A stretch of 38,367 bases of DNA, from the NCBI GenBank assembly GCA_964619725.1, contig CAZUFC010000086.1, forward strand, positions 1 to 38,367, written 5' to 3'. This stretch comes from an uncultured bacterium (GTDB taxonomy: Bacteria > CSSED10-310 > CAZUFC01). The number at the start of each line of letters is the position of its first letter. The stretch's first letter is position 1. This document shows, piece after piece, positions 1 through 38,367 of this stretch. A program made the translations under genes and the position numbers. The notes under the pieces are model-generated. The model saw only the letters and a list, made by a program, of their open reading frames with translations. It was not told the origin of the DNA and searched no databases.

Positions 1-19
1 AATGCTTAATGGATTTTCT

Positions 20-42
20 GTTGCCTTCAGGGCAACTTTTTT
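20..42 (+). terminator. Probable intrinsic terminator of a + strand gene upstream of the window
   Basis: GTTGCC-ttcag-GGCAAC hairpin followed by a T6 run. Confidence 0.5.
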
Positions 43-112
43 AACGAACTCTGAGCTTCGAATAATTTCTAAAATAATTAGAATTTTTGCTAAATTCAGA
101 CCTCAGTTAACT

Positions 113-646
113 TTATTGAACAAGGGTCGCAGGCATTAATAACAAAGCGACCGGAATCATTATGATTAACTGAACGACCCAACCTATCAGGCACACTATG
201 ACAGCCCTTCCCGTTCCGCTATAGTCAAGGGCCTGTCGAACCCCGATCACCATGGCGATCAACATCCATACATTCCCCACAAAAGTGAAAAGCAACCCTA
301 AAACCGGAATTATGCCGAGAATTCTTATAATACCCGGCGAACTTGCAAATCCGATGGTACGAAGCAACTGTCCGTAGTCAGCGTCAGTCTGCTCCTCCGG
401 CATCGCCTTCGCCCCAATCCAGTATATGAGCAACGCCCAGATAAACCATCCGATCAGAGCCGCAAGAGCGCCGCCGATTATGCCGCCGATGCCTCCGCGA
501 GCAAAACCTCCTATCCCCGCACAGATACTCGATATTATTACGATTGCCATGGCCTGCCCGAAAGCATCCCTGTCCGCCTCAACTTCTTCGTAAACAGCGG
601 CATCCAGACCGGCCGCCCTTATAATTCGATCGCTGAATGAACTCAT
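113..646 (-). CDS. Yip1-like multi-pass membrane protein
   Basis: 177 aa with about 5 hydrophobic segments; 'YEEVEAD..A..QA' and 'LLRTIGFASSPG' motifs; GAGGAGG SD before the ATG. Confidence 0.75.
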   Translation of the reverse strand: MSSFSDRIIRAAGLDAAVYEEVEADRDAFGQAMAIVIISSICAGIGGFARGGIGGIIGGALAALIGWFIWALLIYWIGAKAMPEEQTDADYGQLLRTIGFASSPGIIRILGIIPVLGLLFTFVGNVWMLIAMVIGVRQALDYSGTGRAVIVCLIGWVVQLIIMIPVALLLMPATLVQ

Positions 647-939
647 GGTATCCTCCTCTTTCTAAAGCATGCATTCTGCCGACGCCGGGTCCTTCTCCAC
701 GATCACCCGATGCTTCATAAATCTCTTCAAATTGGCATAATGACGACGGCGCATACAATGATCGTTTCGACTTCGAAAATTCAAATGAATTTTCATTTTA
801 AACATTGCAAATCCCCTACCATAATTTACTCAATGTAAAATTTAACTGCGTTTTTTCCTCTTCAAAAAATTTCAGGATATTTTCACCGGAGAATCAGCTA
901 TTGTTCATGTATTCAGAAAAGCTCAATGAGAACTTAATT

Positions 940-2070
940 TTAATCCAACTCTGTTTTTACGATATAACTGAAGATGTTTTCTTTTTCATCCAGCCGATTC
1001 ACTGTTTGAGCGGCTTCCTCCCTCGTCTCATATGGACCCAGACGAACCCTGTGGATGGTTTTCGCTCCGCTCGCATTGGTGTAAACTTTCGCCGGGTAAC
1101 CTTTCGCCTCCATATCCTCTTTCATTCGTTCCGCATATTTAATTCTTGCAAAAGCGCCCACCTGCACCATGTAAACGGTACCTTGAATCCTTTCCGGCGC
1201 AAATTCCGGTTCCTCTTTTTCTTGAAATGATTCTTCCTCCGTCGTCGGAGTCGGTTCCGTCGATTTTTTTAATTGGCTTGCTTCCGGCAATTGATTCAAC
1301 ACCATCTTAGCCTGCTGCGCCTGGGGAGAACCCGGGAATTTATCCGTTATCGTCTGATACATTCTGACGGCTTTTCTCAAGTCTCCTGCATTTTTATACA
1401 ATTCCGCCAGCTTATAATAAGCTTCTTCCCGGTAAACGCTGTCCTGATCATCCGCTATCATACGGAACTGAGTTTCAGCGGGTTCGAGTTGATTACGATT
1501 TATGTAGACGTGCCCGACGCCCAATGTCGCTAAATGAGCTTCAGGAGAATCCGGATATTTAAGGATGACCCTGTAAAACATGCCTGCTGCGTCGGAATTC
1601 TGTCCGTCCAGAAGCAGGGACTGACCCAGCAGAAGGAGTATCTCACGTGTCCTTTCCGAATCCGGGTATTCTGCCAGAAGGGTCCGGAGCAACTTCACTG
1701 CGGAGGCGAATTGCCCGCAAAGGTAATCCAGACGCGCATATTCCCATAATGCATCCTCTTTTAAATCGCCTTTCGGCAACTTATCAAGCAATTTATCCAG
1801 CTCCATTCGGCTCTCTTCTTCCCTCAAGCTCGTTTTAGCCTTAAAAAGCCGAATCCTGTGAGCATTCGGATACTCTTCCAGTATATCCGAAGCCTCCTCC
1901 AACGCTTCTTCAAGCTCGCCCTCTAAAACCAGCCTTTCCAACTCCTCAACCATTCTCTTCTCCCGGACCGAATCCAACTCCTCTGCCGCGCACTGCCCTC
2001 CCAGAGTCATCCATGCATTGACGAAAAAAATCAGACAACGCAATATCATTATGTTGTTTCGATTTTTCAT
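940..2070 (-). CDS. Secreted TPR-repeat (BamD/CpoB-like repeats) protein with C-terminal SPOR domain
   Basis: Signal-like N-terminus, repeated 'YPDS..A' TPR hairpins, C-terminal 'YMVQVGAF...HRVRLGPY' SPOR motif. Start moved from 2142 to the ATG at 2070, which forms an ATGA overlap with the upstream stop. Confidence 0.8.
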   Translation of the reverse strand: MKNRNNIMILRCLIFFVNAWMTLGGQCAAEELDSVREKRMVEELERLVLEGELEEALEEASDILEEYPNAHRIRLFKAKTSLREEESRMELDKLLDKLPKGDLKEDALWEYARLDYLCGQFASAVKLLRTLLAEYPDSERTREILLLLGQSLLLDGQNSDAAGMFYRVILKYPDSPEAHLATLGVGHVYINRNQLEPAETQFRMIADDQDSVYREEAYYKLAELYKNAGDLRKAVRMYQTITDKFPGSPQAQQAKMVLNQLPEASQLKKSTEPTPTTEEESFQEKEEPEFAPERIQGTVYMVQVGAFARIKYAERMKEDMEAKGYPAKVYTNASGAKTIHRVRLGPYETREEAAQTVNRLDEKENIFSYIVKTELD

Positions 2071-3020
2071 GCCTGCCGCTTCTCTCTGGTTTTCCATCTG
2101 TCGTGAACCCAGACCCACTGACCGGGATATTTTCTTATCCAATTTTCTATAGCCTGAGAGAAAATCTGAGTCGTCGCCTGCACATCATGGTCTAAATTTC
2201 CCGTATCAACCTTTTCTAGCGGTCCGTTTATTTCCATGATATGCGTATCCTCATCCTTCCGGGCGCATAGACAAGTAAAGACAGGAATACCATATTTTAA
2301 AGCCCATCCGGCCGCCCCGGTACTTGTGTAGGCCGGTCGGTCAAAAAATTCTACGAAGCCCCCCTTAACCGATTTCGTATCCTGGTCGATTAACGTCCCC
2401 AATACTCCGCCATCCTCGAAACACTGCCTCACGGCCTCTTTTCTGTGGGGAGAATCCCGGGAAATATTCTTCACGCCCGTTTTTTCACGTAAACCGATCA
2501 GTAATTTGTCCAGCCCCTTATTCGGATTATCCCGCGCCACAACATAAAGAGGAACGCCCGAAAGCGCCAGGTAGATAGCGGAAATTTCCCAATTGCCGGT
2601 ATGAGACGACACCCATATCATACCCTTATTATCTTGCAGATATTTTTCGACTTTTTCGGACCCTTTAATGGTGATATGCTTCCTCAATTCCTCCAGAGTA
2701 AGTCGTGAAGCAGCCAGGAACTCAAACACTGAACGCCCCATATTAATGAAAGACTTGCGGACTATTTTCTCCAGTTCAGCCTCATCAACCTCATCCCCGT
2801 AAGCATATTTAATATTGGTTACAGCCTTTTTTCTCAAAGGACTACCCAACTTGTAAGCTATCCTCCCCAGCAAACCTCCGATTTTGACGCGACTTTTCCA
2901 CGATATATTCTCGGAAACAAACATAAGCCCGCGAATAATCAGGTAGAGGGCCTTCTGAGCAACTTTTTGCCTGAGTTTCTTTAATTTTTTTCGTAATAAC
3001 GTGCTGTGACTTCTTGCCAT
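2067..3020 (-). CDS. lpxL: Lipid A biosynthesis late acyltransferase (LpxL/HtrB family)
   Basis: 'SHTGNWE' catalytic motif, 'LIDQD', 'VEFFDRPA', 'PGQWVWVHDRWK'; follows the kds genes. Confidence 0.8.
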   Translation of the reverse strand: MARSHSTLLRKKLKKLRQKVAQKALYLIIRGLMFVSENISWKSRVKIGGLLGRIAYKLGSPLRKKAVTNIKYAYGDEVDEAELEKIVRKSFINMGRSVFEFLAASRLTLEELRKHITIKGSEKVEKYLQDNKGMIWVSSHTGNWEISAIYLALSGVPLYVVARDNPNKGLDKLLIGLREKTGVKNISRDSPHRKEAVRQCFEDGGVLGTLIDQDTKSVKGGFVEFFDRPAYTSTGAAGWALKYGIPVFTCLCARKDEDTHIMEINGPLEKVDTGNLDHDVQATTQIFSQAIENWIRKYPGQWVWVHDRWKTREKRQA

Positions 3021-3526
3021 TTTCCTTGAATCTTCAACAGTTCTTCGAGAAATTCCCTGACTGCGCCTCGCCCTCCCGGTTTCGCCGTGATGTAAAGCGC
3101 CGCATCTTTAACCTCCTGGACGGCATCGGCCACAGTGGCCTGCAGACCCACTCGACGAAAAATCTGTAAATCAAGAAGATCGTCCCCCATAGCGGCAACG
3201 CTCTCAGGGGCGCATTCGTTTTTCTTAAAAAAATCGTCAAGGAAAGCCCCTTTATTAATGACTTTCTGGTAAATATGCTTTACGCCGAGTTCGGCGCCGC
3301 GTATTTCTACATCCGGCGAACGTTTCCCGGAAATAATGATTATTTCAATGCCTGCCCGGAGCGCCATGCGGACAGCCGAACCGTCCCGCACGAAGAAAGA
3401 TTTATGTTCCACTCCGTCAGCGTCGTAGAAAAACGTTCCGTCCGTCATTACGCCGTCCACATCAAGTATGACATATCGTATTTTTTTTGCTTTTTGCCGA
3501 AAAATCTTTTTTTTATCCTCTTTCAT
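2981..3526 (-). CDS. kdsC: KDO 8-phosphate phosphatase (HAD family)
   Basis: 'LDVDGVMTDG', 'F.VRDG', 'MGDDLLD', 'GGRGAVRE'. Confidence 0.95.
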   Translation of the reverse strand: MKEDKKKIFRQKAKKIRYVILDVDGVMTDGTFFYDADGVEHKSFFVRDGSAVRMALRAGIEIIIISGKRSPDVEIRGAELGVKHIYQKVINKGAFLDDFFKKNECAPESVAAMGDDLLDLQIFRRVGLQATVADAVQEVKDAALYITAKPGGRGAVREFLEELLKIQGKWQEVTARYYEKN

Positions 3527-3539
3527 CCCCCAGTATCCT

Positions 3540-4493
3540 CTATATTATGCCTTCTCTGATGATATCCTGTAATTTTATTACTCCCTCAAGCCGGTTCTCG
3601 CTGTCGACGATCAGAAGCGCCGTGATGGAATGCGATTCCATTATTCTCAACGCCTCGGCGGCGAGCATTTTTTTGTGGATCAATTTAGGCTTTTCCGTCA
3701 TAAAATCTTTCACGGGCTTGTTCAGCATATTAGAACCTGAAGATACGGCTCTGCGCAAGTCGCCGTCGGTGAGCAGACCGGTCAGATTCATGCTTGAGTC
3801 CACGACGGTGGTCAGGCCGAGACCTTTGGAGTTCATTTCTACAATAGCGTCTTTCATGAGAGTATCTTTCGTTACGACAGGCACATCGTTTCCTGTAATC
3901 ATCAGGTCGCAGACTCTTTTCAGTTTTTGACCTAATTTTCCGCCGGGATGAAGGTCTGCGAAATCTTCTTTTTTGAATCCCCTTCTGTCGAGAAGCACGA
4001 TGGCTATGGCGTCGCCCAGGGCTAAGGCGGCCGTAGTGCTGGCCGTGGGAGCCAGCCCCAGCGGACACGCCTCTGATCTGACTCCGATGTTTAAAACAAC
4101 GTCTGCGGCTTTACCTAATTCTGATTCAGGTTTCCCCGTCATACATATCAGCTTGACTCCCAATCGCTTTATCAAAGGAAGAAGGCCGATAATCTCTGTC
4201 GATTCACCGCTGTTCGATACAGAGAGAACGACGTCGCCTCGAACAATCATACCCAGGTCTCCGTGAATAGCATCCCCGGCATGCAGAAAAAAAGCCGGCG
4301 TGCCCGTGCTGGCCAAAGTGGCCGCTATCTTTTTGCATACCAGGCCTGATTTTCCCACTCCGGTTACTACCACGCGTTGCTCGCAGGCAAAAATGAGTTC
4401 GATGGTTCGAATGAAATTTTCATCCAGCATGTCCCGGACGCGAATTATCGCCTCAGCTTCAGTTTCAAGCGCTTTTCTGGCCGTTTCAAGCAT
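3540..4493 (-). CDS. kdsD: Arabinose 5-phosphate isomerase (KpsF/GutQ family; SIS + 2 CBS domains)
   Basis: 'GVGKSG', 'STGTPAFFLH...HGDLG', 'APTASTT', 'HPGGKLG'. Confidence 0.95.
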   Translation of the reverse strand: MLETARKALETEAEAIIRVRDMLDENFIRTIELIFACEQRVVVTGVGKSGLVCKKIAATLASTGTPAFFLHAGDAIHGDLGMIVRGDVVLSVSNSGESTEIIGLLPLIKRLGVKLICMTGKPESELGKAADVVLNIGVRSEACPLGLAPTASTTAALALGDAIAIVLLDRRGFKKEDFADLHPGGKLGQKLKRVCDLMITGNDVPVVTKDTLMKDAIVEMNSKGLGLTTVVDSSMNLTGLLTDGDLRRAVSSGSNMLNKPVKDFMTEKPKLIHKKMLAAEALRIMESHSITALLIVDSENRLEGVIKLQDIIREGII

Positions 4494-4511
4494 TGCCTCG
4501 CTCCTGCAGGG

Positions 4512-7748
<3,237 letters not shown>

Positions 7749-7783
7749 CGAAACGTCTCCGTTCCCTGGCTCTTCACCTGTAA

Positions 7784-8785
7784 CTAAGTTTCAGTATACT
7801 GCCGCAACGATTTCAATATCTCCTCCACCTTTACCGTGGCCGTTCCCATCTTGCCCACGACTATCCCGGCGGCAAAATTGGACAACACCGCAGCATCATA
7901 CATCGCCGCGCCGGATACTAACGCCATAGTCAATGTGCTTATAACCGTATCCCCTGCTCCCGTTACGTCATACACGTCACGCGCAACCGTGTCAATATGG
8001 TTCATACGTCCATTGCCCTCAAATAAAACCATGCCCCTCTCGCCGTAAGTCACCAGCAGAGCTTCCGGTTCAACTATCTCCATCAACTTCTTGCCCGCCT
8101 TCATCATATCCTGCTCGTTCCTTATCTTTATGCCTGTCGCCTGACCCGCCTCATGATGATTAGGCGTCAATATCGTACACCTCTTGTAACAATCCAGGTT
8201 CCTTATTTTCGGATCAACAGTCCCTACTTTTCCGTGTTTTCTGCATAACCCAAGCACATGTTCCGCCAGCTCTCGCCCTACTATCCCCTTCGCATAATCC
8301 GATATGATCACAGCATCCAGATGCCTGATGGTCTTGTCCGCAAAATCCTTTAAATACTCAAAAGACCTGGGATCAGGATACTTTATGTCCTCCCAATCCA
8401 CTCGCACCACCTGCTGATTATGCGCGATAATACGCGTTTTCAGCGTCGTCCTTATCTCACCGCTGACGGCTATGCCCTGATGATCCACTCCTTTCGATTT
8501 CAACAGGTCGATTACCTGGCGCCCCATGTAATCTTTACCCACCTGTCCTGAAAGAAATACCTTAGCTCCAAGCTCACATAAATTGTTCACCACGTTGGCG
8601 GCCCCGCCTAACCGAAAAGACTGATTATTTACTCGCACCACAGGCACCGGAGCTTCCGGCGATATCCTCTCCACCTCTCCCATAATATATTGATCCATCA
8701 TTATGTCGCCGAATACCAGCACCTTCTTTCCCTTGAACTGCATTAACACTTCATTTAATCGAGGAACATCCTGCTTAGATATCAT
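7784..8785 (-). CDS. hldA: D-glycero-beta-D-manno-heptose 7-phosphate kinase (stand-alone RfaE domain I)
   Basis: 'RISPEAPVPVV', 'GGAANV', 'SDYAKG', 'DVTGAGDT'; no adenylyltransferase domain. Confidence 0.92.
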   Translation of the reverse strand: MISKQDVPRLNEVLMQFKGKKVLVFGDIMMDQYIMGEVERISPEAPVPVVRVNNQSFRLGGAANVVNNLCELGAKVFLSGQVGKDYMGRQVIDLLKSKGVDHQGIAVSGEIRTTLKTRIIAHNQQVVRVDWEDIKYPDPRSFEYLKDFADKTIRHLDAVIISDYAKGIVGRELAEHVLGLCRKHGKVGTVDPKIRNLDCYKRCTILTPNHHEAGQATGIKIRNEQDMMKAGKKLMEIVEPEALLVTYGERGMVLFEGNGRMNHIDTVARDVYDVTGAGDTVISTLTMALVSGAAMYDAAVLSNFAAGIVVGKMGTATVKVEEILKSLRQYTET

Positions 8786-10062
8786 TTTTTCTCGAACTCT
8801 CCGTTCTTTTCACTGTGTTCATGAAGTTTTGATCCTTTTTTCTGAGTCAGGCATATTATAAAAGCCAGGTAAAACCAGATTAAAAAACTGATTTCATTCT
8901 CGTATCGATAAGTCGTTATCCCGTAAGTAAAAAATGCTGCGAATCCAGTCGTCAGTCCTGTCAGCAATCCTGCATCCATGCCTTCTCGCTTTTTTCTGAT
9001 CGCCGGAACGGCCTGATATATCCCCCGACCGAATAAGGCTATCAGAGCGATGAAGCCGATAATACCCCGCTCGATAATTATTTGCAAATAAAAATTATGC
9101 ACGTTTTCCAACACCTTGCCCGAAGATAAAGGCCGCATGTATTGGGGATAAATTTTTTGAAAATTTTCGCTTCCGTAACCGATACCGAACCAAAAGTAGT
9201 CCTTGATCATGTCTATCGAAGCCGCCCACAACCAGTATCGGTCGCCTATCACTATGTGTCCCTTGAAATTCTGCCAGTCAAATGCCGATAGCGCTCTATT
9301 CAGAACCTTCTCGGGCATGACCACAGGAGAAAACAAAGCCAGAATCAACAGGAAAATCAGAATCTTCTTGTTTTTCAAAAAGCCGAGGAAAATAAAAACC
9401 ACCGTGAGACTGAACCAGCTTCCCCGGGCAAAAGTTAAAATGAGAAAACATACGGAAGAAATGCCGGGGAAAAACATCAGCCACAAGGTTCTGATATTTC
9501 GGGTGTAAAGAAAAAGTGAAGCGATTACGGGAACTGTCAGAGTAACGTAAAAAGCAGCCCGGCCGAAACTGGGAAAAATGGATGTGGCGCGGGCTCCCAC
9601 AAGATTATCTACGGATACTCCTTCCTGTGACAAATATCCGTAAACGCCGTAACATGAAATTACTGTTACGCAAAGGATAAGAACTGACATCATTCTGACG
9701 ATCGATTTCCTGCTATTTACATTGTTGACGATTAAATAATATAAGGCTATCAGCCATAACGCCTCTGATTGAAAAACATCGAGACTGTATTCTCTGTCCG
9801 TCGAAAAGATTATCGAGAGAACGACAGCGCCCAAATTGATCAGAATAAGCAGGTCCATAGGCGTACGTTTCAACAGCAGTTTCCGTTGATTGATGCTTTT
9901 CGCCGCCCAGGCGGCCACAGCAGTAAAAAAACTGATGGACTTCAACGCAGCGGTATGCGGAAAAGGCATACCGAACAGCATAATCGACAGAGCCGTTGAG
10001 ATTACGATATCAGCCCAGCGATCGAATCTTCGGCTTCCTTTAATATGTGATGAATCTCTCAA
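8782..10062 (-). CDS. O-antigen ligase family membrane protein (Wzy_C/WaaL-like)
   Basis: About 12 TM segments, 'TFARGSW', 'R..LW.....MIKD...FGIGYG', 'HNFYLQ...E.GIIG'. Confidence 0.85.
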   Translation of the reverse strand: MRDSSHIKGSRRFDRWADIVISTALSIMLFGMPFPHTAALKSISFFTAVAAWAAKSINQRKLLLKRTPMDLLILINLGAVVLSIIFSTDREYSLDVFQSEALWLIALYYLIVNNVNSRKSIVRMMSVLILCVTVISCYGVYGYLSQEGVSVDNLVGARATSIFPSFGRAAFYVTLTVPVIASLFLYTRNIRTLWLMFFPGISSVCFLILTFARGSWFSLTVVFIFLGFLKNKKILIFLLILALFSPVVMPEKVLNRALSAFDWQNFKGHIVIGDRYWLWAASIDMIKDYFWFGIGYGSENFQKIYPQYMRPLSSGKVLENVHNFYLQIIIERGIIGFIALIALFGRGIYQAVPAIRKKREGMDAGLLTGLTTGFAAFFTYGITTYRYENEISFLIWFYLAFIICLTQKKGSKLHEHSEKNGEFEKK

Positions 10063-11189
10063 TTCGTCCTTTTTTCCTGCCAGACCTTTCTGTACAAAGC
10101 CTCTGTTTTTTCCCTCATTCTTTGCATAGAAAATTCCTGGACCCTCTCTAAAGATTTCCGGGACATCTCCTTAATTAATTCTCCATCCCACAAAAGCCTT
10201 TCGAGCCTTTCCGTCAATAAATTCAAATTATCGAGAGGAGGAATAACGAATCCGTTTTCTCCATCTTCAATCGCTTCCGCATTGCCTCCCACATCGGTGA
10301 CGATCGCCGGTAAACCAGTCGCCATCGCTTCCAGAAGAACATTCGAGAATCCTTCTTTAAAAGAAGGCAAAACGAATACATCCAGACAAGACATTATACG
10401 ATCAACATCGCGCCGTTCGCCCAAAATCAGGATATCCTTCTCAAGTCCCCAGTCCCGCACCATTTGCCTTAACTTGTTTTCCAGTTTACCGCCGCCTGCA
10501 ACGATAAATTTCACATGCTGCAATTTCTTTTCATTCAGCAATATCTTCGCGGATTTTATAAACAGTTCCGGCGCTTTCTGGGGGACCAGGCGAGCTATAA
10601 ATCCTACGGCTTTATCACGACCTCCGAGGCCTAACGACTCCTTTAATTCTCGTGAAGCCTTACCAGGCTTGAATTCCCTTAAATCTACGCCGTTATGAAT
10701 CACCTCTATCTTTTCCGCCGGCGCTTTGACCCTTTCCGTCAGGTTCCCGGCTACCGCCCGGCTTACCGCTATTATTCGATCTCTGTATCGATTTAAAATA
10801 CGGTCCATGATCAATTGTCTGTTCGTATCCCAGGTGTTCATGTTGTGCATGTGGGAAATGATGACAGGAACGCGGGCGAACAAGGCTGAAACCGTGCCCG
10901 AAGTGTTCGCTCTGTACATATGAGAATGTATTATGTCGATCCTGTCCTTTCTCAGTTTTTCCGCCAGCCTGCGGATGGCCGCCGGGTCCAGCCTGGACCT
11001 GAATTTTATCAACTGGGCGGGAATGCCGAGCTTCTGCGCTTCTTTAAATAGAGGTCCCTCTTCATGCAGACAGATCAATGAATATGAAAAATCTTTCCGG
11101 TCTGATATCTCGAAAAACTTGATAATCTTTTTTTCAATACCGCCCAGCGGCATTCTCGTTATCACCCTGGCTACATTTAAAACACGCAT
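10059..11189 (-). CDS. Glycosyltransferase family 4
   Basis: 'VIHNGVD', 'FVLPSFKEGFSNVLLEAMATGLP...TDVGGNAE'. Confidence 0.93.
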   Translation of the reverse strand: MRVLNVARVITRMPLGGIEKKIIKFFEISDRKDFSYSLICLHEEGPLFKEAQKLGIPAQLIKFRSRLDPAAIRRLAEKLRKDRIDIIHSHMYRANTSGTVSALFARVPVIISHMHNMNTWDTNRQLIMDRILNRYRDRIIAVSRAVAGNLTERVKAPAEKIEVIHNGVDLREFKPGKASRELKESLGLGGRDKAVGFIARLVPQKAPELFIKSAKILLNEKKLQHVKFIVAGGGKLENKLRQMVRDWGLEKDILILGERRDVDRIMSCLDVFVLPSFKEGFSNVLLEAMATGLPAIVTDVGGNAEAIEDGENGFVIPPLDNLNLLTERLERLLWDGELIKEMSRKSLERVQEFSMQRMREKTEALYRKVWQEKRTN

Positions 11190-11191
11190 CG

Positions 11192-12277
11192 CTACTTCAA
11201 AAAAGCCTTATAATAATCCAATGTTCCCTCTACCATTCTATCAGCCGTAAAGTACTTCTTCACGCGCCTTTCGCCTGCTCCGCCATATTTCCTCATCTTT
11301 TCCGGTTTCAAAAAAAGATCGGTGACGGCTTCCGCCAGAGCCGCATCGTCTTCCGGCGGAACCAGCAAACCCGTCTCTCCGTCCGCGACGACTTCCGGAA
11401 TTCCTCCCGTTTTGCACGCAACAACCGGCTTTCTCAAAGCCATTGCATCGAGAAGAGAAGTGCAGAGCCCTTCCAGCTTTGAAGGCAATACGAACAGATC
11501 GAATCCCGCTATCAGATCAGGCACGTCCTCCCGGAATCCCGTGAAAATGACATGTGCGTCAATTCCCAATTCGTCTGCAGTTCTCTTTAATACGGGCATC
11601 AAGCTTCCCGCTCCTACTATCATTATTTTGCAGGGACATACATTTAATATCCTTTTTGCGGCTTTCAACAGATTCTGATGATCCTTGTGATCGGCCAGAT
11701 GACCCACCGTGCCCGCCAGCAGTTCATCATCATTAATGCCGAATTCCTGCCTTACGTTCTTTTCCGTTTTTCTGCTTAAAAGTTCCTCAATATCAATGCC
11801 GCTGTATATTCTCTTTATCCTTTGCTCGTGTATGCCGCAATCCATAAGGACCTTTCTGATCTGTTCGGATATGGCGATGATGCCTGCAATTTTGTATTTG
11901 TATTTCGTCAGGGCCGATATCGGCGATATTCTGAAATCAACCCGCCGAGTATGAAAATGCAAGCCTATTCGACAGGCAGCAGCGGCAAAAGATGCGTGGA
12001 GTATGGAATGGGAAGTGTGGGAATGCACTATGTCGATCGGCTCCTCATTGTGTCGCGCCATGATCCTGAAAAGAGTCTGCGGATCGCCCGGAAAATGCAT
12101 CGGCGCAGAAAGAGTTGTCAGACCTCGTTCTGCAGCCTTTCGGATGAATGCGCTCTCTTCGGGACCGCACACAGTGACTTTCCAGCCCCTTTTCCGCTGT
12201 CCGCAAGCCAGGTGCAACGCCTGCAGTTCCCCGCCGCGCCAGGTTTTTTCCGTATCCACATGCAGCACGTGTTTCAT
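11192..12277 (-). CDS. Glycosyltransferase family 4
   Basis: 'WRGGE.Q', 'FVLPSKLEGLCTSLLDAMA', 'GGIPEVV.DGETG'. Confidence 0.93.
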   Translation of the reverse strand: MKHVLHVDTEKTWRGGELQALHLACGQRKRGWKVTVCGPEESAFIRKAAERGLTTLSAPMHFPGDPQTLFRIMARHNEEPIDIVHSHTSHSILHASFAAAACRIGLHFHTRRVDFRISPISALTKYKYKIAGIIAISEQIRKVLMDCGIHEQRIKRIYSGIDIEELLSRKTEKNVRQEFGINDDELLAGTVGHLADHKDHQNLLKAAKRILNVCPCKIMIVGAGSLMPVLKRTADELGIDAHVIFTGFREDVPDLIAGFDLFVLPSKLEGLCTSLLDAMALRKPVVACKTGGIPEVVADGETGLLVPPEDDAALAEAVTDLFLKPEKMRKYGGAGERRVKKYFTADRMVEGTLDYYKAFLK

Positions 12278-12383
12278 TTGCCTGAAACCCCTTCAATTTA
12301 ACCGCTGAACTGCATAATTGCTTATAAAACCGGCTTTACGCACACAATAAAAGAATCTCTGAACTCAGCCGCTTTCCCTACGT

Positions 12384-12704
12384 TTATGCAGGACCTGATT
12401 GAGCGTTTTCCTCTGATTTTTCCTCCTTCTTCTCCACCGTCGCTTCGGAACTCGCATGCTCTTCCACATCTCTCTTCGGCTCCCGGTCCGTATCTGCAGA
12501 AGATGAAGTCGTTTCTCCCTGAAATTCCTCTTTCAGAGGTTGCGCCTGGTCTATCAGCATACAGGGTATTCCCATGTCGTTGATCGAATAAACAAGTTCG
12601 CATTTTCGACAAACAAGTCCGTCTTCTGCGGGTTTCAATTCCAATTCGCCTTTGCATTTGGGGCATACCAGAATATCCAGTATTTCTTTGTTGAAGGCCA
12701 TCAT
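12384..12704 (-). CDS. Trm112-like (YcaR/UPF0434) protein with acidic C-terminal extension
   Basis: 'LDILVCPKCKGEL...LVC..C...Y.I...GIP.ML'; AAGGAGG SD. Confidence 0.85.
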   Translation of the reverse strand: MMAFNKEILDILVCPKCKGELELKPAEDGLVCRKCELVYSINDMGIPCMLIDQAQPLKEEFQGETTSSSADTDREPKRDVEEHASSEATVEKKEEKSEENAQSGPA

Positions 12705-12850
12705 TCCTCCTTTATTTTTTTATCCCTTTTCTTCTGATAATCTTCCCTCAAAACGGGGAACGTCGGCGCTCGCCCGTAAGATGGTAACTTTCTTATAAAC
12801 GCCTGTCATCCCTTTATCCTTTTCCGTTACTCGCAAAATCACATTCGCCT

Positions 12851-13807
12851 TTAGAGCTTTTTTAACTCCTTAAGCCATTGAGCCTCTCTTTTCAACCCCT
12901 CGGCCAGGTCCGTTTCCGGTTCAAAATTCAAATACTTTCTCGCCAAACTCACATCCGCAAAAGTATCCTTCATATCACCTTTCTGTTTTTCTATTCTCTC
13001 GATTCTCAAACTGCAACCCGCCACGCTCTCCAAAACTTCCAGCGCTTCATTCAATACCAATCTCTTCCCTCGCCCTATATTAAAAATCAGTCCCGGTTCA
13101 TCCAACTCCGCTGCAGCCATAATCGCTTTTACGACGTCATCAATATATGTAAAATCCCTCGTCTGCTCCCCAGACCCGAAAACCTTTATGGGGCGCTCCA
13201 GAAAAGCAGCTTCCAGGAATTTATGAAAGGCCATATCCGGTCGCTGCCTGGGCCCGTATACTGTGAAAAACCTGAGTCCCACCGTGTTGACGCCGTAATT
13301 CTTCTGATATATGTAAAGCAAATGCTCGCCGGCCAGCTTGGACGCCCCGTAAGGAGAAACCGGACTGACCCTTGCCGTTTCCTTCATCGGCAAATCACGC
13401 GTATCCCCGTAAACTGAAGAAGAAGAGGCGTAAACGAATTTTTTCACCCGATGCTTTACGCTGCTCTCCAGCAACATCTGAGTAGCCAATATGTTGTTGT
13501 CCGTGTAAATTTGAAAACTTTCGCCCCAACTGGCCCTTACGCCTGCCTGCGCAGCCAGATGAAAAATAATGTCCGTATCTTCCAGAATGTCGTCCAAGGT
13601 TCCAGAGCCGGCCGCATCCTGTATGCTCATCTCCTTCATCTGAAAATTGCGGAGCGTCATTGCCGATTCCAGATTCTTTTCTTTGATCCATCGAGGATAA
13701 TAATCCAGAAAACAATCTATTCCTGCAACATCCCAACCGGCTTCCAGCAAATGGTCCGCCAGTTGAGACCCGATGAATCCCGCTGCTCCCGTTATTAATG
13801 CTTTCAT
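12851..13807 (-). CDS. NAD-dependent nucleotide-sugar epimerase/dehydratase (UDP-glucuronate 4-epimerase-like)
   Basis: 'GAAGFIG', 'HLAAQAGVR', 'YGASK', 'FFTVYGPRQRPDMA'. Start set at MKALI (13807). Confidence 0.9.
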   Translation of the reverse strand: MKALITGAAGFIGSQLADHLLEAGWDVAGIDCFLDYYPRWIKEKNLESAMTLRNFQMKEMSIQDAAGSGTLDDILEDTDIIFHLAAQAGVRASWGESFQIYTDNNILATQMLLESSVKHRVKKFVYASSSSVYGDTRDLPMKETARVSPVSPYGASKLAGEHLLYIYQKNYGVNTVGLRFFTVYGPRQRPDMAFHKFLEAAFLERPIKVFGSGEQTRDFTYIDDVVKAIMAAAELDEPGLIFNIGRGKRLVLNEALEVLESVAGCSLRIERIEKQKGDMKDTFADVSLARKYLNFEPETDLAEGLKREAQWLKELKKL

Positions 13808-13921
13808 GTGTCGCGTCCCTTCCGTTTTTATCCTCAATTTTCAATAATGCCGGGTATTCTTTGTCCTATTCTCAAATTTACAGCTCAATTCAATATCCCG
13901 TTTTCACCCCTCGTCGCAATA

Positions 13922-14752
13922 TCAGTCTTCTACTATCTCTGCAATGATAGAACCGATCTTGACCTTCACTTTTATTCTGACCGGTATGCGTCGCTCATCC
14001 GCGGTCAACCATACCAGTAACTTGCTCTTACCCTTCTCGATCATCTTTGACTTGAATGTCGGCAAAGGTTCCGCCTTGTAAGCGTCGTAAGTTCTATCGC
14101 CGATCTTTATCCTTTCCACCTGATGTATCTTGACCAGTATCGTGTAATTCTTCCCGTCTGAATTGGCGTCTATCTCAAAAACTTTCCCCGTTCGCAAATC
14201 AAGCGTCCGCAAGTAACTTAAGGTCGCCACCGGGTCCCTGGCCAGCGGCGGTATCTCCATCTTTTCCCCGTTCACATAAGCCACATGCTTCTCCTGATCG
14301 TATATCACCTCTTGATCCTTATGGTACTTTCCCTCACGGATTTTTTTCTCAAAATATACCGATGAAATGTTCTCTGTCTCAAAACAGGAATTAATCACAT
14401 CCTTCACCTCAAAAAAGGCGGAAAAAAACGGAGAGGTCTCTGCAATCACTTTAGTCCTCAATATTTCATCAGGATTATACTTTTTACATTCTCTTACGGA
14501 AATTTCCAGACTGCCGGCAGATATTCCCATCCACTTCACGTCGTATAAATATTTTTCTCCTACCCTGAAAGGATTCATAACAATCGGAGGGTTTTTAATC
14601 GCCTCCGCCTCCCTTTCCTCCTGACCCGAATCTTCATCTTTACCGGCAAAAGCCGATGGGTTTCCCGACAAAAGGGAGAAAAAAGGGAATACAGCACATA
14701 TAGTCAACAGACAAGGCAATAAAATTTTTAATTTTATCGAATTACCCTTCAT
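13922..14752 (-). CDS. DUF3108-like secreted beta-rich protein
   Basis: Signal-like N-terminus, 'PF.VGE...Y.VKW.GI.AG', 'VWLTADERRIPVRI.....IGS'. Confidence 0.7.
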   Translation of the reverse strand: MKGNSIKLKILLPCLLTICAVFPFFSLLSGNPSAFAGKDEDSGQEEREAEAIKNPPIVMNPFRVGEKYLYDVKWMGISAGSLEISVRECKKYNPDEILRTKVIAETSPFFSAFFEVKDVINSCFETENISSVYFEKKIREGKYHKDQEVIYDQEKHVAYVNGEKMEIPPLARDPVATLSYLRTLDLRTGKVFEIDANSDGKNYTILVKIHQVERIKIGDRTYDAYKAEPLPTFKSKMIEKGKSKLLVWLTADERRIPVRIKVKVKIGSIIAEIVED

Positions 14753-15869
14753 AAATCGCCCTTCCTGACCGGTCTTCGGAACTGGAATCCCGCTCAATTC
14801 CATCTATGAGTTTCTTCGTCGCCCCGGTCACGCTTTCAACCGATATTGATTGTATGCATTCATCGGCTTTTTCACAATACTTTTTATAACATGAGGAACA
14901 GGGGAGTTTTTTCCAGATCGAAATGTGATTTTTACCATAAGGCCCGTTTCTGAAGGGATCGGTGGGACCGAACAAGCCCAGGCACGGTGTGCCTGCGGCC
15001 GCCGCCAGGTGCATGGGACCCGTATCTCCGCCAATGAAATAATCGCAGCGTCCCAACAGATAATATAATTGCTTGATCGTCGTTTCCGGAATCAATTTCA
15101 CTTTACTGCTCGCATGATCCCGGCATAAATTCCTCACATTGACCGCAATCTCACGTTCTCCCGGTCCCCAAATCAATAAAAACAAGTTCCGCTCATCCCC
15201 GGCAAGCCTGTCGATCAATCCCGCATACTTCATCTCCGGCCATTTTTTAGTCAACCATCCCGAACAGGCGTTGACCGCTATGGTCCGGCTTTCCTCCGGA
15301 ACATCCTTCCGGAAAAAATCGTCGACCAACTTCCTGTCCGTCTCGCTTGTAAAAATCCGGAACGCCTCCTGAGGCGCTTCAATCTTCCTTTGAAATGCCG
15401 CATACAAATTCTGTTCGACTACATGGCGGCATTCTGCAGGAATGCTGATTCCGTTTCCCGTAAACAAAGCATTCAAAGGCTCTTTACACCACCGCCGAGC
15501 GAATCCGACCGTGATTTCACTCCCCGACAGCATAGTCGCCACCCCGCTCTTCAACAATCCCTGAAGGTCTATAGCCTTATCAAATCTTTTCCGCCTGATG
15601 CGCCTGACGGTTCCGCCTATATCCTTTAACGTCTCCATCCAGGATGAGGGGCGTTTCAAATCCCGGCGCCATTTTTTGGTGTCTATTATATACAACTCTT
15701 CAAGCGCCGGATTCAGAGTCAAAGCCGCTGCCGCCCTCTTCTCCACGATCCAGGAAACTCGTTGGCGCAGGTCCTTTTTCAGCTCATAAAGCACCGGTAA
15801 TGCATGAATTACATCTCCTATGGAACTGAGTTTCACGATCAGGATTCTTTTCTCTTTTTTCAAGACCAT
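14742..15869 (-). CDS. waaC: LPS heptosyltransferase I (GT9)
   Basis: 'ILIVKLSSIGDVIHALP', 'IDLQGLLKSG', 'GGDTGPMHLAAA'. Confidence 0.8.
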   Translation of the reverse strand: MVLKKEKRILIVKLSSIGDVIHALPVLYELKKDLRQRVSWIVEKRAAAALTLNPALEELYIIDTKKWRRDLKRPSSWMETLKDIGGTVRRIRRKRFDKAIDLQGLLKSGVATMLSGSEITVGFARRWCKEPLNALFTGNGISIPAECRHVVEQNLYAAFQRKIEAPQEAFRIFTSETDRKLVDDFFRKDVPEESRTIAVNACSGWLTKKWPEMKYAGLIDRLAGDERNLFLLIWGPGEREIAVNVRNLCRDHASSKVKLIPETTIKQLYYLLGRCDYFIGGDTGPMHLAAAAGTPCLGLFGPTDPFRNGPYGKNHISIWKKLPCSSCYKKYCEKADECIQSISVESVTGATKKLIDGIERDSSSEDRSGRAIYEG

Positions 15870-15881
15870 TGCCCTTCCATG

Positions 15882-16940
15882 CTAATCCTTCCGCTTTTTG
15901 AACAAACTCGCTGTTTCCTCGTAAAGGTCAATGAAAACCTCCCATACTTCATCCACTGACACGGCTCTCATACACCTGTGGTCAATGTCGCATTCTCTCA
16001 ATCTGCACAGAGGTTTGCAATTGTTTTTTCGAATGATTCGACGATGTTCGGTGAGCGGTCCTGTCGCTTCGGGATCGGTCGGTCCGAAAATCGCCGCGGT
16101 GGGAACGCTCAAAGCCGAAGCTATATGCATAATACCCGAATCATTGCCTATGAAAAGCCTGGCCCTGGATATCGCCGCCATCGTCTCATCCAGCGGAAGC
16201 ATTCCCGTCATGAGGATCGCCGGGGATTTTATCATTCCTTTTAAACTTTTCGCCGATCCTTCTTCATCTTTTCCTCCAAAATAGACAGTCCGAATGCCCA
16301 TTTCATCATATATCCGGTCGGCCAGAGCCGCAAATCTGTCCAGAGGCCATCGCTTAGCCGGTCCATAGGCAGCCCCCGGATGCATGGAGATGAATTCCTC
16401 GCCCCGGCTTAAACCCGCTGCATTCAGTTTATGAAGCGCTGATTGGAGCGATTCTTCCGAAACCTGTAATTCTGGCCTGGGATTACCGCCGGGCCGATTC
16501 GCCAGGCGCCTTATCAACGGCATATAATAATGGACTTCATGCCTGCCTTCTATCTCTCTCTGTTCGACTACGTCAGTCAACAATATCCTGCGGCCGTCCG
16601 TAGGATATCCTATCCGGCGGGGCACGCCCGCTGTCCGAACCAGTAATGCCGCTTCAAAGGCATTCTGAAACAGGACTGCCACGTCATACGAACACCTTCG
16701 AATTTCTGCCGCCGCTTTCATGAAAGGTATTATACGTCCCAAACCATGCCGGCGATCGTAAACCATCACCCGGTTACATAATGACGATTCTTTAAACAAC
16801 GGCGCCGCCCAGGGCAAAATTATCAAAGTGATACGCGCTTCCGGCAAACCGCGGCGCAATTCGCTCAAAGCCCCTGTACTCAAAACCGCATCCCCAATCC
16901 AGTTGGGCAACCTGACGATTATTTCATCAGCCGATTTCAT
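15882..16940 (-). CDS. waaF: LPS heptosyltransferase II (GT9)
   Basis: 'PNWIGDAV', 'PGAAYGPAKRWP', 'NDSGIMHIA'. Confidence 0.9.
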   Translation of the reverse strand: MKSADEIIVRLPNWIGDAVLSTGALSELRRGLPEARITLIILPWAAPLFKESSLCNRVMVYDRRHGLGRIIPFMKAAAEIRRCSYDVAVLFQNAFEAALLVRTAGVPRRIGYPTDGRRILLTDVVEQREIEGRHEVHYYMPLIRRLANRPGGNPRPELQVSEESLQSALHKLNAAGLSRGEEFISMHPGAAYGPAKRWPLDRFAALADRIYDEMGIRTVYFGGKDEEGSAKSLKGMIKSPAILMTGMLPLDETMAAISRARLFIGNDSGIMHIASALSVPTAAIFGPTDPEATGPLTEHRRIIRKNNCKPLCRLRECDIDHRCMRAVSVDEVWEVFIDLYEETASLFKKRKD

Positions 16941-16948
16941 GAAGGTTG

Positions 16949-16976
16949 ATTATAAAAGCCTACCCCTCCATGTCAA
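16949..16976 (-). promoter_or_regulatory. Consensus sigma70 promoter for the waaF-led cluster
   Basis: Minus strand TTGACA (16976-16971), 16 nt spacer, TATAAT (16954-16949); 8 nt upstream of the waaF ATG. Confidence 0.75.
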
Positions 16977-17058
16977 GTTCCATTCAAACCCAAAACCATA
17001 TCAGCATCCATAAAAATTAAACCCGAAAAAAAACTGATATCTGCCGAAACAAAATGAA

Positions 17059-17140
17059 GTCTTTTAGTCCTTTTCGTCCCTTTGGTCCCTTTGGTCCCTT
17101 TGGTCCTTTATCGTCCCTTTCGTCCCTTATCGTCCTTTAC
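17059..17140. repeat. Degenerate 8-10-mer tandem array, consensus GTCCCTTTS, about 9 units
   Basis: gtccttttc-gtccctttg-gtccctttg-gtccctttg-gtcctttatc-gtccctttc-... Confidence 0.9.
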
Positions 17141-17303
17141 AGCCCCTTCCCATCCCCGCTTCAACCTGATAACATCCGGTCCGGAAACGGAAATTTTCGA
17201 AACGCCGACAAATTCCAGAATCCGTTTAATCAAAACAAAACCGAATTCAATTCAAATGAACGATGCTCTCGTTTAACGATCCCCGATTCAAAAGAAGGCC
17301 GAA

Positions 17304-17957
17304 ATGAACGATTCAATATGGGAAACAGAAGAAATGGTCGACAGGTTCCGGAACAAGGACCCGGATAAAGATTTACTCACAGCGCTCGAAAGCGGACCCA
17401 CGCCTGGCGATGCATGCGCCCTCGACCTGGGCTGCGCAGCCGGCAGAAATTCCATCGTCCTCGCCGAAGCGCGCTTCAAAACTTTTGCCGTCGACTCATC
17501 CGCATCGATGCTCCGGGCTGTATATGAAAAAATGAAAAAAACGAAAAATTCCCGATTTTGGAAACTCTTCCCCTGTCGGGCCGATATGCTGCAACTCCCC
17601 TTTCGCAACGCAGTATTCGACATCACGGTCGCATACGGAATCCTGCACCAGGCAGACTCGACCAGGGAACTTATTCGATCTTTCAACGAAATCGTTCGCG
17701 TCATGAAACCCCGGGGACGATTGTTGTTTTCATGCTTTTCCACGGGGATGCTTCCAGAAGGCTCAACCCCTGTTCCAGATGAAAAATATATTTATCTCAC
17801 TCCTTCAAAACGGGAAGTTTGCCGACTGTCCAAAAACGAACTTGCTGCGCTCTGCTGCCATTTCGGGCTCGAACCCCTCCAGGAAATCGAACTCCGAAGA
17901 AAAACTACGGAACAACGTTTCAGGGAGTCGCTTTTCGGTTATTTCATGAAACCGTGA
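17304..17957 (+). CDS. Class I SAM-dependent methyltransferase
   Basis: 'ALDLGCAAGRN', 'AVDSS..ML', 'AD..LPF....FD', 'RVMKPRG'. Confidence 0.85.
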   Translation: MNDSIWETEEMVDRFRNKDPDKDLLTALESGPTPGDACALDLGCAAGRNSIVLAEARFKTFAVDSSASMLRAVYEKMKKTKNSRFWKLFPCRADMLQLPFRNAVFDITVAYGILHQADSTRELIRSFNEIVRVMKPRGRLLFSCFSTGMLPEGSTPVPDEKYIYLTPSKREVCRLSKNELAALCCHFGLEPLQEIELRRKTTEQRFRESLFGYFMKP

Positions 17958-18148
17958 TTTGATTATCCCCTTTTTTTCCCTTATAAATTGAAGAGGGAAG
18001 TTTTTTCAGAATGGCTGCAAAATCACGCATTTTTCCGGCTAAATCAATCAAAGCTGATTTATGCCGATTCATCCGCTTCCTTTTGTGAATAAACGTTTCA
18101 AATAGTTTCTCCAGAAATTTTCATCAGGCATGGAGGAAACAAAAAACC

Positions 18149-19759
18149 ATGAAGTCCAAAAAAATATCTGAAGTTTTGCTCTTTTCATTTATCGTCATTT
18201 TTGTCTTTTTCTGCGCTTCATCGAACGCAATAAAAGCCCAGGTCGTCTACTCGGAAAATTTTGATGATTGGAGCGCCGACGATCAGACCGGTCCCCCGGC
18301 TGTCTGCTGGGGAGGAAACTACTACATCGCAAGTTCATCCGGGACGCCGCTCTGCATGAATCTGCTTTCAATGAGAATCAACTCCACAACGGAAAAACCG
18401 GTCATCGGGATCGACCTGAGAGGATATACTAACGCAAGCATCAGCTACACTTATTACCAGTATGCTTATGCTTACTGTGCGGGCGAAATTAAGACACAGA
18501 CGTCCGGCGACCTGGACTGCGATCAGTCTTTCGGCTTCACCACGACGCAATACCATTTTACTGAACAGCAATGCGTGGACGTTACTATCCCCCTGACCGA
18601 CGATGCGATAAACTACTTCAGGTGGAGCAAAAGCGGCGGAGCTGAGATCGGTTTCTGGATCGATGAAGTCGTAGTGCAAGCCATAGGACAGGGACCGCAG
18701 TGCGTCGATTCCTTCGACGAAACCTTCGGGACCTCTTTCCAATCCGGTTCCGTCTGCAGCATATGGCCGGACATGTGGGAAACATGCGAGGGAAACGGAC
18801 CGTACATAACATCAGGAGGACCCTGCGGCGGTTCTTATGACTATGCCATGTATTTCGGAGACGGCTGGCCCTATTCCTCGGGAGAAACCGTATGCATCGA
18901 CCTTATCGGCGCTGCCGCCCCCTCTCTGAAATACTATTATTCCTGGGACGGCCTGAGCACTGTGTCGCCCATCATTGAAATTTCTCTCGATCACGGCGAT
19001 ACCTGGTCTGAACTGGTTTCGTCGCATGAAAATACGGGCGGTTCGTGCCTGGAACGCTGCATTAACCTGAACGCCTACATCGGATTCCAGATAAAACTCA
19101 GATTCACATCCCAATCCTCCACATCAGATTATCATGCCTATTTCGACGACATCCGGGTCCACCGAAATGATCCCTGTCCGCAAAATACCGCCACGCCAAC
19201 CTTTACTCCTGAACCGCTCCCCACACATACGCCGACCCGCTCGCCGACCGAGACAGCGACGCCGGAGCCGACAGAACCCCCCACAGCAACGCCGACGTTT
19301 TCGCCTACAAACATACCGCCCACCGATTCTCCCACGCCTTCCCCCACCAATTCGCCTACACAAACTCCCACCGATACGCCGATTCCGACTTTCACGACAG
19401 AACCCACCGGACCTCCCACCGGTACGCCGATTCCGACAGAAGCGCCCACCGTCGTCTCCACGGAAACTCCCACCTCCGTTCCCACATCAACCTCTACTAT
19501 TCCTCCGACTGATTCCCCTACGAGCACACCGACAGAATTTCCGACCGATCCCCCGACAGAAATCCCAACTGAAATACCATCTCCCTCGCCAACACAAACG
19601 ATGACGCCCATTATGACTGAAACCCCGGAAACGACGCCCACAACGACAGTCTCCCCAACCCCGCCGCCCATACCGGCGACAACGACAACAGGATGCCTGA
19701 TCCTGACGATAATGCTAGGAAGCCTGGCCATTTACGGCAACATGAAAATGAAAAAATGA
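18149..19759 (+). CDS. Secreted Cys-rich protein with two beta-sandwich-like domains, Pro/Thr stalk and C-terminal sorting tail
   Basis: Signal peptide; two 'ENF/ETF...W...(I/F)D(E/D)(V/I).V' modules; about 165 aa Pro/Thr-rich linker; 'IPATTTTG'-hydrophobic-'KMKK' tail; GGAGG SD. Confidence 0.85.
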   Translation: MKSKKISEVLLFSFIVIFVFFCASSNAIKAQVVYSENFDDWSADDQTGPPAVCWGGNYYIASSSGTPLCMNLLSMRINSTTEKPVIGIDLRGYTNASISYTYYQYAYAYCAGEIKTQTSGDLDCDQSFGFTTTQYHFTEQQCVDVTIPLTDDAINYFRWSKSGGAEIGFWIDEVVVQAIGQGPQCVDSFDETFGTSFQSGSVCSIWPDMWETCEGNGPYITSGGPCGGSYDYAMYFGDGWPYSSGETVCIDLIGAAAPSLKYYYSWDGLSTVSPIIEISLDHGDTWSELVSSHENTGGSCLERCINLNAYIGFQIKLRFTSQSSTSDYHAYFDDIRVHRNDPCPQNTATPTFTPEPLPTHTPTRSPTETATPEPTEPPTATPTFSPTNIPPTDSPTPSPTNSPTQTPTDTPIPTFTTEPTGPPTGTPIPTEAPTVVSTETPTSVPTSTSTIPPTDSPTSTPTEFPTDPPTEIPTEIPSPSPTQTMTPIMTETPETTPTTTVSPTPPPIPATTTTGCLILTIMLGSLAIYGNMKMKK

Positions 19760-19812
19760 CGCTGCTCTCCCAAAACTGAAAAACCACCCAAAACCGACAA
19801 GACATAACAAAC

Positions 19813-19881
19813 GTCCCTTCCGTCCTTTTGGTCCCTTTCGTCCCTTTCGTCCCTTGGTCCCTTGGTCCCTTGGTCCCTTTG
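19813..19881. repeat. Second GTCCCTT(T)S tandem array, about 8 units
   Basis: gtcccttcc-gtccttttg-gtccctttc x2-gtcccttg x3-gtccctttg. Confidence 0.9.
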
Positions 19882-19890
19882 AAAAAAAAC

Positions 19891-20038
19891 GGCATTGATC
19901 AAAAATGCCTCTTTTGAGATTACAATTCTTCAGAATATCCCATCATTTTGTTTCGATTTCGATTGCGATACCGACCCCGATCACCGAAACAAAATGTCAA
20001 ACGTTTTGAAAAAACGTAATCCCTGTTTGATCAGTCCC
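19891..20038 (+). mobile_element. Dispersed hairpin/MITE-like element, family A, copy 1
   Basis: GGCATTGATCAAAAATG...TTTGATCAGTCCC; inner perfect inverted repeat CATTTTGTTTCG/CGAAACAAAATG around about 5 CGANNN units. Confidence 0.75.
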
Positions 20039-20216
20039 CCAAAAATCAAACCTAAAACCGCAAATCACCTCATGAATCCATAAACGCTTTATTTTCTTCA
20101 ATCCGCCCTGCTGTTGCCATTTAAAACATCTATGAGTTAATATGGCGTGAGCAAGCCGCCGCGCCGGCTTTTAATTCACAATGATCCCGATGCGATTTCG
20201 GGAATGAAGGGGAACG

Positions 20217-21509
20217 GTGACCGTTATGCAACCAGGACCGACTTTCGACAGAAAACAGGAAACGGCCTTAAGCGACATTTGCTCGCAACTTTATGAAAGA
20301 CTTGAACCCAAGGACTTCCTGTTACAGACAAAAGACGATGAGGACTTCAATTCTTATCGCGTTAAGATGCTGCAATGGGTTGATGAATTGCTGGAGAAAA
20401 CTGAAGCGGAATTCGAGGACCTGGAAAAGGTTAAAAAAGTAATTATTGAAGCCGTTACGACTTATGGTCCGCTGGCGGAATTCATGTTCGATCCTGATGT
20501 GAATGAAATTATGGCTAACCGGCATGATGAAGTTTTCGTCGAAAAAAAGGGAAAATTGCTGTTGACCGGAAAACAGTTCATATCGACTTCGCACTTCATG
20601 AAAATCATTCAGCGAATTCTTTACCCTCTGGGGAGAATCCTCAATGAAAATCAGCCCATGGTGGATGCCAGGCTCCCGGACGGTTCCCGCATAAACGTCA
20701 TCATTCCTCCCCTGGCGCTTCAAAGCCCGCTGCTGACCATCCGAAAATTCATCCTAGAAATAATGTCCATAAAAAGTCTGCTCAACCTGGAATCGCTGTC
20801 GCCGGAAATGGCGGAATTCCTGAAAGTGGCCGTTCAAACCCGAAGAAACATCATAGTATCAGGCGGAACCGCCGCTGGAAAAACCACGCTGCTCAACATT
20901 CTTTCGTCATTCATCCCTCCCCATGAGCGCATAATAACCATAGAAGATGCCGCTGAAATGAAACTGTCGCACTTTCATATCTGCAGGCTGGAAACCAAAC
21001 CGCCTGATATGAACGGAAGAGGCGGCGTCAGCACTCTGGACCTTTTCCGTAATTCCCTGCGGATGCGGCCGGATCGTATAGTAGTGGGCGAATGCAGAGG
21101 CGCCGAGGCCCTGGCCATGCTCCAGGCGATGAACTCAGGCCATGACGGCTCCATGACCACCGCTCACGCCAACTCACCCAAAGACCTCCTCGCCCGCATA
21201 GAAACCATGGCATCGCTGGCAGGAGCCAATATCCCGCACCAGGCTATCCGCCACCAAATTGCCGCCGCAATTGACCTCGTTGTCCACCTCCAGAGATACC
21301 CCGAAGGTACACGAAAAATTAAACAAATTACTGAAATAACCGGCATGGAAGGCGGTACAATCTCACGCGCCGACATTTTCCAATTCGAACAAACCGGCTC
21401 GGAACCCAACGGAAAACCCGTAGGAACCTTCCGCTCAACAGGAATAGTGCCGAAATTCTTCGAAGAAATAGGACACCTGGGCATTAGAATTCCCATAGAA
21501 GTTTTCTAA
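20217..21509 (+). CDS. cpaF: CpaF/TadA family secretion ATPase
   Basis: '[17 protein letters not shown]', Walker A 'GGTAAGKTT', 'TIEDAAE', '[17 protein letters not shown]', '[14 protein letters not shown]'. Confidence 0.9.
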
Positions 21510-21532
21510 AAAACAGGCCTATAAAAAATTAA

Positions 21533-21687
21533 GACATTGATCAAAAATGCGTCTTTTGAGGTTACAATTCGAAATAATATCTCATCATTTTGTTTCGATT
21601 GCGATTGCGATCCCGACCCCGATACCGATTACTGAAAAAAACTGTAAAAAGTTTTGAAAGAAGCGTAACCCCGGTCTGATCTGTCCC
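21533..21687 (+). mobile_element. Family A element, copy 2
   Basis: GACATTGATCAAAAATG...TGATCTGTCCC; about 6 hexamers; flanked by AAAATTAA at 21525-21532 and 21688-21695. Confidence 0.75.
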
Positions 21688-21884
21688 AAAATTAAAAGTC
21701 TTCCCAAAATCAATCCTTCCAATATCACAATCTTCCATCCCTTTTCTCTATCCATTCTTCCATCTACCCGCCTTTCCCTCCTCTTCCGCGCTTGACATTT
21801 TTTCCATCTTCCTGAATGATAAATTCCGGCTGTTGAGACGCTCATAAAAAAAAATTTAAAACACCAACCGATCAGGGAAACAAA

Positions 21885-22424
21885 ATGACGTCAAAGCGAT
21901 ATGAAACAACGAGAGCTCAATTGATGCTCCTGGTTTTCGCCGTTCTGTTGATTTGCATCCTCTTTTTCATTCTCGGATTCGTCATCGGCAGAGCCACCTC
22001 GCTGGAAGGCATAACGGAACTTCCGAGACAGGTCTCGAATGAACCGGAAATTGAACAGGAAGCGGAACCTACACCGGCGCCCCAGGTTAAAGATACGTTG
22101 ACGCCGACAGCCACGGTTACGGTTACGGCAACGGCCACAACCGTTCCCGAACCGGATGAACCCGAAATCGGAGATTTTAAAGGACAGGGGTTTGCCGTCC
22201 AGGTTACTTCCGTCAGGCAGAAAGAGTCGGCCGAACGACTGATGAACAATCTGAAGCAAAAAGATTATCCGGTATACCTGGATGAAAAGGACCTGGGAGA
22301 CGGACGCAGCAATTACAGAGTCAGGGTCGGCCCCTTCAAAACGCGCCGGGAGGCCAGGGAAGCCGAAGAAAACTTAAAAAACAAGGAAAATATGGATACC
22401 TGGCTCGTTGAAGTTGTGATATAG
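21885..22424 (+). CDS. Membrane-anchored SPOR-domain protein (FtsN/DedD-like architecture)
   Basis: N-terminal TM, Pro/Thr/Glu linker, 'FAVQVTS...YRVRVGPFKTR.EA'. Confidence 0.85.
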   Translation: MTSKRYETTRAQLMLLVFAVLLICILFFILGFVIGRATSLEGITELPRQVSNEPEIEQEAEPTPAPQVKDTLTPTATVTVTATATTVPEPDEPEIGDFKGQGFAVQVTSVRQKESAERLMNNLKQKDYPVYLDEKDLGDGRSNYRVRVGPFKTRREAREAEENLKNKENMDTWLVEVVI

Positions 22425-22464
22425 CCGGCGACTGTCCACGAACTAGATTCTCCATTCAAAGTTT

Positions 22465-22665
22465 GGGACTGATTAAATCGGGGTTACCCTTCTTTTATAA
22501 TGTTCTACAGTTCGTTTCGGTAATCGGGTTGTTTCGAAATCGGTATCGGGGTCGGAGTAGCAATCGGTATCGGTATCGGTATCGCAATCGTGATCGAAAT
22601 CGAAACAAAATGACGGACGATTCTGTCGAATTGTAACCTCAAAAGAGGCTTTTTTGATCAATGCC
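22465..22665 (-). mobile_element. Family A element, copy 3 (longest, about 13 hexamers)
   Basis: Reverse complement reads GGCATTGATCAAAAAAGCC...(CGANNN)n...TAATCAGTCCC. Confidence 0.75.
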
Positions 22666-22794
22666 GAATTTTTCTTAAGGCAAGGAAGGCAAGGATTTGC
22701 GAGGTAGGGGTATTGCTTATACGTTGACTGGGCAAATCCGCAGCCTGGCGCAGCATTAGGGAAAATTCGCCGTTTGTAGACAGAAATGAGTTAG
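22662..22794 (-). repeat. Palindromic REP-like element, family B
   Basis: Nested inverted repeats GAATTTTTCTTAA/TTAGGGAAAATTC and GGATTTGC (22693-22700)/GCAAATCC (22732-22739); minus-strand start CTAACTCATTTCT. Confidence 0.6.
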
Positions 22795-22971
22795 AAAGAT
22801 TTGAACGCAAGAGTTATGGGCGCTGTTTTTAAAGCCATTTGTAATGATTTCCAAGTGATGACCGGTCTGCCCTTCGCATGATCCAATCCTCCCATGCTCT
22901 CAATCACTTGAGATTTTTACAATCGTATTGTAATTTTACTATGTGTTTTTACGAAACGATTGGAATTTTGA

Positions 22972-23823
22972 ATGATCGAGACCTCAAAATACTGCGACAG
23001 ACTGCTCAATCCGCCGGACAAGTCCTTTTTTCTGTTCGGACCCAAAGGCGTTGGAAAAAGCACATGGTTGAAGCATAAGATGCCGGATGCCCTCTATTTG
23101 GACCTTCTGGACCATACTCTTTTCCTGGAATTATCTCAGGACCCTGCAAGGCTGGAAGGACTTGTGGGAAAATTGAATAAAGGCGATTGGGCGATCATGG
23201 ATGAAATTCAGAAGATACCGGGAATGTTGGATGAAGTTCATCGTTTGATAGAAGAAAGAAAAGTTCGTTTTGTTTTATGCGGTTCGTCAGCCAGAAAACT
23301 GCGGCAGGGAGGCGTCAATCTCCTGGGCGGCAGAGCTTTGACGCGTCACCTGGAAGTATTTTCTGCCGCTGAGCTTGGAAAGGATTTCGATCTCGATTTT
23401 ACTCTTGAGTGGGGTTTATTGCCCTTGGTTCAAACGGACAGGAAAAACGCGGCTGATATTTTAAGCAGCTATGTCCACACATATCTGCAGGAAGAAATCA
23501 GAGGGGAAGGAATAGTCAGGAAATTATCCCCGTTTGTCAGATTTCTTGGCCTGGCAGGCATGCTGAACGGTCAGATGATCAATGCATCGAGTATAGCCAG
23601 GGAGGCTGCCGTTCCCCGTAGCAGCGTAGACGTTTATTTTTCCATCCTGATCGATACGCTGGTCGGACATTTTCTTCCTGCCTATCGCCCGCAGATTAAA
23701 GTCCGGGAGCAAACCCATCCTAAATTTTACTGGTTCGATCCGGGCGTCGCCAGGGCAGCCGCCGGCTATCTCGCCGATCCATTAAGCGCCTTATGGAAAG
23801 GACCTGCCCTGGAAGACGAATGA
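22972..23823 (+). pseudogene. AAA_14 + DUF4143 family ATPase, apparently 3' truncated
   Basis: 'LFGPKGVGKST', 'DEIQK', 'CGSSARKL', 'HPKFYWFDPGV'. Stops at 'GPALEDE' (283 aa), before the C-terminal part usual for this family. Confidence 0.65.
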
Positions 23824-23924
23824 AGAGACAACCGGGGCCGATACGCAGTCAGAATAGCCGCCTGCAACGCATTAATCAGCCTGGGCGTTGAGTGCGACAA
23901 AAGCAAGTATTGGTAAAAAAACGG

Positions 23925-24055
23925 GACATTGATCAAAAATGGGTCTTCTGAGTTTACAATTCTTCCGAATAACCCATCATTTAGTTTCGATTTCGATTAC
24001 TGAAACAAACTGTCGAAAGTTTTACAAGAAGTGTAACCCCGATATGATCAGTCCC
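23925..24055 (+). mobile_element. Family A element, copy 4 (shortest, 2 hexamers)
   Basis: GACATTGATCAAAAATG...ATGATCAGTCCC. Confidence 0.75.
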
Positions 24056-24592
24056 AAAACTTCTATCAAACCAACCATAAAACAACCAACGAGATCCTCC
24101 AACCAGCCATAAAGTAACGTCCAATCGTCAATTGCCAATGACTGCAGGCCGAATTCATTGACCATTGACTGTAGGTGGATATCCCCCCTGGTCTCGGGAA
24201 ATACGTATTAGGATATGCCTTACTTCATTACTTCTCAATATGTTAGCTGATGAATCGTTGTCAGTGAAGCGGTCGTCGTTGTCGGAGTATCGTGCGCAAT
24301 AAATTTTAAACCCAATTTCACATGAATGAGCTTCGAGTTTAAATTCGACAGCGCAAACGAATACATTTTTTTGACGTTTTTTGCTTTAAAAACAATGATT
24401 GGTTCCGGTTATCCTAATGCCAAAGCAATGAATGGAGAGGGGGCCGAGGGTGAGGTCGCCATCGTCATTCGTGTTTACCGAAGGCCGCAGCGAATATATA
24501 TCGCAATCTCTTTTTCATCCATCCGTATATTCAGAAAATAACATTCACCGGTCCCTGCTTTGCCTTGATCACTCTGTTTGCCATGCCGGCTC

Positions 24593-24621
24593 TTGATGTT
24601 AGCGTTTTTAAATGGTATAGT
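24593..24621 (+). promoter_or_regulatory. Candidate sigma70 promoter of the ATPase-nuclease gene
   Basis: TTGATG, 17 nt spacer, TATAGT with TGn extension. Confidence 0.45.
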
Positions 24622-24710
24622 CAGAAGTGGCTGCAGCCGAAATTGACTGCGACCAAATATGACTTCACTTTTATTTTTATTGAATCCGCATATTCAGAAA
24701 AGGAGCATAA

Positions 24711-26309
24711 ATGTTTTTTTCTGCTTCCAAACCGGTGTTCGGAAAACATTTTTTCAACCGGGAAAAGGAATTGAGTTCCTTGGAGGGATTGATCAGATCA
24801 CTGAAAAAAGGCGTACCCCGCTATGCGGCCATAATGGGTATGCGCAAGGTCGGCAAGACGAGCCTTATCGAAGAATTCAGGCGATTGCACAGAGAGAAGG
24901 CCGTCATTCCGATCCTGGACTGCAGCGCCGGCGTAATAACTGCGGAGACTTTTTTTGAGGACTTTGCTGTTGCGATTATTGATGAGTTTCTCATCAGTGA
25001 GGGATATTCAGCTGAAACAGGATTAATGAATGGAACCCGCCACAGCGATGCTGAATTCATGATGACGCTCGGTCGCATTCAAAGTCTTCATATTGAATCA
25101 TTAAACAAAGTTTTAGCCGCTATATTGAATTTGAAGAAAAAAATCGAGCCATTACGTGATCAATACTCCGTCATTGCCGATTTACCGGAAGAGCTGGCGC
25201 GAGAGAGATCGCGCAAATTTTTAGTGGTTTTGGACGAATTTCATGAATGCAACAAATTGAATGCATTTAAAAGCATAAAAACGAATATAGGGGATATTTT
25301 TTCTTTTTTCAGATCGAAGTGGCAGCGACATCAGAACGTAGCTTACCTGATTTCGGGTTCCGAAATAAGCCTTTTATCGCGAATAATTCATTCGGAGAGT
25401 TCACCATTTTTTCAGCATTTTAAATCATTGACGGTACGCGAATTTTCCAAAGAAAGTGCGGAAAGTATGATTTTAGAGTTGTTCAGAAAGTCCGGATTTA
25501 AAATTTCTGTCGAGCTGCTCCATCAACTTGCAGAACTGACCAACGGCCATCCGTTTTATCTTCAGGTTCTGGGTGAGGAATTATGCACCGGCAGCAGGGA
25601 GGGTATGATTCATGAGTCAGATTTTAAGGCGATATTGCATGAAACTTTGTTCGAGGTTTCCGGGAGGTTGTATTTATATTTTTCAGGACAGCATGAAAAA
25701 TATATTAGATCATCCAGTTCTCTGGAAAAAGTATTAATTTCCATTGCATCCGGTTTTCACAGGGTATCCGAAACAGCGAAAGACTTAGGATTACCTACGG
25801 GTTATGTCAGCAACTTCATCCGTCGCCTTATGGACATGGACATACTGGTTAAAGAAAACGGCGCCTATCAAATTCGAGACCCTCTTTATGCTCTTTGGAT
25901 TTCAGGCGCTAAATCTCACCGAAGGACTTACATCGGACCATATGTACTGGGAAGTCATGCGGAACAAAAGACATCTGAAAAGCTGAGCAAAGAGGGTTTT
26001 CGTCTGATTTATCAGTCAAAGGCGAGTCGTGGGGCTTTTGACTTGCTTGCGATATTGAATTCGTTCAGCATGGGACTGCAAATAAAAAAAATCAAAAAAT
26101 ATCCCTATTACCTGCCCCGAAATGATGCCCTCAATATGAAACACTGGGGTAAAAGACTCTCCTGGACGCCCGTATTATGTCTGTACCAAGATGAAGACAA
26201 TATCCGCTATTTTCCGCTAGAATCGCTGATCGAAAAGCAAAAAAGCTTTAAAGCCGACCATGAAAAAGGCTATGAAAAATTGCTGGAAATAGCGGTTAAA
26301 TTCAGTTAA
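24711..26309 (+). CDS. Archaeal-type P-loop ATPase (ATPase_2-like) with winged helix and C-terminal Hjc-like PD-(D/E)xK nuclease domain
   Basis: 'FFNREKEL', Walker A 'GMRKVGKTS', Walker B 'VVLDEFH', 'TNGHPFYLQ', C-terminal 'GSHAE...L.KEGF.....ASRGAFDLLA......LQIK'; AAGGAG SD. Confidence 0.8.
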   Translation: MFFSASKPVFGKHFFNREKELSSLEGLIRSLKKGVPRYAAIMGMRKVGKTSLIEEFRRLHREKAVIPILDCSAGVITAETFFEDFAVAIIDEFLISEGYSAETGLMNGTRHSDAEFMMTLGRIQSLHIESLNKVLAAILNLKKKIEPLRDQYSVIADLPEELARERSRKFLVVLDEFHECNKLNAFKSIKTNIGDIFSFFRSKWQRHQNVAYLISGSEISLLSRIIHSESSPFFQHFKSLTVREFSKESAESMILELFRKSGFKISVELLHQLAELTNGHPFYLQVLGEELCTGSREGMIHESDFKAILHETLFEVSGRLYLYFSGQHEKYIRSSSSLEKVLISIASGFHRVSETAKDLGLPTGYVSNFIRRLMDMDILVKENGAYQIRDPLYALWISGAKSHRRTYIGPYVLGSHAEQKTSEKLSKEGFRLIYQSKASRGAFDLLAILNSFSMGLQIKKIKKYPYYLPRNDALNMKHWGKRLSWTPVLCLYQDEDNIRYFPLESLIEKQKSFKADHEKGYEKLLEIAVKFS

Positions 26310-26362
26310 CGTTCATAAAACGACAACATGCAAGGAGTGATGAAAATATAACTGTTCATCCG

Positions 26363-26440
26363 GGGACTGAGTAAAAACATGAGTTACGTTTTTTTTTTCA
26401 AACGTTTGACAGTTTGTTTCGGGGTCGGGGTCGCAACAAA
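26363..26440 (-). mobile_element. Family A element, partial copy 5 (right arm only)
   Basis: GGGACTGAGTAAAAAC..GTTACGTTTTT..CAAACGTTTGACAGTTTGTTTCGGGGTCGGGGTCG matches the reverse complement of the copy 1 right arm. Confidence 0.6.
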
Positions 26441-26471
26441 ACAATTACGAGAAGATATGTGTTGTCATGAC

Positions 26472-26614
26472 GGGACAGATCAAACCGGGATTACAATTCT
26501 TTCAAAACTTTTGACAATTTGTTTCAGTAATCGGGATCGGGATCGGGATCGAAACAAACTGATGGGAGATGCTGTCGAATTGTAATCTCAAAAGACGCTT
26601 TTTTGATCAATGAC
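26472..26614 (-). mobile_element. Family A element, copy 6
   Basis: GGGACAGATCAAACCGGGATTAC...(GGATCG)3...TTTTTGATCAATGAC. Confidence 0.75.
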
Positions 26615-26660
26615 GTCTTGATCATATTTTCAAAGCTTCTTAATTATTCAAGGCTGCAAA

Positions 26661-26715
26661 AATTGTAACTTCGAAACACGGATATCTGAACAGCGCCGCA
26701 TTTTTGATCAATGCC
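26661..26715 (-). mobile_element. Family A left-end fragment with about 20 nt insertion (copy 7)
   Basis: Reverse complement: GGCATTGATCAAAAATGC-ggcgctgttcagatatccgt-GTTTCGAAGTTACAATT. Confidence 0.6.
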
Positions 26716-26755
26716 GGCATCCGTCGCTCAGCATCCGGAACCGCGCCGCATAAAT

Positions 26756-26785
26756 TTGAAATGCCGTCCTATGATGGTTTATAAT
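26756..26785 (+). promoter_or_regulatory. Candidate sigma70 promoter
   Basis: TTGAAA, 18 nt spacer, TATAAT upstream of the gene at 26852. Confidence 0.45.
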
Positions 26786-26851
26786 ACTGAAGTTCGAGTA
26801 TTTTCGGGGATTGGCGATAGAACTCGTGTACAGGCAAAGGAGGACTATGAG

Positions 26852-27361
26852 ATGGATGAGACGAACGGTCAAGCAAAAAATTTTATCGAAAAAAAGAGAA
26901 AAATTTGCAGTTTGATTTTTGCGGGACTTTTAGCGAGTTTATGCTTTTATGCATTCATCGCTGTAGCGCTCAGGGTCGCCGTTGACGGTTTTGAAGGATT
27001 CAGCGCATTGGATGACGCTCTTTACAGCATTGTTAAACTGATCCTGACGGCCCTGGCGATTATCGTCGTCATCATTATAATAATCTGGAAAAACAAGAAG
27101 TTGAGTGCTGAGGGCATATCAGAAAACGTCAAGGAGAAAGGAACAGAAGCAGCGGCAGAGTCCGTGATGAGTTCCTCAATAGTGCTGATGGCTCTGGCCG
27201 AATCTGTCGGCGTTTACGGGCTGGTTTTGTATCTGTTGAACGGCGCTCTTTTTGACTTTATCAGTTTCGGGATCGCCTCTCTCGTCTGCCTGTTTCTGGT
27301 CTATCCCGGCGAAAGCGTCTGGATAGAAGTTGAAAAGGCGACGATTGAGGAGGAAATTTAG
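26852..27361 (+). CDS. Hypothetical 4-TM membrane protein
   Basis: AAGGAGG SD 8 nt before the ATG at 26852 (ORF track start 26711 lies inside a repeat); four hydrophobic segments; 'MALAESVGVYGLVL'. Confidence 0.75.
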   Translation: MDETNGQAKNFIEKKRKICSLIFAGLLASLCFYAFIAVALRVAVDGFEGFSALDDALYSIVKLILTALAIIVVIIIIIWKNKKLSAEGISENVKEKGTEAAAESVMSSSIVLMALAESVGVYGLVLYLLNGALFDFISFGIASLVCLFLVYPGESVWIEVEKATIEEEI

Positions 27362-27495
27362 TTTTTTGATGCTGTATGACGGATGGCGGATGCCGGTTGC
27401 CTTATTCTCCGGCATGCTTCAGTTCATTTACGACATGCTGAATTGCAAGGATAGATATTGTTGTATGATTATCCAGGGCGACTTACCTGAAAAAA

Positions 27496-28146
27496 ATGAA
27501 AAAAGAACTCGGCAAATTTCGTAAAACTATACGAGTCAATGTCGAATATCCATATCTGATTTACTTTCCCGCTTCTCAAGAAACTAAAGAAGGCCTTTAT
27601 CCTCTGCTGATCTTTCTGCACGGCGCCGGCGAGCGAGGCGACGATCTCACCCTGATCAGAAAATACGGACCGCCTAAACATATCGAAAGCGGACATGAGC
27701 TGCCTTTTATCGTCGCAGCGCCGCAATGCCCTGTGGACGTGTGGTGGCAAGCGGACCGACTGGGACTTTTCTTGGACTATCTTATCGAAGAGTTTCCAAT
27801 CGATGAAAACCGCGTTTACGTTACGGGTTTGTCCATGGGCGGATACGGGACCTGGGCTTTGGCCGATGCCTTTCCGCAACGTATTGCGGCCATTGCGCCG
27901 GTAGCGGCCCCCTACGCCTGGATTCATCCGCAGAATTTTAAGCGTGTGCCGGTTTGGTGCTTCCATGGGGCGTTGGACGACGTCGTTCCCGTCGACAACT
28001 CGATAAAAATGATGCGTTTGTTCAAACGAAAGAAAAACATGCGATTCACTATTCACCCCGATGCCGGGCATGACAAATGGAACCTGACATACGAAAATCC
28101 TGAACTTTATGAATGGTTTCTCCGTCACAGACGGAAAAAAAGATAA
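27496..28146 (+). CDS. Alpha/beta hydrolase (phospholipase/carboxylesterase or predicted peptidase)
   Basis: 'FLHGAGERG', nucleophile 'GLSMGG', 'FHGALDDVV', 'AGHDKW'. Confidence 0.88.
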   Translation: MKKELGKFRKTIRVNVEYPYLIYFPASQETKEGLYPLLIFLHGAGERGDDLTLIRKYGPPKHIESGHELPFIVAAPQCPVDVWWQADRLGLFLDYLIEEFPIDENRVYVTGLSMGGYGTWALADAFPQRIAAIAPVAAPYAWIHPQNFKRVPVWCFHGALDDVVPVDNSIKMMRLFKRKKNMRFTIHPDAGHDKWNLTYENPELYEWFLRHRRKKR

Positions 28147-28152
28147 CCCTCC

Positions 28153-29037
28153 ATGGATAAAGTCTCGATACTCAAAATAAGAACAACAATCCTCTCACTG
28201 TTCCTCGCCGTCATTCTGCTTTTAACCTCCTCACCGGTTTATCCCGGCGACTCGTCCGCCCCTGTCTCATATCCCTGGACAAAAGGACGGGAAATAAAGG
28301 ATCGAATAAAAACCCGGATAAATACTCCGCCTGGATACGAACGCGTTAAACCGGAACCGGGGAGTTTCGGGCGCTGGTTGCAGAGGTTGCCGTTAAAGGA
28401 AAAAAATGCTCCGGTTCTTTTCTTCGACGGCAGGAAGAAACCTGATCAGAATTTTCATTATGCCGTAATCGATATTGATTCAGGATCGCGCGATCTTCAG
28501 CAATGCGCGGATGCCGTGATCAGGTTAAGAGCCGAATACCTTTATTGCATGGGAAAATATGATCGTATCAGTTTCCATTTCACCAGCGGCGATGAAGCGC
28601 GTTTCCTGAAATGGGCGGGAGGTTACCGGCCATACGTCGACGGCAGTTCAGTCACCTGGAAAAAAACGGCTGAAATAAATCAAGACTATCCTGATTTCCG
28701 GAAGTACCTGGATGCGGTTTTCACATATGCCGGGTCCTGGTCGCTGAGTCAAGAACTGCTTCAACGAAAGAATCCCCTTGAAATGAAAATCGGCGATGTC
28801 CTTATCCAGGGCGGCTTTCCTGGCCATGCCGTCATCATCGTAGATAAAGCCGTCAACCCGCAGAACAATGATATCCTCTTTCTGGCAGCGCAGAGCTACA
28901 TGCCGGCCCAGGATATCCATATACTGAAGAACCCGGGGGATAAATCCCTTTCTCCGTGGTATAAACTGCCTACCCGGGGCGATATCGTCACCCCGGAATG
29001 GACGTTTCAAGTTTCAGACCTTCGTTATTTTCCATGA
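28153..29037 (+). CDS. DUF4846-like secreted protein
   Basis: Signal peptide; 'P.GYER', 'LPLK', 'DLQQCADAVIRLRAEYL', 'GGFPGHAVII.D', 'AQSYMPAQDIHIL.NP'. Confidence 0.75.
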   Translation: MDKVSILKIRTTILSLFLAVILLLTSSPVYPGDSSAPVSYPWTKGREIKDRIKTRINTPPGYERVKPEPGSFGRWLQRLPLKEKNAPVLFFDGRKKPDQNFHYAVIDIDSGSRDLQQCADAVIRLRAEYLYCMGKYDRISFHFTSGDEARFLKWAGGYRPYVDGSSVTWKKTAEINQDYPDFRKYLDAVFTYAGSWSLSQELLQRKNPLEMKIGDVLIQGGFPGHAVIIVDKAVNPQNNDILFLAAQSYMPAQDIHILKNPGDKSLSPWYKLPTRGDIVTPEWTFQVSDLRYFP

Positions 29038-29129
29038 GTCCACGCCATTCATCTTAAAGCTCAGCCCACGAATACACAAAAGTTCTGTTCCTCTTGAAGG
29101 TCCTGTCTTCTGCATAGACCAGCGCCGCA

Positions 29130-29224
29130 GGATTGAGCAAATCCGTAGGAACCCCACGACGCGGGATTGAATCTGCGGGGATATGGACGCTCGTAATAGG
29201 TTTTGAATGAGAAAAGCCGGCTAA
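29130..29224 (-). repeat. Family B repeat copy
   Basis: Reverse complement of 29174-29214 matches 38323-38363 at 39/41 nt; TGAGCAAATCCG (29134-29145) matches TGGGCAAATCCG (22729-22740). Confidence 0.7.
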
Positions 29225-29256
29225 AGCTTCATGACGCTTCATATGACGTAACGAAC

Positions 29257-29293
29257 AGGACCGCCGGAAACTGTGAACGTTTCCGGCGGTCCT
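29257..29293. terminator. 15-bp perfect hairpin between convergent genes
   Basis: AGGACCGCCGGAAAC-tgtgaac-GTTTCCGGCGGTCCT; U-tracts are weak. Confidence 0.55.
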
Positions 29294-29353
29294 TATGAAC
29301 AAGGGTTCAAGTCTGCCATTCTCAGGTCTTCAATTGCCCCAGTCCTACAGACG

Positions 29354-30010
29354 CTACATCGTCATTCTGCCTTCCCCAATCCCGCTTCGACATTTGAATT
29401 TCATACCGGACAGCAGAATTATAAGAAGGGCCGCGCCTATAAAATCAAGACACGGAACTTCCTCGACGCATGAATAGGTGAAGGCGCCGTTCTGAACGGA
29501 AAAGCCATCTACGTCGTCGACAGGATTGATGATGCTCAGTTCGCATGGGTCGTCTTCCGAGCATGCATCGCATGTAACGGTTAAGTTGACGTAAAGAAGG
29601 ACAGCAGAGCTCTGAGGGGGAATGGGATTTTCAGGTGAGAACCCACCCATTCTTACGCATCCCTGTTCCAATTCGTATCCTTCCAGGAAGGGCCATCCCG
29701 GTATCAGCTCGCCCCTTTCCACCGAAACGAATTCCAACATATCCGGGCAAAACAGGAAATCAAATCCGAATTGTTCGATTGAGGTTGAGTTATTCTGGAT
29801 GTAAACCGGAATGCAAGCCGTTTCGCCGCTGCATCCGGAAACATCGCCGATGATTATCTGTCCGTCCTTCTCGGCTGCATGAGAAGCGACGGCGAATGAA
29901 GCCGCAAGCAAAACCGGAATCAACAGGATAGCGCTGAAGCTTGCCCACCATTTCAGCTCCCGGCGCACTCTGTTTCGATTCAACCGTCCGGAATTTCTTG
30001 AATTTTTCAC
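29354..30010 (-). CDS. Single-cohesin protein with signal peptide and C-terminal sorting tail (mini anchor scaffoldin)
   Basis: GGAGG SD before GTG at 30010; AxA-type signal; cohesin-like 'G.SGET..IPV.I.N....FGFD....PD.LEFVSVE.G.L'; tail 'VPCLDFIG'-hydrophobic-'KFKCR'. Confidence 0.78.
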   Translation of the reverse strand: MKNSRNSGRLNRNRVRRELKWWASFSAILLIPVLLAASFAVASHAAEKDGQIIIGDVSGCSGETACIPVYIQNNSTSIEQFGFDFLFCPDMLEFVSVERGELIPGWPFLEGYELEQGCVRMGGFSPENPIPPQSSAVLLYVNLTVTCDACSEDDPCELSIINPVDDVDGFSVQNGAFTYSCVEEVPCLDFIGAALLIILLSGMKFKCRSGIGEGRMTM

Positions 30011-30044
30011 TGGTCTTTCCTCCAAATCACACATTCTGACCTGT

Positions 30045-33000
30045 TCACTTTATTCCAGACAAGTCGTTTCCTTTTTTGAAAACGACATCGAATCCTGCAA
30101 TGTCGTCCACCAGACCGGTTAAATCGAACTTGATCCTGTCAAAGTCCCACGAAATTTCACCGGCTTTGCTTTTAAAATCGATGACGGCAAGTATGCCGCT
30201 GTCGTCCTGGAGTTCATAGATTTCGGGCTGGAAAGCGCCGATTTTGATGGCGTCCGGGTATTGACCGACGCCGGTAAAGGGCCAGTCATCGACGAAATCG
30301 CCGAACCGGACGTTGCAGAACTCCATTTCAGAATCAGGATAATGCAGCTTGAACCCTAATGAAGAGACAGGTTGATCTGATTTATCGATCGAAACGATCA
30401 TTTTAAGCCGGTCTGCAGTCGAACCGGGCAGCAGTTGTGCGGACAGGATGCCATGCGGCGCTCCGCGTTGTGAAATTCGATTTCTGCCTGCATCCTGACT
30501 GAGTTTTTTATAAGGCCTGAATCCGTTGTCAGTTGGCGGTTCAGGCTGGTCTACGCAGTTGCAGCCCATATCCAGGTAATGTTTGAAGATGCAGTTGGCG
30601 TCAGCCGGCGTTACGGTTCCGTCGCCGTTGCAGTCCGCAGAACACGACTCCTGACGGCTCGGATCAGGGATGATGGTCAGGTAAATCTGAAAGGCCATGT
30701 TGGCATCACGAGGAGTGATCATTCCGTCGTTCGACACATCGCCGTCATTGATGCAATCGATGAAGGTGAATGTCCCGCATTGAGTCATCCAGTCGGCTAT
30801 GTCGTCAACCATATTCTGAGAACACATGGTGCACTGATCGCCGTCCAGGCAATCCTGACAGTCGACGACGAAGTTCAGAACCGCTATGCTGCCGTAACTC
30901 CCGGTCGGAATCTCCTGGGTATCGAAACCTGCAACACGTACATAACTGTCCTGGGGCACGTCATTGCAGTCCAGCTCGTACCAGTTCTCGGTCAAATCCC
31001 CCGATTCGCAGGAATCTAACTGCAGCATGGAGGGACAATAAGTCATGTCTAATCCGAATTCGTTCAGAGGCGTCATAGGATTATGAATGTTCAGGGTTAT
31101 CTGCACGGTTTCCCCGTTTTCTCCCGTCGCTCCCTCTATCCAGAGAAAATCTTCTGTAGGAGTAAACGTTATTGCGGGCGTCGGAGTAGGATAGAAGGTC
31201 GGAGTTTCCGTTATCTGGTAAGTCGGAACGAATGTGGGCGTGGGTTGGGTCATCCCGCCAAGCGGCTTGCTGACGAAAAAATTATCCGCATATACGGGAT
31301 GAGCATTGAATCCGCCCAGGACCGGCGGCGATTCATTATAAGCCGGGTCTATCGTGTTTTCGGTCGTCCACAACTGCTCGCCGTTAAGGTAATACTCCAC
31401 GTGCAAATCCGGCCTGATGACTACCCTCGCATTATGCCAGGCGCTGTCTGTAAATGAACCGTCAATGGCGTGATGTTCCTGATGAGCCGGGTCTTCCGAG
31501 TCGATATACATGTCGACCGTCCGGCTCCCTGCGCCTCCGTTCAAACACATGAAAACAGCATAATCCAGGTTGTCTCCGTTTACGATCTCCTCCATCGGCA
31601 ATCCGAACCACAGATCATTATAATGTGAAGAACAGTCGCTCAGGAAAAAATCGCAGCTCATCACCAATCCCCCGCTGTAGTCCGCCAGGAACGAGGTATG
31701 GTAAATTTCCGTGTTCATTCCGTCGCCGGCTCCGCCGGGAATATAATTATGACGAGGATTCCCGTGCGTTTCGTCTATTCCCGGCGCAAGACCGGGATTA
31801 TACAGGGTATGGATGCTCCAGTCCCCAGAAGGAAACCCGTCAATCAACTCAAAATCTTCAAACATGTCCATGTAAAAGAACTCGTCCATACAGAAATTAT
31901 CGGCATAAACCGGATAGGTGTTGAATCCGCCCAGTACCGGCCGCGCATTATTATACCCCGGATCGATTTTCGCCACGGTCGTGTAAAGTAACTCATCGTT
32001 CAAATAAAACTCCACGTAATGATCGGGACGTATCCGTATCTCCGCCCGGTTCCATACGCCTGCATCAAATCCCCCGGGAATTTCAAAATAGTCCTGGTGC
32101 CCGGCGACCTCCGAATCGATGAAACCAATGACGTTGCGATTGCCCGCATCGGCATTCAATGTCATAAAAACAGCGTAATCTATGTTATTCCCATCCTGGA
32201 TGCGCTCGCGAGGCAACCCCATCCACAAATCGTTGTAATGAGTCGACGTATCGCTGAGGAAAAAATCGCAAGTCATGCGGAACCCGCGGCTGTAATCCGC
32301 TGTGTAGTATTTAGCGTATATTTCCGTGTTCTGCCCGTCGCCGGCGCCTCCGGGAACGTAACAATGATAAGGATTCCCGTGCGTCGTATCTATGGCAGGC
32401 TCTATGTAGGGATTGTACAGCGTGTGCACGGCCCAGTCATCGGAGGGAAATTCTTCTACGTCTTCGAAGTCCTCGCAATAGGGTATCCGGTAAAACTTTT
32501 CGTTGACGTAATAATTGTCGGCATATACGGGACTGGCATTGAAACCGCCTAAAACAGGTATGCCGTGATTATACGACATGTCGACCGTCTGAGTGGTCGT
32601 CCACAAAAGCGTCCCGTCAACGTAAAATTCCACCAGACGGTCCGGCCGTATCCTTATCTCCGCCATATGATACTGACCCGGCGTGAATCCGTTTTCTATG
32701 TAAATTAATTCTTCGTTGTCCTGATAACCGTTTATACGGCAATAGACATAATTGGCGCCCGTACTCCCGTTAAACCAGAGCTCAACGGAATACGCCAGAT
32801 TCTCCCCGTCAACGACCTCGCCCTGGGCCAGACCGAACCACAGATCATTATAATGGGCTGACGTATCGGTAATTTTAAAATCACACGTCATACGGCAACC
32901 GCGACTGTAGTCCACAGTGAATTCATTATGGTATATTTCCGTATTCTGTCCGTCGCCGGCTCCTCCAGGAACGTAACAATGACCAGGATTCCCGTTCACA

Positions 33001-33182
33001 GGATCAATGCCGGGCAAAAGGTGCGGACTATAAAGCGTATGCACGTTCCAATCATCAGAAGGAAAATCCTCTATCATCTCAAAATCCTCAAATAAAACAA
33101 ATTCGGCTCGTACCGTTACGACCGATGCCGTAAACATCCCAATCAAAAACATCATCAACATTCCCGTTATCTTAGCTTTCAT
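30045..33182 (-). CDS. Large secreted protein: 3 tandem ConA/LamG-like repeats, Pro/Thr linker, cohesin, dockerin, second cohesin-like domain
   Basis: AAGGAG SD before the ATG at 33182; three ~205 aa repeats; paired Ca-binding loops 'GDVSNDGMITPRDA' and 'ADCNGDGTVTPADA'; two cohesin-like beta domains. Confidence 0.82.
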   Translation of the reverse strand: MKAKITGMLMMFLIGMFTASVVTVRAEFVLFEDFEMIEDFPSDDWNVHTLYSPHLLPGIDPVNGNPGHCYVPGGAGDGQNTEIYHNEFTVDYSRGCRMTCDFKITDTSAHYNDLWFGLAQGEVVDGENLAYSVELWFNGSTGANYVYCRINGYQDNEELIYIENGFTPGQYHMAEIRIRPDRLVEFYVDGTLLWTTTQTVDMSYNHGIPVLGGFNASPVYADNYYVNEKFYRIPYCEDFEDVEEFPSDDWAVHTLYNPYIEPAIDTTHGNPYHCYVPGGAGDGQNTEIYAKYYTADYSRGFRMTCDFFLSDTSTHYNDLWMGLPRERIQDGNNIDYAVFMTLNADAGNRNVIGFIDSEVAGHQDYFEIPGGFDAGVWNRAEIRIRPDHYVEFYLNDELLYTTVAKIDPGYNNARPVLGGFNTYPVYADNFCMDEFFYMDMFEDFELIDGFPSGDWSIHTLYNPGLAPGIDETHGNPRHNYIPGGAGDGMNTEIYHTSFLADYSGGLVMSCDFFLSDCSSHYNDLWFGLPMEEIVNGDNLDYAVFMCLNGGAGSRTVDMYIDSEDPAHQEHHAIDGSFTDSAWHNARVVIRPDLHVEYYLNGEQLWTTENTIDPAYNESPPVLGGFNAHPVYADNFFVSKPLGGMTQPTPTFVPTYQITETPTFYPTPTPAITFTPTEDFLWIEGATGENGETVQITLNIHNPMTPLNEFGLDMTYCPSMLQLDSCESGDLTENWYELDCNDVPQDSYVRVAGFDTQEIPTGSYGSIAVLNFVVDCQDCLDGDQCTMCSQNMVDDIADWMTQCGTFTFIDCINDGDVSNDGMITPRDANMAFQIYLTIIPDPSRQESCSADCNGDGTVTPADANCIFKHYLDMGCNCVDQPEPPTDNGFRPYKKLSQDAGRNRISQRGAPHGILSAQLLPGSTADRLKMIVSIDKSDQPVSSLGFKLHYPDSEMEFCNVRFGDFVDDWPFTGVGQYPDAIKIGAFQPEIYELQDDSGILAVIDFKSKAGEISWDFDRIKFDLTGLVDDIAGFDVVFKKGNDLSGIK

Positions 33183-33323
33183 TATTTCTCCTTTCATTGC
33201 ATCCAAAAAAATATTTTTCAATCATCAATGTCTGATAAAACTCGACGAAGAGGTCCTCCGCCGGTTAAGAAACCTTGCCTTTCATCACCTCCCTTCTCCA
33301 CCGGGTATGACGCACCAACTAAG

Positions 33324-33340
33324 GGCAAACTCCATGCCGG
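33324..33340 (-). promoter_or_regulatory. Candidate sigma54 (-24/-12) promoter
   Basis: Minus strand CCGGCATGGAGTTTGCC: GG-N10-GC with GGCA and TTGC, about 140 nt upstream of the start at 33182. Confidence 0.55.
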
Positions 33341-33477
33341 AGAAAAGAGAGGTAATGAAAAGTTAAAATAACCTATTGAATACAAATAGTTTCACACATT
33401 CGGAACAACGCTCATGAGGATATGAACTTTTATAACTTTTCGGTCATTTATGCCCAAAAGGAATGACCATAAGGTTT

Positions 33478-33631
33478 GTGGCGCTGATCGGACATCAGTG
33501 TTTCGAGGTTACAACTTTTCCGAATATCCCATTATTTTGTTTCGATTTGGATTTCGATTTCGATCCCGACCCGATTACTGAAACAAACTGTCCAACGTTT
33601 TGAAAGAAGTTCACCCCGGTTTGATCAGTCC
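33478..33631 (+). mobile_element. Family A element, copy 8 (insertion subtype, left tip missing)
   Basis: GGCGCTGATCGGACATCAGTGTTTCGAGGTTACAAC...about 6 hexamers...TTTGATCAGTCC; followed by an inverted left-arm fragment at 33635-33661. Confidence 0.7.
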
Positions 33632-33754
33632 TTAAATTGTAATCCCGAAACGTGCATTTTTATACGCATCATGCGACTCTCTTCTTCTCTATCCGTTATA
33701 TCCGTTGTTGGCGCAAACTTTTCAATTGTTTTCGACAACCCCGGATTCTGATCC

Positions 33755-36592
33755 TCATCCGTCATTTTTAATCCTGTTCAGCTTTGCCGTCAACCGGTCT
33801 TCCATACTTCTCAAATCGATATACCAGCTTCCGTATCGTTCTATTTCTTCCAGGGATTTCCTGAACTGTTCTTCAGCTTTTCGACGTTCATTTTGCGCAG
33901 CATGCACCTCCGCCCTGGCTTCATGAAGCATGGTCCTTAATTTCGGGTCTAAAATGTTGTAAGTCAGCCATTTATCCAGTCTTTCGGCATGGTGAGCGTA
34001 TTTTTCGCTGTTTCCCGGGCTGCAATCCGCCATGGCTTCAAGCGAAACCGTCAACGGATTGTCCGCGTGCAGAAGCAGCCTGTTTTCCTTTAAGGCTGAA
34101 ATAACCGTTTTCATATCGCCTGACAGAAAAGAGTAATAAGCAAGCACTTCCAATGAATTGTGAATGCTCATCTGTCCATCATTTTCTTCCTCGGTTAATT
34201 TCCGGGCTTCAATCAAAGCTTCATCCTCCATGCCGTTCAGATGCATGGCGCTTATTCTCTGGCCTTCAAGCCAGTAATGACTTTTAATAGGCTTTACTCC
34301 AAAACTTTCGTAAAATTCAAGTTCTTCCTCAAACCGTCCCTGTTCGTGATACCATTCCGCCATGGCCAGTCTGCATTCAATATTTGCGGGGTCTTTCTCT
34401 GCGCCTGCTATGAAATACTCTTTGGAAGCCTCCCAGTCGTTTTTACGTAAATACCATTGGCCCAGCAGGTAATACAGATATACTTTCAGCCCGCGATTAC
34501 CCAGCGGAATGTCTTCGTATTTCTTTATTTCATTTATCGCCTCCATCAGCGCTCCGTCATGATAGTAAAGCTGGGCTTTCCTCAGGGACTTCCAGAATTC
34601 ATTTTGCCTTTCGAGCCGGTCGGGAATATCGGGTTGACCCAGTATATGTCCCGTGTTGAAATCAATTTTCAACCTGTTGTGGTGGGAATCGTTTATTTCA
34701 AGAATCTCCTTTTGCCCATCGATCGAGCATTGGGTTATTGCATCGCCATGGCCGCCCGGAAGAAGAACATACCAGTCAAACGGCAAATTTAAAGTCGTTC
34801 CGAGTCCATTTTCAAATGGAGGCATTTCGCCGGGATGACTGTAACTGTTTATTTTAAAAACGGCGGGACGCCTGTTCATACGCCAGTTGTTTCCATAGAA
34901 AACCAGAGAATAAAGACCTTCAGAATCTCCAGGAACTTTGATCACGCCTTGTATGCCGCCGGCATTCCGGTATTTTTTACTGGAACTGATAATATCACGG
35001 TTCTTGAAATAATCACGAAACTCTGCAACATAGGGGAATCCTTGCCTGGAATTAATGATAATAAGAAATCGGTTGAATATGGAGTTATTCTCCAGCCATA
35101 AAATTCTCCTTACTATGTAATCAAAACCGACATCCGGATAAAAATCCCTCGGTTCGACTGAATGGCTGTCGATTATTTCAGGACGCCCGAAAAAAGATTT
35201 CGGAGGTTCCACCAGGTAAACCATGCCGTTTTCGAAGGGCAATTCCGCTTCTGTATCAGCATCCCAGGGAGTATTAACTCCTCCTCCTACCAGCCAGCAA
35301 CGCTTTCTTTCCGGAAGAAAATCGCCGTAAGGGGGGTCCGGTATCACCAAATTGGTGTTTTTATCCTTCAGTTCAAAACTCCAGTCTCGTTTAGGAAATG
35401 GTTCGTCAACATTCAATGTAGTTTCCGATTCAAGGCTGTATGAGGGTAAGCGGTCCCTGGAAAAGGCGACATGATTCGATATGAAAAGAACCGACAGTAT
35501 TAAAACGAGAAAAGTCAGAGGCGCCAGAATATGCAGTCTTTTGAAGTAAATATGTAACCACAGAGACCTCAGTTTATTCCCAATTTTTGTGAAAAAGGAA
35601 ACTCCTTTTTTCCTCGACTTGTCTACCGAACTGCCGTCAAAAAGGCGCTGATTTGTCGTCAAGCGCGTTTCCTTATGCAAATTACGTCTCGATAGTCGAA
35701 AAATCGCAGCGCTTCTTTTCATACTGCGAAACCTGGTCGAAGGCGAACGTTTCAGCATCTTTTTCGTCATCTTTTCAATGGGATAAGGAATGCCGCTATT
35801 CGCTTCAATCAGCTTCGGATTCGGCACGGTCAGATGAGGATTAACGCCTGCCAGCATAAAAAGAGTAATCAGACCCATTTGATACACATCCGATCGCTTA
35901 TTGACGGCTTTACCGTCGAAATATTGCTCAGGCGACCACCATCCCGGCGTTCCTATTCTTTGACCGAGTTCCGTGAGTTCTTTTTTCTGACGTTGAATAC
36001 GCTTGCCGGGCAAGCAGACGCCGAGGTCCAGTATTACTGCGTTAACGTTGTCGGTTATGATTATGTTGGAGGGTTTAATATCTCTGTGCACGATTTTTTT
36101 CTTATGCAGATAGGCCAGTCCTGCAGCGATTTCCGACAGAAGCCGCAGCCTGGTTTCCATCGCCGCATCGTTGTTTTTTCTCAGCCAAATGTCAAGCTGA
36201 TCGCCCTGGATGTAGTTCATCACCAGAAACGGCATACCTTCATAAAACCCGGTGTCCCGGCAGGGAACAAGATTCGGATGGTCCAGATCGAGTAAAAATT
36301 CGCCTTCCCGTTGAAGTCGTTCTGAGAGTTCTTTTCGCTCCTCCTCATAAGCTTGCGGGCGAACGATCTTCACCGCCAACGTCTGTTCATCGCCTTCCTC
36401 GCCGAAAAAATCAGCCGCATAGACATCGCATTGACCGCCTCGCGCTATATGTTCCCGGATATAATAGGAATGATTCATCCCTCTTATGATCGTTCCCGGC
36501 TCCAAAAAAGCATAAGTCGCTGTCCTTAATCCGTTTTTCCGGACGACTGTGCCGCCGTCTTCCCTGGTCATATCGTTTTTTTCGTCATTCAT
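33755..36592 (-). CDS. Hanks-type Ser/Thr protein kinase with TM helix and C-terminal TPR-like region
   Basis: 'IARGGQCDVY', 'LAVKI', 'HRDIKPSN', 'DLG', 'GTPGWWSPEQ', 'SDVYQMG'; TM 'ILAPLTFLVLILSVLFIS'; helical TPR-like C-terminus. Confidence 0.9.
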   Translation of the reverse strand: MNDEKNDMTREDGGTVVRKNGLRTATYAFLEPGTIIRGMNHSYYIREHIARGGQCDVYAADFFGEEGDEQTLAVKIVRPQAYEEERKELSERLQREGEFLLDLDHPNLVPCRDTGFYEGMPFLVMNYIQGDQLDIWLRKNNDAAMETRLRLLSEIAAGLAYLHKKKIVHRDIKPSNIIITDNVNAVILDLGVCLPGKRIQRQKKELTELGQRIGTPGWWSPEQYFDGKAVNKRSDVYQMGLITLFMLAGVNPHLTVPNPKLIEANSGIPYPIEKMTKKMLKRSPSTRFRSMKRSAAIFRLSRRNLHKETRLTTNQRLFDGSSVDKSRKKGVSFFTKIGNKLRSLWLHIYFKRLHILAPLTFLVLILSVLFISNHVAFSRDRLPSYSLESETTLNVDEPFPKRDWSFELKDKNTNLVIPDPPYGDFLPERKRCWLVGGGVNTPWDADTEAELPFENGMVYLVEPPKSFFGRPEIIDSHSVEPRDFYPDVGFDYIVRRILWLENNSIFNRFLIIINSRQGFPYVAEFRDYFKNRDIISSSKKYRNAGGIQGVIKVPGDSEGLYSLVFYGNNWRMNRRPAVFKINSYSHPGEMPPFENGLGTTLNLPFDWYVLLPGGHGDAITQCSIDGQKEILEINDSHHNRLKIDFNTGHILGQPDIPDRLERQNEFWKSLRKAQLYYHDGALMEAINEIKKYEDIPLGNRGLKVYLYYLLGQWYLRKNDWEASKEYFIAGAEKDPANIECRLAMAEWYHEQGRFEEELEFYESFGVKPIKSHYWLEGQRISAMHLNGMEDEALIEARKLTEEENDGQMSIHNSLEVLAYYSFLSGDMKTVISALKENRLLLHADNPLTVSLEAMADCSPGNSEKYAHHAERLDKWLTYNILDPKLRTMLHEARAEVHAAQNERRKAEEQFRKSLEEIERYGSWYIDLRSMEDRLTAKLNRIKNDG

Positions 36593-36796
36593 CGTTCCTG
36601 CCTATATGCTCTTTTAGGTCCTTCAATCACTGAATTATAAACTGTTCCCGTTTTTATGTTATATAAAAAAAATTCTTTTCTTATAAAACATTCTGCGAAC
36701 GAAATTTCCTGGAATCTCCTGAAATCAACGAGTTTCGATTGCCTCGATAATTTGTCGTAAAAATCTTAACGGAAAATTTCAAAACTATCAAGCGCC

Positions 36797-36816
36797 TGTC
36801 CACAAACTGTGGACAA
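36797..36816. promoter_or_regulatory. Inverted pair of DnaA-box-like octamers
   Basis: TGTCCACA-aac-TGTGGACA(A) in the divergent intergenic region. Confidence 0.35.
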
Positions 36817-36934
36817 AAAGCAGTTCAACCGCATCGAATTGATTTTTCAAAAATAATCCTTTATGTAAGGGATGAGTCCATGGAAAGAAACCATGTTTCC
36901 AGTGTATTTTTGAACGGATTATGGAGGAGAAGCG

Positions 36935-38089
36935 ATGAAGAGACGAAATTTTACAGTTTTTACAGTCTTTTTAAGCCTTTTGACGAATTTTGCCGCCGTT
37001 CACGCCTTTTTGACGCCGACGCCTGTTCCCGAACACCAGGTATTGATGATCAATGTTCACGGAACTTCTTACGACGCGGACGGTTACAGCGTTTATGAGA
37101 CGCTGGTGAATGCCGGCGCTGATGCGGATTGGGTGAATCTTTCCTCTGACGGACAAGCTGCGCAGCTCATAAACGAAAACACATACGACCAGATATGGAT
37201 ATTCGACCTTTCGCATTCCACCGACAATTATCCCACGGATTGGCAGGCCGTTGCGGACTGGTTCAATGATGATCCGAGTCGCGCCGTTATCTGCGACGCC
37301 CGAATAATCTCATCTTACTGGAACGGCCGTCATACTTCCGAAGGGCAGAACTTGACGGAGAATTATTATGGAAATATGAAGCTTCACGGCGGGGGATTAA
37401 TGCTGGGAACGGATCATTCCTCTTATGTCTCGGGAATCAACACGGTCAATTCATTGATAGGACTCAACATGTTTTTCGGCAATTTCAACCTGACCTTCAT
37501 TCCCGTCGATACGGAGAATCCCCTGATGTATCATCCCAATGACATGGGGACTGAATTATGGGACGATTCCACACCGGGACAGACGCCTTACGGACTCCAG
37601 CCGAACGGCAGGATACTCTATACCGTCGCCTGGCACTCCGGGAATCCCGACACGCCGGGAATTTCCAGCACCATCGAAGGAGTCATCGGGTACCACGTTA
37701 ACATTACGAATCCCCCGGACGAAAGCTCATTTTATGATGAATTAATAACTTTTGAAGCCGAAGGAACCGGCGGCAATCCTCCTTACTCATTCGAATGGTC
37801 GTCGAATATCGACGGCGATCTCGGAACCGGTCCCGGCATACAGGTGCATACCGACGACCTGACCTACGGAATTCATACCATTACGGTCTTTTCCACCGAT
37901 CTTTATTCCCGCACTGATGACGATTCAATCAACATCACCGTCTCAGCCCCCACAGCAACGCCGACAATGAGCCCCACTCCCACCGAACCGCAACCTGTTC
38001 CTGCCGTGAACACCGCCGGCGCAGCCGTTCTGATGCTCCTGGTCGGCTCGCTTATCGCTACAAAATCATTCGGTCGCTCTGAAAAATAA
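36935..38089 (+). CDS. Secreted protein with alpha/beta N-terminal domain, Ig/PKD-like domain, short Pro/Thr linker and C-terminal sorting tail
   Basis: GGAGG SD; signal peptide; 'I..P......ITF.A..TGG.PPYSF.WSS..DG.LGTG...L..G.HTITV...D'; tail 'VPAVNTAG'-hydrophobic-'KSFGRSEK'. Confidence 0.82.
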   Translation: MKRRNFTVFTVFLSLLTNFAAVHAFLTPTPVPEHQVLMINVHGTSYDADGYSVYETLVNAGADADWVNLSSDGQAAQLINENTYDQIWIFDLSHSTDNYPTDWQAVADWFNDDPSRAVICDARIISSYWNGRHTSEGQNLTENYYGNMKLHGGGLMLGTDHSSYVSGINTVNSLIGLNMFFGNFNLTFIPVDTENPLMYHPNDMGTELWDDSTPGQTPYGLQPNGRILYTVAWHSGNPDTPGISSTIEGVIGYHVNITNPPDESSFYDELITFEAEGTGGNPPYSFEWSSNIDGDLGTGPGIQVHTDDLTYGIHTITVFSTDLYSRTDDDSINITVSAPTATPTMSPTPTEPQPVPAVNTAGAAVLMLLVGSLIATKSFGRSEK

Positions 38090-38312
38090 CAGAAACGATA
38101 ATGCGGTCTTTATCCTTTTAATGTCTGATTTTGCCAATGAGGACATAGCGGAATTGGAGGATTTGGCGGACCCGGAGGACCGGCGCTGCGAATTGCGGAA
38201 CTGGTTCGAAAGATGCACGTTTTTAATTATTTTAAAAGCCCCGAATATCTTGCCGACTTCGAAGACGCAGTATTAACCGATTCCGTTGTGGGCTTCTAGG
38301 ATATCAGGACTT

Positions 38313-38367
38313 CTAACCCGCATTTCTCATACAAAACCTGTTACGAGCGTCCATATCCCCGCACCTT
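38313..38367 (+). repeat. Family B repeat copy, cut by the window end
   Basis: CTAACCCGCATTTCTCATACAAAACCTGTTACGAGCGTCCATATCCCCGCA matches the reverse complement of 29174-29224. Confidence 0.7.

Follow-up and report, generated by a model that had tools for sequence, protein, structure and literature searches.

Two adjacent genes in the 38,367-nucleotide stretch of DNA analyzed here (the window) encode cohesin domains together with a dockerin, raising the question of what these domains might build in an organism whose envelope includes an outer membrane. The host was already taken to be an LPS-producing diderm, and this holds: two GT9 heptosyltransferases, a KdsB-type cytidylyltransferase, and Wzy_C are encoded in the window, and Omp85 and secretins are present in the genome. 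We consider it reasonably likely that the operon-like pair builds a non-cellulolytic cohesin–dockerin assembly on the diderm envelope, in which a scaffold is docked on a sorted anchor. The small protein would be exported, present one Cys-rich cohesin, and carry a tail recognized by an exosortase-family enzyme. The large protein would be a secreted scaffold with three lectin-fold modules; its calcium-type dockerin would plug into the cohesin of the small anchor, and its own two cohesins would receive other dockerin-bearing proteins.

Architecture of the two gene products

The large gene, read here as a lectin-bearing scaffoldin or adaptor, occupies positions 30045–33182 of the minus strand, as do all features below, and encodes 1045 aa from an ATG at 33182. 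The open reading frame as listed spans 30045–33221 (1058 aa) from an alternative TTG start at 33221; the ATG is the likely start because it is preceded by GGAG and agrees with a 1045-aa database entry, which is identical to the large protein over the queried stretch. A predicted signal peptide read from the translation (MKAKITGMLMMFLIGMFTASVVTVRA; 33102–33182) is followed by three lectin-fold repeats, a Pro/Thr-rich linker also read from the translation (31155–31217), a first cohesin (30744–31154), a dockerin (30543–30761), a disordered linker (30450–30542), and a second cohesin (30072–30449). A preliminary description, made from the letters alone, had proposed this layout, and the ORFs, Pfam assignments, and structure models bear it out.

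The lectin-fold repeats lie at 32472–33101, 31827–32471, and 31218–31826, the second and third being 54 and 52% identical to the first in alignment A6 (mutual identity 52–54%). AlphaFold2 (AF2) models them as a ConA-like jelly roll with pLDDT 92.4 and pTM 0.90, and Foldseek matches include the calreticulin lectin domain (TM 0.66–0.68), the legume-lectin domain 7elv (0.63/0.64), and PL7 lyases. These modules probably serve in glycan binding. The Pfam search, like the first inspection of the locus, recognized no glycoside hydrolase domain, and none was found among 20 sampled dockerin proteins of the genome.

The small gene (29354–30034) encodes the one-cohesin anchor, 226 aa in length or 218 aa if translation starts eight codons later. 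Only 10 nt separate the large gene from the ATG at 30034; the gap of 34 nt first reported applies if the later start, that of a 218-aa database entry, is used. The only relatives of the small protein found in the database are itself and a paralog on contig C122, which is 69% identical, basic N-terminal extension included, and which partly keeps the first eight residues. A long basic N-region and a hydrophobic signal segment, ending ...AVASHA/AEKDG as read from the translation (29873–30034), are conserved in the paralog, with a putative cleavage site. One cohesin (29459–29866) and a C-terminal tail (29357–29461) complete the protein, so that its description as a signal peptide, a single cohesin, and a hydrophobic and basic tail agrees with the ORF, Pfam, and the translation.

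Cohesin and dockerin domains

The HMM search proposed at the outset placed both families above the Pfam cut-offs, with Cohesin at residues 695–786 of the large protein (26.6 bits, cut-off 24.1) and 59–157 of the small protein (24.2 bits, cut-off 24.1), and Dockerin_1 at residues 827–878 of the large protein (26.2 bits, cut-off 22.9; 31.8 bits for this dockerin in a second Pfam run). These scores are marginal, barely above the cut-offs. Profiles built from the genome's own paralogs find the same domains at E values of 1e-36 to 1e-51, namely 6.4e-51 for cohesin 1 of the large protein, 5.6e-50 for the anchor cohesin, and 1.2e-36 for the dockerin. The anchor cohesin and its C122 copy form one clade (support 100/98).

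Pfam makes no call for the C-terminal domain of the large protein, which had been described as a second, cohesin-like domain. That assignment is supported by a phmmer match to the small protein's cohesin (domain E 2e-4) and by iterated searches whose outcome, 34 ORFs with 56 domains, is identical whether they are seeded by this domain or by cohesin 1. It forms a clade of its own (CohX; support 98/94), contains a single Cys, and is modeled as a β-sandwich with pLDDT of about 86–93. The AF2 model of residues 680–1058 comprises two β-sandwiches and a three-helix dockerin (pLDDT 73.8 and pTM 0.62 overall, 86–94 pLDDT for the dockerin). Its top PDB match is the cohesin dyad 3l8q (E 3e-12), and further matches are type I cohesins with target TM 0.58–0.72; the Archaeoglobus fulgidus cohesin 2xdh also turns up in the fold search. 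In its translation and alignment, the dockerin shows two intact loops of the DxNxDGxxxxxD type, as well as conserved Cys residues, and carries "DAN" in both repeats instead of the majority "DAQ."

The small protein's cohesin and cohesin 1 of the large protein, 31.9% identical, do share the unusual Cys pattern noticed earlier; it is not specific to this pair, however, but a hallmark of the whole family, with C99 and C102 at least 90% conserved among 41 aligned cohesins. The identities and folds of the cohesin and dockerin domains are shown by computation. It is very improbable that they are generic β-sandwich and EF-hand-like modules lacking cohesin and dockerin function: such a reading would draw on the marginal Pfam scores and on the C-terminal domain that Pfam does not call, but the top fold matches are cohesins, both calcium loops are canonical, the two families expand jointly in nine related genomes, and a confident docking model runs through the canonical faces.

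Recurrence in the genome and the phylum

An iterated profile search of the 9.2-Mb genome, giving the genome-wide count that the preliminary description had called for, yields 25 dockerin ORFs and 34 cohesin ORFs with 56 Cys-rich cohesin domains. At 11 loci, a large dockerin–cohesin gene is followed after 10–156 nt by an anchor gene with one to five cohesins. The large genes of this module mostly encode giant β-helix proteins as cargo (1000–12092 aa, rich in β-helix repeats), and the anchors consist of cohesins, a Pro/Thr stalk, and a tail. The window pair is the smallest version of this module; the idea of an isolated two-gene system has to be given up, both for this reason and because the family is spread across the phylum.

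Within the phylum, which is probably the candidate phylum CSSED10-310, 9 of the 13 other genomes contain the cohesin family; outside it, 1 of 27 genomes does, as a weak match. Dockerins are found in 11 of the 14 phylum genomes, our own genome counted, and the two families co-occur and are expanded together in nine related genomes. A tail of this kind also terminates the scaffoldins of two relatives, L020 and L021. Conservation of the window's gene pair is partial: the large gene has a full-length ortholog in L028 with the same domain order and 40–54% identity, and the anchor has its paralog on C122, but no small anchor lies downstream of the L028 ortholog. That absence counts against our main reading, as do the occurrence of the lectin scaffold in just 2 of the 14 phylum genomes and the weakness of the window's tail.

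In 22 of the genome's 25 dockerin ORFs, a cohesin directly follows the dockerin in the same chain, an arrangement that also counts against the main reading, fitting binding in cis or head to tail at least equally well. The dockerin might fold onto the next cohesin of its own chain to form one structural or auto-capped unit, leaving anchor cohesins to serve other dockerins or to bind only once the cap is displaced. Linkers of about 20–50 residues between dockerin and cohesin are in line with such a clasp; that of the window protein is disordered (pLDDT below 50 at model residues 215–241), variable and gapped in alignment A4, and long enough to reach back, and the pTM of the three-domain chain hints at some fixed packing. 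We nonetheless regard the clasp as unlikely. Dockerins of related genomes are mostly terminal, with no following cohesin, and so work there without a partner in cis; each such protein in this genome has its own anchor gene just downstream; and the window dockerin is modeled confidently with the small anchor's cohesin.

Predicted docking of the dockerin on the anchor

The preliminary description had suggested modeling the dockerin with each of the window's three cohesins. Our complex model covers the cohesin of the small anchor, and for this cohesin with the dockerin and two Ca ions the score was 0.80, against 0.03 for the best of three controls, in line with the small protein being the anchor that receives the dockerin. 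Of 80 solved complexes, 58 attain the mark that it passed, as do 2 of 110 mismatched pairs; these rates apply only roughly here because our own alignments were used and the ligand was included. As solved cohesin–dockerin complexes exist, the pass may reflect mere family likeness, and the score does not distinguish a true partner from close cousins. Contacts agree by 100% among three runs, with partner pLDDT of at least 93. The dockerin contributes helices 1 and 3 and the cohesin F33/G34, G75/F76, and D117/D118, which are among the most conserved residues of the family.

Dockerin residue 56 contacts cohesin residues 32, 76, 77, and 78 in the model. N21, N56, and K60 occur only in the window and C122 dockerins, Q56 being present in all 13 other aligned dockerins. 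On the cohesin side, where the window anchor has Q32, E62, G63, and Y64, the combination of Q32 with G63 and Y/F64 is found only in the small anchors of the window and C122; among the 46 other non-CohX cohesins, C63 occurs in 35 and N64 in 37. Changes at touching positions of the dockerin (N21/N56) and the anchor cohesin (Q32, G63, Y64) suggest that the two may form a private pair; since the window and C122 copies are paralogs, these changes count as only one event in evolution. Cohesin 1, with the majority residues C63 and N64, is expected to accept the majority "DAQ" dockerins. We conclude from the model that the dockerin probably binds the small anchor's cohesin, in a manner that would be Ca-dependent and specific.

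The core interface residues F33/L33, G34, F76, D117, and D118 are kept in the window's three cohesins, so that self-binding or binding in cis could also occur. The preliminary description had envisaged a branched lattice with the small anchor as its nucleus; the dockerin of each copy would bind cohesin 1, the C-terminal cohesin, or both, of other copies. One dockerin and two cohesins in a single chain would suit such self-polymerization, as would the frequent dockerin-then-cohesin order and the fusion of this pair to the tail itself in four proteins (C7, C19, C34, and C182), as if the two were partners; A. fulgidus reportedly has self-binding cohesin–dockerin proteins that would be a precedent. 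The interface residues speak mildly against it: only the small anchor has changes that match the minority "DAN" dockerin, cohesin 1 has the majority interface, and CohX, which keeps F76, D117, and D118, lacks residue 66 and differs at other peripheral residues. Self-polymerization is therefore the less probable topology, if a somewhat better candidate than the clasp. The complex model and the lineage-specific interface changes on both partners favor a hierarchical assembly of scaffold on anchor, a topology that we infer.

Putative sorting tail and exosortase

At least 123 ORFs of the genome carry a C-terminal signal of the form P[IV]P[AST]xxxxG followed by a transmembrane segment and Lys/Arg, and clear copies are present on all 10 other anchors. 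The window tail (EVPCLDFIG-AALLIILLSG-MKFKCR...), aligned by eye with those of the other anchors, fits the logo built from the 123 ORFs at V2, P3, G9, L13, L16, L17, and S18 and in its basic cluster. The first Pro is missing from it, position 4 is Cys where others have Ala, Ser, or Thr, and with 10 bits (E 1.1) it is a weak match to the tail profile. We read it as a divergent copy of the genome-wide signal, one that may not be processed owing to the Cys. The proposal of a sorting tail is thus upheld by its alignment with a genome-wide exosortase-type signal and by the presence of one exosortase gene, and weakened by the poor match of this particular tail.

The single exosortase-family ORF of the genome adjoins a tail-bearing gene and carries the exo_archaeo signature (65.6 bits, cut-off 23). 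It is closest to XrtH and ArtB, yet falls under every named-subfamily cut-off (ArtB 78, cut-off 150; XrtH 76.5, cut-off 86). Searches of the genome for sortases and for canonical PEP-CTERM signals gave no match, and the IPTL-CTERM model places two tails above its cut-off and most below. The exosortase family is present in all 14 phylum genomes. This enzyme presumably recognizes the tail signal; cleavage and attachment of the tail would follow, and the proteins would arrive at the outer surface.

There is a small chance that the small protein is instead a bitopic inner-membrane protein with an uncleaved tail, holding the complex in the periplasm, away from the cell surface. Its aberrant tail and unusually long basic N-region would be compatible with this, and we know of no route by which exosortase substrates cross the outer membrane. 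The matching logo positions and basic cluster, the clear tails of the other anchors, and the size and β-helix content of the cargo, which are typical of extracellular proteins, all point to the sorted anchor instead. So does a precedent: excerpts of PMC8671808 report a predicted IPTL-CTERM domain in the S-layer protein of the diderm Methylomirabilis lanthanidiphila, and antiserum against that protein was used for S-layer localization. Our literature search found no published link between exosortase-type sorting and cohesin scaffolds.

Comparison with known systems

The tails share the tripartite plan of motif, membrane helix, and basic cluster with PEP-CTERM/EpsH, IPTL-CTERM/XrtH, VPXXXP-CTERM/ArtB, and PGF-CTERM/ArtA, and, as in these exosortase and archaeosortase systems, one enzyme gene accompanies many secreted tail-bearing proteins, two of whose tails pass as IPTL-CTERM. 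Unlike the named subfamilies, the enzyme and most tails stay under the subfamily cut-offs.

In Ruminococcus flavefaciens, the genes for ScaB, CttA, and ScaE lie close together, as do the two window genes. The small protein resembles ScaE, which has a single cohesin and an LPXTG sortase signal, in being a small one-cohesin protein with a C-terminal sorting signal, and, as with ScaB and CttA on ScaE, a small anchor would receive the dockerin from a larger protein, a scaffold or an adhesin (ScaE and the sortase are described in passages of PMC12484212). The window system differs in belonging to a diderm, in its exosortase-type tail with no sortase match in the genome, in having no glycoside hydrolase in the sampled cargo, and in recurring at 11 loci.

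The scheme of a scaffoldin on a cell-bound cohesin anchor is a general one, as outlined in the same passages. Like CipA on SdbA or OlpB in Clostridium thermocellum, the large protein combines sugar-binding modules, cohesins, and one dockerin destined for such an anchor. It differs from CipA in having lectin-fold repeats instead of CBM3 and just two cohesins, one of which comes after the dockerin. Cohesins and dockerin alike are Cys-rich here, and an exosortase-type tail takes the place of SLH modules.

Non-cellulosomal cohesin and dockerin proteins with varied cargo are described for archaea in portions of PMC9012536 and PMC5244752. The window system resembles those of A. fulgidus and ANME archaea, the latter including scaffoldin-like proteins with up to five cohesins, in using cohesin and dockerin outside cellulose degradation. 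Unlike them, it is bacterial and diderm, pairs cargo and anchor genes, bears an exosortase-type tail, and belongs to a distinct Cys-rich subfamily whose strong matches, among 14 genomes of the phylum and 27 outside it, are confined to one candidate phylum.

Domain architecture of the gene pair

Both genes lie on the minus strand, the large open reading frame at 30045-33221 (1058 aa when read from a TTG) and the small one at 29354-30034 (226 aa). An ATG at 33182, preceded by GGAG, is the likely start of the large gene and agrees with the 1045-aa database entry for its product. Using Pfam, we identified one cohesin (PF00963) at residues 695-786 of the large protein and another at residues 59-157 of the small protein, the respective scores of 26.6 and 24.2 bits being marginal against a cut-off of 24.1, together with a type I dockerin (PF00404) at residues 827-878 of the large protein (26.2 bits against a cut-off of 22.9; 31.8 bits in a six-frame search of the genome). 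The cohesin and dockerin domains that the preliminary description had read from the DNA are thus recovered by curated models, and its remark that the pair encodes no glycoside hydrolase agrees with Pfam, which calls none in either protein. Type I dockerins comprise two segments, each a calcium loop of the form D-x-N/D-x-D-G-x-x-x-x-x-D followed by a helix. Both loops are intact in the translation (loop 1, DVSNDGMITPRD; loop 2, DCNGDGTVTPAD), and the model places helices at its residues 158-168, 177-183, and 193-203 with pLDDT values of 86-94.

The C-terminal domain of the large protein receives no Pfam call. It matches the cohesin of the small protein at E 2e-4 in phmmer, and iterated searches started from it and from the first cohesin of the large protein (cohesin 1) reach the same set of 56 domains in 34 ORFs. 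An AlphaFold2 model of residues 680-1058 (pLDDT 73.8, pTM 0.62) contains two β-sandwiches; the C-terminal one is confident, and a disordered linker separates it from the three-helix dockerin that precedes it. The model's best Foldseek match in the PDB is the cohesin dyad 3l8q (E 3e-12), with further matches, many of them type I cohesins and including 5nrm, 3ul4, 1ohz, and 2xdh, at target TM scores of 0.58-0.72; model and matches agree with the nine-stranded β-sandwich (jelly-roll) fold of cohesins. On these sequence and model grounds, the dockerin is followed by a divergent third cohesin, here called CohX, which bears out the earlier proposal of a second cohesin-like domain at this position. 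The cohesin of the small protein is modeled at pLDDT 94 within the complex described below.

The three N-terminal repeats of the large protein are mutually 52-54% identical and are modeled as a ConA-like jelly roll with a pLDDT of 92.4. The closest structures are the lectin domain of calreticulin (TM 0.66-0.68) and the legume-lectin domain 7elv (0.63/0.64) but also include PL7 lyases, so the earlier label "lectin-like" is true of the fold, from which we infer sugar binding. Because the ConA-like jelly roll is common to PL7 lyases and GH16 glucanases, the modeled fold also makes an enzymatic role possible. A PDB sequence search with the repeat returned chance-level matches only, and scores against curated lectin and LamG families stayed below their cut-offs (3keto-disac_hyd, 20.9 versus 26.8; Laminin_G_2, 15.3 versus 22.9), PF13385 appearing only in the precomputed domain list of a paralog. 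Matches in a protein atlas to DUF6645, SO2946-like_C, and a sialidase CBM serve as leads only. The repeat family is rare: of 1.84 billion representative proteins, 94 match it at E up to 0.001, and it occurs in only 2 of the 14 genomes of the phylum considered here.

NCBIfam gives no family name to either protein, Rfam finds nothing within 28900-33900, and a promoter and terminator scan stayed at chance level (7 versus 6.5 and 6 versus 5.4). In a word-based protein search of limited length and sensitivity, which is no evidence of uniqueness, the small protein matched only itself and its paralog and another one-cohesin anchor matched only itself; the dockerin-CohX stretch of the large protein gave eight matches. 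Tat export of the small protein was rejected, since the twin arginine is not kept in the paralog (RR versus RP). Directly upstream of the pair, at 33755-36592 on the minus strand, the window encodes a Ser/Thr protein kinase of 945 aa that has a membrane segment and, at its C terminus, TPR repeats.

Recurrence of the arrangement within the genome

The preliminary description had proposed a genome-wide count of dockerin and cohesin genes, which we carried out in the 9.17-Mb draft (344 contigs, 90.9% complete, 6.5% contaminated). Pfam models match 13 dockerins and 34 cohesins; the window's own domains, used as queries, yield 56 cohesins in 34 ORFs and 25 dockerin ORFs, a number that may be one too high because two short contigs, C276 and C277, carry identical 578-aa dockerin-cohesin ORFs, probably a repeat or assembly duplicate.

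At 11 loci, a large tailless protein ending in dockerin and cohesin is followed on the same strand, after 10-156 nt from stop to first ATG, by a smaller protein with a signal peptide, one to five cohesins, usually a long Pro/Thr stalk, and a hydrophobic/basic tail; one of these loci, on contig C8, has two large genes consecutively. Four more proteins fuse cargo, dockerin, cohesin, and tail in one chain. One of the four is 12,092 aa long, read from one uninterrupted frame (C34:1691-37966, plus strand) that has the dockerin, cohesin, and sorting tail at its end. A cohesin comes after the dockerin in 22 of the 25 dockerin ORFs, counting one that is broken and one cut by a contig end, and the ORFs lacking it lie on C101, C116, and C131. 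The broken gene (C12:40015-40775, minus strand) is split into three short frames, one TAG falling within its cohesin match, and is likely a pseudogene or an assembly error. An extra cohesin before the dockerin is found only in the window's large protein and its paralog on C122, whose large protein is 82% identical over the C-terminal part and whose small protein is 69% identical. Among the 10 other large proteins scanned, the cargo in eight consists of right-handed β-helix/NosD repeats, often with Big_7 domains; one of the remaining two has PLD and TIG domains and the other only a cohesin.

In a maximum-likelihood tree of 54 cohesins, the post-dockerin cohesins, including that of the window, form a clade (support 98/94), and the small anchors of the window and C122 form a separate one (100/98). 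Cohesin 1 of the large protein is placed among ordinary anchor cohesins. A second subsystem, on C20, C64, and C97, has anchor and post-dockerin cohesins as neighboring groups.

Outside this Cys-rich family, an 847-aa ORF (C12:72037-74577, plus strand) combines a secretin domain with a C-terminal Pfam cohesin (25.6 bits); such a cohesin-bearing outer-membrane secretin could give secreted dockerin proteins a place to dock. Pfam also finds cohesins missed by our own-family profile on C106 (218 and 1103 aa, both tailed) and C59 (219 aa), and further dockerins in a 3039-aa ORF on C9 and a 3012-aa ORF on C45, which may constitute a second cohesin-dockerin set.

Sorting tails and a candidate sorting enzyme

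The anchor tails follow the pattern P-[IV]-P-[AST]-x4-G, then ≈14 hydrophobic residues and Lys/Arg. In its strict form, this pattern occurs in 123 ORFs of the genome; a looser form lists 133, some of them false. Two further window ORFs that lack a Pfam match, at 18149-19759 (plus strand, 536 aa) and 36935-38089 (plus strand, 384 aa), bear clear copies of P[IV]PA...G-TM-K/R, with tail-profile E-values of 5e-5 and 1.5e-5, respectively. The tail of the small protein itself, EVPCLDFIGAALLIILLSGMKFKCR, agrees with the spaced positions of the logo. As its score with the tail profile is just 10 bits (E 1.1), its membership in the genome-wide sorting signal is plausible, as judged from sequence, rather than firm.

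Exactly one ORF in the genome belongs to the exosortase/archaeosortase family (C134:12958-13542, 195 aa; PF09721, 35.5 bits; TIGR04178, 65.6 against a cut-off of 23). It falls below the cut-offs of all named subfamilies, the nearest being ArtB (archaeosortase B; 78.1 versus 150) and XrtH (76.5 versus 86), and includes the stretches IYECAGIF, INWIRMV, and FHEW, which we take to carry the catalytic Cys, Arg, and His. Its gene adjoins a tail-bearing gene. In three of the four loci compared (C134:12342-13542, minus strand, and L033 and L035 in relatives), the exosortase gene is followed by one for a membrane protein of 205-302 aa that may be an accessory factor. No sortase was matched in the genome at its 90.9% completeness, nor was the canonical PEP-CTERM model; the VPDSG-CTERM model (TIGR03778) gave no useful match, and an NCBIfam search with a typical anchor tail gave nothing relevant. 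Two tails pass the IPTL-CTERM model TIGR04174, the XrtH-type signal. Going by these family assignments, the exosortase homolog presumably cleaves the tails and attaches the proteins to an acceptor.

Predicted docking of the large protein onto the small anchor

A complex model of the dockerin with the small anchor's cohesin and two calcium ions, a prediction that had been suggested earlier, scored 0.80, compared with 0.03 for the best of three controls; the runs showed 100% contact agreement, and the pLDDT of the partner was at least 93. Of 80 solved complexes, 58 reach the 0.80 mark, as do 2 of 110 mismatched pairs; these counts hold only roughly here, since our own alignments were used and ligand was included. 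Because cohesin-dockerin complexes have already been solved and close cousins also pass, the result may reflect likeness to those structures and falls short of proving binding; we read it as family likeness together with a plausible interface.

The modeled contacts join dockerin helices 1 and 3 to cohesin residues F33/G34, G75/F76, and D117/D118, positions that rank with the best conserved of the family and are kept in all three window cohesins. Other interface positions set the pair apart. Asn at positions 21 and 56 ("DAN" in both repeats), together with Lys at 60, is confined to the dockerins of the window and C122; the 13 other aligned dockerins all have Gln at position 56. Likewise, the combination Gln32, Gly63, and Tyr/Phe64 is found only in the small anchors of the window and C122; among 46 other non-CohX cohesins, Cys63 occurs in 35 and Asn64 in 37. 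Dockerin residue 56 contacts cohesin residues 32, 76, 77, and 78 in the model. The "DAN" dockerin and the Q32/G63/Y64 cohesin are therefore predicted, on this modeled interface, to be a private pair.

Cohesin 1 of the large protein retains the majority interface residues, and the dockerin of the large protein's counterpart in a relative (locus L028) is of the "DAQ" type. Given the matched changes in the private dockerin and small anchor, these features lead us to favor a hierarchy, drawn from one evolutionary event and a model, in which the lectin scaffold would dock via its private dockerin onto its own one-cohesin anchor and its two cohesins would then recruit other dockerin proteins. The genome-wide rule that a cohesin follows the dockerin speaks for one or the other of two different arrangements: a self-polymer, in which the dockerin of the large protein binds cohesins of other copies, and a clasp in cis between the dockerin and the cohesin that follows it in the same chain. 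We regard the self-polymer as improbable and the cis clasp as slightly more so, and retain docking onto the small anchor as the preferred reading.

Related systems in the phylum

We compared the genome with 13 others of the same phylum, the nearest relationship available, and with 27 of other phyla. A profile of 41 cohesins gives 6-30 strong matches in each of 9 of the 13 relatives and reaches 1 of the 27 outside genomes, weakly (E 1.4e-6). A narrower cohesin alignment searched against named genome records found 10 loci, all in metagenome-assembled genomes, and a related-locus scan with an alignment of the two small proteins found nothing. Counting the window's own genome, all 14 phylum genomes encode the exosortase family and 11 of them the dockerin family, which reaches 22-70 copies in the six genomes of one taxonomic family.

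Judged by sequence, the sampled loci of the relatives hold a full cellulosome-like vocabulary: terminal dockerins on cargo, 245-aa cohesin-dockerin adaptors, and a three-cohesin scaffold with a terminal dockerin that is preceded by a 2005-aa dockerin-cohesin protein. Multi-cohesin scaffolds with the same kind of tail occur in two relative genomes. In one family, multi-cohesin scaffolds (L018, L027, L030, and L040) end instead in a conserved domain, ...LEFYS.L...GDYGY.TFGY.D, which in place of the tail points to an alternative mode of anchoring. Among the dockerin proteins of relatives, the ten that we sampled bear domains of the FGE-sulfatase, M14 or C25 peptidase, LTD, or CBM56 families. In relative genome G010, five clustered paralogs on one contig (C13; L036 and L037) code for an FGE-sulfatase (SUMF1-like) domain with a dockerin on its N-terminal side, the Pfam scan having covered three of the five.

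L028 encodes a full-length counterpart of the large protein, with three lectin repeats followed by cohesin, dockerin, and cohesin at 40-54% identity, and no small anchor lies downstream of it; in this check of conservation, suggested by the preliminary description, the scaffold is found at this locus without an adjoining anchor.

Discussion

We conclude that this is a whole, internally consistent cohesin-dockerin system in a diderm lineage without a cultured member, in which Cys-rich cohesins and dockerins, numbering in the dozens, are joined by scaffolds, adaptors, cargo, and anchors with exosortase-type tails. Its cargo comprises giant β-helix proteins and lectin modules, to which relatives add peptidases and FGE-like enzymes. 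The host can be taken as a diderm, as first described, because the window holds LPS core genes (two heptosyltransferases, a KdsB-type cytidylyltransferase, and an O-antigen ligase) and the genome carries Omp85 and secretins.

From the nature of the cargo, we infer that cargo and anchors reach the outer surface. The only diderm precedent that we found for such a location is the S-layer protein of Methylomirabilis lanthanidiphila, for which the portion of the report available to us gives a predicted IPTL-CTERM domain and localization of the S-layer with an antiserum against the protein (PMC8671808). A bolder and rather unlikely extension is a plug-in envelope, in which exosortase-processed cohesin stalks, possibly lipid- or glycan-attached, would hold giant β-helix and lectin cargo through calcium-dependent dockerins, and the conserved dockerin-cohesin end would let cargo chain head-to-tail into a self-extending lattice coat. 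If true, it would be a new kind of diderm cell-surface architecture and the first natural link of exosortase sorting with cohesin-dockerin assembly. Confirmation of the system would give exosortase substrates a concrete function, that of carrying a modular surface assembly; show how a cohesin-dockerin system can be fitted to the surface of an outer-membrane-bearing cell; and supply new cohesin-dockerin pairs for protein engineering, possibly disulfide-stabilized and mutually orthogonal.

Cohesin-dockerin pairs are the glue of cellulosomes in Gram-positive bacteria, whose scaffolds are held on the cell wall through SLH modules or sortase. Many non-cellulosomal relatives exist that, to our knowledge, have no established role. 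In the excerpts available to us, such modules are reported from all domains of life, and in ANME archaea scaffoldin-like proteins carry as many as five cohesins (PMC9012536; PMC5244752). The only paper that we found devoted to the phylum, which we take to be CSSED10-310, announces five genomes; its accessible part predicts Gram-negative cells and leaves cohesin and dockerin modules unmentioned (PMC8248873). According to the section seen of a 2025 review, scaffoldins are anchored by SLH modules or by sortase (PMC12484212). In the openly available full texts searched, we found no description of cohesin scaffolds anchored through an exosortase-type signal.

The window system differs from a cellulosome and does not qualify as one, because no glycoside hydrolase cargo was found in the samples (the window proteins, 10 other large dockerin proteins, and 10 of relatives) and no sortase was matched. 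Pfam reported no SLH module in the window's two proteins. The system would nevertheless work like the scaffold-anchor pair of a cellulosome, its hierarchical assembly following the same logic as a primary scaffoldin on an anchoring scaffoldin, with anchors that end in a tail unlike the SLH or LPXTG/sortase anchoring of cellulosomes.
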